A DNA stretch of 64,000 nucleotides, taken from positions 576,001-640,000 of the forward strand of contig OZ242011.1 in assembly GCA_965204755.1 (NCBI GenBank). The letters are read 5' to 3'. How positions within the stretch are numbered: the stretch's first letter is position 1; every line of letters begins with the position of its first letter. Under the pieces are notes generated by a model that had not been told where the DNA came from, ran no database searches, and saw only the letters and a program-made list of their open reading frames with translations. This stretch comes from Candidatus Marinacidobacterium sp. (GTDB taxonomy: Bacteria > Acidobacteriota > Vicinamibacteria > Marinacidobacterales > Marinacidobacteraceae). This document shows positions 1-64,000 of this stretch, in pieces. The translations under genes and the position numbers were made by a program.

Positions 1-697
1 CCTGAAGAACTGGGGCCACGACTTCGCCCCCCACGACCCGCACCACCGGTTCGACCGGTACGGGGCGATCCCGCCCCGGACGCGCGGCGACCTGGCGTTC
101 CTCCTCCACATGCTGGCGGTGACGAATCCCGGGGGAATGGTGGGCGTGGTGATGCCGCACGGCGTGCTCTTCCGGGGCGGCGCCGAAGGGAAGATCCGCC
201 GGGGCATCGTCGAGGACGACCGGTTCGAGGCGGTGATCGGGCTCGCGCCCAACCTGTTCTTCGGCGCCGGCATCCCGGTGGCGGTGCTGGTGCTGAACCG
301 CGCCAAACCGCCGGAGCGCCGGGGGAAGGTGCTGTTCGTGGACGCCGCGCAGCCGGAGTGCTTCCGCAAGGGCACGGCGCAGAACCATCTCGATCCGGAA
401 CATGTTTCGCGGATCGCGGAGGCGTACCACGCCTTCGAGGAAGTGGAGCGGTTCGCCCATGTGGCCGACCGCGACGAAATCGCCGCCAACGACTTCAACC
501 TGAACATCGCCAGGTATGTGGACACCTCCGAACCGCCGGAGGTGATGAGCGTCGAACGGGCGCTCGCCGAGTTGCGCGAAGCCGAACGCCGCCGCGAAGA
601 AGCCGCGGCGAAGATGCATGCGCTCCTCGCGGAAATGGGCTTCACCGCGCCGGACGACTCCTCCGAGTCCGGCAAGCGCACGCCCGACAACCGCTGA
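1..697 (+). CDS. hsdM: Type I R-M methyltransferase subunit M, C-terminal part (5' truncated by window)
   Basis: Frame open from base 2; GDLAFLLHM, VVMPHGVLFRGGAEGKIR, AVIGLAPNLFFGAGIP and NDFNLNIARYVD are typical HsdM motifs. Confidence 0.93.
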   Translation, partial: LKNWGHDFAPHDPHHRFDRYGAIPPRTRGDLAFLLHMLAVTNPGGMVGVVMPHGVLFRGGAEGKIRRGIVEDDRFEAVIGLAPNLFFGAGIPVAVLVLNRAKPPERRGKVLFVDAAQPECFRKGTAQNHLDPEHVSRIAEAYHAFEEVERFAHVADRDEIAANDFNLNIARYVDTSEPPEVMSVERALAELREAERRREEAAAKMHALLAEMGFTAPDDSSESGKRTPDNR

Positions 698-710
698 GGG
701 CCTCGCTGGA

Positions 711-2102
711 ATGGCCTTGCCCGCACCGCCTCCCGAACCACCCGGCTCGGGGACCGGCGTCTCGGGAAGCGGACGCCGCAGGTCGCCCAATTTCGGGGAC
801 GCAGCCGAACTTCTGGAGTTCTACGGGTGGCGTGAAAGCCGGGCGAACGGTCAGCGGATGTACCGGCATACCGTCGAGGCGGAAGAAGACGATCCCCGTC
901 CCGCGCCCGAACCGGCCAAGCGCCGGGAACCGACCACCGAGCAGCGACCTCGGCGCCGACCCGCGCTCGTCGGTCAGCGCGGAGCGCTCGACCGGGAACG
1001 CCGGGAGTCGAGGCGCGCCTTTCCTGTCGTCGTGAAGCGCGGCCGCCGTGAATTCGGCGCGTACGCCCCGGAAGTCCCGGGGTCGTTCGTCGTCGAACGC
1101 ACCCCCGCCGACGCCCGGCGACGGGTCGAGGAGGCGATCGCAACGCATCTCCGGTTGCTCGGCGAGATGGGGGACGAACTTCCCGAACCGGACCCCGAAG
1201 TCGCCCGCGCGCTGGCCCGCGTCACCGATCCGGATTCGAGGCTTCCGCGCGACCCGAATGTCGAGGTCGTCACGGTGGAGGTCGGCCCGGAGGACGCTCC
1301 GCCCGACGCGCCGAGTAGCCCGCCGTCAGACCCGACGACTCCTCGGGAACCTCGGCGCGAGACCTTCGTGGCGATCCTCGGGAAGACCGCCAGGAACTAC
1401 TCCGGGGAGGCGCCCGACCTCGGCGCCTGTGTCGCCGCCGGCGACACGATGGACGAGTTGCGGTCGAAACTGGCGCGAGCGATCTCGGCCCATGTCCAGG
1501 CCATGGTGGACGACGGCGACCCCCTGCCCGAGCGCCGCCTTACCCCGGAGGAAGCCTTGGCGCAGCGAAGCGGAGGGCGCGGCGGCGACTCGGCCGGTCG
1601 GTCTGACCCCGACGAGGAGAGGGAGGTCGCGGAACTCCTGACCGTCGAGGTGCTGCCGCCCCGCCCGCAGGCCTTGGCGCTGAACGCACTGTGGCGCCGA
1701 TCGTGCCGGAACGAGTCTTCCTTCGAGGCGGACTGCGTCATACCGGCGCCGCTCGCGGCCGGCGAGACCTGGAGCGGCGCTTACGCCGCGGACCTCCTCT
1801 ACGCGGACGACATCTGGTACGGCCGGATCGCCGAGTGGCAGTACGCCGTAGAGACGGGCGAGAGCCGCGAAGAACTCCGCCGGAACCTGCAGGCCGCGGT
1901 CACCCGCGCCCTCCTCGAGTCCGTCGCCAACGACGGGACGATCCCCCTGCCTCGTCGCACGGCAGAGTCGGCGCTGGCCCAACGCCTTCTCCGCCGGGCC
2001 GGCAGGGGGAACGACGAGATCCTCGACCGCGACGAGGCCGTCGAGATGATTCCGGTCCGGATCACGGCGCCGGAAGCCGCCGTCTCGCGTCGAGGCGAAT
2101 GA
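711..2102 (+). CDS. Protein with three tandem HicB-like domains and a degenerate HicA-like N-terminus
   Basis: ATG 711; HicB-like units FGAYAPEVPGS..EEAIATHL..GDELPEP, YSGEAPDLGACVAAGDT..DDGDPLP, WYGRIAEW..TGESREEL..DGTIPLP. Confidence 0.75.
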   Translation: MALPAPPPEPPGSGTGVSGSGRRRSPNFGDAAELLEFYGWRESRANGQRMYRHTVEAEEDDPRPAPEPAKRREPTTEQRPRRRPALVGQRGALDRERRESRRAFPVVVKRGRREFGAYAPEVPGSFVVERTPADARRRVEEAIATHLRLLGEMGDELPEPDPEVARALARVTDPDSRLPRDPNVEVVTVEVGPEDAPPDAPSSPPSDPTTPREPRRETFVAILGKTARNYSGEAPDLGACVAAGDTMDELRSKLARAISAHVQAMVDDGDPLPERRLTPEEALAQRSGGRGGDSAGRSDPDEEREVAELLTVEVLPPRPQALALNALWRRSCRNESSFEADCVIPAPLAAGETWSGAYAADLLYADDIWYGRIAEWQYAVETGESREELRRNLQAAVTRALLESVANDGTIPLPRRTAESALAQRLLRRAGRGNDEILDRDEAVEMIPVRITAPEAAVSRRGE

Positions 2103-3229
2103 CCGACGCGCCGCCTTTCGTTTCCGCGCCGGAGACGGGCCGAGCGTCCCGAGAGCGCAACTACCCGGTGATCGTCCGGCGCGGGGGCGGCCGGTATGGC
2201 GCGTACGCGCCGGAAGTGCCCGGTTCGTTCGTCACGGCCGCGACGGTCGAGGACGCCCGCCGCCTGGTGCGCGACGAGATCGCCTCGCGCCTCCGGCTGC
2301 TCCTCGAAATGTCCGAAGACGAAGTCCCGGAACCGGAAGCGGAGGTGCTGGACGCGCTGGCCGAAGCCACGAACCCGAACCTCGGCCACCCGGTGGACCC
2401 GAGCGTGCGCGTCCTGGTCGTCGAAGTGGGCCCGGAAGACGCGCCGCCCGATGCCCCCTCGGTTCCGCCGCGCGAACTCGCGGTCGCGAGAACCCATCGG
2501 CCTCGGCCGGAAACCTTCGCGGCCGTCTTCACCCGAGCGCCGGACGGGTATTCCGGCGAAGTCCCGGACCTGCCCGGCTGTCTCAGCATGGGCGACACGC
2601 TGGCGGACATGCGGCGCAACATGCGCGAGGCCATCCACCTCCATGTCCAGTCCTCGGTGGACGACCACGAGCCGGTCCCGCAGCGCCGCCGCTCCCCGGC
2701 GGAAGCGCTGGCTCACTACTACGAAGACGAGGACAACGATCCGGATAACCCGTACGAGACGGCCACCTCCGAACTCGTGACGGTACCCATCCTTCCGCCC
2801 CGCCCGCAAGCCCGTCTGCTGACCGCGATGTGGCGACGAGCCTGCCGCGACAGGGACGCTTTCGAGCGGGACTCCGCGGTATGGCATCCGATCGCGCCGG
2901 GCGCGTCGTGGAGCGGGACCTACGCCGCCGTCGTCCGTCCTCTCGACGATGTCCGGTGGGGCCACTTTCCGGATGTGGCTCGTTCCCTCGCCGCCGGTCC
3001 CACCCGCGCGGAACTCCGCCGGGAACTGCGGGCCGTCCTGGTCGAGCGTCTCTTCGAGATCTTGGCGGCGGAAGGCGCCATCCCCTTGCCCCGCCGGACG
3101 CCGGCGCTGGCGATGGCCGCGGACATCCTCCACAGCGCCGGACACGGCGGCCGGGTCTCGGAGCGGGAAGCCGCAACCGAGATGATCCCGGTGGAAATCA
3201 CGGCGCCCGGCGCCGGTGGCGCCAGTTGA
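2099..3229 (+). CDS. Protein with three tandem HicB-like domains
   Basis: ATGA overlap with upstream gene; middle unit YSGEVPDLPGCLSMGDTLADMRRNMREAIHLH is a canonical HicB N-terminal domain; paralogous to 711-2102 and 3520-4590. Confidence 0.8.
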   Translation: MTDAPPFVSAPETGRASRERNYPVIVRRGGGRYGAYAPEVPGSFVTAATVEDARRLVRDEIASRLRLLLEMSEDEVPEPEAEVLDALAEATNPNLGHPVDPSVRVLVVEVGPEDAPPDAPSVPPRELAVARTHRPRPETFAAVFTRAPDGYSGEVPDLPGCLSMGDTLADMRRNMREAIHLHVQSSVDDHEPVPQRRRSPAEALAHYYEDEDNDPDNPYETATSELVTVPILPPRPQARLLTAMWRRACRDRDAFERDSAVWHPIAPGASWSGTYAAVVRPLDDVRWGHFPDVARSLAAGPTRAELRRELRAVLVERLFEILAAEGAIPLPRRTPALAMAADILHSAGHGGRVSEREAATEMIPVEITAPGAGGAS

Positions 3230-3316
3230 CGCGCCCGAACCGAACAACGACCTTGCCCTCACAACGCTTCGCGCCCGTCCTCCTCCGGGACCGGCGCCTA
3301 CCGCGGGTGGGGGCGT

Positions 3317-3523
3317 ATGTCGAAAAAGGTCCGTGACATCGTCAAGATCTTGAAGAAACACGGCTGGAGGCTCGACTACATCGAGGGGAGCCACCACCAC
3401 TACACTCACCCGACGATCCCCGACAAGGTCTCGGTCCCCGGCACCCGCAACAAGGACTTGGGGGTGGGTCTCTGGCAACGCATCATGAAGCAGGCGCAGA
3501 TCCCGCGCAGCGAGTGGCCATGA
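3317..3523 (+). CDS. hicA: HicA family toxin (mRNA interferase)
   Basis: 68 aa basic protein, KVRDIVKILKKHGW..GSHHHYTHP..VSVPG..DLGVG..RIMKQA, catalytic GSH His intact. Confidence 0.92.
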   Translation: MSKKVRDIVKILKKHGWRLDYIEGSHHHYTHPTIPDKVSVPGTRNKDLGVGLWQRIMKQAQIPRSEWP

Positions 3524-4590
3524 AGCAGACCTTCGCCATCGTCGTCGAACGCGCCCCGAACGGCTACGGGGCGTACGCGCCGGACCTGCCGGCCTCCTTC
3601 GTCACCGCGGAGACTCTCGAAGGCGCCTTCCGCGGCGCGAGGGCGGCCCTGGCTTCCTATCTCCGCCTCTTCGCGGAGATGGGAGACCGGCTGCCGCAGC
3701 CGCGCCCGGAAACCGCGCCGGCGCTGGAACGCGCCAACCGAACGGCGGCGGGCAGCCCCGCCGACCCGGGCGTCCGCGTCCTGCTCGCGGAAATCGGGCC
3801 CGACGACGCGCCGCCGTCGCCGCGCTCCCTCCGGCCGCTGACGCCGCCCGCTTCGCCCCGCCGACGAGAGACCTTCGCGGTCGTGTTCGAGTCCGGCGAC
3901 AACGGCTTCGGCGCCTATTGCCCGGATCTTCCCGGCTGCGTCAGCATCGGGGACACGGACGGCGAAGCCCGCGAGACGATGCGCGCCGGACTCGCGGACT
4001 TCGTCCAGCGCCTGGTGGACGACGGCGAACCGGTCCCGACGAAGCGGCTGTCCGTCGAAGCGGCGCTGGCGGCCCACCACCGGGAATACGGAACCGCCGA
4101 CTCGCCTCCGGACGACGGGCGGGTTTTCGCCGAGCCGATCACCGTGGAAGTGCGGCCGCCCCGCCCCGGCGCCCGGCGACGGCGCGAACTGTGGCGCGAC
4201 GCGCACCGCCGGAGGATCGAGTTCGAGGAACGCGCCTCCCCGACCGCGCCGCTCGCCCCCGGCGCCTGTCGCTGCGACGCTTGGGCCGCCGTCTTCGAGA
4301 CGGCCGCCGACGGGGTGACCGCCCATGTCCCGGACCTGCCGGCCTGCCGCGCCGAGGGAGGAAGCCCGGAAGTCGCCCGCGCCCGCCTCCGCGACGCCAT
4401 CGCCGATCACCTGGAACGGCGGCGCGAGGCCGAGGGCGTGATACCCCTGCCCCGACGGACGCCGACCCGGGCGCTGGCTCACCACCACCGGGAGTGCGTG
4501 GAGTACGGACTCGAAGTCCCGGACCCCGACGCGACCGTCGAGTTGATTCCGGTCGAAGTCGCTGCCCCGTCCATCGCCTGCGCCAGTTGA
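3520..4590 (+). CDS. HicB-like antitoxin with three tandem HicB domains
   Basis: ATGA overlap with hicA; YGAYAPDLPAS, FGAYCPDLPGCVSIGDT, VTAHVPDLPACRAEG units. Confidence 0.85.
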   Translation: MKQTFAIVVERAPNGYGAYAPDLPASFVTAETLEGAFRGARAALASYLRLFAEMGDRLPQPRPETAPALERANRTAAGSPADPGVRVLLAEIGPDDAPPSPRSLRPLTPPASPRRRETFAVVFESGDNGFGAYCPDLPGCVSIGDTDGEARETMRAGLADFVQRLVDDGEPVPTKRLSVEAALAAHHREYGTADSPPDDGRVFAEPITVEVRPPRPGARRRRELWRDAHRRRIEFEERASPTAPLAPGACRCDAWAAVFETAADGVTAHVPDLPACRAEGGSPEVARARLRDAIADHLERRREAEGVIPLPRRTPTRALAHHHRECVEYGLEVPDPDATVELIPVEVAAPSIACAS

Positions 4591-5834
4591 CGCGGACACC
4601 GAACGCCCTGCCGGACGGCTGGGCCGTCGTTCCGCTGCAGGAAATCGCCGAAGTGGCGTTCAGCGGGGTGGACAAGAAGACCGTGGACGGAGAGGTCCCG
4701 GTCGCGCTCTGCAACTACACGGATGTCTTCTACAACCGCCGGATCCACGGTCGGCTGGACTTCATGTCCGCGACCGCGACCCCGGCGGAGATCGGGCGCT
4801 GGTCGCTCCGGAAGGGCGATGTCCTCTTCACGAAGGACTCCGAGACCCCGGACGAAATCGGCGTCCCGGCCTATGTCGAGGAAGACTTGCCCGGCGTCCT
4901 CTGCGGCTACCACCTGGGCCGGGCCCGGCCGCTCCCCGGTCGGGTGGACGGCGCGTTTCTCGCCGCGTCCCTGCGTACTTCCCGCGCCCGGCAACACTTC
5001 GCCCGCATCGCGAACGGCGTAACCCGCTTCGGCCTGACACTCGGCGCGACCCGCGGTTTCCCCGTCCCGCTGCCGCCCATGAGCGAACAGCGCCGCATCG
5101 CGACGATGCTCGACTCTGTTGATCGCACCATCAACGAGACCTCCGCCCACATGGGCGCCGTAGAGAGATTTCGCGAAGGGCTGCGCCACGGACTCCTGAC
5201 AACCCACGCCGCCTGCGACAAATGGCGTGTTCGCCCACTCCGAAGTGTCGCCTCCATCGGCGCAGGCGATCCCGCGCCCCAGGACCCTGGAGACTTCGAG
5301 GGAGGCAGTCGTCCCTTCGTGCGGACGGCGGATGTCGGTCGCGTTCGACGATCCGCGGCATTCCGCGGCTCGCGAGACCGTCTCACCGACGACACGGTTC
5401 GACGGCGGCGTATGCGCCTGTGGCCGGCGGGAACGATCCTCGTTCCGAAAAGCGGCGCATCCCTCACCCTCAACAATCGTGTGCGCCTCGCAGAGCCCGC
5501 CTACGCATCATCCCATCTCGCGACGGCCCGAGCCCGTCCCGGGACCGACGGCGCCTTCCTCTACCACGCACTCTGCCACCTGGATGCACGGCGCCTGATG
5601 GGCAATGCCGGCTATCCCTCGCTTAGTCTCGAAGACTTGGGATCCGCACCGGTGCCTGTTCCCGCACTTTCCGCACAGCGGTCCATCGCCAGAGCGCTCG
5701 GCCGCGTCGAACGAGCCATCACGGAAGTTGCGGGACTCGTGGCCTCGTTGGGTCGATTTCGGGAAGCCCTTGGGCACGACCTCTTGACCGCCGGCCGGTC
5801 TCGTGTCCAGAGAGAGGAGAGAAGATGCCGTTAG
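4587..5834 (+). CDS. hsdS: Type I R-M specificity subunit S
   Basis: TTG start overlapping upstream TGA; LPDGW start; two TRDs, each followed by a conserved PLPPMSEQRRIA or PVPALSAQRSIA helix; ends DLLTAGR. Confidence 0.9.
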   Translation: MTRTPNALPDGWAVVPLQEIAEVAFSGVDKKTVDGEVPVALCNYTDVFYNRRIHGRLDFMSATATPAEIGRWSLRKGDVLFTKDSETPDEIGVPAYVEEDLPGVLCGYHLGRARPLPGRVDGAFLAASLRTSRARQHFARIANGVTRFGLTLGATRGFPVPLPPMSEQRRIATMLDSVDRTINETSAHMGAVERFREGLRHGLLTTHAACDKWRVRPLRSVASIGAGDPAPQDPGDFEGGSRPFVRTADVGRVRRSAAFRGSRDRLTDDTVRRRRMRLWPAGTILVPKSGASLTLNNRVRLAEPAYASSHLATARARPGTDGAFLYHALCHLDARRLMGNAGYPSLSLEDLGSAPVPVPALSAQRSIARALGRVERAITEVAGLVASLGRFREALGHDLLTAGRSRVQREERRCR

Positions 5835-5969
5835 CGACACGACGCCCCTTCCCTTCCCGAGGGGAAGGAGCGAGAGCATCTTGTCGGTGACTTCCGAGGG
5901 CTATGCCATGGCCGATGGCGACAAGCGACAACAGCAGGGGGTCGAACACCACTGGGAGCGAGACCGACG

Positions 5970-8900
5970 ATGACACCGAGGGCGAGAGAACGAACGGTGG
6001 CCGAAAGGCCTGCGGAAGGGCTGCTCAGCGCGCTGGGCTGGCAGCAAGTAGAGGCTGCAGCGCTGGGCGCCGAACGCGGCGGCGATCGCGATGTGCTGCT
6101 CCGCGGGCGCCTTCGGGCTGCGCTGCTGCGGCTCAACGAGTGGATGGGGCAAGCGGAGGCCGAGCGGGTGGTCGGGCGGTTGGGGCGGGAGGAAGGGGCC
6201 GGGATCGCGGAGAACCGGCGGGTGCATGAACTGTTGATCTACGGGATGCCGTTCGACGCGGAGGGGCCCGGAGGGCGGCGGACGCGGACGGTGCGGTTCT
6301 TCGACTTCGAGCATCCGACCGGGGGGCGGAACGAGTTTCTCGTCGCCACGCAGTTCCGGGTGGCCGGGCCGAAGGACTCCGTGATCCCCGACCTGGTGCT
6401 GTTCGTGAACGGGATTCCGCTGGTGGTGATGGAGGCGAAGTCGCCGACGATCGGGCCCCGGTGGAAGACGGAAGCGGTGGAGCAACTGCTCCGGTACCAA
6501 GGGGCCGGGCGCTACCGGGGGAAGGGCGCGCCGGATCTCTTCCGCTACAACCTGCTGTCCGTGGCGCACTGCGGGACGAGGGCGGCGTATGGCGCGGTCG
6601 GAGCCGGGGAGGACGGGTATGCGGAGTGGAAGTCCGTGGCGCCGTTCACCGAAGACGAAGCGCGGGAGCGGTTCGGGGTGGAACCCGCGGGGCAGGCGCG
6701 GCTTATCGTCGGGCTGCTGTCGCCCGCCGCCGTGCTCGAAGTGCTGCGGGACTTCGTGCTCTTCGAGCCGGAGCGCGGCCGCCTCGTCAAGAAACTGCCG
6801 CGTTACCAGCAATACCGGGCCGTCGGGAAGGCGCTGGAGCGGATCCGGTCCGGGGGGCGACCGAAAGAGCGCGGCGGGGTGATCTGGCATACCCAGGGAT
6901 CGGGCAAGTCGCTCACCGCGTTCTGGCTGGCGACGAAACTGCGGCGCGATCCGGCGCTCGGGAACGCGACGATCCTGGTGGTCACCGACCGGCGGCAACT
7001 CGACCGGCAGATCGCGGAGACCTTCGACCGCTGCGGCTTCCCGGCCCCGAAGCCGGCGAAGAGCGGGAAACACCTGGCGGAGTTGCTGACCGAAGGGCGC
7101 GGGCGCACGGTGATGACGACGATCCAGAAGTTCGAGGAGGCGCTGCCCGCGGGGGAGCGGGCGACCGCCGCGCTCGACGCCTCGGACGAAGTGGTGGTCA
7201 TGGTGGACGAAGCGCACCGCACGCAGTACGGGACGCTCGGCGCGCTCCTTTCGCAGGCCCTGCCCCGCGCGGCGCTGATCGGGTTCACCGGGACTCCCAT
7301 CGACGACGGGTTCCGGCGCAGCACGATGGGGCGGTTCGGGCCGCTCATCGACCGGTACTCCATCGAGCAGGCGGTCGAGGACGGCGCGACGGTGGAGATC
7401 CGCTACGAAGCGCGGCTGCCGGAGTTGGCGGTCGCCGGGCCGAACACGCTCGACCGCATCTTCGACGCGATGTTCCGGGACGAACCGGAGGAAGTGCGGG
7501 AGGAGATCCGCCGGAAGTACGCCGGCAGGGAATCCGTCGCGGAGGCGAGTCAGCGGATCCGGACGATCGCGCTCGACATCGCGGACCACTTCGGGAAGCA
7601 CATCCGCCCGAACGGGTTCAAGGCGCAGGTCGTCGCGCCGAGCCGGAAGGCGGCGCTCCGGTACCGCGAATACCTGAACGACTGCGGGGTGAAGGCCTAC
7701 GCCGTCATCACGGTGGACCGGAGCGACGGGCCGGAGTTCGATGCGGCGCGGGACATTTCCGAAGAGGAGATCGTCTCCGCGTTCAAGAATCCCGAAGGGG
7801 AACCGGAAGTCCTCGTCGTCGTGGACAAACTCCTCACCGGTTTCGACGCGCCGGTGGAGCAGGCGCTCTACCTCGACCACCCGCTGCGCGAACACGCGCT
7901 GCTCCAGGCCGTCGCGCGGGTGAACCGCCGGTTCCGCCACGACTGGAACGGCGCGGCGACCGAGAAGACCTACGGCCTGGTGGTGGACTACTGCGGGGTT
8001 TCGGCGAACCTGGAACAGGCGCTGTCCGCGTTCTCGCCGGCCGATGTGCGCCGGGCGATGCTGCCGAACGACGAGGAAGACCCGGCCGCGGTCATCGAAG
8101 CCGCCGCGGTCCGCGCCGAGTCCCGCTTCGAGGGACGGGCGCTCGACGATCCGGTCGGCGCGGCGTTGGTCTTCGCCGGCGATTCCGGGTCGGCGGACGG
8201 GTTCCGCGCGGAATCGTTCGAGCGGTTCGAAGCGGACTGCCGCACCTTCGCGCGGTTGATGGACCGACTCCTGCCCGACCCGCGCGCGCTCGCGTACCGG
8301 GATCGCCTCGCGCGGCTCACCGCGATCCGGCAAGTCGTCCGGGCGCAATACCTGCGGGAGGACGCGGCGGCGAACCGGGCGGAGATCGGGGCGAAGGTGC
8401 GGCGGCTGCTCGACGAACACATCGGCGCCGAAGTGCGCGGGCTGATGGCGCCGGTCTCCATACTCGCCGGGGACTTCGAGGAGAAGATCGCGGCGCTGCC
8501 CCACGACGAGGCGCGGGCGTCGCTGATGGAGCACGCGATCCGGGCGGAGATCAACGAGCGCCTCGCGGAGAACCGCGCCTACTACGAGAAGTTGTCGGAG
8601 AAACTGGCCCGCATCATCCGCGAACTGCGGGAGCAGGTGATCGACGCCGCCGAAGCGGTGCGGCGGCTGCGGGAACTGGGCGGCGAAGTCCGGAGCGAAG
8701 CGGACGCGGCGCGGGCGAGCGGGCTGACGGCGTTTTCCTATCCGGTGTTCCAACTGCTGGAGCGGACGCCGCTGGAGTCCGGGCCGGGCCTGGTGACCGG
8801 CGAAGTCGCGCCGGCGCCGGGGCCGGACGAGCGGCGGAAGAGCGCCGCCGAAGGAATCGAAGCCGTCGTCGCGCGATACCAGCGGTTCGTGGACTGGCAG

Positions 8901-9035
8901 TCGAACGAGGAGGCGCTGCGGCGGATGCGCCGGGAGATCAAGCGGCTGCTGCGCCGCCACGGGTTGCCGGAGTTGCATCTCGACCGGGTGACGGTGCAGG
9001 TCGTGGAGGTCGCGCGGCGCCGGTCGGCGGGGTGA
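5970..9035 (+). CDS. hsdR: Type I restriction endonuclease subunit R
   Basis: PDLVLFVNGIPLVVMEAK nuclease motif, WHTQGSGKS Walker A, VDEAHR, GFTGTPI, LLTGFDAP, QAVARVNR. Confidence 0.96.
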   Translation: MTPRARERTVAERPAEGLLSALGWQQVEAAALGAERGGDRDVLLRGRLRAALLRLNEWMGQAEAERVVGRLGREEGAGIAENRRVHELLIYGMPFDAEGPGGRRTRTVRFFDFEHPTGGRNEFLVATQFRVAGPKDSVIPDLVLFVNGIPLVVMEAKSPTIGPRWKTEAVEQLLRYQGAGRYRGKGAPDLFRYNLLSVAHCGTRAAYGAVGAGEDGYAEWKSVAPFTEDEARERFGVEPAGQARLIVGLLSPAAVLEVLRDFVLFEPERGRLVKKLPRYQQYRAVGKALERIRSGGRPKERGGVIWHTQGSGKSLTAFWLATKLRRDPALGNATILVVTDRRQLDRQIAETFDRCGFPAPKPAKSGKHLAELLTEGRGRTVMTTIQKFEEALPAGERATAALDASDEVVVMVDEAHRTQYGTLGALLSQALPRAALIGFTGTPIDDGFRRSTMGRFGPLIDRYSIEQAVEDGATVEIRYEARLPELAVAGPNTLDRIFDAMFRDEPEEVREEIRRKYAGRESVAEASQRIRTIALDIADHFGKHIRPNGFKAQVVAPSRKAALRYREYLNDCGVKAYAVITVDRSDGPEFDAARDISEEEIVSAFKNPEGEPEVLVVVDKLLTGFDAPVEQALYLDHPLREHALLQAVARVNRRFRHDWNGAATEKTYGLVVDYCGVSANLEQALSAFSPADVRRAMLPNDEEDPAAVIEAAAVRAESRFEGRALDDPVGAALVFAGDSGSADGFRAESFERFEADCRTFARLMDRLLPDPRALAYRDRLARLTAIRQVVRAQYLREDAAANRAEIGAKVRRLLDEHIGAEVRGLMAPVSILAGDFEEKIAALPHDEARASLMEHAIRAEINERLAENRAYYEKLSEKLARIIRELREQVIDAAEAVRRLRELGGEVRSEADAARASGLTAFSYPVFQLLERTPLESGPGLVTGEVAPAPGPDERRKSAAEGIEAVVARYQRFVDWQSNEEALRRMRREIKRLLRRHGLPELHLDRVTVQVVEVARRRSAG

Positions 9036-9793
9036 GCGAGCGGGATCGGCTCCGCCTCGACGGCGCGGTCGTCGAGTACGAGATCCGGCGCAGCGGCCGC
9101 CGGCGGAAGACGGCGCGGATCGCGGTGGACGGGGGGCGGGTGGTGGTCACCGCGCCGGAGGCGATGCCGGTCGACGAGATCCGGGAGGTGGTGTGGCGGC
9201 GGCGGGCCTGGATCCGGCGGAAACGGGAGGCGCCCGCGCCGGAGGCGGCGCCCCCGAAGCGGTTCGTGAGCGGGGAGACGCTGCCCTACCTGGGGCGGAA
9301 TGTGCGGCTCGTCGTCGAGGACGGGGGGGCGGGGTCGGCGCCGGCGGACGGGGGGCGGCGGGCGCCGATCCGGTTCGACCATTGGCGGCTGCGGGTGGCC
9401 GCGCCGGCGGGGCTGGAAGCGGGCGAGCGGGCGGAGTTCGCGCGGGGCGCGGTGATCGCCTGGTTCCGGGAACGCGCCGCCGACCGGGTGGGGGCGAGCG
9501 TGGCGCGGTACCTGCCGCGGTTCGGGCGGACGGAGGCGCCGCCGGTGCTCATCCGCGACCAGCGGAAGCGCTGGGCGAGTTGCGCGCCGGGAGGGGCGCT
9601 GCGGTTCAACTGGCGGGTGGCGATGCTGCCGCCGGCGCTCCTCGACTATGTGGTGGCGCACGAACTCGCGCACCTGGCGCTCCCCGACCACTCGCCGGCG
9701 TTCTGGGCCCACCTGGCGGGCGCGATGCCGGACTGGCGCGAACGCCGGCGGCAACTGCGCGAGTTGGGGCCGTCGCTGCCGCTCGGGCCGTAG
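9032..9793 (+). CDS. M48/YgjP-like (DUF45) metallohydrolase, common type I R-M partner
   Basis: GTGA overlap with hsdR; FVSGETLPYLG, KRWASC, LRFNWR, DYVVAHELAHL..DHSPAFW. Confidence 0.88.
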   Translation: MSERDRLRLDGAVVEYEIRRSGRRRKTARIAVDGGRVVVTAPEAMPVDEIREVVWRRRAWIRRKREAPAPEAAPPKRFVSGETLPYLGRNVRLVVEDGGAGSAPADGGRRAPIRFDHWRLRVAAPAGLEAGERAEFARGAVIAWFRERAADRVGASVARYLPRFGRTEAPPVLIRDQRKRWASCAPGGALRFNWRVAMLPPALLDYVVAHELAHLALPDHSPAFWAHLAGAMPDWRERRRQLRELGPSLPLGP

Positions 9794-9811
9794 GGCCGCG
9801 AGTCCGCGGCC

Positions 9812-10024
9812 TGTCAACCGGCGCCGAAAATGTCCCACTTTCAAGCAACGAAAACGCCCCACCTCGGGGAGTGTCGAGAGACACCAACTCTTACGCCGTT
9901 GGGAGACACCGACTTTTGGGCGCCCGGAGGCGGCGGAGGGGAGGAGGGGAGGAGGGGTCCGGCGGGTCGTGTCAACGGGCCGCGAATAGTGGACAGAAAT
10001 GGGATCCGAAAAGTGGACACTTTT
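9812..10024 (+). mobile_element. Three orphan IS21-family-like terminal sequences in tandem (no transposase)
   Basis: TGTC starts at 9812, 9872 and 9970, each followed by two imperfect internal direct repeats. Confidence 0.55.
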
Positions 10025-10546
10025 CGTCCTCGGGTCGCGGGTCGGAGGGAAGGGCCGGGACGGGGCCTGGGGCGCCTTGGCGGTGGTGGCGCCCCGGGAT
10101 CCCGGCGCCCCTCCGGGAAGGGAAGGCCGAGGCGGGGTCCGGGGCGTCTCGGCGGAGCGTCCGGGCCGGTGGGCGCGACGGCCGGGGACGGAGGGAGCGG
10201 AGCGACCGGAGCGCCACGACCGCAGACGACGGGGGCGGTGACGGCGGGCGCGCAAGGCCGCGGCCCGCCGGGGGCGTGTCATGAGACCCGACTCCTGCGC
10301 ACCCGGCGGCGAAGAGCCCCGGCAGAGGGCGGCCGCGGGGCGCGAGGGGGATGACGGTTCCTGTCGCGGGGGCGCCCTACCCTCCTCGTCGTGGCGATTC
10401 ACGATGGTTCCGACGCCCCGGCGGGGGCGCTTCGGCGGGTTCCCGATCGCGGGCCCGATTGCGTTCCCGATCGCGAAGATCCGGCGGCGGCGCTCCCGGC
10501 CGAGGGCGCCGCGCGGCGGGGTCGGGGCGGCGGCCGGCGGTGGCGG

Positions 10547-11857
10547 GTGCGGGCGGCGGTTGCGGCGGCGGTTTGGGCGGGGGTCTTCGGCGGCTGCGGC
10601 GGCGACGCGCCGACGACTCCGGGGGCGCCGGCGGCGCCGGCCGCGGCCGGTCGGGGCGCGGGGTCGGCCGGCGGGGCGGGCGGTAGGTTCCTCTGGAGCG
10701 TCGAAGTGCACGACGGGGGCGGCGACTTCCGGTGGGCCGTCGACGAGGAGCCCGTCGCCGCCGGGGCGACCGGTTCCGCTTCGCTGCCGCGGGGTTTCTT
10801 CCACGGGCGCCTGCAGCAGCCGGTGCTCCACTTCCTGGTGAAGCGGCAGGGCGGCGGCGGGCCGGTCGGGCTGTCCGTCGTCTCGCGCACCGCGCCGGAG
10901 TTCCGGCCGTTCGAGTCGCCGTTCGGCGACTCGTTCGGGGACGGCGAGGCCTATGTGTATGTCGGCGGCTACGGCGGGGTAACCCTCGAGGCGCGGGGCG
11001 ACGGGGCCGGGGACCGGTCGCGGTTCGTCGTCGAGGTCGGCGACGCCGGGGACAACGCGCCGGACATCGAGACCGTGTGGTACGCCGGGGATCATGCGCT
11101 GCCGGTCGTTCCGGTTCTCGGACGGAGGCCGCCGACCTGCGACGGCTCGGTCCGGGAGAGCGCGCTGCGGTTCACCGGGCGGGTCTGGAGCGGCTGGCGG
11201 CTGCCGATTCCGGTGGACCTGGTGGACAACTTCCCGACGGACCGCGTGCCCTGGACCTGGTCGGGCGAGGTTCCGACGGACTGGCACGAGCCGTTCGACC
11301 TCGGTCGGATCCGGGAGCAGGTCGAGGCCTACGCCGAGCAGATCGAGCGGAACCTCGGGTTCGCGGTCATCGAGACGGGGAAGGTGATCTCCGAGGAGAC
11401 GCTCGCCGCGGAGGGCGGCGCCGACCGGCCGCGCCGGACGGAGCGGTTCCACCTCGGCTACCGCGTGGGGGACTGTCCGTTCGGGTTCACCGCCGCCTGC
11501 GCCCATATCGAGTCGGGGTTCGCTTCGTGGGCCGCCCGCGCTTCGGTCGGGGACTTCGGGGAAGCGATCGGCGTCGCTCACGAGATCGAACACCTGCTCG
11601 GCTTCAAGCGCGAATACAACGCCTTCGACGACACCTCGCTCGCTCCGGACGGGGTGGCGATGGACCAGCCGGCCTACCTCAACTTCCTGCCCGGCCAGCG
11701 GTACTGGACCGGAAACCACGAATGGCGGTGCGGGCTGGTCGGGCGGAACCACATCGCCTCGACCAGCGACTGCTACAAGGAGTGGGACGACTCGCGCTAC
11801 ACGGCGTCGGCGACGCTGGCGAACCTCTACTGCATCTTCGAGCCGCAGTCGCGATGA
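10547..11857 (+). CDS. Putative lipoprotein with zinc-metalloprotease-like (HExxH) C-terminal domain; start uncertain (ORF open from 10391)
   Basis: Hydrophobic stretch ending VFGGC followed by GGDAPTTP; AHEIEHLLGF motif; several Cys. Confidence 0.6.
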   Translation: MRAAVAAAVWAGVFGGCGGDAPTTPGAPAAPAAAGRGAGSAGGAGGRFLWSVEVHDGGGDFRWAVDEEPVAAGATGSASLPRGFFHGRLQQPVLHFLVKRQGGGGPVGLSVVSRTAPEFRPFESPFGDSFGDGEAYVYVGGYGGVTLEARGDGAGDRSRFVVEVGDAGDNAPDIETVWYAGDHALPVVPVLGRRPPTCDGSVRESALRFTGRVWSGWRLPIPVDLVDNFPTDRVPWTWSGEVPTDWHEPFDLGRIREQVEAYAEQIERNLGFAVIETGKVISEETLAAEGGADRPRRTERFHLGYRVGDCPFGFTAACAHIESGFASWAARASVGDFGEAIGVAHEIEHLLGFKREYNAFDDTSLAPDGVAMDQPAYLNFLPGQRYWTGNHEWRCGLVGRNHIASTSDCYKEWDDSRYTASATLANLYCIFEPQSR

Positions 11858-11870
11858 GACACGACCCGGC

Positions 11871-11910
11871 GCCGGTTGACGCCGGTTGACGCCGGTTGAC
11901 GCCGGTTGAC
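11871..11910. repeat. Tandem repeat (GCCGGTTGAC)x4
   Basis: Read directly. Confidence 0.95.
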
Positions 11911-11945
11911 GCCGCCTCCCGGCCCGGCCTCCCCCCCGGAGCGCC

Positions 11946-12408
11946 GGAGCCGGTGTTTTCGAGGGAGCCTGTGTCTTTGGCCTGTGTCTTTCCGGGGGAG
12001 CCTGTGTCTTTAGCCTGTGTCTTTCCGAAGGAGCCTGTGTCTTTAGCCTGTGTTTCTTACTCGGGAGCCTGTGTCTTTCGTATGTAACTTGTTGTTTTTC
12101 ATGGACTTATCTGACTCATGCCCTTCGGCGGGCGCGAAGCGGCGGGGAAAGGCCGATCCGGCGCGCGGCAGGCGGAGGGGGCTCGATCCGGCGGCTTTCC
12201 GGGCAGCCATCGGGGGCTCCGGCTCGCGCGGCTCGCTGCCGGAGCGGCGGAGCCGGTGTGGCGGACGCAGGGTCTCGAACCTGTGCTTTTCGACGGCGAG
12301 CCTGTGCTTTTCGAGCGAGCCTGTGTCTTTCGAGCGAGCCTGTGCTTTTCGAGCGAGCCTGTGTCTTTCGACGGTGAGCCTGTGTCTTTCCGGCCTGTGT
12401 CTTTCCGG
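11946..12408 (+). repeat. Two arrays of direct repeats, core GCCTGTG(TC/CT)TTT, ~15 copies, flanking an AT-rich imperfect palindrome at 12085-12109
   Basis: About 8 copies in 11946-12079 and about 7 in 12276-12408, all in the same orientation. Confidence 0.9.
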
Positions 12409-12465
12409 CGGGGGTTTTCTGCAGCCCGCAGAGACCGGCGGAGCGACGACCGGGGAGGGCGCCGG

Positions 12466-13617
12466 TCAGTGGCCGAGGTCGCGGAGGATGCCCGGGTTGT
12501 CGCGCCAGCCGGCGCGGACGCGGACCTGGAGGCCGAGGAAGACCTTGCGGCCCAGGCGGGACTCGAGGCTGGCGCGGGCTTCGGAGCCGACGCGCTTCAG
12601 CATCGAGCCGCCGCGGCCGATGACGATGCCGCGCTGCGAGTCGCGGTCCACCAGGACGGAGGCGCGGATGCGGACGAGGCCGCCTTCCGGGGCGGAGTCG
12701 TCGTACTCCTCGATGCGCACCGCGGCGGCGTGCGGGACCTCCTGGCGGAGGTGGTGGAGCATCCGTTCGCGCACCTCTTCGGCGGCGAAGAAGGCCTCCG
12801 GGAGGTCGGTGATCCGGTCCTCCTCGTAGAGCGGCGGGCCGAACGGCAGCCGGGCGGCCACCGCCGGGAGCAGCGGGCCGGCGCCGGCGTCGGCGCGTTC
12901 CGCCCCGCGCCGCGCGGGGGCCTCCTCCACATTCGCTCCGGTGAGGGCCGAGAAGACGACGACCGCCACCGGCGCCGGCGGCGCATCGGAGTCGGGGTCG
13001 GGAGCGCGAGCGGGGTCGGGGTCGGCGGGTTCGCCCGGGGTCCGGCGGGGGGCGAGGGCGTCCCGGAACTCGGCGGCGGTCCGGGCGAGGCCGGCCGGCG
13101 AAGCGAGGTCGCTCTTGTTGAGCCCCACCACCACCGGGCCGGCGAACCCGCGAAGGCGGCGGAGCAGGCGGTCCCGCTCCTCCCCGGCGCCGGGGCGGGC
13201 GCCGTCCACGACCGCGAGCGCGACATCCGCTCCGGAGAGCGTCTCCGAGACGGCGCGCATCATCGCCCGGCCGAGGCCGTGCCGGGGGCGGTGGACGCCG
13301 GGGGTGTCCACGAGGACGCACTCGAGACCCGGCCGCCGCGCGATCCCCAGGATCCGCCGCCGGGTGGTCTGCGGCTTCCGGCTCACGATGGCGAGGCGCT
13401 CGCCCACCAGCCGGTTCAGCAGCGTGGACTTCCCCGCGCCGGGCAGGCCCACCAGCGCCACGAACCCCGACCGGTGGGACGCCGCCGCGCCGCCGGCCGA
13501 CCGGGCGGGCGCGCCCCCGCCGTCCCCCGGCGCGTCACCCGCCGCGTCCCGCGGCGCGTCCCCTCCCCCGGCGGCCGCCGCCGACCCGCGGCGCCGGCGG
13601 GCCGCCCCGGCCGTCAG
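12466..13617 (-). CDS. era: GTPase Era (start probably CTG overlapping upstream stop)
   Basis: GFVALVGLPGAGKSTLLN, PQTTR, DTPG, NKSD, KH domain VIGRGG. Confidence 0.93.
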   Translation of the reverse strand: MTAGAARRRRGSAAAAGGGDAPRDAAGDAPGDGGGAPARSAGGAAASHRSGFVALVGLPGAGKSTLLNRLVGERLAIVSRKPQTTRRRILGIARRPGLECVLVDTPGVHRPRHGLGRAMMRAVSETLSGADVALAVVDGARPGAGEERDRLLRRLRGFAGPVVVGLNKSDLASPAGLARTAAEFRDALAPRRTPGEPADPDPARAPDPDSDAPPAPVAVVVFSALTGANVEEAPARRGAERADAGAGPLLPAVAARLPFGPPLYEEDRITDLPEAFFAAEEVRERMLHHLRQEVPHAAAVRIEEYDDSAPEGGLVRIRASVLVDRDSQRGIVIGRGGSMLKRVGSEARASLESRLGRKVFLGLQVRVRAGWRDNPGILRDLGH

Positions 13618-14918
13618 TCCTCCGCCCCCGACGGGGCCGACGGAGGGGCCGACCCCGGGCCCGACGGGCTCGCCGGGGACGCCTCCGGCGGCGCCTCCCG
13701 GAACACGCGCATCCGGTGCACCCGCCGGGCGTCCGCCTCCAGCACCTCGACCCGGACGCCCTCCGCCTCCACCACTTCGCCGGGCTCCGGGATCCGCCCC
13801 GCCGCCGCGACCACGAACCCCGAGAGGGTGTCGTAGGCGGCCCCGCGCACCGACTCCGGCAGCCGGAGACCGGTCATCCGCGACACCAGGTCCGGCTCCG
13901 CGCCCCCCCGCGCCAGGAAGACCCCCTCGGACTCCTCCTCCACATCGGCGCCTTCGCCGTCCTCGCGCACCTCGCCGACGATCTCCTCGGAGATGTCCCG
14001 GAGGGTGACGATCCCGGACACGCTGCCGCGTTCGTCCACCACCACCGCGAAGGTCTGCCGGCTGCGCTTGAACTCCTCGAGCAGGTCGTCGAGGCGCTTC
14101 GTCTCCGGCACCACCCGCACCTCCCGGAGGAGCGGCCCGAGCCCGCCCCCGCCGCCGCGCTCCCGCCGGGCGGCGATCAGGTCCACCGCGTCCACGAGGC
14201 CCGCGACGCCGCCCTCGCCCCGGTCGCGGAAGACCGGGATCCGGTGGTGGCGGCTCTCGGCCACCAGGCGTTCGACTTCCGCCACGCCGGCGCCGCTCTC
14301 GACGGAGACCACCGCCGGCCGGGGGGTCATCACCTCGCGGACGAGCATCTCGTCGAGTTCGAGGACGCCCCGCACCATCGCCGCCTCGTCCTCCTCCAGG
14401 ATGCCCTCCTCCTCGCCGGTCTCGAGGAACGCTTCGACCTCCTCGTCGGTGGCCTCTTCGCCCACCTCTTCGGACAGCGGGAAGAAGCGCCGGAGGAGCC
14501 GGCGGAGCGGCTCGGCCGCCGGCCGGAGGAGCGCCTCGAACCGGCGGAAGAGCGGCAGCAGCCGCCGGAGGACGCGCTCCGGGTCCCGGAGCAGCACCGC
14601 CGCGGGGACGACTTCGCGGAGGAGGAGATAGCCCCCCGCGGCGGCCGGCGGGAACCAGGCCCAAGCCCCGCCGTCGGGACCGGACTGCCACGCCGCCGCG
14701 CCGGCGAGCCCGGCGCAGCCGAGGAGGCCGAGGCGGGTGGGGATCAGCACCGCGAGCGGGTCCGCCAGCCGTTCGCGCAGCGCCCGCGCTTCCTCCGGCT
14801 CCTCGTCGAGCGCCCGCACCGCGATCTCGCTCGACGAGAAGAACGCGATCTCGAACAGGGCGAGCAGCACCACGCCCGCGGCGCAGGCGAAGAGCAGCAG
14901 CCCCTGGAGCGCGCTCAC
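13614..14918 (-). CDS. HlyC/CorC family CBS-domain transporter-associated protein
   Basis: N-terminal TM (DUF21-like), VREVMTPR CBS pair, VVVDERG, C-terminal CorC_HlyC YDTLSG. Confidence 0.88.
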   Translation of the reverse strand: MSALQGLLLFACAAGVVLLALFEIAFFSSSEIAVRALDEEPEEARALRERLADPLAVLIPTRLGLLGCAGLAGAAAWQSGPDGGAWAWFPPAAAGGYLLLREVVPAAVLLRDPERVLRRLLPLFRRFEALLRPAAEPLRRLLRRFFPLSEEVGEEATDEEVEAFLETGEEEGILEEDEAAMVRGVLELDEMLVREVMTPRPAVVSVESGAGVAEVERLVAESRHHRIPVFRDRGEGGVAGLVDAVDLIAARRERGGGGGLGPLLREVRVVPETKRLDDLLEEFKRSRQTFAVVVDERGSVSGIVTLRDISEEIVGEVREDGEGADVEEESEGVFLARGGAEPDLVSRMTGLRLPESVRGAAYDTLSGFVVAAAGRIPEPGEVVEAEGVRVEVLEADARRVHRMRVFREAPPEASPASPSGPGSAPPSAPSGAED

Positions 14919-15568
14919 GCCGACCCCTCCCCTCCCGCCGCCGAACCGCCCGCCGACGAACCACCCGCCGCCGGACCGCCCGCGGCGGACGCCGGGGCGA
15001 GCCCGTGGCGACGGCGCAGCAGGCGTTCGAGCCGCTCCATCTCGCCCCGGTCGCGCTCGTGGTCCCAGCCGAGCAGGTGCAGCACGCCGTGGAGCGCCAG
15101 CAGGCGCAGTTCCGTCTCGAGCGGGTGGCCGCGCTCCGCCGCCTGGCGCGCCGCCGTCTCCGCGGACACCGCCAGGTCGCCGAGGTACGCCGGCTCGCCG
15201 CCGAAGGCCCCCTCCTCCGGCGCCCCGGCGGGGAAGGCCAGCACATCGGTCGGGCGGTCCTTCTCCCGGAACCGCCGGTTCAACTCGCGCATCTTCCGGT
15301 CGGAGAGGACGCGGAGCGTCGCGGCCCGCCGGTCGCCGGGCGCGGCGTCCTCCGCGACCCGGACGAGGAAGGCGGCGAGCCCGGCGGCGTCCACCGGGAA
15401 CCGCCGCTGGCGGTTCTGGACGACGAACCGGCCGGCGGCGCGGCCCCCGGAATCCGGAGGGGGCTCCGCGTCGCCGGCCGGCAGCGGCCCCGCAGACGGG
15501 GAAGCCGACGGGGAGGCCGACGCGGAGACCGCCGCCTCGACCGCGCCGCCCGCGGAGGAGGGGATCAC
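14915..15568 (-). CDS. ybeY: rRNA maturation RNase YbeY
   Basis: MRELNRRFREKDRPTDVLAF, LGDL, HGVLHLLGWDH. Confidence 0.93.
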   Translation of the reverse strand: MIPSSAGGAVEAAVSASASPSASPSAGPLPAGDAEPPPDSGGRAAGRFVVQNRQRRFPVDAAGLAAFLVRVAEDAAPGDRRAATLRVLSDRKMRELNRRFREKDRPTDVLAFPAGAPEEGAFGGEPAYLGDLAVSAETAARQAAERGHPLETELRLLALHGVLHLLGWDHERDRGEMERLERLLRRRHGLAPASAAGGPAAGGSSAGGSAAGGEGSA

Positions 15569-17898
15569 GCTTCGGCGGCCGCCGGCGCCCCGGCGCGGCC
15601 GCCGACGGCGGAGTCCTCCGGCGGCGGGGCGGACGGGCGGCTGAAGTCGAACCCCGGGTAGGGCACGCGGCCGTGGTGGATGCCGCCCAGCGTCGAGAGG
15701 AAACTCGTCCGGATCGCCCGCATGTCGCCCAGCGTCAGCCCGGACTCGGTGAGTTGGTCGTCCTCGACCAGCGACTCGACGATCCGGTCGATGACCCGCG
15801 CCAGTTCCGCCGGCCCCGGGGTCTCCAGACTGCGCGCCGCGGCCTCCACGCTGTCCGCCATCATGATGATCCCCGCCTCGCGGGTCTGGGGTTTCGGCCC
15901 GGCGTAGCGGAAGGCCGCCTCGTCCACCGCCGCGCCGTTCGCTTCCGCCTTCGCCTTCTCGTAGAAGAAGCGGATGAGGCGGGTGCCGTGGTGCTGCGGA
16001 ATCACATCCACGATGTCCGGGGGCAGTTTCAGCCGGCGGGCGTCCTCGATGCCGTCGGAGACATGGCGGCGGATGATGTCGGCGCTCACTTCCGGCGGCA
16101 GTTCGTCGTGCGGCGACTCGTTCCCGCGGGTGTTCTCGACGAAGTACCGGACCCGGTTCAGTTTGCCGATGTCGTGGTAGAGCGCGGCGGTGGAGCAGAG
16201 CGTCGGGTTCGCGCCCACCGCGTCGGCGGCGGACTCGGCGAGGATGCCCACGAGGACGCTGTGCTGGTAGGTCGCCGGCGCGGAGACCGCCAGCGAGCGG
16301 AGCACCGGGCTGTCGCGGCGGGCGAGTTCCATGAGCCGCAGGTCGCTCGTCCGCTCGAAGACCGCTTCGGCGACCGGGAGGACGAGTTGGACCAGCGCCA
16401 CCGACAGCAGGGCGCCGATGAGGGCGGCCCCGGCTTCGAGGGCGAGCCGGGGGAACCCGCTGAAGACGCCGCGCACCACTTCGAGCGCGACGACCACCGC
16501 GACCGCCGAGAGCCCCACCGACGCCCCCACCCGCAGCAGCCGCACCGGGCGCTCGGCGCGCCGGTGGAAGAACACCGCCGCGCAGCCGGTGAGCAGGGAG
16601 AACAGACCCAGCGTCGGGTGGCCGGTCATCATCGTGAGCGACGCGGAGAAGAGCGCCGTGGTGAGGAGCGCGGCGGCGGCGTTCTCCAGCAGGAGCACCA
16701 CCAGCGCGACCGAGGCGAAGGGGGCGGCCCACACCAGCGCCGTCGGGTCCGAGAACGGCTCCTGCGCCACCTGCGCGGCGAGCGCCCGGGCGAAGAAGCC
16801 GAGCAGGCGGGCGACCGCCAGGTGGAAGACCAGGATCGTCCCGGCGAGCGCGAACCCGTGGGCCAGCCACCGCTCGCCGGGGCGGGCGGGCAGGAGCAGC
16901 GTCCGGAGGAGCCAGACCACCACCCCGGCGAACACCAGCGCGCCGAACCCCACCCAGCCGGAGGCGGTGGGGGAAGTCGCCGAGAGTTCCAGCATCTGCC
17001 GGTGGGCGAGCGGGGTCACTTCGTCCCCGGCGCGGATGATGGTGCGCCCCCGCCGGACGCGCAGCACCACGGTTTCGACGGCCTGGCCGGCTTCGCTGCG
17101 CAGCCGGGTGGTCTCGACTTCGTTCCGGTCGAGGGTGGGCCGGAGGAAGGCCGAGGAGAGCCCGGCGAGCGCGCGGCGGGGCCCGGCGCCGAGTTCCGAG
17201 AGCGCGAGCACCTGGAGGCTGGCGGCTTCGGTGGCCTCTTCCAGCGACAGGATGTTCGAGAAGTCGCTGATGACCCGGGCGGCGTCGGACTGCGGGTCGT
17301 GGCGCTGGATCGGGCGGCCGAGGGCGGCGATGGCGCTCTTCTCCGTCAGGATGTCGCGGGCGAGGACGCTGCCCACCGCGTCGGCGAGGCTCTGCTCGAC
17401 CTCCGGGGCGAACGCCAGACGCTCCAGCAGGTCGAGCCCCTCCGGCGGGAGGTCGGTGTCCAGCAGGCGGGCGAAGGTGCTGCGGAAGGCCGGCTCGGCG
17501 ACGGTGCCGGAGACGACCGCCTCCCGGCCGAAGGAGAAGGCGGCGGCCAGCCGGGCGCGCACCAGGTCGCGGGCCTGGGGGTCGAAGTCGTAGACATCGG
17601 GCACGAGTTCGACCGCCTCGCGGCGGCGCTCCTCGGTGGCGGCGGCGTCCTCGTAGGTGAAGTCGCGGGCCGCCCGCACGGTGCGCGAGGCGATCTCGCC
17701 GACCTCATAGACCGGGGCGCGGAGGCCGAGGCCGGGCCAGATGAGCAGCGCCAGCGCGACGGCGAACACCGACCCGACGAGGCCGGTGCGGGCGAAGGAG
17801 TAGTCGCGCGCCCGGAGGAAGAGGCGGCGGAACCGCAGGGCGAGTCCGGCCCGGGGCTCGACCTCCGGGGCGCCGCCGGCGGGGGTCGGTTCGTCCAT
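15565..17898 (-). CDS. 7TM-HD (HDIG) phosphohydrolase, PgpH/YqfF-like
   Basis: Extracellular domain, ~7 TM helices, APATYQHS, YHDIGK, PQHHGT, MMADSVEAA; phoH-HD-ybeY synteny. Confidence 0.9.
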   Translation of the reverse strand: MDEPTPAGGAPEVEPRAGLALRFRRLFLRARDYSFARTGLVGSVFAVALALLIWPGLGLRAPVYEVGEIASRTVRAARDFTYEDAAATEERRREAVELVPDVYDFDPQARDLVRARLAAAFSFGREAVVSGTVAEPAFRSTFARLLDTDLPPEGLDLLERLAFAPEVEQSLADAVGSVLARDILTEKSAIAALGRPIQRHDPQSDAARVISDFSNILSLEEATEAASLQVLALSELGAGPRRALAGLSSAFLRPTLDRNEVETTRLRSEAGQAVETVVLRVRRGRTIIRAGDEVTPLAHRQMLELSATSPTASGWVGFGALVFAGVVVWLLRTLLLPARPGERWLAHGFALAGTILVFHLAVARLLGFFARALAAQVAQEPFSDPTALVWAAPFASVALVVLLLENAAAALLTTALFSASLTMMTGHPTLGLFSLLTGCAAVFFHRRAERPVRLLRVGASVGLSAVAVVVALEVVRGVFSGFPRLALEAGAALIGALLSVALVQLVLPVAEAVFERTSDLRLMELARRDSPVLRSLAVSAPATYQHSVLVGILAESAADAVGANPTLCSTAALYHDIGKLNRVRYFVENTRGNESPHDELPPEVSADIIRRHVSDGIEDARRLKLPPDIVDVIPQHHGTRLIRFFYEKAKAEANGAAVDEAAFRYAGPKPQTREAGIIMMADSVEAAARSLETPGPAELARVIDRIVESLVEDDQLTESGLTLGDMRAIRTSFLSTLGGIHHGRVPYPGFDFSRPSAPPPEDSAVGGRAGAPAAAEA

Positions 17899-18010
17899 CA
17901 GCGGCCGCCCGCGGAAAAAGCGCCCCGCCGTCCGCTCCTCGACGCGCCCCTCCCCGGGCGGCGCTTCGCGCCGACGGGCGCTCCCCGGACTTCCTCCACC
18001 GGCCCGCTAG
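17899..18010. mobile_element. Internally deleted copy of MITE-like repeat family
   Basis: Shares GCCCGyGGAAAAAGCGCCCCGCCGTCC and GGCGCTTCGCGCCGAC..GCGCTCCCCGGACTT with 40027-40253. Confidence 0.7.
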
Positions 18011-19044
18011 CCGACTTCGGCGGGTTCGGGGGCCGGGCGGGCCGGGGCGGCGTCCTCGGCGGCGTCTTCGGCGCGGCGCCGCCCGGCGCGGCGGGTCCGG
18101 GAGGCCTCGCTCGAGGCGTAGGCGCGGACGATGGCCTGGACGAGCCGGTGGCGGACGACATCGCTCTCTTCGAACCGCACCACGCCGACCCCTTCGAGCC
18201 CGCCGATCACGCCCAGACTCTCGGTGAGCCCGCTCACCCGGCCCGCCGGGAGGTCGTTCTGGGTGAGGTCGCCGGTGACCACCGCGCGGGCGCCGTTGCC
18301 CATGCGGGTGAGGAACATCTTCATCTGCTCCGAGGTGGTGTTCTGCGCCTCGTCGAGGATGATGAAGGAGTCGTTGAGGGTGCGGCCCCGCATGAACGCG
18401 AGCGGGGCGATCTCGATGACGCCGCGCTCCCGCAGGCGCTGCGCCTTCTCGGCGTCCATCATGTCGTGGAGCGCGTCGTAGAGCGGGCGGAGGTAGGGGT
18501 CCACCTTCTCGATGAGGTCGCCGGGGAGGAAGCCGAGTTTCTCGCCGGCCTCGACCGCCGGGCGGGTGAGGACGATGCGGCGCACCGCCTGGCCGTGCAG
18601 GGCTTCGACGGCGACCGCCATGGCGAGCCAGGTCTTGCCGGTGCCCGCCGGGCCGACGCCGAGCACCAGGTCGTTCGCCCGCAGCGCGCGGATGTACTCC
18701 AACTGGCGGAGGCTGCGGGGGCGGACCGCCTTCCCCGGCGAGGGGGCGATGACCGTGTCCACGAAGTAGTCGCGGAGCGAGGCGCCGGGGTCCTGCCGCA
18801 GGATGCGGATGGCGGCGCGCACATCGGACATCCGGTACCGCTGGCCGGTCTCCCGGTCGAGGGCGGCCAGCCCGTCGAGGGCGGCGGCGAGGAGCGCGAT
18901 CCGGTGCTCCGGGCCTTCCGCCAGCAGGACATCGCCCCGGCTCGCCAGCGTGAGGCCGAGGGAGTCCTCGAGCGAGCGGAGGTTGCGGTCGCGGATCCCG
19001 AAGAAGGCGAGCCCCCCCTCGCCGGGGATGGGGATGCGGGTCAT
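18007..19044 (-). CDS. phoH: PhoH family protein
   Basis: GPAGTGKT, LTRPAVEAGEKLGFLPGD, PLAFMRGRTL, ILDEAQN. Confidence 0.95.
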   Translation of the reverse strand: MTRIPIPGEGGLAFFGIRDRNLRSLEDSLGLTLASRGDVLLAEGPEHRIALLAAALDGLAALDRETGQRYRMSDVRAAIRILRQDPGASLRDYFVDTVIAPSPGKAVRPRSLRQLEYIRALRANDLVLGVGPAGTGKTWLAMAVAVEALHGQAVRRIVLTRPAVEAGEKLGFLPGDLIEKVDPYLRPLYDALHDMMDAEKAQRLRERGVIEIAPLAFMRGRTLNDSFIILDEAQNTTSEQMKMFLTRMGNGARAVVTGDLTQNDLPAGRVSGLTESLGVIGGLEGVGVVRFEESDVVRHRLVQAIVRAYASSEASRTRRAGRRRAEDAAEDAAPARPAPEPAEVG

Positions 19045-19174
19045 GGCGGGGGCGCTCACCCGGTCGCGCGCGGCGCGGGAGCGGCGCTTCGCGGCGTCGG
19101 CGCCGGGACCGGCGAACGGACGGGGAGCCCGCGCGGGGACTCGGGGGCGGCGGAGGCGCCGCGGAGAGGACCGG

Positions 19175-20167
19175 TCAGAGCAGGCGGAACTCGACTTCGA
19201 TCTCGGCCAGCACATCCACCGGTTCGCCGCGGAACATGCCGGGGACGAAGGTCCACTGGCGCACCGCCGCGATCGCCTTGCCGTCGAGCCCGGCGTCCAG
19301 ACTGCGCACCACCCGCGCCGGGCCGACGCGGCCGTTCTTGAGGATGACCACTTCCAGGATGACCTTGCCCTCGATCTTCCGCGCCAGCGCGTCGTCGGTG
19401 TATTCGGGGGTGATCCGCCGCCGCAACTGCGGGGGGTCCACGCCGCTGCCGATCCGGTAGGCGCCGCCGCCGAAGCCGCCGCCGGTCCCTTCGCCGAGGC
19501 CGTCCCCGTCGCCCTCCCCCACGCCGCCGCCGGAACCGGTTCCGCCGCCGCCCCCGCTGCCGCTGCCGGCGGTGTCGAACAGCGCCGAGGCGTCGCGGAT
19601 CAGCCCGGCCAGCATCTCCGGGTCCGGGGCGGTGGTGTCGAACGGGGCGTCGAGCGCGTCTTCCGCCGTCTCCTCCTCTTCGAGGTTCGGTTCGTCCGGG
19701 TCGTCGAAGACCAGTTCCTCCGGGTCGGGGGCGGCTTGGACCGCCGCCAGCGCCGCGTCCTCGCCCTCGACCTGCAGCGGCGCGGCCTCTTCTTCCTCCG
19801 ACTCGTCGCCGCCTCCGCCGCCCCCGCCGCCGGGGCCGGCTTCGACCACGAAGACCAGGCCGGGGAGGTCGAAGGGGGAGTCTTCGGCGGCTTCCTCGAC
19901 CGCGAAGAAGCCGAAGACGATCAGGGCGAGGATCGCGCCGTGGAGCCCCATCGCCGAGGCGAACCCCTTGCGCCCGGAAGCGAGCCCGCCGTCGAGGTGG
20001 CCGAGCGGCAGCCCGGTGATCGGGCTGATCTCCGGCGCCGGCGGGCGGAGCCGGGCGCGGAGCGCGGCGAGGAGCGCGGTGGGGAGTCCGGTGGGGAGTC
20101 CGCGGAGACGCCGGTCGGACTGCGGCGGCCGGGCTCGCGCGGGGTCGTTCGCCGGTTCGTCGGACAA
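19175..20167 (-). CDS. tonB: Energy transducer TonB (start uncertain; alternative ATG 19951)
   Basis: Single TM, acidic/Gly-rich linker, C-terminal PEYTDDALARKIEGKVILEV..GLDGKAIAAVRQWTF. Confidence 0.85.
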   Translation of the reverse strand: MSDEPANDPARARPPQSDRRLRGLPTGLPTALLAALRARLRPPAPEISPITGLPLGHLDGGLASGRKGFASAMGLHGAILALIVFGFFAVEEAAEDSPFDLPGLVFVVEAGPGGGGGGGGDESEEEEAAPLQVEGEDAALAAVQAAPDPEELVFDDPDEPNLEEEETAEDALDAPFDTTAPDPEMLAGLIRDASALFDTAGSGSGGGGGTGSGGGVGEGDGDGLGEGTGGGFGGGAYRIGSGVDPPQLRRRITPEYTDDALARKIEGKVILEVVILKNGRVGPARVVRSLDAGLDGKAIAAVRQWTFVPGMFRGEPVDVLAEIEVEFRLL

Positions 20168-20584
20168 GGGTTTCGGGAGGGGGCGTCGGAGCGGGAATCC
20201 CGCGGCCGTTCTCGGATTGTAGCCACCGGTCGGGCGGCCTCCCGTGTTAGCCTCCCGCGCCTTCGAGGGCGCTTCCGCGGCGGTATTCCGCCGCGTCGGG
20301 AGCGCGGTCGGGGGGGGCGTTCGGGGTCGGTTTCGGCGTCGGTTTCGGCGTCGGTCCGGGAGGCTCTTCCGGGAGCGGCCGGGCCGGTCGGCCGGCGGCC
20401 TCCGTCCCCGGTGAGTGAGGCGCCCCCCGGCGCCGGTTCCTTCTTCGGCGCCGCCTTCCCCGGCGCCTTTCCGGTTGCCCCTCACCCGCCGCCCGCCGGC
20501 CCCCGCCGCGCCGGGCCGTTGCTCCCTCCCGGCGAGCGGCCCCCGCCTTCCCGCGTCCCCGACGCCCCGCCGTCCCCACCCTCC

Positions 20585-21127
20585 ATGCTCGTCCCCTTCG
20601 GCGCCAAGAAGCCCGTCGTCCCGCCCACCGCGTTCGTCGCGCCGAACGCGGCGCTGATCGGCGATGTGGAACTCGGCGAGGAGGCCTCGATCTGGTTCGG
20701 CGCGGTCCTCCGGGCCGACCTGAACTCGATCCGGGTCGGGCGGCGGTCCAACCTGCAGGACGGGGTCGTGGTGCATGTGAACGCCGGCGACGACCGGACG
20801 ACGGTGGGCGAGGAAGTGACCGTCGGTCACCGGGCGGTGCTCCACGGGTGCCGGCTGGAGCGCCGCTGCCTGGTGGGGATGGGCTCGGTGGTGCTCGACG
20901 GCGCCGTCGTCGGGGAAGAGGCGATGGTGGCGGCGGGCGCCTTGGTGCCGCCGGGCCTGGTCGTCCCGCCCCGGATGCTGGTGCGCGGCGTCCCCGGACG
21001 GGTCGCCCGCCCGCTGACCGGGTCGGAGGTCGCCCGCCTCGAGTGGTCGGCGGCGCACTATGTGGAGTTGCACCGGCGCTACCGGTCGGGGGAGGCGCCG
21101 GGGACGGCGGCGGGGGGCGGCGAATGA
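20585..21127 (+). CDS. Gamma carbonic anhydrase family protein
   Basis: Hexapeptide repeats, IWFGAVLRAD, NLQD..VVH, VGHRAVLHGC. Confidence 0.92.
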   Translation: MLVPFGAKKPVVPPTAFVAPNAALIGDVELGEEASIWFGAVLRADLNSIRVGRRSNLQDGVVVHVNAGDDRTTVGEEVTVGHRAVLHGCRLERRCLVGMGSVVLDGAVVGEEAMVAAGALVPPGLVVPPRMLVRGVPGRVARPLTGSEVARLEWSAAHYVELHRRYRSGEAPGTAAGGGE

Positions 21128-22926
21128 GCGCCGGGACGCCCCCCCCGGCGGGGGCGGCGCCGCCGACCCGCCGCACCCACTGCTGCGGCGACCTGCGGCG
21201 CGGGGACGCCGGGAAGCGGGTGGTGCTCATGGGCTGGGTCGAGCGCGTCCGCGACCTCGGCGGGCTTTTGTTCCTCGACCTCCGGGACTACCGGGGGGTA
21301 ACGCAGATCGTGGTGCGCCCGGAGTCGCCGGCCGCCGAAGCCGCCGGACGCGCCGGGCCCTGGTGGGTGATCGCGGTGGAAGGCCCGGTGCTCGAACGGA
21401 CGCCGGAGACCGTGAACCCGAAGGTCGCCACCGGCGAAGTCGAAGTCGAGGCGGAGGCGGTGCACCTGCTGAGCGAGTCGCGGACGCCGCCGTTCGCGCC
21501 GACGGACTCGGACGCGGTGGCGGAGGATCTGCGGCTCCGCTACCGCTACCTCGACCTCCGCCACCCGAACCGGCAGCGCAACCTGCGCGTCCGGGCGCGC
21601 CTCGCCGCCGAGATCCGCGCCCACCTCGACGGCAGCGGCTTCGTGGAGATCGAGACGCCGTTCCTGACCCGGTCCACGCCGGAAGGGGCGCGCGACTACC
21701 TCGTCCCGTCGCGCGTCCACCGGGGCCGGTTCTACGCCCTGCCCCAGTCGCCGCAACTGTTCAAGCAACTCCTGATGATCGGCGGCGCCGACCGCTACTA
21801 CCAGATCGTCCGCTGCTTCCGCGACGAGGACCTGCGCGCCGACCGCCAGCCGGAGTTCACGCAGGTGGACATCGAGATGTCCTTCGCCGACCCCGACCAG
21901 GTGATCGAAGTCACCGAGGGGCTGTTCGCGCGGGCGCTCGCCGCCGCGGAAGTCGCGGTCTCGCCGCCGTTCCCCCGGTTCACCTACGCGGAAGCGATGG
22001 CGCGGTTCGGGGTGGATCGCCCCGACCTGCGCTACGGCGCGGAGATCCGCGACCTCTCGGCGGAGGCCGCCGGGTCGGGGCATCCGCTGCTCGACCGGGC
22101 GCTCGGGGAGGGGGGGACGGTGCGCGGGCTCGCCGCGGCCGGGTGCGGGGGGTACTCGCGGAAACTCCTCGACGGCCTGGCGGGGACGGCGCGGGCGAAC
22201 GGCGCCGGGGGGCTGCTCTGGGCGGCGTTCCCGCCGGGCGGGTTGCGGTCGCCGTTGCTGAAGACGGTGGGGGAGGAGCGCCTGCGGCGTTGGCTGGAGG
22301 CCTGCGGCGGGGGGCCGGGGGACTTGCTGCTGCTCGCGGCGGGGGCGCCGGACGCGGTCCTCCCGGCGCTCGGCGCGGTGCGGCGGGAACTGGCGCGCAA
22401 CGAGGGGTGGGACCGGGGCGGGGAGTTCCGCATGTGCTGGGTCACCGACTTTCCGCTGTTCGCGTATTCCGAGCAGGAGGGGCGGCTGACCTCGGTGCAC
22501 CACCCGTTCACGCGGCCGCACCCCGACGATGCGGCGCTCCTGGAGAGCGACCCGGCTTCCGCGCGGTCGCTCGCCTACGACATCGTGGCGAACGGGCACG
22601 AACTCGGCGGCGGGAGCATCCGGATCCACGACGGCGCGATGCAGCGGCGCATCTTCGACGCGCTGGAGATCCCCCGCGAAGAGGCGGACGAGCGGTTCGG
22701 GTTCTTCCTCGAAGCGCTCGCCTACGGGACGCCGCCGCACGGGGGTATCGCGCTCGGGTTCGACCGCATCGCCATGCTGGCGTCCGGCGCGTCCAGCCTC
22801 CGCGAAGTCATCGCGTTCCCGAAAACCACTTCCGCGTCCGACCTGATGACCGGCTCCCCCGGCGGCGTCTCCGAAACCCAACTCACCGAAGTCGGCATCA
22901 CCCTCCGGGAGCGGGAGACCGAGTGA
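21124..22926 (+). CDS. aspS: Aspartate--tRNA ligase
   Basis: RTHCCG, LRLRYRYLDLR, STPEGARDY, LPQSPQLFKQ, FRDEDLRADRQPEFTQ, PPHGGIALGFDR. Confidence 0.97.
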   Translation: MSAGTPPPAGAAPPTRRTHCCGDLRRGDAGKRVVLMGWVERVRDLGGLLFLDLRDYRGVTQIVVRPESPAAEAAGRAGPWWVIAVEGPVLERTPETVNPKVATGEVEVEAEAVHLLSESRTPPFAPTDSDAVAEDLRLRYRYLDLRHPNRQRNLRVRARLAAEIRAHLDGSGFVEIETPFLTRSTPEGARDYLVPSRVHRGRFYALPQSPQLFKQLLMIGGADRYYQIVRCFRDEDLRADRQPEFTQVDIEMSFADPDQVIEVTEGLFARALAAAEVAVSPPFPRFTYAEAMARFGVDRPDLRYGAEIRDLSAEAAGSGHPLLDRALGEGGTVRGLAAAGCGGYSRKLLDGLAGTARANGAGGLLWAAFPPGGLRSPLLKTVGEERLRRWLEACGGGPGDLLLLAAGAPDAVLPALGAVRRELARNEGWDRGGEFRMCWVTDFPLFAYSEQEGRLTSVHHPFTRPHPDDAALLESDPASARSLAYDIVANGHELGGGSIRIHDGAMQRRIFDALEIPREEADERFGFFLEALAYGTPPHGGIALGFDRIAMLASGASSLREVIAFPKTTSASDLMTGSPGGVSETQLTEVGITLRERETE

Positions 22927-23186
22927 TGGCGTCCCTGCGCATCCGTCGATTGGACGACGAGGTCCTCCGCCGGCTGGAAGTCCGGGCGCGCGCGGAGTCC
23001 GTGTCCGTGGAGGAATTGGCTCGACGCATCCTGAGCAGAGCCTCCGTCACCAACTCCGGGAAGCCCGTGGGCGCCGCGATTCGAGAGATCTTCGGCGGAG
23101 AGGGCGTGGACCTCGAGATCCCGCCCCGGGAAATGGTTCCCGATCGCGTGGACTTCTCCACGCCGGAGTACGGCCCCGACGACTGA
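22926..23186 (+). CDS. FitA/StbC-like ribbon-helix-helix antitoxin (orphan)
   Basis: MASLRIRRLDDEVLRRLEVRA..SVEELARRIL..VDLEIPPR; TGATG overlap with aspS. Confidence 0.8.
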   Translation: MASLRIRRLDDEVLRRLEVRARAESVSVEELARRILSRASVTNSGKPVGAAIREIFGGEGVDLEIPPREMVPDRVDFSTPEYGPDD

Positions 23187-23365
23187 TTCGGGGAATGACC
23201 CGGGAATGATCCCGCCGGGCGCGAAGGTGGTTTCCCGGCCGGGCGAACCACCTTCGATGCGACGGAGGGCCGGGACGGCGGGATCGAATCGCGGCCGTCT
23301 CGCGCTGAACTCGGGATTCCGGCGGGCGGCCGCGGGCCCTTCATAACGATTCGTCCGATCTCCCG

Positions 23366-24865
23366 ATGAACCGCCTGCCCTTCCCGTCGCTCCCGCCGCC
23401 GCCATTGCGCGAAGTCGAGGTATCCGGGCTCCGGCGTATCGCGCTGCCGCCGGCGGGCGGCCCGTGGGAACGCCCGATCGAGGGACTCCTCGCGACGCCG
23501 CTGCCCGAGCCGAAAGACGCGTTCGAAGTTCGGGACGCGTCCTGGCGCATCCGGAGTATGGACCGGCTGGCCGCCGACGAGCGTCCCGACTCGGCGTTTC
23601 GCCGTTTCCATCCCTCGCGGTCGGGGCTCTTCCTGACCACCGACCGGCGGCGCGGACCCCACTACGGCGGGAACGAGACCGGCGTCATCCACTACGACCG
23701 CAGCGGCCGCGTCACGGCGCGGGCGACGCTGCCCCACGGCAGCCGCCGCTTCTACTGCCCTCCCTTCGGGCAGGCGCTGGTAACCGTCTCCCGGCGCGGG
23801 ATCGTCCGCGCCTACGACGAGAGCCTCGCAGTGATCCTGGAGACGCCGCTCGAAGAGGCGCCGGAAACGCGGGCGTGGGAGTCGGGACTGCCGGAAGGAC
23901 GAACCGAGCCGGAGGTCTTCGCCCCGGCGATCGCGATCGCTCCCGACGCCCGGCGCTGGCTGTTCGCCCTCGACGATCGGGTCTGGTGCATGGCCCGGGA
24001 CGGACGAGGACTCTGGGGTATGCGATTCCCGAAGGCCGGTTGGCTCCGGGCGGACGACTACTACCCGGAAGACGAAGAACCGCCGGACCTCGGCCCGCCG
24101 CCCCCGCCCGAAGAACGGCGCCGACCGCAGAAGCGGGAGATCCTGAGGTTTCCCGGCGGGATGGACCTGGAGGAATTCATCCGGGTGTTCGGAGGCGATG
24201 AGGCCGCCGAAGCCGGAGACGAACGACCCGACGCGCCGGCGCCCGAACGGCCCGATCCCTGGATGCCGGAGTTCATCCGCGAACGGTCCCGGCAGGAGGT
24301 GGAAACTCCCTTCGGCGCACTCTCGGTCCGGAAGATCGAGGCCTGCGACGCGAGACCCGCTCGCCCGATACTCGATGTGGCGTTCTCGTCGAGCGACGAC
24401 ACGGCGTTCCTCGCCACTCGGGACGACCTCATCGTCGCGGTGGACGGTGACGGGGAACCGCTTCGCGTGTATGAGGGACTCGCCGGCCAACGCCCGCCGA
24501 AACGCCGGGAGGCGCCGGGCTCGATACCGGGCCCGGCGGACCTGTCGGCGTCGCCGCGCGACCCGCGCCGAATCGTCCACCGCGACGACTACCTCTACCT
24601 GACGACGGCGGGCCAGGTGTATGTCCTGCGCGGGGACACGCTCCTCGTCGTCCTCGACCTGGGCAACGAGGAAGACTTCTACTGCGCCCGCAACGGTTTC
24701 TTCCTCCACGACCCGAAGCGCATCCGCGCCTTCCGCAAGGACGGCGGCCTCCTCGGCAGCGTCCTCTCGCAGGATCCGATCCGCCGCCTCTACCAGGCGG
24801 GAACGAACACGGTCATCGAAACCCGAACTCGCCGCGCCGTCATCACCGGAATCCCCGTCTGGTAG
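23366..24865 (+). CDS. Hypothetical protein, N-terminally shorter paralogue of 24866-26941 (possible beta-propeller)
   Basis: Long near-identical blocks shared with the next gene, same C-terminus IETRTRRAV(I/V)TGIPVW. Confidence 0.7.
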   Translation: MNRLPFPSLPPPPLREVEVSGLRRIALPPAGGPWERPIEGLLATPLPEPKDAFEVRDASWRIRSMDRLAADERPDSAFRRFHPSRSGLFLTTDRRRGPHYGGNETGVIHYDRSGRVTARATLPHGSRRFYCPPFGQALVTVSRRGIVRAYDESLAVILETPLEEAPETRAWESGLPEGRTEPEVFAPAIAIAPDARRWLFALDDRVWCMARDGRGLWGMRFPKAGWLRADDYYPEDEEPPDLGPPPPPEERRRPQKREILRFPGGMDLEEFIRVFGGDEAAEAGDERPDAPAPERPDPWMPEFIRERSRQEVETPFGALSVRKIEACDARPARPILDVAFSSSDDTAFLATRDDLIVAVDGDGEPLRVYEGLAGQRPPKRREAPGSIPGPADLSASPRDPRRIVHRDDYLYLTTAGQVYVLRGDTLLVVLDLGNEEDFYCARNGFFLHDPKRIRAFRKDGGLLGSVLSQDPIRRLYQAGTNTVIETRTRRAVITGIPVW

Positions 24866-26941
24866 GTGGTCTCGACGAGCGGGTCGGAACCGCACCTCCC
24901 AGGCGAGGAACCCCGCAAAGCCGGGGATGCCTACTTCGATGCGATGCATCACCTGGAGGCGGCGCTCGATCGGCGCGACTACGCCGGGGCGGCCCCGCAT
25001 GTCCACGAGAGCCTGCAGTGGCTCCCCGGGTGGGTGCGCGAGTTGCGCGCGGAACGGCGGCGCTTCGATGTCCAGGTGATTCACGCGCTGGAACGGGGAG
25101 GCACGGCCTTGGCCCTCATCGGCGACCGCGAGGGGCTCGCCGAAATGCGCCGCGTCGTCGAGTCGGAACCGGAACTCGAACCATGGCTGAAGCGCGTCCG
25201 CCAGCACGAGATCGCCGCGCGGATCGTTCCGCAGATCGAAGACTTGACCAAGACCCGGCCCGTGTGTCTGCAGAGCGAGATGAAGGGGCTGCTCGGGGTG
25301 GACGACGGCCCGCTCGTCGGGCGGCTGATCCAGTACCTGGAGAAGGCGGGGCGGATCGCGCGCGTCCGAACGGGCCGCACCTGGCGTCTCCTTCCTCCGG
25401 ACTCGCCGGAGATCCCGCCGCCGGAACCGCGCGAACCCGTACCGATTCGTCCGGTTCGGTCCCACCGCACGGACGACGAGCCTCCGCCGCTCCGCGAAAT
25501 CGAGGTGTCCGAACTTCCGCGTATCGATCTGCGGGAGGCGGCCGGCCATCGCGAACTCCCCGTCGGAGGAGACTCGGCGCCCATTCCCGCGCCCAGGGAC
25601 GCCTTCGAGGTTCGGGACGCCTCCTGGCGCATCGTCAGCATGGAGCGGCTGCCCCGCGCCGCGCGACCCGATCCCGCTCTACGCCGGTTCCATCCCTCGC
25701 GGTCGGGGCTTTTCATGACCACCGACCGGAGACATTTCCCGCACTACGGCGGGTACGAGACCGGCGCCATCCGCTACGACCGCAGCGGCCGAATCTCGGC
25801 GCGGGAGACACTGCCGCAAGGCAGTTACCGCTTCTACTGCCCTCCCTTCGGGCAGGCGCTGATCGCCGTCTCCCGGCACGGGGTCGCCCACGCCTACGAC
25901 GAGAGCCTCCGAATGATTCTCGAAACGCCGCTCGAGGAAGCGCCGGAGGTGCGGGCCTGGAAGTCGGGCCTTCCGGAAGAACGCACCGACCCGATGCCCT
26001 TCGCCCCGCCGATCGCCATCGCTCCCGACGCCGACCGCTATCTCTTCGGCCTCGACGACCGGGTGTGGTGCGTGAACCGGCGCGGGCGGGGGCTCTGGGG
26101 TCTGCGATTCCCGAAGGCCGGGTGGCTCTCCGCGGATAACTACTACGGGGAGGACGAAGAACACCTGGATCTCGGCCCTCCGCCCGCGCCCGACGAGCGA
26201 CACCGGACGCAGGGGCGGGAGGTCTGGAAGTACCCGGACGAGATGGATCTGGACGACTTCTTCGGAAGCCAGAAGGCGGTCGAGCCGGACGATGAACGGC
26301 CGGGCCTCCCGACGCCCGACGAGCCCGTCCCCTGGATGCCGCGTTTCATCCGGGAAGTGTCGCGACGGGAGGCCGTGACGCCACTCGGCGAAGTCTCCTT
26401 GCGAGAGATCGAAGTCAGCGACACCAAGCCCGCGCACTTCGTGCTCGATGTCGCGTTCTCGTCGAGTGACGACACGGCCTTCATCGCCACTCGGGACGGC
26501 CTCATCGTGGCCGTAGACGGTGACGGAGAAGCGCTTCGCGTATACGACGGACTCCGCGACCCATCGCTTTCGCAGTGGGACGAGGAAATCCCGGGCTGGA
26601 TACCGGCACCCGCCGACCTCTCGGTATCGTCACGGTTTCCGCATCGAATTGTCCACCACGACGACTACTTCTACCTGATGACAGCCACGCAGTTGAATGT
26701 GCTGCACCGCGATGCGCTCCTCGTCGTCCTCGACTCGACCCGTCACGAGGATCTCTATTGCACCCGTAACGGCTTCTTCCTCCACCAAACGAAACGAATC
26801 CGCGCATTCCGCAAGGACGGCGGTTTCCTCGGCAGCATCCTCTCGAAGAATCCGATCCGCCGTCTCTACCAGGCCGGAACGGACACGGTCATCGAGACCC
26901 GAACCCGCCGCGCCGTCGTCACCGGAATCCCGGTCTGGTAA
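24866..26941 (+). CDS. Hypothetical protein: helical + winged-helix-like N-terminus, beta-rich C-terminal domain
   Basis: 691 aa ORF; VGRLIQYLEKAGRIARVRTGRTWRL resembles a wHTH; paralogue of upstream gene. Confidence 0.7.
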   Translation: MVSTSGSEPHLPGEEPRKAGDAYFDAMHHLEAALDRRDYAGAAPHVHESLQWLPGWVRELRAERRRFDVQVIHALERGGTALALIGDREGLAEMRRVVESEPELEPWLKRVRQHEIAARIVPQIEDLTKTRPVCLQSEMKGLLGVDDGPLVGRLIQYLEKAGRIARVRTGRTWRLLPPDSPEIPPPEPREPVPIRPVRSHRTDDEPPPLREIEVSELPRIDLREAAGHRELPVGGDSAPIPAPRDAFEVRDASWRIVSMERLPRAARPDPALRRFHPSRSGLFMTTDRRHFPHYGGYETGAIRYDRSGRISARETLPQGSYRFYCPPFGQALIAVSRHGVAHAYDESLRMILETPLEEAPEVRAWKSGLPEERTDPMPFAPPIAIAPDADRYLFGLDDRVWCVNRRGRGLWGLRFPKAGWLSADNYYGEDEEHLDLGPPPAPDERHRTQGREVWKYPDEMDLDDFFGSQKAVEPDDERPGLPTPDEPVPWMPRFIREVSRREAVTPLGEVSLREIEVSDTKPAHFVLDVAFSSSDDTAFIATRDGLIVAVDGDGEALRVYDGLRDPSLSQWDEEIPGWIPAPADLSVSSRFPHRIVHHDDYFYLMTATQLNVLHRDALLVVLDSTRHEDLYCTRNGFFLHQTKRIRAFRKDGGFLGSILSKNPIRRLYQAGTDTVIETRTRRAVVTGIPVW

Positions 26942-26965
26942 GTGGTCCCGGCCGGGGGCGCCGGC

Positions 26966-27475
26966 TTACTCGTTCTGGAAGACGCCGGAGTAGGTGCGCT
27001 CCGCGGGCGCGGACAACCGGAAGAACACCAACTGGAGGATCCGGGCGCCCTCGGTCAACTCCAGACCGTCCGGGTGGCTGACGACGAGCAACGAACCGCT
27101 CCGTCCGGAGTAGCCGGAGTCCCAAAGCGCGGTGCCGATCTGCGCGCCGCAACGCAGGAGGGACGACCGGGTGCGCCCGATGGCGAAGACATCCGCCGGG
27201 ATGTTGACCGTCTCGCGGTAGCGCACCCAGTAACTGCCCGGCGCGAGCCGCCATACGCCGTCCGCTTCGGGCGCGATCGGGACGGTTCGGGGGATCCGCC
27301 GCGTCCGGTTGTCGAAATCCACCCTGCCCGGCCCGGCTCCCGGCGCGCCGACCTCCGCCAGCGTGAGGTCCACCCCGTTCATCTGGATTTGCGTCCGGGG
27401 GTCGGTGAGCCCGGACAGGAGCGGCGGCTCCCCCGCCAGCCGCCGCCGCAACTCCTCCCCGGCGATCAGTTCCAC
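26966..27475 (-). CDS. Trimeric dUTPase / dCTP deaminase family protein
   Basis: QIQMNGVDL, RSSLLRCG, WDSGYSG, GARILQLVF, YSGVFQ. Confidence 0.85.
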   Translation of the reverse strand: MELIAGEELRRRLAGEPPLLSGLTDPRTQIQMNGVDLTLAEVGAPGAGPGRVDFDNRTRRIPRTVPIAPEADGVWRLAPGSYWVRYRETVNIPADVFAIGRTRSSLLRCGAQIGTALWDSGYSGRSGSLLVVSHPDGLELTEGARILQLVFFRLSAPAERTYSGVFQNE

Positions 27476-27628
27476 CGGAGACTCCTCCCGCAGGGCGCGC
27501 CGGCCATGGGCCGCAATGGTAGGGGACGCCCGGGCCCCGGTGGTCGGCGGAGAGACTTCGTCTGAATACTGACGATATTTATATGATTTCGGCTAATATT
27601 CTGACTGAATCTCCGCAACATCGTCGTC

Positions 27629-28777
27629 ATGAAGACCGACCGGCATGTCCCCCGGGCACAACTGGACGGTCTCGTCCGCGCCGTCGCTCCGGGCAAGGTG
27701 GTCATCCTCTACGGCCCGAGGCGGGTCGGCAAGACGACCCTGCTCCGGCGCTATGTCGAAGAGCGCGCCCCGGAAGCGGTGGTCGCGTCCGGCGAGGACA
27801 TCACCGTCCGGGAGGTGCTGGAGAGCCAGTCCATCGACCGCCTGTCGAACTTCGTCGGCCGGAACCGCATTTTGGTCGTGGACGAGGCGCAGCAGGTTCG
27901 CGAAATCGGCCTGAACCTGAAACTGATGGTGGACCACATCGAGGGCCTGCGCATCATCGCCGCCGGTTCGTCGTCGTTCGATCTCTTTCAGACGAGGGGC
28001 GAACCCCTGACGGGAAGGAAGAAGACGCTCCACCTCCTGCCGCTCGCCCAACTCGAACTCCGAGAAGTCGAGGGGCCGCACGAAACGAGCGCGCGCCTGC
28101 CCACCCGACTCATCTACGGCTCGTACCCGGAGGTCACGCAACTGGACTCCGACCGGGAGCGCCAACTCCTCCTCCAGGAGATCGTCTCCTCCTGCCTCTT
28201 CCGCGATGCGCTGCAGTTCCAAGGGATCCGCCGCTCCGACCGCCTCCTGCGGCTCGCCCAACTCATCGCCCACCGAGTCGGCTCGGAGGTCTCGCTCAAC
28301 GAACTCGGAGCGCAACTGGAAATGAGCAAGAACACGGTCGGCCGCTACCTGGACATCCTGGAGATGACTTTCGTGCTCTACAGCCGGGGCGCCTACTGCC
28401 GGAACCCGCGGAAGGAAGTCCGCCGGAGCCGCCGCTACTACTTCCACGACAACGGCATCCGCAACGCCGTAGTCTCGGACTTTCGACCGCTGCCGCTCCG
28501 GAACGACATCGAGGCGCTCTGGGAGAACTACATCCTCGCCGAGAGGATGAAACAGAATCTCTACACCGGCACGCTCACCAACAGTTACTTCTGGCGCACC
28601 TACGACCGCCAGGAAGTGGACCTCGTAGAGGAGTGGAACGCGGCCCAGCACGCCGCCCAAATAAAGTGGGCCGCCCGGAAGACCATCCGCCCGCCCGCCG
28701 GCTTCCGCCGCGCCTACCCCGACGCTTCCTTCCGCGTCGTCCACCGCGAGGATTACCTGGACTTCATCACGGCGTAG
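27629..28777 (+). CDS. AAA_14 ATPase with DUF4143 domain
   Basis: GPRRVGKT, VVDEAQ, AGSSS, EPLTGR, YGSYP, YYFHDNG, WRTYDRQEVD. Confidence 0.88.
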   Translation: MKTDRHVPRAQLDGLVRAVAPGKVVILYGPRRVGKTTLLRRYVEERAPEAVVASGEDITVREVLESQSIDRLSNFVGRNRILVVDEAQQVREIGLNLKLMVDHIEGLRIIAAGSSSFDLFQTRGEPLTGRKKTLHLLPLAQLELREVEGPHETSARLPTRLIYGSYPEVTQLDSDRERQLLLQEIVSSCLFRDALQFQGIRRSDRLLRLAQLIAHRVGSEVSLNELGAQLEMSKNTVGRYLDILEMTFVLYSRGAYCRNPRKEVRRSRRYYFHDNGIRNAVVSDFRPLPLRNDIEALWENYILAERMKQNLYTGTLTNSYFWRTYDRQEVDLVEEWNAAQHAAQIKWAARKTIRPPAGFRRAYPDASFRVVHREDYLDFITA

Positions 28778-28807
28778 CCGGCGCGGCTGGGCCGAGCGAC
28801 CTTCGGT

Positions 28808-29653
28808 CTATCCGGCGTAGCGATCCCGCACAAAGTCGAACGCCCCTGTCAGTTCGTCCGGCATGGCGCCGGCGTCGTGTTTCCAGAAAGGGAGACCGAG
28901 AAGGGCGTAGTTGCTGGGGTGCGTCGTGATGAGGAACCACACCGGTCGTCCTCCGATTTCTCCTTTGGCGACATCCGAGAGGCGGTTCCTCTCGGGTGGC
29001 TTGTGCCCAACAGCCCAAGTCGGAAGTGTCTTGGAGGCCCATCGCTTGACGATCTTGCAGCCGAACGCCGTGCAGACGCCCAGAGGATGACCCTTTCCCT
29101 GGGCGATCACGATGTCAGGCTCGAAGGCGAGGAGCATCTTCTGGAGCTGTTTCCGACAGCGCCCCTTCATCGTCTCGCTCACATTCGAGACCATCAACTC
29201 ACCCTTCGGCCCCCGCTTCGCCGGCGGCCCACAGAAGACGGCGTTCACCAAGGCGAACTGCCGACATCGGTCGTCCGGACTCGTGCCGTCCTCCACCAAG
29301 TACTCCAATTCCGCATCCACGCCCCCCATGTGCGGGTTGCCGCGGTAACGGGCACCTTCCCTCCACTCCGTTTGTGTACGGAAGTACTCCAGAGAGTTGC
29401 CCCCACCCTTGCCCGGTCGGTCCATGCCCACGAAGAGCACCCGCGCCGGCTTGCCGCCGACCGATGCGCTCCCGTAGTGGCTCCCGACATACGCCCAGTC
29501 ACCCTTGCGGCCCTCCGAGAGAGCAGGCTCCACACTCCGATTGCAGTCGTCGAAGTACTCGCAGCAGAAGGCGCCTTCCTCGGCACCGATCCCCAACTTG
29601 TTCTGCAAGAGGTAGATCTTCTCTTGCCACTCTGTCCTCTTCCGTTCGGTCAT
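28808..29653 (-). CDS. Uracil-DNA glycosylase superfamily-like protein
   Basis: RVLFVGMDRP, LVNAVFC, EPDIVIAQGK and TTHPS follow UDG-fold motif order; visibly lower GC than neighbours. Confidence 0.6.
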   Translation of the reverse strand: MTERKRTEWQEKIYLLQNKLGIGAEEGAFCCEYFDDCNRSVEPALSEGRKGDWAYVGSHYGSASVGGKPARVLFVGMDRPGKGGGNSLEYFRTQTEWREGARYRGNPHMGGVDAELEYLVEDGTSPDDRCRQFALVNAVFCGPPAKRGPKGELMVSNVSETMKGRCRKQLQKMLLAFEPDIVIAQGKGHPLGVCTAFGCKIVKRWASKTLPTWAVGHKPPERNRLSDVAKGEIGGRPVWFLITTHPSNYALLGLPFWKHDAGAMPDELTGAFDFVRDRYAG

Positions 29654-29729
29654 GTGAGCCCTCCCCGCCGGTGCGGCGTGGGTTGCCGCGGCTCGGGCCG
29701 GGCGCCCCTCCGCGTTGGCGGGACCTATA

Positions 29730-30308
29730 TCACACTCCGCCGTCCCCCTTCAGGATCGTCGGGAGGGTGATGCGTTGCTGGCCCTGGTACTTGCCATGTT
29801 TGTCGCGGTAACTGGTTTCGCATTCCTCGTCGCTCTCGAAGAACAGGACCTGGGCGATTCCCTCGCCGGCGTAGATGCGGCACGGGAGGGGAGTGGTGTT
29901 CGAGATTTCGAGGGTGGCGTTGCCTTCCCACTCGGCGTCGAAGCCGGTCACATTGATGATGATGCCGCAGCGGGCGTAGGTGGACTTGCCGATGCAGATG
30001 CCGTACACATTGCGGGGCATCCGGAAGTTCTCGATCGTGTTCGAGAGCGCGAAGGAGTTGGGCGGGATGACGCAGACTTCCCCCTTGTAGTCCACGAAAC
30101 CGTTTTCGTCGAAGTTCTTCGGGTCCACGATGGTCGTATAGACATTCGTGAAGATCTTGAACTCGTCGGAGACGCGGATGTCGTAGCCGTAGGCCGAGAG
30201 GCCGTAGGAGATGACGCCTTCGCCGACCTGGCGGTCCACGAAGGGGTGGATCAGGCGGTGCTCCCTCGCCATCCGGCGGATCCAGCGGTCGGACTTGATG
30301 CCGGCCAT
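29730..30308 (-). CDS. dcd: dCTP deaminase
   Basis: [43 protein letters not shown]. Confidence 0.95.
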
Positions 30309-30318
30309 GGACGGGGTC

Positions 30319-30729
30319 TCAGGCCAACTCGACGCCGGGGAAGAAGTAGCCGATCTCGAACGCCGCGGACTCGGGCGAATCCGAACCGTGGATGGCGTTC
30401 CGCTCGATGGAGGAGGCGAACCGGGCGCGGATCGTTCCCGGCGCCGCTTCCGCGGGATTCGTCGCGCCCATGAGTTCGCGGAGACCCGTAATCGCGTCGT
30501 CGCGTTCGAGCACCGCCGGGACCGCCGGGCCCGAGGACATGAACTCGCAGAGGCTCCCGTAGAAGGGGCGCTCGCGATGCACGGCGTAGAAGCCGCCCGC
30601 TTCCTCCCGGTCGAGGCGCACCAGCCGCATCGCCACGATGCGGAACCCGGCCTCCTCGACGGCGGCCAGGATGGCGCCGGTGTTTCCCGCCGCCACCGCG
30701 TCGGGTTTCACGATCGTCAGCGTTCGCAT
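30319..30729 (-). CDS. ndk: Nucleoside diphosphate kinase
   Basis: [28 protein letters not shown]. Confidence 0.96.
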
Positions 30730-30757
30730 GGCTCGACTCTTCCCTTTCCACGGGCCG

Positions 30758-31633
30758 TCAGCGGGCGGCGAGCGCGCGTTCCATGGCCGCGCCGAGGTCG
30801 GCGGGGCTTTCCACGACTTCCGCGCCGGCGGAGCGGAGCGCGTCCATCTTCGCGGCCGCCGTCCCCTGCCCGCCCATCACGATGGCGCCGGCGTGGCCCA
30901 TCCGGCGGCCGGGGGGCGCGGTCTGGCCGGCGATGAAACTCACCACCGGTTTCGGGAACTCGCGCCGGATGAACTCCGCCGCTTCTTCCTCCGCGCCGCC
31001 GCCGATCTCGCCGATCAGCACTACCGCCTCGGTGCCCTCGTCGGCGGCGAACAACCGCAGCACATCGAGGAAGGTCGTCCCGATGACCGGGTCGCCGCCG
31101 ATCCCGACGCAGGTGCTCTGCCCGATGCCGCGTTCGCTCAACTGGTGCACCGCCTCGTAGGTGAGCGTCCCGCTGCGCGAGACGACGCCCACCGCGCCTT
31201 CCCGGTGGATCGGCCCGGGCATGATGCCGACCTTGGCGCGGCCCGGCGAGATCACGCCGGGACAGTTCGGCCCGACCAGGCGGGTGGCGCCGCCTTCGAG
31301 ATAGCGCGCCACCCGCACCAGGTCCCGGGCCGGTATGCCTTCGGTGATCGCGACGACGAGTTCCAGGCCGCTCGCCGCGCACTCGGCGATGGCGTCGGCG
31401 GCGAACGGGGGCGGGACGAGCACCATCGAGGCATTCGCGCCGGTCTTCTCCGCGGCTTCGGCCACGGTGTCGAACACCGGGATGCCGTCCACTTCCGTTC
31501 CGCCCTTGCCCGGCGTCACGCCGGCGACGAGTTCGGTGCCGTAGTCCCGGCAGGCGCGGGCGTGGAATCCGCCCTCGCTCCCGGTGATTCCCTGGACGAG
31601 GAGCCGGGTCTCCCGGCCGACGAGGACGCTCAC
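30758..31633 (-). CDS. sucD: Succinate--CoA ligase alpha subunit
   Basis: [35 protein letters not shown]. Confidence 0.96.
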
Positions 31634-32796
31634 GCCGAAACCCCCAGTTTCGCCACGACCGCGTCCGCCGCGTCGCGCATACCGTCGGCGGTGGTGAAGT
31701 CGAGGCCCGACTCCTCGAGCATCTTGCGGGCGATCTCCACATTGGTGCCCTTCATGCGGATCACGATGGGGAGGCGGGTGTCCAGTTTGCGCACCGCGGC
31801 GATCAGTCCTTCCGCCAGCCGGTCGCATCGCAGGATGCCGCCGAAGATGTTGATGAGCACCGCCCGCACATCCTCGTCCTGCGTCAGGATGCGGAAGGCG
31901 TTCTCGATCTGTTCCGCGTTCGCGCCGCCGCCCACATCGAGGAAGTTCGCCGGGGAAGACCCCGCGAGTTTCACGATGTCCATGGTGGCCATCGCCAGCC
32001 CGGCGCCGTTCACCATGCAGCCCACCGCGCCGTCCAACTTGATGTAGTTCAGCCCGTAACGCCCGGCTTCCACTTCGAGCGGCGACTCCTCGTGGAAGTC
32101 GCGGAGTTCGGCCGCCTCCTGCTGGCGGAAGAGCGCGCTGTCGTCCACCGAGACCTTCGCGTCGAGCGCGACCACTTCCCCGCTCCCGGTGACCAGCATC
32201 GGGTTGATCTCCACCTGGCTCGCGTCGAGTCCGTCGAAGGCGCGGTAGAGGTCGAGCAGGAACGACGCGCCGCGCCGGAAGACGCCGCCTTCGAGGCCGA
32301 GGCCGAGAGCGAGGCGCCGCGCCTGGAACGGCTGCAACCCCATCGCCGGGTCCACGGTCTCGGTGAGGATCTTCTCCGGCGAGCGCTCGGCCACTTCCTC
32401 GATGTCCATGCCGCCGGAGGCGCTGGCGATCACGATCGGCCGGCCGCTCGACCGGTCCACCACGATGCTCGCGTACAACTCGCGCGCGATGTCCACGCCT
32501 TCCTCGACGAGGAGCGTCCGGACCACGCGGCCGTCCGGGCCGGTCTGCTTCGTGACGAGCGTGGCGCCGAGAAGCGCGTCGGCGGCTTCCCGGACTTCCG
32601 CCTCCGTCCGGCAGAGGCGGACGCCGCCGGCCTTCCCCCGGCCCCCGGCGTGGATCTGCGCCTTCACGACCGCGGGCAGGCCGAGTTCGCCGGCGGCGGC
32701 AACGGCTTCGTCCGCGCTCTCGGCCTTCCGCCCCTTCGGCGACGGGACGCCGAAGCCGCCGAGGAGCGACTTCGCCTGGTATTCGTGGAGATTCAA
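31630..32796 (-). CDS. sucC: Succinate--CoA ligase beta subunit
   Basis: [41 protein letters not shown]. Confidence 0.96.
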
Positions 32797-32854
32797 GTCG
32801 GGAGATTCAAGTCGGAAGTTTCAAGTCGGAAGAGTCCGGCGGTCCGCGGCGAAC

Positions 32855-36777
<3,923 letters not shown>

Positions 36778-36900
36778 CCCGGGCCGCCGCCCCGCTCGGC
36801 CGCGCGTCCCTCCTGACTACACTCTTTCCCGGCGCCTCCGCCGGGGGGAACGGGATCGGGCTGCCCCGGCGGGCGCGGAAATTCGACGCGCGACCCTTCG

Positions 36901-38061
36901 ATGACCGACCCTTCGATGACCGGACCGGCCGGCTCCCCCCCGCGACGAACGCTGTGCGCCGCGCCGGTTCTGGGCGCCGCGCTCGCCGCCGCCGGCTGCG
37001 GAGGGACGGGCGCGAGTCCGGTCGCGGCTGACCGGGCCGGCGAAGTTCCGGCGAAGGCCGCCGCGCCGGTCCCCCACCCCGCCGACTGCGCGCAGGAGAC
37101 CGAAGCCCCCCAAGCCCCCGAAACCGCCGCGCGGCGGTTCCTCGAAGCGCTGACCCCGGCGCTGCGGGAGGCGGCGGTCTTCCCCTCCGGGGAACCCGCG
37201 CGCTCCCGGTGGTCCAACCTGCCGATCGGGATACTCGACTACAGCCCGAACGGCGCGCGGCTGGGCGACCTCGACGGGCCGCAGCGCGGCGCGCTCTTCC
37301 GGCTGCTGGCCTCGATGCTCAGCCCCCGGGGCTGCGCGGTCGCGCTCGGGGTGGTGAGCGCCGAGGGGACGCTCGCCGAGTCCCCCCGGGCGGCCCGCCT
37401 CGGATGGGGCGCCGACAACTACTACCTGGCGGTCTTCGGGCAACCGTCGGACGAAGCGCCGTGGGGCCTCCAGTTCGGGGGCCACCACCTCGCGGTCAAC
37501 CTCACCCGCGTCGCCGGGGAGACCTTCCTCTCCCCCACCTTCGTCGGCATCGAGCCGGCGGAGCACGAGCGGGAGGGACTGACGCTCGCCCCGCTGCGGC
37601 CCTTCGCGGAGGCCGGACTCGCGGTGGTCGCTTCGCTCGACGAGGCGGAGCGGGGAACGGCCCGCCTCCCCTCCCGTCCGGACGACATCCTGGCCGGCGC
37701 CGGACAGGACGGCGTCGCGCCGCCGTTCGCCGGCGCCTCCGCCCGGACCTGGAGCGACGACCGGCGGCAACGGCTGCTCGACGCCGCCCACCTGTGGGTC
37801 GGGATGCTGCCGGCGGCGGACGCCGAGGCGCGAATGGCGGAAATCCACGCCGACCTCGACGAGACCCGGTTCGCGTGGCAGGGCGACCCCGAAGGCGACG
37901 GCCCGATCTACTACCGCATCCACGGCCCGCGCCTGCTCGTCGAGTTCTCCACCCAGGGCGACCTCGGCGCCGACCGGGGCCACTACCACACGATCTACCG
38001 CGACCCGACGAACGAGTACGGCGCCTCCGCGGGCGGCCCGGCCGACGACGAAACCCGATGA
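36901..38061 (+). CDS. DUF3500 domain lipoprotein
   Basis: Lipobox AAGC; RWSNLP, WGLQFGGHHLAVN, YYRIHGP, HYHTIYRDPTNEYG. Confidence 0.82.
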   Translation: MTDPSMTGPAGSPPRRTLCAAPVLGAALAAAGCGGTGASPVAADRAGEVPAKAAAPVPHPADCAQETEAPQAPETAARRFLEALTPALREAAVFPSGEPARSRWSNLPIGILDYSPNGARLGDLDGPQRGALFRLLASMLSPRGCAVALGVVSAEGTLAESPRAARLGWGADNYYLAVFGQPSDEAPWGLQFGGHHLAVNLTRVAGETFLSPTFVGIEPAEHEREGLTLAPLRPFAEAGLAVVASLDEAERGTARLPSRPDDILAGAGQDGVAPPFAGASARTWSDDRRQRLLDAAHLWVGMLPAADAEARMAEIHADLDETRFAWQGDPEGDGPIYYRIHGPRLLVEFSTQGDLGADRGHYHTIYRDPTNEYGASAGGPADDETR

Positions 38062-38192
38062 GCGAACCCCGCCGCTACCTCTTCCAGGGCTGCTTCATGG
38101 AAGCCGCCGACAGCGTCGTCGGCTGCTTCGGCACCATCGTCTTCCTCATCTTCGCCATCTTCGCCTTCCAGTTCTGCTTCGGCAGTTGCTGA
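38058..38192 (+). CDS. Small 44-aa single-TM, Cys/Phe-rich protein
   Basis: ATGA overlap with upstream gene, host-like codon usage, hydrophobic helix. Confidence 0.55.
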   Translation: MSEPRRYLFQGCFMEAADSVVGCFGTIVFLIFAIFAFQFCFGSC

Positions 38193-38208
38193 CCCCGGAG
38201 GCCGCGCG

Positions 38209-39406
38209 GTGATCAAGCGGCTCCTCCTCCGCGACTATCGCAGCATCGCCGCTTGCGATGTCGCCCTCGGCCCGCTCACCTTCCTCGTGGGCCCGAACGG
38301 CGCGGGCAAGAGCAACTTCCTCGACGCGCTGCGATTCGTCGCGGAATCGCTCCGCTGCTCGATGGACGACGCGCTGCGCGACCGAGGGGGAATCCGCGAA
38401 GTCGGGCGGAAGTCGAGCAGCGGCCCGACGGGTTTCGGCATCCGCATCGAATTCGAACTCGCGCGATGTCGTGGACACTTCGCCGTCGCGGTCGCCGCGA
38501 AGACGGACGGCAGATACGAAATCGAGCGGGAGGAGTGCGCGGTGGTCGGGGCCGAGGGCCCGGAGCACAACTACCGGGTGGAGAACGGAATCGCCCGCTC
38601 GACCATGCTCTGCCCCCCGGCGGTCGCCGCCGGTCGGTTCTACCTTCTTCGGGCCGCCGGAGATGCGATCTTTCGCCCGGTGCACGAAGCCTTGTCGCGA
38701 ATGGGTTTCTACGATCCGGTCCCGGCGGCGATGCGACGAAGTCAGCCGCCGGCGCCGGAACGACTGCTGCGGCGAGACGGAAGCAACATTGCCGGCGTCC
38801 TGTTCCGAATCGAGGAACGGTCACCGGAGGACAAGCGGCGAATCGAGGAATACCTCGGTTTGGTCGTGGACGGCATCGTCGGCGTGGACCCGAAGCGGTT
38901 CGGCCCGCAAGAAGGGCTCGAGTTCCGCAAGCAGACCGACCGCGCCCGTCCTCCCCGACGATTCCACTCCGCGGGAATGTCCGACGGCACACTGCGAGCC
39001 TTGGGGGTATTCACGGCGCTCTTCCAAGGCGCCGGGGAGCCCGGGCGCCGGCCCCTCGTCGGGATCGAGGGACCGGAGACCACCCTCCACCCGTCGGCGG
39101 CGGGCGCACTTCTGGACGCCCTGCGTGAGGCCTCCGAGAGCGGCCAAGTCCTGGTCGCGACCCACGGCGTCGATCTCCTCGACGACAAGGACATCACCCC
39201 GGACGAACTCCTGGCCGTCGAGGCGCGGGCGGAGCGCTGTCGGGCCGATCGACGCAGCCGGCCGGGCGATGCTCCGGGACCGACTCGGCACGCCCGGGGA
39301 GTTGCTGCGAGTCGGACAAATCCGACCGGACCCCAAGATCTTCGGCCGGGCGTTTCGGCGGGCGGGACTCTTCGGCCGAACTCCCCCGTCCCGCGGAATC
39401 GCGTAG
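38209..39406 (+). pseudogene. AAA_21/AbiEii-like ABC ATPase, frameshifted near 39230
   Basis: GPNGAGKSN, MSDGT signature, Walker B altered (GIEGPE); plausible C-terminus VGPIDAAGRAMLRD..GELLR continues in another frame. Confidence 0.7.
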
Positions 39407-39440
39407 CGTCCCCCGTCGCCGGGCCGCGCCGGCGGCGGTC

Positions 39441-39968
39441 TTACAGGCCGGTGGCCGGCGGGGGGCCGTCGGAGGCGGCGCCTCGGGCGGCCATCCTCCG
39501 GTCGAGGAGGAGCAGGTCGCTGGCGCTGTCGCCGATCATGCGGAGTTGCGCCACGATTTCGGCGGCGGTCTTTTCTTCCTCGACCTGTTCGGTGATGAAC
39601 GCCTGGAGGTGCACCTGGGTCGGGTAGTCGCCTTCCTCCACCGCGAGGGCGTAGAGGGCGTGGATCAGGCGGCTCACCTGCCGCTCGTGGTCGAGGGTGC
39701 TCTGCATCACGCCGAGCGCGGAGTCGTAGTCGCTCTCCGGCTGTTTCACCGGAAGGAGCAGCGCCCGCCCTTCGCGTTCGAGGACGAAGTCGAACAGGTT
39801 CATGGCGTGCGCGTATTCCTCCTGGCTCTGGACGCGCAGCCAGTGGGCGAACCCGGGCAGGTCCACCGACTCGCACCAGGAGGACATGGCCAAGTAGAGG
39901 TACGAGGAATAGAACTCCTCGTTGATGTGCCGGTTCAGGGCGTCCTGGATGGTGGGGCTCAGGGTCAT
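39441..39968 (-). CDS. ftnA: Ferritin (non-heme, FtnA-like)
   Basis: INEEFYSSYLY, QSQEEYAHA, HERQV, EQVEEE ferroxidase ligands. Confidence 0.9.
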   Translation of the reverse strand: MTLSPTIQDALNRHINEEFYSSYLYLAMSSWCESVDLPGFAHWLRVQSQEEYAHAMNLFDFVLEREGRALLLPVKQPESDYDSALGVMQSTLDHERQVSRLIHALYALAVEEGDYPTQVHLQAFITEQVEEEKTAAEIVAQLRMIGDSASDLLLLDRRMAARGAASDGPPPATGL

Positions 39969-40026
39969 GGAGCGCGCCTCCTCGGTCGAAGCCGGAGCAG
40001 GGGTGGGGGACGGATCGCGCGAACGC

Positions 40027-40253
40027 TAACAGCCCGTGGAAAAAGCGCCCCGCCGTCCACTCCTCGACGCGAGGGCGCCAAGTCGGCAGTCGGTTTCGTG
40101 GCGGGGCGCTCTTCCCACGGGCCGGCGGCGCGAATCGCTGCGCGATTCCCCCCGCCATCTATCGCGGGGAGGGGGCCACCCCCTCCCCGCACCCCTCCCC
40201 GGTCGGCGCTTCGCGCCGACAGGCGCTCCCCGGACTTTTTCCTCGGTCTGCTA
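40027..40253. mobile_element. MITE-like element with imperfect terminal inverted repeats and internal hairpins
   Basis: Left end TAACAGCCCGTGGAAAAAG, right end (reverse complement) TAGCAGACCGAGGAAAAAG; relatives at 17899 and 61617. Confidence 0.7.
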
Positions 40254-40514
40254 ATTCATCCGCCGCCGGGGAGGCCGGCGCCGGGTCGGGCCGGAGGCGA
40301 TCGGGGGCCTTCGGTCCGCCGTCGGGTGACCGCCGGACTCCGCCGTCCCCGGTTCCATTCGTCTCCGTTTTCGGTCGCTTCCTCCGGGAACGCCCGCTCA
40401 CGCGGTGCGTAACGACCCTCTCCCGCCCTGACGCCGGGGGCGCCGGCGCGAAGCGGCGCCCCGCCTCCGTCGGTCGCTCCGCGGCTCCGGAGTAGCCTTC
40501 CGCCCGCCGCGCCC

Positions 40515-41285
40515 ATGCCCCGGATCACCGTCATCGCCGGACCGAACGGCGCCGGGAAGACCACCTTCGCCCGCGAATACCTTCCGCAGGAGGCGTCGTG
40601 GCCGACCTTCCTGAACGCGGATGTGATCGCCGCCGACCTGTGCCCGGAGGCGCCGGAACGCGCCGCGTTCGCCGCCGGTCGGCTCATGGTGCGGCGCCTC
40701 CGGGAATGCGCCCGGCGGGGCGGGGACTTCGCCCTCGAGACGACTCTCGCCGGCCGAACCTACGCCCGGCTGATTCCGGCGTGGCGGCGGCGGGGGTATC
40801 GAGTCGAACTCTGTTACCTCCGCCTCCCCCACGCCGATTTCGCCGTCGCCCGCGTGCGCCGGCGGGTCGCGCAGGGCGGTCACTCGGTGTCCGAAGCCGA
40901 CATTCGGCGCAGATTCGAACGCAGCGGAGGAAACTTCGACCGCGCGTATCGACCGCTCGTGGACTCTTGGGTCGAATACGACGCCTCGAAGAGCCCCGGG
41001 CGGCGCTTGCGCGCCGGCGGCGCGGGAATGACCGGGACGAAGGACGACGACCGGCGCCTCCGCGAGGAGTTCCCGTCCCTCGCCGGTATGGACGCGGCCA
41101 TGAAGCGGGCCGGGGAACGCGCGCTGCGCCTGGCCGCCGAAACGCCGGGCACGATCGTCGGGTGGAAGAACGGCCGCGTCGAAACCGTGCCGGTTCCCGA
41201 GGACGATCCCCTGTCCGCCGCCACGAATCCGGAGGCGTTCGGCCGGCCGCGGAGAGACGACGGCCCGCGCGCTTCGGAGGAATAG
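40515..41285 (+). CDS. Zeta-toxin-like P-loop kinase fused to its small partner protein
   Basis: AGPNGAGKTT, NADVIA, ETTLAG, RVAQGGH; in-frame ATG 41028 starts DAAMKRAGERA..IVGWKNGRV segment. Confidence 0.8.
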   Translation: MPRITVIAGPNGAGKTTFAREYLPQEASWPTFLNADVIAADLCPEAPERAAFAAGRLMVRRLRECARRGGDFALETTLAGRTYARLIPAWRRRGYRVELCYLRLPHADFAVARVRRRVAQGGHSVSEADIRRRFERSGGNFDRAYRPLVDSWVEYDASKSPGRRLRAGGAGMTGTKDDDRRLREEFPSLAGMDAAMKRAGERALRLAAETPGTIVGWKNGRVETVPVPEDDPLSAATNPEAFGRPRRDDGPRASEE

Positions 41286-41298
41286 GTCGCCCGGCGGG

Positions 41299-42633
41299 TC
41301 AGCCCGGCGCGGCCGAAGCGACTTCGCGTTCGAGGAACGCGGGGAGGCTCTCGAGGCCGTAGAGCGGGACGGAGACGACGCCCCCGTCCCGGCGAAACGG
41401 CCCGGCGTAGACGCGGACCGCGGCCGCCGGGCGGTACCGGGCCACGAACGAGTGGAGGCTGCGCAGGCGGCCGGTCTTGCCGGACTTCACCTCGACCGGA
41501 ACCACGCCGCCTCCGGCCGCCAGGAGGTAATCCACTTCCGCCGCGCTGCCCTTCTCCCGCCGCGCCCAGTAGAAGAGTTCCGGCCGACGGCGGGGCGACG
41601 CCGCGGCGAGGAGTTCCTGCCCGACGAACTGTTCGGCGACGGCGCCTCGGTTCACCTGCATCGGATCGCCCGCGAAGAGGGATTCGGCCGCGCCGAGAGC
41701 GTTCTGCATGAGGCCGACATCGAACAGGAGGAGTTTGAACCAGCGCTCGTCCGCGTTCGCCCCCAGCGGCAGGCCGGCGCCGCCGGTGGCGCGGACCCGG
41801 TGGACGACGCCGGCCTTCTCCAGCAGGCGCGCGGCTTCTCCGAGATCGCGCGCCCTCGCGTCGGGATTCGCCTGCGAGTACACGAACTTGCGCCCCGTCA
41901 TCCCGGGCGCCGCCGCGAACACGCGGTCGAGGTGCGCGTGACGGGACTGCCGGGCGTACTTGCGGAAGTCGTCGCGCATCGTCTCGACCAAACCGGTTTG
42001 GACCCGCATCGCCCGGACGGCGCTTCGAGTCTCGAGGTATTCCGCGACCACCGCCGGCATTCCGCCGAGGAGCAGGTAGGCGTGGAGCCGGGCCAGCAGG
42101 TGTTCATGCACGGCCGCCGCCTGCGCCGGTTCGAGATTCCGCGACGCGTCGAGCGCGGCGGACTCCCCGCCCGCGAGCAGGAACTCCGCGAAGGACAGCG
42201 GATGCAGGTAGAGCGACTCGACCCGTCCGACCGGCATCCGCAGCCCCTCGGCGTCGAGGGCGAACTCGAGGAGCGAGCCGGCCGCGACGACATGGAGGGC
42301 GGGCATCTGCTCGTGGAAGTAGCGGAGCGCCACGATCGCCCGGGGACAGTCCTGGATCTCGTCCAGGAAGAGCAGGGTCCGACCCGGTTCGACCGGGGTC
42401 CCGTGCAGGACGGCGATGCGGTCGAGGATCGCCGGCGGCTCGAGGGTGTCGAAGCAGGCCCGGTAGGCCGGGCGCTGCTCGAAGTCCACCACGACCGCCT
42501 CGGCGAACCGGCGCGCGGCCAGCGCCCGGACCGTCCAGGTCTTCCCCACCTGGCGGGGGCCGCGGACCAGCAGCGGCCGCCGCCGGTCGTCCCCGGCCCA
42601 CTCGTCGAGGGCGGTGTCCAGGAACCGTCGCAA
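41299..42633 (-). CDS. AAA_14 ATPase with DUF4143 domain
   Basis: GPRQVGKT, FLDEIQ, AAGSLL, PVGRV, GGMPAVV, AEVDY..PVEVKSG. Confidence 0.88.
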   Translation of the reverse strand: MRRFLDTALDEWAGDDRRRPLLVRGPRQVGKTWTVRALAARRFAEAVVVDFEQRPAYRACFDTLEPPAILDRIAVLHGTPVEPGRTLLFLDEIQDCPRAIVALRYFHEQMPALHVVAAGSLLEFALDAEGLRMPVGRVESLYLHPLSFAEFLLAGGESAALDASRNLEPAQAAAVHEHLLARLHAYLLLGGMPAVVAEYLETRSAVRAMRVQTGLVETMRDDFRKYARQSRHAHLDRVFAAAPGMTGRKFVYSQANPDARARDLGEAARLLEKAGVVHRVRATGGAGLPLGANADERWFKLLLFDVGLMQNALGAAESLFAGDPMQVNRGAVAEQFVGQELLAAASPRRRPELFYWARREKGSAAEVDYLLAAGGGVVPVEVKSGKTGRLRSLHSFVARYRPAAAVRVYAGPFRRDGGVVSVPLYGLESLPAFLEREVASAAPG

Positions 42634-42859
42634 CGGCGTGCTCTCGGGGGGCGGGACTCTCGGGTCGGAGCGGGAACGCTACCGGCTGGAATGGTTGAAA
42701 TCAAGGGCAAAAAACGCCAACTGTTGGCGAAAACAAAGGGCAAAAATAGCCAGTCTCGGGCGAAGAGCCCTCGATTCCACCCGAAGGCGCGGAGCGGCCG
42801 ACGGGCGGCCCCCTGCCCCTCCGGAGCGCCGGGCGCCGCCGGCGGAGCGGCGCAGCCGG

Positions 42860-44059
42860 CTACGGGCAGGCTTCGAACAGGGCGGCGACGCCCATCCCGC
42901 CGCTGACGCAGAGGGTGGCGAGGCCGTACCCGGCGTTCCGGCGCCGCATCTCGTGGAGGAGGGTCACCACGATGCGGGCGCCGGTGGCGCCGATGGGGTG
43001 GCCGAGGGCGACGGCGCCGCCGTTCACATTCAGGCGGTCGGGGTCGAGATCGAGGTCGCGGACGCAGGCGAGCACCTGGGGGGCGAAGGCCTCGTTCAAC
43101 TCCACCACGCCGATGTCTTCGAGGGAGCGGCCCGCGCGTTCGAGGAGCCGGCGCACCGCGGGGACCGGGCCGATTCCCATGATCCGGGGGTCCACCCCGA
43201 CGGTCGCCGAAGCCACGAGACGCGCCAACGGCCGGACGCCGAGCCGTTTCGCCGCGGACTCGGACAGCGCGAGGATTGCCGCCGCGCCGTCGGTGATCCC
43301 CGAGGAATTCCCCGCGTGGACGACGCCGTCCTTCCGGAACACCGGGCGCAGCCGGGCGAGGGACCCGGCGGTGACGCCGCGGCGCGGATGTTCGTCGGCG
43401 TCCACCCGCGCCCGTCGCTTCCCCCCGCGCCGGGTCGGCGCCTCCACCGGGACGACCTCCGCGTCGAAGCGCCCTTCCGCCCGCGCCGCTTCGCACCGGC
43501 GTTGGCTCCGGGCCGCGTACTCGTCGCTTTCGGCGCGGGTGATCCGGTACCGCTCGGCCAGGGTTTCGGCGGTCTCGCCCATGAGCCGGTCGGCGAGCGG
43601 GCAGTGGAAGCCGTCGCGGTACATCCCGTCTTCGACGGTCTGGTGGCCGAGCCGCTGCCCGAACCGCGCCCGGCGCAGCAGGTAGGGGGTGTTGCTCATG
43701 CTCTCGACCCCGCCGGCGGCCACGACTTCCGCTTCGCCCAGCCGGACGGCGTTCGCGGCGTCGAGGAGCGCCCGGAGCCCGGAGGCGCAGGCCTGGTTCA
43801 CCGTCCGCGCCGGGACGGAGTCGGCGAGGCCGGCGCGGCGGCCGACCTGGCGCGCCGGGTTCGGGCCGACGCCCGCCTGCCGGGCGTTGCCGAAGATGAC
43901 TTCGCCGACGGCTTCCGCCGGGACGCCGGACGCCTCCAGCGCGCCGACGAGGGCGGCGGCGCCCAACTCCGGGGCGGTGAGCGCGGAGAGCGCCCCGCCG
44001 AACTTGCCGATCGGGGTGCGCCGGGCGCCGGCCAGTACGACGGGTTCGCCGCCGGTCAT
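42860..44059 (-). CDS. Thiolase (acetyl-CoA C-acyltransferase)
   Basis: NQACASG, ELNEAF, GHPIGATG, LCVSGG. Confidence 0.94.
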   Translation of the reverse strand: MTGGEPVVLAGARRTPIGKFGGALSALTAPELGAAALVGALEASGVPAEAVGEVIFGNARQAGVGPNPARQVGRRAGLADSVPARTVNQACASGLRALLDAANAVRLGEAEVVAAGGVESMSNTPYLLRRARFGQRLGHQTVEDGMYRDGFHCPLADRLMGETAETLAERYRITRAESDEYAARSQRRCEAARAEGRFDAEVVPVEAPTRRGGKRRARVDADEHPRRGVTAGSLARLRPVFRKDGVVHAGNSSGITDGAAAILALSESAAKRLGVRPLARLVASATVGVDPRIMGIGPVPAVRRLLERAGRSLEDIGVVELNEAFAPQVLACVRDLDLDPDRLNVNGGAVALGHPIGATGARIVVTLLHEMRRRNAGYGLATLCVSGGMGVAALFEACP

Positions 44060-44083
44060 GAAACGCCGGGAAGCCGCCGCGCG

Positions 44084-45490
44084 TCAGCCCCGGCGCACAT
44101 ACTCGAAGTCGAGCGGGCGGCCGTCCACCGTCGAACGGGGCGGCGCGATCCAGTTCGCCATCTTCCCGGGCTCGGTGACCGGCTGCATCACGCTCGCCAC
44201 GAACTCGCGGTCCGCCGGCGTCGGCAGCCACTCGCCGTTGCGGCGCTCCCACTCGTCGGCTGTCAGCAACGCGCCGGACGGATCGAAACGGTGGTCGGCG
44301 TAGAGACCGATCCGGCGGTGGAACCGGCGGTGGGGAAGCGTCAGGCGGTCGGACAGCCCGGCCTCTTCCAGGATGCGGTTCCAACGGGCGACGCCGCGCT
44401 CGCAGTCCTGGATGTAGTCGTCGCGGAGGACTTCGTTCATCGCGTTCCGGAGGGGCGCTTCGCGCCGCTTCAACTCGCCGGCTTCGGGTTCTTCGAAGAC
44501 ATACACGCCGTCGAGCGCCGCGTGGTCTTCGCGCCTGGATTCCCGGGCGCGGCCTTTCAGCCCGCTCCCGAAGTAGTGCGCGGCGTTGGAAGAGATCTCC
44601 CCGCCGAAGAGGTCGAGCGAAACGCTGAACCAGAAGTTGATGTGGCGTTGGAGCAGGGGCAGGTCGAAAGCGCCGGCGGCGCGCGGGTCCTCCACGCCGC
44701 TCCGAAGAAGTCCCGCCGTGCGTTCCACGATGCGTCCGACGCCGGTTTCGCCCACCGACATGTGGAAGGCCTCTTCGGTGAGCATGAAGCGGGTGGTTCG
44801 GGAGAGCGGATCGAAGGCGCTCTCCGCCAGCGCGAGCAACTGGTACTTCCCGTCCCGGTCGGTGAACATGGTGAACAGGTAGAAGTTCAACCAGTCGTCG
44901 CAGGGTTCGTTGAACGCCTGCAGGATGCGCGGCCGGTCGGCGTCGCCGCTCGAACGCGCGAGCAGCGCGTCCGCTTCTTCCCGGCCGTCCCGTCCGAACC
45001 AGGAATGGAGCAGGTACACCATGGCCCACAGGTGCCGCCCTTCCTCCACATTCACCTGGAAGAGGTTCCGCAGGTCGTAGAGGCTCGGCGCCTTTCGTCC
45101 GAGTTCGCGCTGCTGCTCCACGCTGGCCGGTTCCGTGTCGCCCTGGGTGACGATGAGCCTGCGCAGGTCCGCGCGGAATTCCCCCGGCACTTCCTGCCAG
45201 ACCGGCTGTCCGGCGAAGTCGCCGAACCCGATGCGGCGGTCCGGCTCCGGCGGCGCGAGGAAGATGCCCCAGCGGTATTCCGGCATGCGCACGAAGTCGA
45301 AGTGCGACCAGCCGGAAGGCTCCACCGAAACCGCGGTGCGGAGGAAGACTTCGTCCGCCTGGAAGTCCGCCGGGCCCATTTCCTTCCACCATTCGAGGAA
45401 GGCCGGCCGCCAGCGGAGGAGCGCCCGCTGCAGCCGCGGATCCCCGGAGAGGTCCACATTGTTCGGGATGCGGGAGTCGAGTTCGGACAT
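44084..45490 (-). CDS. boxB: Benzoyl-CoA 2,3-epoxidase subunit B
   Basis: IPNNVDL, QGDTEPASVEQ, NVEEGRHLW, DRDGKYQL, TEEAFH diiron ligands. Confidence 0.93.
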   Translation of the reverse strand: MSELDSRIPNNVDLSGDPRLQRALLRWRPAFLEWWKEMGPADFQADEVFLRTAVSVEPSGWSHFDFVRMPEYRWGIFLAPPEPDRRIGFGDFAGQPVWQEVPGEFRADLRRLIVTQGDTEPASVEQQRELGRKAPSLYDLRNLFQVNVEEGRHLWAMVYLLHSWFGRDGREEADALLARSSGDADRPRILQAFNEPCDDWLNFYLFTMFTDRDGKYQLLALAESAFDPLSRTTRFMLTEEAFHMSVGETGVGRIVERTAGLLRSGVEDPRAAGAFDLPLLQRHINFWFSVSLDLFGGEISSNAAHYFGSGLKGRARESRREDHAALDGVYVFEEPEAGELKRREAPLRNAMNEVLRDDYIQDCERGVARWNRILEEAGLSDRLTLPHRRFHRRIGLYADHRFDPSGALLTADEWERRNGEWLPTPADREFVASVMQPVTEPGKMANWIAPPRSTVDGRPLDFEYVRRG

Positions 45491-45513
45491 GTCGAGGGGA
45501 GGAAGGCCGCCGG

Positions 45514-47205
45514 TCAGGTTCGTTCCCGGTCGAAGGCGGCGCGTTCCGGTTTGCCGTAGAGGGTGAGCGCGCCGCGTTCGCCCATCGCGTTCGGGCGCTG
45601 GAAGATCCAGTTCTGCCAGGCGGAGAGGCGGCCGAAGATCTTCGTCTCCAGGGTTTCCGGCCCGGCGAAGCGCAGCGACGCCTCCATGCCGGTGAGGGCG
45701 TCCGGGGAGAACCCGGCGCGCTCCTCGACCGCGAGGCGCAGTTCGTCCTCCCAGTCGAGGTCGTCCGGGGCGAAAGTGGCGAGGCCCGCTTCGAGCGCCT
45801 CCGAAGCGGGGAGCGGGCCCTTCCCCCGCGCCGCCGAAACCCGGTCGGGCGCCCCGAGGAACCGGCTCTCCAGGCGGGAGAGGCCGTTCCCCATCGGGTA
45901 GCCGCCGAAGTTCAACCCGGTGAGTTCCACCGACGCCGGCCGGGCCGGGTCGTCGCAGAGGTAACTCCGGTCGGCGGCGAGCAGCAGTTCCGCGAGGGTG
46001 CCGGTGAAGGACTCGCCGGCTTCGGCCACCGCGAAGAAACTCCGGGCGGTCTGGTCGAGCCGCCGGAAGGCGCGGGCGAGGCGGAGGCGGGCCTCCCCGG
46101 CCAACCAGGCCGGCGAGAGGGCGAGCAGGCGTTCGTCCGCTTCCCGGACGGCGTCCCGGTCGCCGGCGGCGCGCAGCAGTACGACGCCGATCTCCGGCTC
46201 GTTGAAGCGGAGACGGCAGAGCGCGTCATCGAGTTCCCGGGCGAAACGCAGGTGCCAGAGCCCGGAACCGGCGGCCGCGAGTTCCTCCGGGGTCGAGGGG
46301 AACGGGGCGTCCGGGGCGCGGGCGGTCAGCGTGGCGGCGCGGACGGAACGGTCGAGGGCGACTTCCAGGAACCGGTAGCGGAGCGCGTCGCCGCCCGCTT
46401 CCGGTTCGAGCGGTTCGAGTTCGACGCCGACCGCGCCGGGCGGAAGGGCGGGGGCCGCCGCGGCGAGCGCTGCGGCGCGTTCGGCCACGAGTGAGTCGAA
46501 CCGGCTCTTCGGGGCCAGGGCGTCCACGAGGCCCCAGTCGAGGGCGCGGCGACCGCGCACCCCCTCGGCGAGGGTGGAGAACACATCGGCGCGGTCCCGG
46601 CGGACACCGCGTTTGTCCACCACGCGGGTCAGCCCGCCGGTGCCGGGGAGGACGCCGAGCAGCGGCGCCTCCGGCAGCGAGACCGCCGAGGCCCCGTCGT
46701 CCACCAGCAGGATCTCGTCGGCGGCGAGCGCCAGTTCGTAGCCGCCGCCGGCGGTGGTTCCGGAGAGCGCCGCGAGGTAGCGCTGGCCGCTGCGGGCGCT
46801 CGCGTCTTCCATCGCCAGCCGGGTTTCGTTCGTGAACTTGCAGAAGTTCACCTTGAAGCGGTGGGAGGAGCCGGCCAGCATGAAGATGTTGGCGCCGGAG
46901 GAGAACACCCGGTCGAGGGCGCTCTCGATCACGACGCAGCGCGCCTGAGGGTGGGTGAAGCGGAGCCGCTCGACCGCGTCGGCGAGTTCGATGTCCACCC
47001 CCAGGTCGTAACTGTTGAGTTTCAGCCGGTAGCCGGGGTGGAGGCCGGCGGACTCGTCCACGGCCAGGGTCAGGCGGGCGACGGCGCCTTCCGTCGCCAG
47101 GCGCCAGTGGCGGTAGCGCGACGGGTGGGTCTCGAAGCCGATCGGCGCGGACTCCGCGGACGCGGACGCCGGGGAGGCGGGGGCGGCGGGCGCCGGGGCG
47201 GACAT
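45514..47205 (-). CDS. boxC: 2,3-epoxybenzoyl-CoA dihydrolase
   Basis: LKLNSYDLGVDIELADA, KVNFCKFTNETR, IFGRLSAWQNWIF. Confidence 0.93.
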   Translation of the reverse strand: MSAPAPAAPASPASASAESAPIGFETHPSRYRHWRLATEGAVARLTLAVDESAGLHPGYRLKLNSYDLGVDIELADAVERLRFTHPQARCVVIESALDRVFSSGANIFMLAGSSHRFKVNFCKFTNETRLAMEDASARSGQRYLAALSGTTAGGGYELALAADEILLVDDGASAVSLPEAPLLGVLPGTGGLTRVVDKRGVRRDRADVFSTLAEGVRGRRALDWGLVDALAPKSRFDSLVAERAAALAAAAPALPPGAVGVELEPLEPEAGGDALRYRFLEVALDRSVRAATLTARAPDAPFPSTPEELAAAGSGLWHLRFARELDDALCRLRFNEPEIGVVLLRAAGDRDAVREADERLLALSPAWLAGEARLRLARAFRRLDQTARSFFAVAEAGESFTGTLAELLLAADRSYLCDDPARPASVELTGLNFGGYPMGNGLSRLESRFLGAPDRVSAARGKGPLPASEALEAGLATFAPDDLDWEDELRLAVEERAGFSPDALTGMEASLRFAGPETLETKIFGRLSAWQNWIFQRPNAMGERGALTLYGKPERAAFDRERT

Positions 47206-47287
47206 GGAGCGCCGGGGATTATCGCCGCCGCCGGAGCGCGTATCCGGCGGGCGGATCGGCGGCGACCGGGCTCTACGCTTCCGGCCG

Positions 47288-49405
47288 ATGACCGCGCGGG
47301 CGCCGGCGGAATGCCGTCCGGCGGCGGGTTTCCTCCTCGTCCTGCTGGCCGGGGCCGCGCAGCCGACGACGGCGGCGACAGCGACGACGACGACGGGCGG
47401 GCAGACGGATCCCCCGGAACTGGTCGAACCGAACCAGCGGCTCGCGCTGGGGACCGCGCTCGGACTTCCCCGGACCCACGGGTTCGACCTCTCGCCGGAC
47501 GGGCGGCGCGCGGTGCTGGCGGTGGCCGTGGGCAACCGGTCGAGCCTCTTCCTGGCCGCCCCGGGGGCGGCGCCCGGCGAACTCACCCGGGGAACCCGGT
47601 GGGACTCCGCGCCGCGCTTCCTGGGCGACGGGGCGGCGGTGGTCTTCGTCTCCGGACGCCGGCCGCGGGGGCTCGAGCGGGAGGCGGGCCGGCTCATGCG
47701 CCTGCGGCTCGGCGGGGAGGCGGAGGCGATTACCGGCGAGGGATTGCTCGTCCGGGCGCCCGCCGTATTCGCGGCGCCGACGGGGGGCGGGACGCGGATC
47801 GCGTTCCTCGGGCGTCCGTCCGCGCCTCCCGCCGACGCCGGGCGCCCCGATGCCGGGTTCGACCTGTTCGTAGTCCCGGCGGAGGGCGGTGAGCCGGAAC
47901 GGCTCACGGGACACCCCGGCGACGAGGGGAGGCCGGTCTGGTCGCCGGACGGACGCCGGATCGCCTTCGCCTTCGACGCCGGGCTCGCCGGGCCGGACGG
48001 GCCGCGCCGGCGGGCCGCGCCCCTCCACTCGGGTCTCGCCGTGGTCCCCGCGGGAGGGGAGGCTCCGGAAGGCCCGCGGACGCTGCTCACCGACGCGTCA
48101 CTGCCGCCGCGGGGGACGGCGGCCACCCCGCCGACCTGGACCCCGGACGGGGCCGCGCTGGTCTGGGCCGCGCCGGCCGGCGAGGGCGGCGGCGCCTTCG
48201 ACGCGCTCCACCTGGTCCCGGCGGACGGAGCGGCCGCGCCCTACCCGCTGGTCACCGCCGAGGCCGATCTCTCCCGGCCGGTCTTCCGCCCGCTTCCTCC
48301 CGGCGAACCGGACGCCGAACGGGAATGGATGCTCGCCTGGATCGCCGACGACGGGGCGAGCCGCCGGCTCCACCGGGCGGCGATCCGGCGGGGGGAGGAC
48401 GGCCGGCTCGGCGTGTCCGGCCGGGTGCGCGTCGTCACCCGGGGGAGCGGCGTCGCCTCGGAACCGGTCTGGAGCGCCGACGGCGAACTGCTGGCGGCGC
48501 TCCACGAGTCCGCGGTCTCCCCCCGCGACCTCTGGACTTTCCCGCTCGGCGGCGGGCGCGAACGGGTCAGCGACACGCTCTTCCCGGAGGCGGATGTGCG
48601 CAGTTTCTCCCGCCCGGAAGTCCTCGAAGCGGGGGCGGAAGACGGGTTCGAGACGAACGCCCTGCTCTACCGCCCCACCGGCCCGGTTCCCGAGGCCGGG
48701 GCGCCGCTCCTCGTCCACCTCGCCGGCCCGGCGGGCGGCGGCCGGCGGAGCGGCTTCGACCCGGTGGTGCAGTTGCTCGCCGAGCGCGGCTACGCCGTGC
48801 TCGCGCCGAATGTGCGGGGCGGACGCGGCCGGGGCGGGGCGTTCGCCGCGGCGAACGACGGCGACTGGGGCGGCGGGGACCTGCTCGACCTGGCGGCGGC
48901 GGTGCGGGCGGCGCGGGAGAGCGGCGGGATCGCCCCCGACCGGGCCTGCGTCTTCGGGACGGGCTACGGCGGGTTCCTCGCGCTCGCCGCCCTGGCGCGG
49001 CTGCCGGACCTCTTCGCCTGCGGGATCGAGGCGATGGGGACCGCGGACCTCGTCCGCCTCCATCGGGAGATCGACCCGGCGGGCCGCCGGGTGATCGAGG
49101 CCGAACTGGGCCCGCTGCGGGGCAACCTGGCCGACTATCGGCGGCTGTCCCTCGTCGGCGAAGGCGGGGCGGTCGCCGCTCCCCTGCTCTCCTTCCACGG
49201 GGAGGAAGTCCCGGAAGCCCCGTTCGCGGCCAAGGAGCCCTTCCTCGAGGAACTCCGGCAGCGGGCCGACTACCCGCTGGTCGAGTTGTACTTCCGGGGC
49301 GACGCCGGGCGGTCGGTGTTCCGCTGGGAGACCGACCGGGGGGCGGCTTACGCGTTCCTGGAGAAGGTCCTGGAGTTCCTCTCGCTCCACCTGCCGACCG
49401 ACTGA
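47288..49405 (+). CDS. S9 prolyl-oligopeptidase-family protein (PD40 propeller + alpha/beta hydrolase), catalytic triad apparently lost
   Basis: Signal peptide, PVWSPDG repeats, APNVRGG, DWGGGD; GTGYGG in place of GxSYGG. Confidence 0.8.
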   Translation: MTARAPAECRPAAGFLLVLLAGAAQPTTAATATTTTGGQTDPPELVEPNQRLALGTALGLPRTHGFDLSPDGRRAVLAVAVGNRSSLFLAAPGAAPGELTRGTRWDSAPRFLGDGAAVVFVSGRRPRGLEREAGRLMRLRLGGEAEAITGEGLLVRAPAVFAAPTGGGTRIAFLGRPSAPPADAGRPDAGFDLFVVPAEGGEPERLTGHPGDEGRPVWSPDGRRIAFAFDAGLAGPDGPRRRAAPLHSGLAVVPAGGEAPEGPRTLLTDASLPPRGTAATPPTWTPDGAALVWAAPAGEGGGAFDALHLVPADGAAAPYPLVTAEADLSRPVFRPLPPGEPDAEREWMLAWIADDGASRRLHRAAIRRGEDGRLGVSGRVRVVTRGSGVASEPVWSADGELLAALHESAVSPRDLWTFPLGGGRERVSDTLFPEADVRSFSRPEVLEAGAEDGFETNALLYRPTGPVPEAGAPLLVHLAGPAGGGRRSGFDPVVQLLAERGYAVLAPNVRGGRGRGGAFAAANDGDWGGGDLLDLAAAVRAARESGGIAPDRACVFGTGYGGFLALAALARLPDLFACGIEAMGTADLVRLHREIDPAGRRVIEAELGPLRGNLADYRRLSLVGEGGAVAAPLLSFHGEEVPEAPFAAKEPFLEELRQRADYPLVELYFRGDAGRSVFRWETDRGAAYAFLEKVLEFLSLHLPTD

Positions 49406-50376
49406 ACGACCGGCATCCCGGCGGCGCTCGGGGGCGCCGGGAGCGGCGAGTCCGGCCGGGAGTCCGGCCGGGAGTCCGGCCGGCCGGGGACCTGGTTCGC
49501 CGCGTGGTAGGAACTCCTCACCAGCGGCCCGGCCTCGACATGGCGGAGACCGAGGCGGCGGCCCCGTTCCGCGAGGTCGGCGAACTCCTCCGGGGGGACG
49601 AAGCGGACGACCGGCAGGTGGCGCGGCGTCGGCTGGAGGTACTGCCCGGCGGTGAGGATGTCCACCCGGTGCTCCACCAGGTCGGCCATGAGCGAGTCGA
49701 GTTCGGCGGCGGTCTCGCCGAGGCCCAGCATCACCCCGGTCTTGGTGGTCGTCCCCGCCCGGAGTTCCGCCGCGCGGCGCAGCAGGTCGAGCGACCGCCG
49801 GTACCGGGCGCCGGGGCGGACCTGCCGGTAGAGCCGCGGCACGGTTTCCACATTGTGGTTCAGGATCTCCGGCGCTTCCGCCATCACGGTTTCGAGCGCG
49901 CCCGGCGCCCCCCGGAAGTCCGGGACGAGCACTTCGACGGTGACCCCCGGGTTGCGGCGCCGGACTTCGCGGATGGTGGCGGCGAAGACTTCCGCCCCGC
50001 CGTCGGGCAGGTCGTCCCGGTTCACGGAAGTGACCACCGCGTGGCGGAGCCCCATCGCGGAGACCGCCTCCGCCACCCGGCCCGGCTCCTCCCGGTCGAG
50101 ACCGGTCGGCCGGCCGGTGGTCACCGCGCAGAAGCCGCAGGCGCGGGTGCAGACCTCGCCCAGGATCATGAAGGTCGCGGTTCCCTCGCCCCAGCACTCG
50201 GCGAGGTTCGGGCAGCGCGCCTCCTCGCAGACCGTGTGGAGGTCCTTCTCCCGCATCAGCCGCCGCAGCCGGGCCCAGGTCGGCCCGGACGGGACGCGGA
50301 CCCTCAGCCAGTCCGGCCGGGGCCGGCGGGGCGGCGGGGCGCCGACGACGGGGAGCGGAACCGGGCCGGCGGTCAG
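49348..50376 (-). CDS. lipA: Lipoyl synthase (start probably CTG)
   Basis: CEEARCPNLAECW, CTRACGFC, RSSYHA. Confidence 0.95.
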   Translation of the reverse strand: MTAGPVPLPVVGAPPPRRPRPDWLRVRVPSGPTWARLRRLMREKDLHTVCEEARCPNLAECWGEGTATFMILGEVCTRACGFCAVTTGRPTGLDREEPGRVAEAVSAMGLRHAVVTSVNRDDLPDGGAEVFAATIREVRRRNPGVTVEVLVPDFRGAPGALETVMAEAPEILNHNVETVPRLYRQVRPGARYRRSLDLLRRAAELRAGTTTKTGVMLGLGETAAELDSLMADLVEHRVDILTAGQYLQPTPRHLPVVRFVPPEEFADLAERGRRLGLRHVEAGPLVRSSYHAANQVPGRPDSRPDSRPDSPLPAPPSAAGMPVVQSVGRWSERNSRTFSRNA

Positions 50377-51755
50377 ACCGCGTCCTCCCGCCAATCCTCG
50401 AGGCGCCGCTTGACCGCGCCCAGGAAGCGGTCGGCGACCGCGCCGTCGATCAGGCGGTGGTCGAAGGAGAGCGCGAGGAAGACCATGGAACGCACCGCGA
50501 TGGCGTCCCCGGCGACCACCGCCGGGCGCTTGTGGACGCCGCCGATGCCCAGGATCGCCGACTGGGGCTGGGCGATGATCGGCGTGCCGAAGAGCGCCCC
50601 GTAGGGCCCCGGGTTGGTGATCGTGAAGGTGCCCCCGGCGAGTTCCTCGGCGCGCAGCGCGCCGGAGCGGGCGCGGGCGGCCAGGTCGGAGATCCCCCGG
50701 GCGAGCCCCACGAAGTTCCGCTCCTCGGCGCGGTGGAGGACCGGGACGAGGAGCCCGTCGGGAAGCGCCACCGCGATCCCCAGGTCCACCGTCCGGTGGT
50801 AGTGGATGCGGTCGTCCCGGAGCGAGGCGTTCAGCACCGGGAACTCGCCGAGCGCCTCCACCGCCGCCCGCGCGAAGAACGCCGTCAGGGTGAGCCGGAC
50901 GCCGGTGCGCTCCTCGAAGGCGGCGCCCTGCCGCTCGCGGGCGGCGACCACGGCGGACAGGTCCACCTCGAAGACGGTGGTCACATGCGCCGCGGTGCGC
51001 CGGGAGCGCACCATGTGCTCGGCGATGGAGCGCCGCATCCGGGAGAGCGGCTCCGCGCGGCCGGGGGCGCCGGCCGGGGCGGAAACGGGAGGCAGGGGTT
51101 CCGGGGCGGCCGGCGGGAACGCCGCCTCCGCCGGGAGCGGCTGCGGCGCGGGGGAAGCGGGCGCGGCCGCCGGGGCCGGAGGCGGTTCGGGGAGCGCGAC
51201 CTCCGGCGGCTCGAAGGTCGGCTCCGCCGGGCCCGGCGGCGGCGCGGTCGGCAGGCGCTCGATCCAGGCCAGCATGTCCCGCTTGCTCACCCGGCCGCCC
51301 TCGCCGGTTCCGGGCACCTCGGCGAGATCCACGCCGTGCTCCCGGGCCATCCGCCGGACGAGCGGGGAACTCCGGGGGCGCTTCCGCCGGCCGGCGGCGG
51401 CCTCGGTCGCCGGCGCGGCCGGCGGGGGCGCCGGCGGGGCGGCGGTCTCCGCTCCCTCGTCCGGCGCCTCGGGGGTGGCCGGTTCGGGCGCGGCCGGCGG
51501 CGGGGCCGACGATTCGCCCGGCGCCGCGATCCGGGCCACCACGGTGTTCACCGGGACGGTTTCGCCTTCGGGAACCAAGATCTCCGCCAGCCGGCCGGTG
51601 ATCGCCGCCGGCACCTCCGTGTCCACCTTGTCGGTGGCGAGGTCGAAGAGCGGATCGTCCCGCTCCACCTCGTCGCCGACCGAAATCCGCCATTTGGTGA
51701 TCGTTCCTTCCGTGATGCTCTCCCCCATCTGGGGCAGGATCACATCGGTCGGCAC
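50373..51755 (-). CDS. 2-oxoacid dehydrogenase E2 (dihydrolipoamide acyltransferase)
   Basis: Lipoyl domain TDKVD, PSBD GTGEGGRV, DHRLIDG. Confidence 0.93.
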   Translation of the reverse strand: MPTDVILPQMGESITEGTITKWRISVGDEVERDDPLFDLATDKVDTEVPAAITGRLAEILVPEGETVPVNTVVARIAAPGESSAPPPAAPEPATPEAPDEGAETAAPPAPPPAAPATEAAAGRRKRPRSSPLVRRMAREHGVDLAEVPGTGEGGRVSKRDMLAWIERLPTAPPPGPAEPTFEPPEVALPEPPPAPAAAPASPAPQPLPAEAAFPPAAPEPLPPVSAPAGAPGRAEPLSRMRRSIAEHMVRSRRTAAHVTTVFEVDLSAVVAARERQGAAFEERTGVRLTLTAFFARAAVEALGEFPVLNASLRDDRIHYHRTVDLGIAVALPDGLLVPVLHRAEERNFVGLARGISDLAARARSGALRAEELAGGTFTITNPGPYGALFGTPIIAQPQSAILGIGGVHKRPAVVAGDAIAVRSMVFLALSFDHRLIDGAVADRFLGAVKRRLEDWREDAV

Positions 51756-51965
51756 AACTCGAATTCTACTCGCCGGAACCCCCTCGCCCGGACGGTTCCC
51801 GACCCTTTCCGGTCAGCCGGGAGCGCCCCGGTCGGCGCGAACCGCCGACCGGCGCCCTTTCTCCCGGATTCCCTGCGCGGCCCGCCGAAGGCGGCGATGG
51901 AACCGGGCGAACCCGGAGCGCCGGTACACGGCCGCCCGGCGGGGCGTCCTCGCGGACGCGGCCCC

Positions 51966-52655
51966 TCAGGAGGGCCCGAAGAACCAGCGGGAGAAGACCG
52001 TGAAGGCGGCGCCGAGCAGGGTGACGAGGAGCGTGACGACCAAGACATCGTACCGACGGGCGATCCGGTCCATCCGGGCATCGGTGCGCCCTTCCGAGTC
52101 GCGGATGAGCACTCGCACTTCGGTGAGGAACGCGCCGAGGCGGGCATCCAGGCGTTCGTCCTGCCGTTTCTCCGATTCCCGGATGGAATCGACGATCACC
52201 CGGGTCATCCGCGTTTCGGACTCGCGGACGGTCTCGACCACGAAAGCCCGCGTGCGCTCTTCGGACTCGCGGACCGTCTCGACCACGAAGGCCCGCGTGC
52301 GCTCCTCGGACTCGGCGATGCGGGTGGTGGTGCGCTCCTCCGACTCGGCGATGAGCGCCCGGGTCCGCTCCTCGGACTCGGCCACCAGCGTCCGGACTTC
52401 GGAGACGACCGCCCGCTGCACCGCGCCGGTCTCCTCGGTCAGGGCCCGCCCGAACCAGTCCCGGAGCCGCTCCTCGGACTGCTCCAGGTCGCCGAGCGTC
52501 GCCGGCGTCTCCGGCGGCGGCCGGCGGGAGGGAGGCATGATGCGCAACCGTTCGCTCCTCTCCGGAGGGTAGCCCGGGGGCGGCGAGGGCGCAACGGTTC
52601 CGGGGGCGGCGCGGTCGGTCCGGGAAGGGAGAGAAAGGGCTTCGGGGTTCGGCAT
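51966..52655 (-). CDS. Coiled-coil protein with 11-residue repeats and C-terminal TM helix (start uncertain)
   Basis: Repeated (A/R)ESEERT units; C-terminus ARRYDVLVVTLLVTLLGAAF. Confidence 0.7.
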   Translation of the reverse strand: MPNPEALSLPSRTDRAAPGTVAPSPPPGYPPERSERLRIMPPSRRPPPETPATLGDLEQSEERLRDWFGRALTEETGAVQRAVVSEVRTLVAESEERTRALIAESEERTTTRIAESEERTRAFVVETVRESEERTRAFVVETVRESETRMTRVIVDSIRESEKRQDERLDARLGAFLTEVRVLIRDSEGRTDARMDRIARRYDVLVVTLLVTLLGAAFTVFSRWFFGPS

Positions 52656-52943
52656 GGGCGGGGTCTCGCTTTGGCGTGGGGGAAGTGGGGACGATGCGGA
52701 GCGGGCCGGAAGCCGGCCGCCCCTCTTCCCTATAGAACGGAATCCCGACGATTTCTGCTCACCCGTTGCGCGCTCCCGGGCGGATTCGTCCGGTTTCCTC
52801 CCCGGGTCCGCCGCGGGCGGCCGCCGGATTTCGCCCGGCGGTAGTGCGCCTACGACACCGACTTCCCGACAGTCGACGACTTACGAAGCCGAACCGTCGA
52901 AGCCGCGCCGGCGGCGGAATCGCGCCGCGATGCGCGCCGAGGG

Positions 52944-53921
52944 TCAGTAGCGGGCCAGTCGGCGGGCCGCCTCCACGACTTTCGCGGCGCTCGGCAGCGC
53001 CTCGTCTTCGAGTTCAGCGGCGTAGGGAACCGGCGTGTCGGCGGCGGCCAGGCGGGCGACCGGGGCGTCGAGGTCGGCGAAGAGGTGTTCGGCGGCGAGG
53101 GCGGCGACCTCCCCACCGAAGCCGCCGGTCAGGTTCGCCTCGTGGACCACCAGCAGCCGGCTGGTGCGGCGAACCGACTCGAAGAGGGTCTCCCGGTCGA
53201 GCGGGGCCAGCCAGCGCAGGTCGAGCACCTCGGCCTCGACCCCTTCCCCGGAGAGCATCTCGGCCGCTTCGAGGCAGTACGGCGCGGCGCCGCCGTAGGT
53301 GGCGATCGTCAGGTCGCGGCCCCGGCGCCGCGCCGCCGCCCGGCCGAGCGGCGAGGCTTCCGGAGCGGCGTCGAACTCCTCTCGGGGGACCCGCAGACTG
53401 CGGTAGAGGCGCTTGTGCTCCAGGAAGAGCACCGGGTCGTCGTCCCGGATCGCCGTCCGCAGCATCCCGGCGGCGTCGGCGACGGTGGCCGGGGCCGCCA
53501 CCCGCAGGCCGGGGATATGGGTGAAGAGGCCCTCCGGGTTCTGGGAATGGAACGGCCCGGCGCGGACTCCGGCGCCGCAGGGCCCGCGGAGGACGAGCGG
53601 CGCCGCCTGCCCGGTCCGGTAGCGCAGCGGCGCGGCGAAGTTGCGGATCATGTTGAAGGCGCTCGCGGAGAAGTCGAAGAACTGGTACTCGACGACCGGG
53701 CGGAACCCCCGGAGCGCGAGCCCCACCGCCATCCCGGTGAACCCTTCCTCGGCGATCGGCGCGTCGAACACCCGGTCGGGGCCGAAGGCCTCGAGGAACC
53801 CCTCGGTGAGGCGGAAGGCGCCCCCGTAGAGGCCGATGTCCTCGCCCAGCAGGAGCACCCGCGAGTCGCGCTCCATCTCGGAGCGCAGCGCCTCCCGGAC
53901 GGCGTCGAGGTAGGTGACCAC
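52944..53921 (-). CDS. 2-oxoacid dehydrogenase E1 beta subunit
   Basis: LLGEDIG..GGAF, DAPIAE, VEYQF, HSQNPE, FLEHK, DLRWLAPLD. Confidence 0.93.
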   Translation of the reverse strand: MVTYLDAVREALRSEMERDSRVLLLGEDIGLYGGAFRLTEGFLEAFGPDRVFDAPIAEEGFTGMAVGLALRGFRPVVEYQFFDFSASAFNMIRNFAAPLRYRTGQAAPLVLRGPCGAGVRAGPFHSQNPEGLFTHIPGLRVAAPATVADAAGMLRTAIRDDDPVLFLEHKRLYRSLRVPREEFDAAPEASPLGRAAARRRGRDLTIATYGGAAPYCLEAAEMLSGEGVEAEVLDLRWLAPLDRETLFESVRRTSRLLVVHEANLTGGFGGEVAALAAEHLFADLDAPVARLAAADTPVPYAAELEDEALPSAAKVVEAARRLARY

Positions 53922-53938
53922 GGGGGCTCGGCTGCCGA

Positions 53939-54736
53939 CTACGCCGCCTCCGGCGGGGTGAGTCCGATCGGGGTGAGTCCGATCGGGGTGAGTCCGATCG
54001 GGGCGAGTTCGATCGGGGCCGGCGAGAGGTCGCGGCCCAGTTCGTCGGCGAAGGCGGCGGCGAAGGCGTCCGCGACGGCGTCCAGGGACACCGGGCGGCC
54101 GAGTTCCGCCGCAAGCGAGGTGGCCTCCGCCCCGCGGATGCCGCAGGGCACGATCCGGTCGAACCAGCGGAGGTCGGTGTTCCCGTTCAGCGCGGCGCCG
54201 TGGGAAGTGACCCAGCGCGAGACCCGCACGCCGATGGAAGCCAGTTTCCGGGGCGGCCCGTCCGGGAGACCCGCCCGCCAGACCCCGGTGAGGCCCGACC
54301 GGCGCTCCGCCGGGACGCCGAAGGCGGAGGCGGCGCGGATCACCGCGGCTTCCAGCAGCCGCAGGTAGGCGTGGACATCCTTCCGCCAAGCGGAGAGGGC
54401 GACGATCGGGTAGGCCACCAGTTGGCCCGGCCCGTGGAAGGTGACATCGCCCCCGCGGTCGGTCTCGACCACTTCGGCGCCCTCGCGGGCGAGCCGGACC
54501 GGGTCGGAGAGCAGGTGCTCGCGCCGGGCGGTCCGGCCGAGCGTGAACACCGGCGGGTGTTCCGTCAGGAGGAGGACATCGGGGATCCGGTCGGCCCGCC
54601 GCCGGAGGTGGAGTTCCCGCTGCAGCGCCCAAGCCTCGCGGTACCCGAGGGGCCGGCGGTCGAGCCGCCAGAGCGGCGGGCGGAGGGCGCCCGGGACGCG
54701 CCCGGCGGCGGCCCGCGACGAGCCGGGGCCGGTCAG
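53939..54736 (-). CDS. lipB: Octanoyltransferase LipB (start probably CTG)
   Basis: GYREAWALQ, EHPPVFTLG, RGGDVTFHGPGQLV, KLASIG, IVPCG. Confidence 0.92.
   Translation of the reverse strand: MTGPGSSRAAAGRVPGALRPPLWRLDRRPLGYREAWALQRELHLRRRADRIPDVLLLTEHPPVFTLGRTARREHLLSDPVRLAREGAEVVETDRGGDVTFHGPGQLVAYPIVALSAWRKDVHAYLRLLEAAVIRAASAFGVPAERRSGLTGVWRAGLPDGPPRKLASIGVRVSRWVTSHGAALNGNTDLRWFDRIVPCGIRGAEATSLAAELGRPVSLDAVADAFAAAFADELGRDLSPAPIELAPIGLTPIGLTPIGLTPPEAA
53955..54014. repeat. 15-bp tandem repeat GGGGTGAGTCCGATC x3 plus one degenerate copy in lipB 3' end
   Basis: Read directly; encodes PIGLT repeats. Confidence 0.9.
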
Positions 54737-54767
54737 GTCAGCCGCGGTCGGGTCAGGCGTGGTCGGG

Positions 54768-56228
54768 TCACCCGTGGAGCGGCGTCCCCAGCGCGGCGAG
54801 GGCCGCTTCGGACACCGCTTCGGAGAGCGTGGGGTGCGGATGGATGCTCCCGGCCAGCGACTCGAGGGTCGCCTCGTGCTCGAGCGCGACCACCGCCTCG
54901 GTGATCAGGTCGGTGGCGTGGGGGCCGACGATGTGGACGCCGAGCACCTCCCCGTACTCGGCCTCCGCGACCACTTTCACGAAACCGGTGAGATCGCCGA
55001 GGATGTTGGCCTTGCTGTTCGCGGCGAAGCGGGAGCGCCCCACCCGGAGCGAGTGGCCGGCGGCGGCCGCGGCCTCCTCGGTGAGCCCCACCGAGCCCAC
55101 TTCGGGCGCCGAATAGGTCGCCGCGGGGATGCGGTCGGCGCGGACGGCGCGGCGGGGACGGCCGGCGATGGCGGCCACCGCCGCCTCCGCCTCCGCCGAG
55201 GCGGCGTGGGCGAGTTGGGCGCTCCGCACCACATCGCCGACGGCGAAGACCCCGGCCGCCGCCGTCCGTCCGGTCCCGTCCACTTCCAGGAAGCCGCCCG
55301 GCCCCGGCGCGAGGCCGACCGTATCCAGCCCCAGGTCCTCCGTCCGGGGCGTGCGCCCCACCGCGACCAGCAGCCGGTCGTAAGCCGCTTCCTCCTCGCT
55401 CCCGCCGACGCGGTAGCGGAGGCGGACGCCGTCCGGCCCGGTCTCGGCGGCCTCGACCCGCGCCCCGGTGAGCACCCGGATGCCGCGCTTCCGGAAGGCC
55501 GCCTCCACCGCCGCGGAGACCTCGGCGTCCTCGAGCGGCAGCGCCCGCGGCAGGGCCTCGAAGAGGTCCACCTCGGACCCGAAACTCCGGAACATGGAGG
55601 CGAACTCCGCCCCGACCGCTCCGGCGCCGATGACGCCGAGCCGCGCCGGACACTCCGGCAGGCGGAACATCTCGGCGTTGGTGAGCGCGCGCTCCCCGTC
55701 GAGCGGGAGGAACGGCAGCGACCGCGCGGCGGAGCCGGTGGCGATGACGATGTTCTTCGCCCGGAGGACGAACCGATCCCCTTCCGGCGGGGTGACTTCG
55801 ATCCGGCCCGGGCCGGCGAGCCGCCCGTAGCCGCGGACCGCGGCGACGCCCGCCCGCTTCAGCAGGAAGGCGACGCCCCCGGCCAACTTGGAGATGACCC
55901 GCCGATTCCGGCGGAGGAGACCGTCCCAGTCGAGTTCCGGAGGCGCGGCCCGGACGCCGTGGGTCCCGGCGGCGCGGATCGAGTCCAGCAGTTCCGCGGC
56001 GTGGAGGAACACCTTGCTGGGGATGCAGCCGACATGGAGGCAGGTCCCGCCGAACCGCTCGTCCTTTTCCACGACCGCGGCGCGGAGCCCGGCCGCCGCC
56101 GCGCGGAGCGCCGCGACATACCCGCCGGGCCCGCTGCCGATGACCGCGACATCGAATTCGGCGGGGACTTCGGCCGGCGAATCGCCGGGCGCGCCCGGGG
56201 AGCGAGGAGCGGCGGCGGTTTCGGTCAT
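54768..56228 (-). CDS. lpdA: Dihydrolipoyl dehydrogenase
   Basis: GSGPGGY, GGTCLHVGCIPSK, GAGAVG, HPHPTLSE. Confidence 0.95.
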   Translation of the reverse strand: MTETAAAPRSPGAPGDSPAEVPAEFDVAVIGSGPGGYVAALRAAAAGLRAAVVEKDERFGGTCLHVGCIPSKVFLHAAELLDSIRAAGTHGVRAAPPELDWDGLLRRNRRVISKLAGGVAFLLKRAGVAAVRGYGRLAGPGRIEVTPPEGDRFVLRAKNIVIATGSAARSLPFLPLDGERALTNAEMFRLPECPARLGVIGAGAVGAEFASMFRSFGSEVDLFEALPRALPLEDAEVSAAVEAAFRKRGIRVLTGARVEAAETGPDGVRLRYRVGGSEEEAAYDRLLVAVGRTPRTEDLGLDTVGLAPGPGGFLEVDGTGRTAAAGVFAVGDVVRSAQLAHAASAEAEAAVAAIAGRPRRAVRADRIPAATYSAPEVGSVGLTEEAAAAAGHSLRVGRSRFAANSKANILGDLTGFVKVVAEAEYGEVLGVHIVGPHATDLITEAVVALEHEATLESLAGSIHPHPTLSEAVSEAALAALGTPLHG

Positions 56229-56491
56229 GGCGGAGAGCGGGCGCCGGGAGGGGCGGCCGAAGGCGCTCCGCCGGGGGGCGGAATGGTAGGCGCGGCGGGG
56301 GAGGGCGGCCGGGCGCTTTCTCCGCCGGCCGCTTTCTCCGCCGGCCGCCGGCGCGGCGCGCCCGGGGAAGCGGAGGGGCGCGGAATTCAGCCCGGCGACT
56401 GGTAACATGGCCTTTGCGCGCCGGTTCGGCGCCGCGCCGATCCGCCTGCTCCGGCGGGAAGGCCGTCGCCGGAATCGGGAGCGCCGAGCCC

Positions 56492-57175
56492 ATGACCCGA
56501 CGAGAATCCGCCGGGACGCCGGAAGAGTCGAACGACTCGGGCGGCGCCGCGGCGGCGACCTCCAAGCCGACCGCCCGGAAGGGCGGAGACGGCGGGGAGG
56601 CGGCGCGCGCCCCGCAGCGGCGCCGCCCGGAGTCCTTCCTCGCGCACCGGCGGGGCGCCGCCGCGGCGCCGCCGGCCCCCGCCGAGACGCCGGAGGAACC
56701 GGCGCCGGAGTTCGAGCCGGTCACCCTCGGGGACGACGACGAGCCCGGGGAGCCGGGCAAGGACCGGAGCCCGGAGCGGGCGGCGCAGCGGGCGCGGCTG
56801 CAGAAGGAACTCGACGCCGCCCCGCTCACCCGCCACCTGGGCCTCCGGCTGGACTACGCGGACAACGGCGTCTCCCGGGTCCGCCTTCCCGCCGGCGAGG
56901 GCGACACCGACCCCGGCCCGCTGGAGGGCGGGGTGGTGGGAACCGCCTGCGCCGCCGCCGGCCACTTCGCCGCCGCTTCGCTGGCGCCGGGCGTGGGCAT
57001 CCGCCTGGTGGAGTTCAAGATCAGCCTGCTCGGGCCGATCCAGGGGGACATGCTGGCGATCGGCGAGGTCGTGCGGAAGGGCCGCACCCTGATCGCCGCC
57101 CGGATGGAGGTCGTGGAGGACAACGACCGCGTGGTGGCCGTCGCCCTGGCCACCTACTTCCTGCAGCACCCGTAG
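56492..57175 (+). CDS. PaaI-like hotdog-fold protein with low-complexity N-terminus
   Basis: PLTRHLGL, LEGGVV, VEFKISLL, GEVVRKGRT. Confidence 0.75.
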   Translation: MTRRESAGTPEESNDSGGAAAATSKPTARKGGDGGEAARAPQRRRPESFLAHRRGAAAAPPAPAETPEEPAPEFEPVTLGDDDEPGEPGKDRSPERAAQRARLQKELDAAPLTRHLGLRLDYADNGVSRVRLPAGEGDTDPGPLEGGVVGTACAAAGHFAAASLAPGVGIRLVEFKISLLGPIQGDMLAIGEVVRKGRTLIAARMEVVEDNDRVVAVALATYFLQHP

Positions 57176-57240
57176 CGGCCCGGGCCGGCGCGGGCGCGGC
57201 GGACCGGCGATGACGCCGGCGATGACGCCGGGCCGTCAGG

Positions 57241-58125
57241 TCAGCGCCACCAGTCGTCGTAGGGCGTCACGGGGCCGCGGCGCTTGTGTTCGGTGGCCGC
57301 GTGGATCCGTTCGATCCGCTCGGCGGCCCCGGCCGGGACCGGGCGGCCCTCCAGCCAGTCGTCCATCTCCCGGTAGGTCAGACCCAGCGCGTCCTCGTCG
57401 GGGACGCCGGGCCGAAGGTCCTCCAGGTCCGCGGTCGGCGTCTTCTCCACGAGGGCGGCGGGGGCGCCCAGGTGGCGGGCGAGGAGCCGCACCTGGCGCT
57501 TGGAGAGTCCGAACAGGGGCGCCACATCGGCGGCCCCGTCCCCGAACTTGGTGAAAAAGCCCACCAGCGCCTCGGCCGAGTGGTCCGTCCCCACCACCAG
57601 CCCGCCGCCCAGGTTCGCCAGGTGGTACTGCGCCGCCATCCGCATCCGCGCCTTGGTGTTGCCCCGCGCGAAGTCCCGGTCGGCCTCCGGCCGGCCGGCG
57701 GTTTCCCGGCCCGGCAGGGACGCCTCGAGCGCCCGGACGGCGGCGGCGATGTCCACGGTCGCGACCTCGGTCGGCCGCATCCATTCGAGCGCCCGCTCGG
57801 CGTCGGCGGCGTCGCGCTGCCTCCCGTAGGGCAGCCGGAGCGCGAGGAAGGAGTAGTCCGGAGCGGCCCCGCTCCCGCCCCGGTCGCCGCCGGCGGCCTC
57901 GTCCTCCCCGGCGGCGCGGAGTTCCGCGACGGCCAGCGAGCAGAGCCGGCCGGCCACGGCGGAGTCCACGCCGCCGGACACCGCGAGGAGCAGCCGGCGC
58001 TGCCCGGACGCCCGCAGGTAGTCGGCGAGGAACCGCGCGCGGCGGCGCGCTTCCCGCTCCGGCTCGATCTCGGGGAGCGCCCGGAACCGTTCCCGGACCG
58101 CCGCCGGGCAAATCCGCTCCTCCAT
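57241..58125 (-). CDS. nadE: Ammonia-dependent NAD+ synthetase
   Basis: VSGGVDS, GNTKARMRM, GTDHSAE, FFTKFGDG, PTADLE, TEHKR. Confidence 0.94.
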   Translation of the reverse strand: MEERICPAAVRERFRALPEIEPEREARRRARFLADYLRASGQRRLLLAVSGGVDSAVAGRLCSLAVAELRAAGEDEAAGGDRGGSGAAPDYSFLALRLPYGRQRDAADAERALEWMRPTEVATVDIAAAVRALEASLPGRETAGRPEADRDFARGNTKARMRMAAQYHLANLGGGLVVGTDHSAEALVGFFTKFGDGAADVAPLFGLSKRQVRLLARHLGAPAALVEKTPTADLEDLRPGVPDEDALGLTYREMDDWLEGRPVPAGAAERIERIHAATEHKRRGPVTPYDDWWR

Positions 58126-58411
58126 GGCGCCGGTCTCGATTCTACGGGCCGGAGCGCGGGGCGCCCCGGGAACCGGCTGCATCCACGAAACCGGAGACCG
58201 TCCTTGACGGAATACCGAATCCGTATCCGTTTTTCCGTATCTCCGGTCAGAAGTCCGACGCACGATCGCCTAACTCCATGATTCATAGGAGATAACCGAT
58301 CCGCTCCGCGACAGTGTTCGTCGGTTCGCCCCTTGCTATCCTCCCGACGCGAACTTTCCGGGGGCATTTCCCCATTCCGCGTCGCGCCTCTATCAGGAGG
58401 GCATCGAACCC

Positions 58412-61252
58412 ATGAAGCGACCCATCCAGCGGCTGCTGGCGGCAGCCGCTCTCATTTTCCTTCCGGCGGCGCTCCACGCGCAGACCACCGCCGGCCGCCT
58501 CGACGGCGCCGTCCAGGACCCGCAGGGCCTCGCCCTTCCGGGGGTCTCGGTGACCCTCGAATCGCCGGCGCTCCTCGGCAGCCGGGTGGCCACCACCGAT
58601 GTGGACGGCTCCTACCGGTTCCTCGGGCTCCCGGCGGGCGACTACACGATGACCTTCGAACTCTCCGGCTTCGGCACGCTGGTGCGCGAAGGCGTCACCG
58701 TGGTGACCGGCCAGACCTTCAGCGTGAATGTCGAACTCGGCGTCGCCGCCGTGGCAGAGACGGTGACGGTGACCGGCGAGTCTCCCGTCGTCGATGTGAA
58801 GTCCACCCGACTCGGCGGGACTTTCGACGACACCGCGATCCTCGAGGTCCCGAACTCCACCGACCCGCACGCCATGCTCGCGCTCACGCCGGGCATCCGG
58901 ATGCGCGGTTTCGATATCGCGGGCTCCCACAAGGCCCAGCAGTCCGGCTTCGACGCCTTCGGCCTCCGCAGCCAGAACCGCATCGTCATCGACGGCGTGG
59001 ACTCCAACTTCTCGACGGGCGGCTTCGGCTTCTACATGGACAGCCTCACGGTCAACCAGTTCAACATCTCGAACGCCGGGGCCGATGTGGAGAACGCCTG
59101 GGCCGGCAACACCATCGTGATGGACATCAAGACCGGCGGGAACGACCTTTCGACCCTGCTGTACGCCGATTACCTCACGGAAGGGTTCGTGGGGGACAAC
59201 CTCACTTCCGACCTCGAAGCGCGAGGGGCGTCCACGAACAAGATGCTCACTTACTGGGAGGGCCATGTCGACATCGGAGGACCGATCTGGCGCGACAGGG
59301 CCTGGTTCTTCCTCGCCTACAACAACAATGTGACCGAGCGCGCCATCAGTGGCGTGACCGGACTCAACGAAGAGGCGATCCTCCGCAACTACTACACCAA
59401 GGTCAACATCGCGCTCACCGAGAAGGACGAATTGATCGGGTACAGCCAGTGGGGCCTCAAGAACCGGCCCAACCGCGGCGTCAACTCGCTGAACTCGATC
59501 GATGTGCGCCTCGCCCAGGATTCATGGACCTGGGTGCATAAGGCCGAATGGCAGCGGGTTTGGTCGGACCGGGCGTTCTCGAATGTCAAGGCGATGTACT
59601 ACGGCGTGACCTGGCCGATGGTGCCGGCGGTGGATCCGGGCACCAATCCGCCGCGCGTGGACCTCGACACCTCCCGCCGAATCGGCGCCGGCGTGTGGCC
59701 CTTCACCTACGACAAGACCCGGCCGCAGGCCGTCGCGATCCTCAACTACTACCTGCCGACCACGAGCGCCGGCAGCCACGACCTGAAGTTCGGCGTGGAC
59801 TACATGGAAGACTCGCGATTGTTCTTCTCGAACGACGCCTCCGGAAACATCCAGTACCGCGATCGAGGCGACCAAGTGGAGGAAATCCTGTTCGTGAACA
59901 CACCGACGCCGGTTTCCGACACGCGCGACCGGAACCTCCACTTCTTCGCCCAGGATGTGTGGCAGGTCAACCCCCGGCTGACGATCACGGCGGGAATCCG
60001 CATCGCCAACCAGCACGGCTACTACAACCCGGCCAGCCTCGACCCGGCGCATCCGGAGTTCTTCCTCACCGGCGAGATCCCGGGCAAGGACATCTTCACC
60101 TGGAACGACTTCTACCCGCGGTTCGCCGCGACCTTCGACCCCACGGGGAGCGGACGGACGGTGATCAAGGCGTCCGCGAGCCGCTATACGCACAATGTCG
60201 GCCCCGACGGCTTCGTAAGCGCGAATCCCGCGGCGCGGCACCAGGTCGTCTTCCAATTCCTCGATCCCAACGGGAACAGGATCTACGACGGCCAGAACGA
60301 ACTCGGGGAGATCGTCAGCCAGTCCACCGGGTCGGGACTTCCGGTCGGCCGCATCGAAGGCGGCACTCCGGTGGACCTGAACACGAAGAGGTACTACGAC
60401 GAAATCACCGCCTCCATCGAGAGCGAGATCGTCCCGGAGACGAACCTGCGCCTCTCCTATGTGCGGAAGATGGACCGGAATGTGTTCGACACCTACCAGG
60501 TGGGCTGGTTGAACGCGATCCGCACGAGCCCGGTCGCCTGCGGTGACGAAGTATTCCCCTGCCCGACCAACGCGAACACCGGCGCGGAGATCACATCCAT
60601 CGTTCGCCCGCCGGAGGGAACGGCGTCGGCGAACGAAGTCACTACCGGGCCGGACGGACTCGACGGCAACGAGTGGGACAACTTCGAAGTCGGACTCGCC
60701 CGCCGGTTCCGGAGCGGCCTCTTCCTGCAGGGGAGTTTCCACTACCAGTGGCGGAATGAACTCGTCTGCTGCGGCGCCACTTCGAGCGCCGACACCCAAG
60801 CCGACCCGTGGTCGCTCGGCATCCAGGGCGGCGGTCTGAACTACAACTCGGCCGTCGACACGAAGCAGCAGCACACGAATTGGAACGCCAAGGCGATCGG
60901 CCGCTACGAGTTGCCCCGGGTTCCGGCGGCGCTGTCCTTCCAGTACCGCGCGCAGAGCGGCTGGGCCTACGCCCCGTATCAGTCGGTTGTCGTTCCGGGC
61001 GGGGGAAGGAACAGCATCCCCCTCTCGGACATGGACCTGCGCTCGGACAATGTGTTCATCCTCGACCTGCGCGCCGAAGTCAACCTTTCCTTCTGGGAAC
61101 GGGACCGCCTGTCCCTGTTCTTCGACGCCTTCAATGTGACGAACTCCAACCCGGTGCTGAACTTCAACACGCAGGCCGGGCCGGCGTACGAGAACATCTT
61201 CGGTTTCCTCGAGCCCCGCACCTTCAAGATCGGCGCCCGCTACCAGTTCTAG
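58412..61252 (+). CDS. TonB-dependent receptor with carboxypeptidase-regulatory-like N-terminal domain
   Basis: AGGAGG SD, signal peptide, DPQGLALPGV, VTVTGESP, C-terminal PRTFKIGARYQF. Confidence 0.92.
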   Translation: MKRPIQRLLAAAALIFLPAALHAQTTAGRLDGAVQDPQGLALPGVSVTLESPALLGSRVATTDVDGSYRFLGLPAGDYTMTFELSGFGTLVREGVTVVTGQTFSVNVELGVAAVAETVTVTGESPVVDVKSTRLGGTFDDTAILEVPNSTDPHAMLALTPGIRMRGFDIAGSHKAQQSGFDAFGLRSQNRIVIDGVDSNFSTGGFGFYMDSLTVNQFNISNAGADVENAWAGNTIVMDIKTGGNDLSTLLYADYLTEGFVGDNLTSDLEARGASTNKMLTYWEGHVDIGGPIWRDRAWFFLAYNNNVTERAISGVTGLNEEAILRNYYTKVNIALTEKDELIGYSQWGLKNRPNRGVNSLNSIDVRLAQDSWTWVHKAEWQRVWSDRAFSNVKAMYYGVTWPMVPAVDPGTNPPRVDLDTSRRIGAGVWPFTYDKTRPQAVAILNYYLPTTSAGSHDLKFGVDYMEDSRLFFSNDASGNIQYRDRGDQVEEILFVNTPTPVSDTRDRNLHFFAQDVWQVNPRLTITAGIRIANQHGYYNPASLDPAHPEFFLTGEIPGKDIFTWNDFYPRFAATFDPTGSGRTVIKASASRYTHNVGPDGFVSANPAARHQVVFQFLDPNGNRIYDGQNELGEIVSQSTGSGLPVGRIEGGTPVDLNTKRYYDEITASIESEIVPETNLRLSYVRKMDRNVFDTYQVGWLNAIRTSPVACGDEVFPCPTNANTGAEITSIVRPPEGTASANEVTTGPDGLDGNEWDNFEVGLARRFRSGLFLQGSFHYQWRNELVCCGATSSADTQADPWSLGIQGGGLNYNSAVDTKQQHTNWNAKAIGRYELPRVPAALSFQYRAQSGWAYAPYQSVVVPGGGRNSIPLSDMDLRSDNVFILDLRAEVNLSFWERDRLSLFFDAFNVTNSNPVLNFNTQAGPAYENIFGFLEPRTFKIGARYQF

Positions 61253-61442
61253 ACCGGCGCCGGCAACCACCTCACGGGCGGCGGGCCTCCGGGCCCGCCG
61301 CCCGATCTACATCAGGCGCCCGCCGGCGGACGCCGAATCGTGACAGCGGGGGAATCCGAGACTTCGACGGACCCCCGGCGAATCCCGCCGGCCGCCTCCG
61401 ACGAGCGGCGCATCGAGCCGGTGCGGAATCGGGCCCGCGCAC

Positions 61443-61619
61443 ATGTCCGGCGAGTCGGAGGAGCGCATCAACACGCGTAATCGCGAAGTTTCGGACTCCG
61501 CCACCACCCGGATGGAGCGAATGGCCCGTCGGTACGACCTCATGGTCGGTGCGCTCTTCGCCGCCGCGCTCGGTGCCACTGTCACTGTCCCTCGCCGTGG
61601 GTTCGTCGGGCGCTTCTGA
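61443..61619 (+). pseudogene. Truncated paralogue of the coiled-coil/TM gene at 51966-52655
   Basis: ESEER..RMERMARRYDLMVGALFAAALGATVTV vs RMDRIARRYDVLVVTLLVTLLGAAFTV. Confidence 0.55.
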
Positions 61620-61840
61620 CAGCCCGCGGAGAAAGCCCCGTGCCCTCCCCTTCTCGAACGGAGGACCCGAGAGTGCCCCGTAGGGTCTCTCAGCGGGCGC
61701 GTTCTCCACGGGCAGGCGGCGCGAATCGCTGCGCGGTCCCCCCACCGTCCTTGGCGGGGGAGGGAACCCCCTCCCCATGCACCTCGGCGGCGCTTCGCGC
61801 CGACCGGAGCTCTCGATCGGACCTTTTCCGCGGGCCGTCA
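61617..61840. mobile_element. MITE-like element with terminal inverted repeats
   Basis: TGACAGCCCGCGGAGAAAG vs reverse complement of right end TGACGGCCCGCGGAAAAGG; shares GGCGGCGCGAATCGCTGCGCG and GGCGCTTCGCGCCGAC with 40027-40253. Confidence 0.72.
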
Positions 61841-64000
61841 GCGGCGGCGCAGGGCGAGGACGGCTTCGTTCTCCGGGTCGAGGGCGTAGGCGCGGTCGAG
61901 GAGGCGCGCCGCTTCCTCTTCGTCGCCCTCGACCAGCCGCACGGTGGCGAGCAGGACGAGGAGGGAGGCGTCCGGCGGGCGCAGCGACAGCGCGCGGGTG
62001 AGCGGCGCCGCCGCGGTCTCGAAGGCGCCGGAGCGCACCAGCGCCTCGCCCAGCCGGCGGGCGGTGAGGTAGCGGTCGGGGTCCGCCTCGAAGAGCGGCC
62101 GGAGGAGGTCGGCCGCCGCGCCCGGTTCGTCGTCCTCCAGCAGTCGGGCGGCGAGGAAGTCGCGCGCCTCGGCCAGGTTCGGGCCGTTCGCGAGCGCCGC
62201 CTCGGCGTAGCCGCGGGCGTAGGCCGCGTTCCCCAGCGCGAGCCACTGGCGCGCGCGGGCCAGTTCGGCGACGCCGCCCAACTCGACACGGAGTTCCCCG
62301 AGGCCGCCGTCCACCGCCGGCCGGGGGACGGCGGCCCGCGGGGTGATCGAGAAGGGAACCTCCCGCCGCGCCAACTCGGCGCCCGCGCGGGCGACCAGCC
62401 GGACCGCCGCGCGGTACCTCCCGGCGGGCAGGTCCCCGAGCGGCTGCCGGATCACCAGCGGCCCTTCCCGGCCGGCCTCGGCGGGGGTCTCGCCGGCGGC
62501 GCGGGCCTCCCGGCGGCCCGCTCCGGAGTCCGCGCCGCCCGGCGTTGGCTCGTCCGCGGGGTCGTCCGCGGGGTCGTCCGCAGGGGCGATCTCCCAGACC
62601 ACGCGGGCGCCCTCCGGGGCGTTCAGCGGCTCCGAGAGGAGCACCAGATCCCCGGCGGCCGGATAGACCGCCTGGGGATTCGGCTGCAGGCGCAGGCGGC
62701 CGAAGCGGTAGCCCCGATACCGGGGTTCGCCGCCGAGGAGTTCGCTCCCGGAAGCGAGCACCGGCTCGGTGAGCGACGGCCGGTCGAATTGCAGTTCCGG
62801 GACGGAGAGCGGGCCTTCGTGGAGGGTGTAGGCGCGGCGGCAGTCCGCTTCCTCCCGGCTCGCGCAGGCGCGGTTCCGGACGATGACGCGCAGCCGGTAG
62901 TCGCCGGGAATCACCGGCGCCGCGCCCCGGAAGCGGAACGGACGGGTCAGCGCCGCCGACTCGTCTTCGCCGATGGAGAAGTACGACTCCGCCCGTTCCG
63001 AGTAGAGGATCGTCTCTCCTTCGTCGACAGAGTCGTCGGGGGGAGTCCGCGTGACTTCGATCGAGGCGATGAAGACGGCGCCGTAACGCCCGAGGTCCGG
63101 GTCGCGGACGACGATGACGGAAGCGGGCGGCAGTTCGACCGCCCAGTGGACGAAGTAACCGCCGGGCCCGGGCAGGACCTGGTGGAAACCGACGCTCGGC
63201 ACATAGTGGAAGAGGTAGTCGCTCTCGATGGTTTCGAGGTCGAACCGTTCCGCGTAACTCGTGTCCAGCCGGTAGGTGGGCGCGCCGCGGATCTCGTCGA
63301 GCAGCGAGATCGTCCCGAAACCGCGCAGGTCGCTGAAGTTCGTTCCTTCGTCGGTGCGGAAAGAGAGCGCCGCGGAGGCGAGTTCGGGACTGACCTCCGC
63401 GAGGTCGTTGTAGGCGTCCTCCAAGTTGTAGCGGAAGTCACCGGGACGGAACGCGCGGTATCCCGACAGCAGGGCTTCCGGGCCGTCCTCGATCGGGCTG
63501 TAGAGACGCATCTCCCCGGCGCCGAACCGGCGGAAGAACAGGAGGTGGAAGAACGCGGGGAGCCCGTAGTCGCGCAGCGCGGAGTCGTTGTAGAACCACA
63601 GTTCGATCGGGTAGAGCGCGTCGGAGTGGGAATAGTCCTCCTTGGTCCGGGGCGGGCCGAGCACGATGTGGAACCGGCCGCGGTCCGTCCGCCGGCCGGC
63701 GCGGCCGGTGTCCCGTCCGTAGAACTCGTCGGCGTATTCGATCCGGGCGTAGTGTTCGTCGCGGAACTCGTTCTCCGGCGTGGTCGGGTTCGGATCGCGG
63801 CGCTGCCAGAAGGCTTCGATGAACGCGTCGCGGGTTTCCTCGCCGGAGAGCGACCGGAAGGCTTCGCGCTCGGTTTCCGAGGCGATGTATGCGACCTCCT
63901 CTTCGAGCCAGCGCCGGTGGCGCTCGGTCATCCCGGCGGATTGGGCTCCGGCGGACGCCGGCGCCAGCGCGAGCGCGGCGCAGACGGCGGCGGGGAGCCT
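61838..64000 (-). CDS. GWxTD domain protein with C-terminal TPRs (5' end outside window)
   Basis: WLEEEVAYI, FWQRRDPNP..NEF, GRRTDRGR..LGPP; signal-peptide-like frame open to window edge. Confidence 0.88.
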   Translation of the reverse strand, partial: RLPAAVCAALALAPASAGAQSAGMTERHRRWLEEEVAYIASETEREAFRSLSGEETRDAFIEAFWQRRDPNPTTPENEFRDEHYARIEYADEFYGRDTGRAGRRTDRGRFHIVLGPPRTKEDYSHSDALYPIELWFYNDSALRDYGLPAFFHLLFFRRFGAGEMRLYSPIEDGPEALLSGYRAFRPGDFRYNLEDAYNDLAEVSPELASAALSFRTDEGTNFSDLRGFGTISLLDEIRGAPTYRLDTSYAERFDLETIESDYLFHYVPSVGFHQVLPGPGGYFVHWAVELPPASVIVVRDPDLGRYGAVFIASIEVTRTPPDDSVDEGETILYSERAESYFSIGEDESAALTRPFRFRGAAPVIPGDYRLRVIVRNRACASREEADCRRAYTLHEGPLSVPELQFDRPSLTEPVLASGSELLGGEPRYRGYRFGRLRLQPNPQAVYPAAGDLVLLSEPLNAPEGARVVWEIAPADDPADDPADEPTPGGADSGAGRREARAAGETPAEAGREGPLVIRQPLGDLPAGRYRAAVRLVARAGAELARREVPFSITPRAAVPRPAVDGGLGELRVELGGVAELARARQWLALGNAAYARGYAEAALANGPNLAEARDFLAARLLEDDEPGAAADLLRPLFEADPDRYLTARRLGEALVRSGAFETAAAPLTRALSLRPPDASLLVLLATVRLVEGDEEEAARLLDRAYALDPENEAVLALRRR

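Follow-up and report, generated by a model that had tools for sequence, protein, structure and literature searches.

HicA toxins are RNases with a double-stranded-RNA-binding fold. In the canonical HicAB systems of E. coli, Yersinia pestis (HicA3B3), Burkholderia pseudomallei and Streptococcus pneumoniae, the HicB antitoxin has a C-terminal HTH/RHH domain that dimerises it and represses the operon; the cassette described here shares with these systems the HicA family and the fold of the HicB N-domain, but its HicBs have no such domain, and the C-terminal HTH/RHH by which classical HicAB (Gerdes classes 3/4) is recognised is absent from it. In the portion of Gerdes 2024 available to us (PMC10865869), class 1 is alike in the hicA-then-hicB order, the gene overlap, the partial RNase H-type domain and the absence of HTH/RHH, but its HicB is a single domain of 67–97 aa, whereas those of the cassette have 356–463 aa, three units and an extra helix. 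Classes 7 and 8 of the same portion have, like the cassette, a multi-domain HicB with no recognisable DNA-binding domain; both have the hicBA order, however, class 7 with a HicB of 216–233 aa and two related DUF1902 domains, and class 8 with three domains that differ from one another, the HicB fold being confined to the last, whereas the cassette has the hicAB order and three homologous HicB-N units, assigned to PF15919/PF21748 and not to DUF1902. The triple-HicB architecture is missing from the 14 HicA contexts listed there, as far as that portion extends. Two-domain tandem HicBs are also found in databases: 9 of the 10 two-stretch matches that we scanned (147–237 aa) have two PF15919 stretches, but these proteins have two units instead of three and are unrelated in sequence to those of the cassette beyond the PF15919 domain.

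Defence genes embedded as accessory cassettes in type I restriction-modification (R-M) loci have precedents in prrC, within EcoprrI (PMC12707154), and tgvAB, within Vibrio cholerae VPI-2 (PMC12409362). According to the accessible parts of these sources, PrrC is an anticodon nuclease that the R-M enzyme itself keeps masked (PMC12707154) and TgvAB a GmrSD-like type IV enzyme (PMC12409362), whereas the cassette is a toxin-antitoxin (TA) pair with its own antitoxin; the anticodon nuclease and NTPase-type regulatory domain of PrrC are absent from its proteins, which have HicA/HicB-type domains only. The hicAB hot spots of ANME-1 archaea, in the part of PMC13385816 on which we draw, resemble the locus in that hicB outnumbers hicA and that strains differ by structural variants, and neutralisation of HicA by non-cognate HicB homologues was shown experimentally in that lineage; a link to a methylase gene, written “hdsM”, is also reported. 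The HicBs in that part are apparently single-domain and are not described between hsdM and hsdS, whereas those of the cassette are triple-domain and lie between both.

The cassette sits on the forward strand within an intact-looking type I R-M operon, at the start of the window (the whole stretch of 64,000 nucleotides of Candidatus Marinacidobacterium sp. that was analysed). Its features are:

2..697, + strand: 3′ part of hsdM, type I methyltransferase (PF02384 N6_Mtase, E 2.5e-49; PADLOC MTase_I, E 1.6e-139), stop codon at 695–697
709..790, + strand: decayed copy of the hicA leader, which aligns with the four intact leaders and holds the ATG (711) opening ORF1
786..869, + strand: hicA gene remnant in frame with ORF1, first helix and strand kept, Gly-Ser-His motif gone
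711..2102, + strand: ORF1, beta-type triple-HicB, 463 aa, fused to the dead-hicA extension
2099..3229, + strand: ORF2, beta-type triple-HicB, 376 aa, with no toxin gene of its own
3250..3316, + strand: conserved leader hairpin, its 3′ arm being the purine-rich ribosome-binding stretch directly 5′ of the hicA ATG
3317..3523, + strand: hicA, 68 aa (PF07927, E 9.4e-19, 67.7 bits), Gly-Ser-His retained
3520..4590, + strand: ORF3, alpha-type triple-HicB, 356 aa, presumed cognate antitoxin, start ATG overlapping the hicA stop
4587..5834, + strand: hsdS, specificity subunit (Methylase_S PF01420, E 7.8e-17, 2 stretches; PADLOC Specificity_I, E 5.4e-47), TTG start
5970..9035, + strand: hsdR, restriction subunit (HSDR_N, SWI2_SNF2, T1R_D3-like and T1RH-like_C domains; PADLOC REase_I, E 6.6e-130)
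9032..9793, + strand: YgjP-like metallopeptidase gene (PF01863, E 2.8e-51)

The earlier note had placed three paralogues of about 356–463 aa between hsdM and hsdS, and the gene calls agree, with proteins of 463, 376 and 356 aa between the end of hsdM at 697 and the start of hsdS at 4587; the length of ORF3 is counted from its ATG, the list of open reading frames beginning it at GTG 3514. The overlaps at 2099, 3520 and 4587, said to chain the cassette to hsdS, can be read directly at the junctions as ATGA (2099–2102), ATGA (3520–3523) and TTGA (4587–4590). HsdM, HsdS and HsdR are all present and full-length by Pfam domains and PADLOC type I models, the complete hsdM gene in L018 comprising HsdM_N and N6_Mtase. 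Neither a sigma-70-like promoter nor a plus-strand terminator was found in positions 1–6200.

ORF1, ORF2 and ORF3 are 40–49% identical over their whole length, and profiles and predicted structures agree that each is built of three homologous HicB N-terminal-type units. ORF3, as modelled by AlphaFold2 (pLDDT 89.5, pTM 0.80), has its units at residues 5–94, 117–213 and 252–350, each running strand-strand-strand-helix-helix-strand, with a single extra helix at 218–241 and a chain that stops 8 residues past unit 3; the same three units are confidently predicted in ORF1. Profile-profile comparison of unit with unit gave 98.9% for D1–D2 (E 1.9e-17), 97.1% for D1–D3 (E 7.4e-11) and 99.5% for D2–D3 (E 7.1e-23), and unit D2 matches the solved HicB chains 6g1n, 6g26, 5yrz, 4p78 and 6hpb with Z of 8.7–10.8, best of all 6g1n_C (Z 10.8, rmsd 2.3 over 89 residues). 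By sequence profile, D1 matches TTHA1756 (E 0.002) and D3 TTHA0281 (E 0.0045). Against the PF15919 cut-off of 27 bits, D2 scores 32.8–45.3 bits (3/3 pass), D1 22.6–28.0 (1/3) and D3 at most 19 (0/3), with whole-protein scores of 54–75 bits. The three tandem HicB N-terminal-like domains per protein that had been proposed from the letters are thus borne out by the models, the profile comparison and the D2 structure matches, and this extends to domains 1 and 3, which adopt the HicB-type fold in the AlphaFold2 models and are homologous to D2. The lack of a DNA-binding domain likewise stands: Pfam scans of the three proteins at E ≤0.1 found no HTH/RHH domain and nothing beyond HicB/UPF0150, a per-unit scan at E ≤1 returned a lone weak HTH_15 line (E 0.11) inside unit 2, and the ORF3 model has no such domain. 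Of the supposed linkers, VEV...GPEDAPP and VEV.PPRP each combine the final strand of a unit with the proline-rich linker after it, while IPLPRRT is not a linker: it belongs to unit 3, where it sits between the two helices.

In the 3.98-Mb genome, PF07927 (cut-off 27 bits) matches the cassette hicA alone, and all six PF15919 matches of that genome fall within the cassette; the earlier note had also recorded a single intact hicA. The HicA profile matches the solved HicAs 6g26_E (E 8e-14) and 4c26_A (E ~1e-13), and G24-S25-H26, the histidine of which is presumably catalytic, is invariant in 5/5 aligned HicAs. The hicA gene and ORF3 are adjacent, co-oriented and joined by the ATGA overlap, an arrangement repeated in three modules of a second species of the genus.

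ORF1 opens with ~95 residues that come from a decayed hicA leader and a hicA remnant. A tblastn search of 6 kb with HicA-2 of the second species recovers the remnant (37% over 30 aa, E 2.4e-5), the decayed leader (709..790) folds no better than its shuffles (z −0.45), and the ORF1 model has a pLDDT of less than 50 at residues 1–86, which are predicted to be disordered. The dead-hicA extension is shared by the orthologues P0189, P0185, P0180 and P0183; P0007 carries a separate HicA-like fusion. The earlier note had set one HicA against nine HicB domains, and these counts are real, but they largely reflect the decay of toxin genes within a tandem array, and ORF1 still carries a dead hicA.

Every intact hicA is preceded by a conserved leader hairpin of ~67 nt, which pairs with the hicA ribosome-binding site. 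The leader at 3250..3316 has an MFE of −37 kcal/mol (z −2.94), and the same hairpin is found in 4/4 intact leaders (MFE −35.8 to −37, z −2.9 to −4.7); its consensus fold has 20 pairs, with 96.3% of cells paired as against 44–56% when slid. Leader identity between modules is 70–97%, compared with 59–71% for hicA DNA, the leader being the more conserved in 5/6 pairs. Rfam has no match for it. Covariation is weak, with a compensatory change in 2/20 pairs and 51/500 shuffles doing as well; the element could instead be a DNA operator.

In the second species, five triple-HicB genes and three hicA genes occupy the syntenic hsd site, in the order hicA-B-B-hicA-B-hicA-B-B between hsdM and hsdS; hsdM is 86% and hsdR 74% identical between the species, and the array is coupled to hsdS by a TTGA/GTGA stop/start in both. 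Because the two loci are syntenic, the linkage to hsd counts as one evolutionary event. The triple-HicBs fall into alpha and beta clades, each with 100/100 support and each represented in both genomes. We regard the architecture as real and rare, and the searches support this: it comprises 46 clusters at 90% identity, and among 1.84 billion representatives just three full-length clusters cover the whole triple profile, two-domain HicBs being common among its top matches. ORF1 has a full-length relative at 91% identity (P0189), and ORF2 has three, at 95%, 81% and 64%. Unit by unit, P0171 is 99/97/54% identical to ORF2, and P0185 is 72/97/99% identical to ORF1; such domain-level mosaics suggest diversification.

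On balance we think it probable that the cassette is a hicAB-type type II TA system of an undescribed architectural class, tandemly amplified and then partly depleted of toxins, a reading built on the observed gene layout, folds, homology, decay, leader conservation and strain variation. Its core unit would be 3250–4590, with the leader, hicA and an antitoxin in which three HicB N-terminal domains are fused into a single chain. For binding, toxicity, antitoxin lability and the trigger, we infer the following. HicA would be bound and neutralised by the triple HicB, most likely through the middle domain, which is the most canonical (the choice of domain is a guess), and the outer two domains may stand in for the oligomerisation that small HicBs or DNA-binding domains provide. 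The antitoxin has no DNA-binding domain, so toxin output would be restrained after transcription, with the leader hairpin hiding the ribosome-binding site of hicA; stop/start coupling would carry translation on into the antitoxin gene and from there into hsdS. ORF1, with its dead-hicA fusion, and the toxin-less ORF2 would be array units that supply spare antitoxin and that some strains can do without, in keeping with the short form of the locus described below. Should transcription or translation of the operon cease, because a phage shuts it off or the locus is lost, the antitoxin would become depleted, HicA would cleave RNA and arrest growth, and the cassette would thereby back up or stabilise the restriction locus. 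Plain debris seems a poor description of ORF1 and ORF2, which have full-length relatives, a coding-like third-codon-position G+C of 0.84–0.85 and, for ORF1, a confident model; they may have a role beyond this simple toxin-antitoxin reading.

It is unlikely, in our judgement, that the locus is instead a selfish relic: a mobile hicAB array, inserted into the operon and now in decay, that does nothing for the host today except secure its own retention, the coupling being a by-product of the insertion site. The recurrent loss of toxins, the copy number and order that vary between the two species and between strains, and the disordered ORF1 extension with its weaker codon periodicity (third-position G+C 0.74) would all suit such a relic. 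However, hicA and ORF3, which form the core unit, are intact, conservation of the leader exceeds that of coding DNA, both alpha and beta lineages have been retained in both species, the composition of the cassette resembles that of the host, and the flanks examined showed neither a transposase nor an integrase. That ORF1 and ORF2 are kept as immunity against addiction, neutralising HicAs that arrive on phages, plasmids or other mobile elements, independently of restriction, is decidedly improbable. Both orphans are conserved full-length, the genome sets nine HicB units against one HicA with no other HicA to cover, and cross-neutralisation by non-cognate HicBs has a precedent in the other lineage, in the part of PMC13385816 available. 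Yet they stem from modules whose own toxin decayed in place, and no relative of the triple-HicB family that could point to a source of targets was found in phage, plasmid and viral-contig collections. Strain variation also counts against it: in 2/4 metagenome runs, one contig each (X4, depth 344; X7, depth 27.3; joins 697 to 3248 and 695 to 3249) connects hsdM straight to leader-hicA-ORF3, omitting ORF1 and ORF2, on joints that have only 30–32 letters on the shorter side and were placed at 85% likeness and flagged as borderline. In one of the two runs the short form is of far greater depth (X4: 434–537 over 1–600 and 390–586 over 3601–4600, compared with 6.6–76 over 801–3200). ORF1 and ORF2 would therefore be dispensable in some strains.

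Least probable to us, and very unlikely, is a guardian of the PrrC kind, in which the triple-HicBs, with or without Hsd subunits, keep HicA latent and free it once the type I enzyme is put out of action by a phage anti-restriction protein such as Ocr or ArdA, with the diversified domains as sensors. The position within the operon and the translational coupling to hsdS in two species speak for it, as do PrrC itself as a precedent (PMC12707154, in the part seen), the mosaics, which would suit sensor diversification, and the full-length survival of ORF1 and ORF2 in relatives. But gene conversion between tandem paralogues also yields mosaics, the hsd linkage is a single evolutionary event, and the cassette proteins are without a match among PADLOC and NCBIfam models; around ordinary hicAB loci of relatives, mostly with flanks of only 1.5 kb, an hsd gene was nearby in 0/11. 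Apart from HicB units, the proteins have no domain able to contact Hsd or phage proteins, and nothing indicates that these units are sensors of R-M inhibition or decoys, as the earlier note had suggested. Of its wider proposal, a candidate undescribed defence module, the rare architecture, the embedding in the hsd operon and the coupling to hsdS in two species remain.

The cassette is thus an unusual new form of a known TA family, not yet a demonstrated new defence mechanism. We give a small chance to the idea that the triple-HicBs go beyond the role of antitoxins and are a diversifying set of single-chain sensors built into the hsdMS operon, in which a different phage product, or a failure of the restriction complex, could titrate each domain. 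If that were true, the locus would be an abortive-infection switch coupled to restriction, with trigger domains that are modular and recombine, and the leader hairpin would set the translational threshold of the toxin.

We assign the genes between hsdM and hsdS to a module of the hicAB type, nested in the operon, whose triple antitoxin is a single chain. The earlier note had placed one HicA toxin and nine HicB-like domains inside a type I restriction-modification operon, and its coordinates and gene calls are correct as judged by ORF calls, domain matches, and junctions. The plus strand of window positions 1–9800 carries the following genes:

Genes of the hsd operon and its nested cassette
ends at 697, plus strand, 3′ part of hsdM, full domain set with a strong type I model match
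711–2102, plus strand, ORF1, triple-HicB paralogue of 463 aa
2099–3229, plus strand, ORF2, triple-HicB paralogue of 376 aa
3317–3523, plus strand, hicA, 68 aa
3520–4590, plus strand, ORF3, triple-HicB paralogue of 356 aa from its ATG (start at GTG 3514 in the ORF list)
4587–5834, plus strand, hsdS, full domain set with a strong type I model match
5970–9035, plus strand, hsdR, full domain set with a strong type I model match
9032–9793, plus strand, YgjP-like zinc metallopeptidase gene (PF01863, E 2.8e-51), starting 4 nt before the end of hsdR

The junction letters are ATGA at 2099–2102, ATGA at 3520–3523, and TTGA at 4587–4590, and the steps from hicA to ORF3 and from ORF3 to hsdS are overlap couplings. 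A simple scan of window 1–6200 returned neither a sigma-70-like promoter nor a plus-strand terminator. We set aside long minus-strand ORFs overlapping the cassette as artefacts of high G+C. Downstream, G+C is very high over window 9000–11500 (0.78–0.79 in three of the five 500-base windows, 0.71–0.73 in the other two), and a 500-aa open frame at 10355–11854 has no match in Pfam, NCBIfam, or PADLOC. Upstream of the operon, about 10 kb ahead of the window (645–2228 of the extended stretch L018), lies a 528-aa protein with AAA ATPase and PD-(D/E)XK nuclease (PDDEXK_9) matches and no PADLOC match.

The family membership of both partners is firm. HicA matches PF07927 with 67.7 bits, aligns by profile to solved HicA chains (E ≈ 1e-13), and keeps the Gly-Ser-His that is invariant in 5/5 aligned HicAs. 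The 3.98-Mb genome, a single contig, has no other PF07927 match, and its six PF15919 matches all fall within the cassette. The three triple-HicB paralogues are 40–49% identical over their whole length. An AlphaFold2 model of ORF3, with 28 family members as input (pLDDT 89.5, pTM 0.80), consists of three strand-strand-strand-helix-helix-strand repeats at residues 5–94, 117–213, and 252–350, together with a helix at 218–241 and an eight-residue tail; the ORF1 model has the same three-unit topology. In a Foldseek search with ORF3, the best 19 rows listed are all HicB or HicB-like chains.

The units differ in how readily they are recognized. When the whole ORF3 model is submitted to a structural aligner, all strong HicB matches fall on unit 2 (6g1n_C, Z 10.8, rmsd 2.3 over 89 residues; 5yrz_C, Z 10.6; 4p78_A, Z 9.1; 6hpb_B, Z 8.7). 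Because units 1 and 3 reached a Z of only about 4 in the fold search (3k6q, a putative antitoxin, and dsRBD-type domains), we class them as HicB-type from profile comparisons and not from a stand-alone fold search. Slices of the family alignment match each other in profile–profile comparison at 98.9% for units 1 and 2 (E 1.9e-17), 97.1% for units 1 and 3 (E 7.4e-11), and 99.5% for units 2 and 3 (E 7.1e-23). Searched against PDB sequences, the unit 1 profile finds TTHA1756 (E 0.002), the unit 2 profile HicB3 and the B. pseudomallei HicB (E 2e-4 to 3e-4), and the unit 3 profile TTHA0281 (E 0.0045). Each unit was also scored on its own against Pfam PF15919: the 27-bit cut-off is reached by unit 2 in 3/3 proteins, by unit 1 in 1/3, and by unit 3 in 0/3.

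Models and profile comparisons thus bear out the three HicB-like domains per paralogue proposed in the earlier note, and Pfam scans and the ORF3 model agree with it that the triple-HicB proteins lack an HTH or RHH DNA-binding domain. Of the conserved “linkers” it named, two each consist of a unit's final strand and a proline-rich spacer; the third, IPLPRRT, is a motif inside unit 3. The helix at ORF3 218–241 (window 4171–4242), between units 2 and 3, is strongly basic, conserved, and the sole non-HicB element; it might bind nucleic acid, for example the leader described below, or cover the unit 3 sheet. Population data add a further observation on this gene: over window 3809–4177, contigs of the metagenome runs X4, X5, and X7 show a 17-letter replacement joint (4177/3809) with loose ends at 3829 and 4155, which suggests that the population contains an ORF3 allele whose unit 2 is diverged or rearranged; the joint could also come from a paralogue in another organism.

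The four intact hicA genes, one in the window and three in the congeneric genome G001, all have an element of about 67 nt ahead of them. This leader is 70–97% identical between modules, the hicA coding DNA 59–71%, and in 5/6 pairs the leader is the better conserved. All four intact leaders are predicted to form the same hairpin (MFE −35.8 to −37.0 kcal/mol, z −2.9 to −4.7, with 0–1 of 200 shuffles as stable), in which the arm GCCCUCAC pairs with the purine-rich stretch directly before the AUG; the decayed copy in ORF1 is without such a fold (z −0.45). Across the hairpin, 96.3% of cells are paired versus 44–56% with the partners slid. Since compensatory change occurs in only 2/20 pairs, a level that 51/500 shuffles reach too, a role as an RNA hairpin is suggestive rather than shown, which leaves room for a DNA operator. 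Rfam has no family in window 1–10000, the leader included. A DNA pattern of the leader gave eight matches in JGI metagenomes, which we rejected as chance, 0/8 lying near a HicA or triple HicB.

A second toxin gene decayed in place at ORF1. Bases 709–790 align with the leader found ahead of every intact hicA, and bases 786–869 encode a remnant of the first HicA helix and strand without Gly-Ser-His (tblastn against G001 HicA-2, E 2.4e-5, 37% over 30 residues). By these alignments, ORF1 residues 1 to about 95 are an old leader plus hicA remnant and not new protein sequence. Third-codon G+C is 0.74 in the extension versus 0.85 in the body. The dead-hicA fusion recurs in the relatives P0189 (461 aa), P0185, P0180, and P0183, the last three starting at the former hicA start codon, and P0007, of the alpha lineage, has a separate HicA-like N-terminal fusion. 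Docking of the remnant on the HicB body is unsupported, since model residues 1–86 have a pLDDT below 50.

ORF1 and ORF2 are not obviously junk. Full-length relatives of ORF2 are 95%, 81%, and 64% identical to it, ORF1 is 91% identical to P0189, and the third-codon G+C of both genes is 0.84–0.85. Relatives such as P0171 and P0185 are mosaics, with breaks between units. Compared with ORF2, units 1, 2, and 3 of P0171 reach 99%, 97%, and 54% identity, and the third is 78% identical to P0016. The corresponding figures for P0185 compared with ORF1 are 72%, 97%, and 99%, and here the first unit is 96% identical to P0180. Such mosaics may come from gene conversion in a tandem array or from selection for diversity. 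In a family table of the C-termini of 46 clusters at 90% identity, 32 end in the tail AP-x-[IV]-ACAS (4564–4590 in the window); it is missing from all five dead-hicA fusions, from ORF2, and from P0170, representative of the ORF2 cluster. We speculate that it marks the protein for degradation and is required only where a copy is paired with a toxin; it could serve as a degradation tag or as a coupling site. The DNA encoding the tail is also conserved, in most modules as far as some 15 nt past the stop codon, which fits an amplified unit of leader, hicA, hicB, and short tail.

The congener shows the array in a larger form. Its locus L015 reads hsdM, leader-hicA1, B1, B2, leader-hicA2, B3, leader-hicA3, B4, B5, hsdS, a DUF3644 gene, and hsdR, where B1–B5 are triple-HicB proteins. 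By tblastn, the two loci share HsdM at 86%, HsdR at 74%, and an upstream DUF3060-like protein at 53% identity; because they are syntenic, linkage to hsd counts as one event. The DUF3644 gene (L015 16069–17007), which matches PDC-S19, a candidate defence family of PADLOC (E 2.1e-70), gives the G001 operon a second nested accessory gene and has no counterpart between hsdS and hsdR in the window. The second target-recognition half of the window HsdS (gene 4587–5834, residues 211–403) shares 67% identity with the first half of G001 HsdS (L015 14847–16064), while the two first halves share only 29%; this sequence pattern suggests that recognition domains were shuffled between the species. In a maximum-likelihood tree, an alpha clade (ORF3, B1, and the long-branched B5) and a beta clade (ORF1, ORF2, and B2–B4) each have 100/100 support, and both are represented in both genomes; B5 and P0022 form a third cluster at 50% identity.

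Copy number varies between strains as well, as seen when Logan contigs of four runs were placed on window 1–6000. One contig of X4 joins 697 to 3248 (depth 344) and one of X7 joins 695 to 3249 (depth 27.3). Depth in X4 is 434–537 over 1–600, 390–586 over 3601–4600, and 6.6–76 over 801–3200, and a 2,951-nt contig identical to the window spans 668–3618 at depth 6.6; X5 and X2 carry the window's form, and X2 may be the sample from which the window came. The joints have 30–32 letters on the shorter side placed at 85% likeness, which is borderline. As they agree with the X4 depth profile and with the G001 layout, in which hsdM is followed directly by leader-hicA, we take hsdM, leader-hicA, an alpha-type triple HicB, and hsdS to be the core, and the beta-type toxin-less copies to be accessory.

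The family is rare. Word-indexed searches yielded 20 clusters for ORF3 and 36 for ORF2, and the 46 family clusters are all from metagenome-derived sources, with one NCBI record as the exception. When 1.84 billion representatives were searched by HMM without an index, 4,425 proteins matched at E ≤ 0.001, only three of which cover the whole triple profile (E ≤ 1e-30); the matches that follow are proteins of at most 258 aa with one or two matched stretches. Since 9 of 10 scanned two-stretch matches carry two PF15919 stretches, two-domain HicBs exist, and it is the triple form that is the rarity. Among 61 genomes (the window's own and 60 relatives, including the unpublished G036 with one weak single-domain match), 28 have some match, and full-length copies occur only in the window's genome (three) and G001 (five). 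A scan of 185,579 species genomes returned G001 and one ordinary small hicAB locus. No relative was among 413 pattern matches of the protein profile in JGI metagenomes, none was confirmed among 56 in viral contigs, and plasmids and phages gave none. Adjacency to hsd covers the two genomes and four metagenome runs. The runs holding the window stretch (19 rows, seven studies) are labelled sponge or marine metagenome or bear coded organism names; sponge metagenomes are reported, in the part of PMC9531527 considered here, to be enriched in hicAB and in hsdMRS.

Taken as a hicAB-type module, the cassette would work as follows. ORF3 would bind HicA, probably via unit 2, with units 1 and 3 standing in for oligomerisation, and the leader hairpin would limit translation of hicA. 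The triple-HicB antitoxin would be labile, and a halt in operon expression would free HicA, with abortive infection or locus addiction as the outcome. In another lineage, HicA can be neutralised by HicBs that are not its cognate partners (PMC13385816, in excerpt), so ORF1 and ORF2 could serve as spare antitoxin. By analogy with PrrC (PMC12707154), the cassette might possibly act as a restriction guardian, and the toxin-less copies lend themselves to a possible anti-addiction reading, but nothing specific at the window's locus speaks for either, and we keep to the nested hicAB-type module.

Nesting and array behaviour are already known, and what is new is the triple-HicB architecture with its leader. 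Like the window's cassette, PrrC (PMC12707154) and TgvAB (PMC12409362) are described in excerpts of these sources as nested in type I loci, and hicAB arrays with excess hicB and structural variation appear in those of PMC13385816; the portion of Makarova et al. 2009 (PMC2701414) covered here makes no statement on toxin–antitoxin genes inside hsd operons. The Gerdes 2024 catalogue (PMC10865869) distinguishes, in its portions covered here, 14 HicA contexts, among them class 1 (hicAB with a small single-domain HicB), class 7 (hicBA with two DUF1902 domains), and class 8 (hicBA with three unlike domains); as a hicAB with three homologous HicB units, the cassette matches none of these three classes as described there. 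Our literature searches gave no description of a triple-HicB antitoxin, and the papers listed by one of them did not describe tandem HicB domains; similar proteins could be listed in the tables that supplement Gerdes 2024 and the ANME-1 paper.

The HicAB family thereby gains an architecture absent from the 14-class catalogue as far as its excerpts go (PMC10865869): a single-chain antitoxin of three HicB domains. The same source poses as a question how synthesis is regulated in classes without a DNA-binding domain, and a conserved leader hairpin over the toxin ribosome-binding site, together with translational coupling, is a testable candidate for such HicBs. The loci also form a natural series, from one module (the short form, in two runs) through one module plus two toxin-less copies (the window's genome) to three modules plus two toxin-less copies (G001), which could reveal how an antitoxin persists once its toxin is gone and whether surplus antitoxins bring a benefit. 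If the operon wiring is functional, the cassette would follow PrrC as a second type of RNase back-up lodged within a type I restriction locus.
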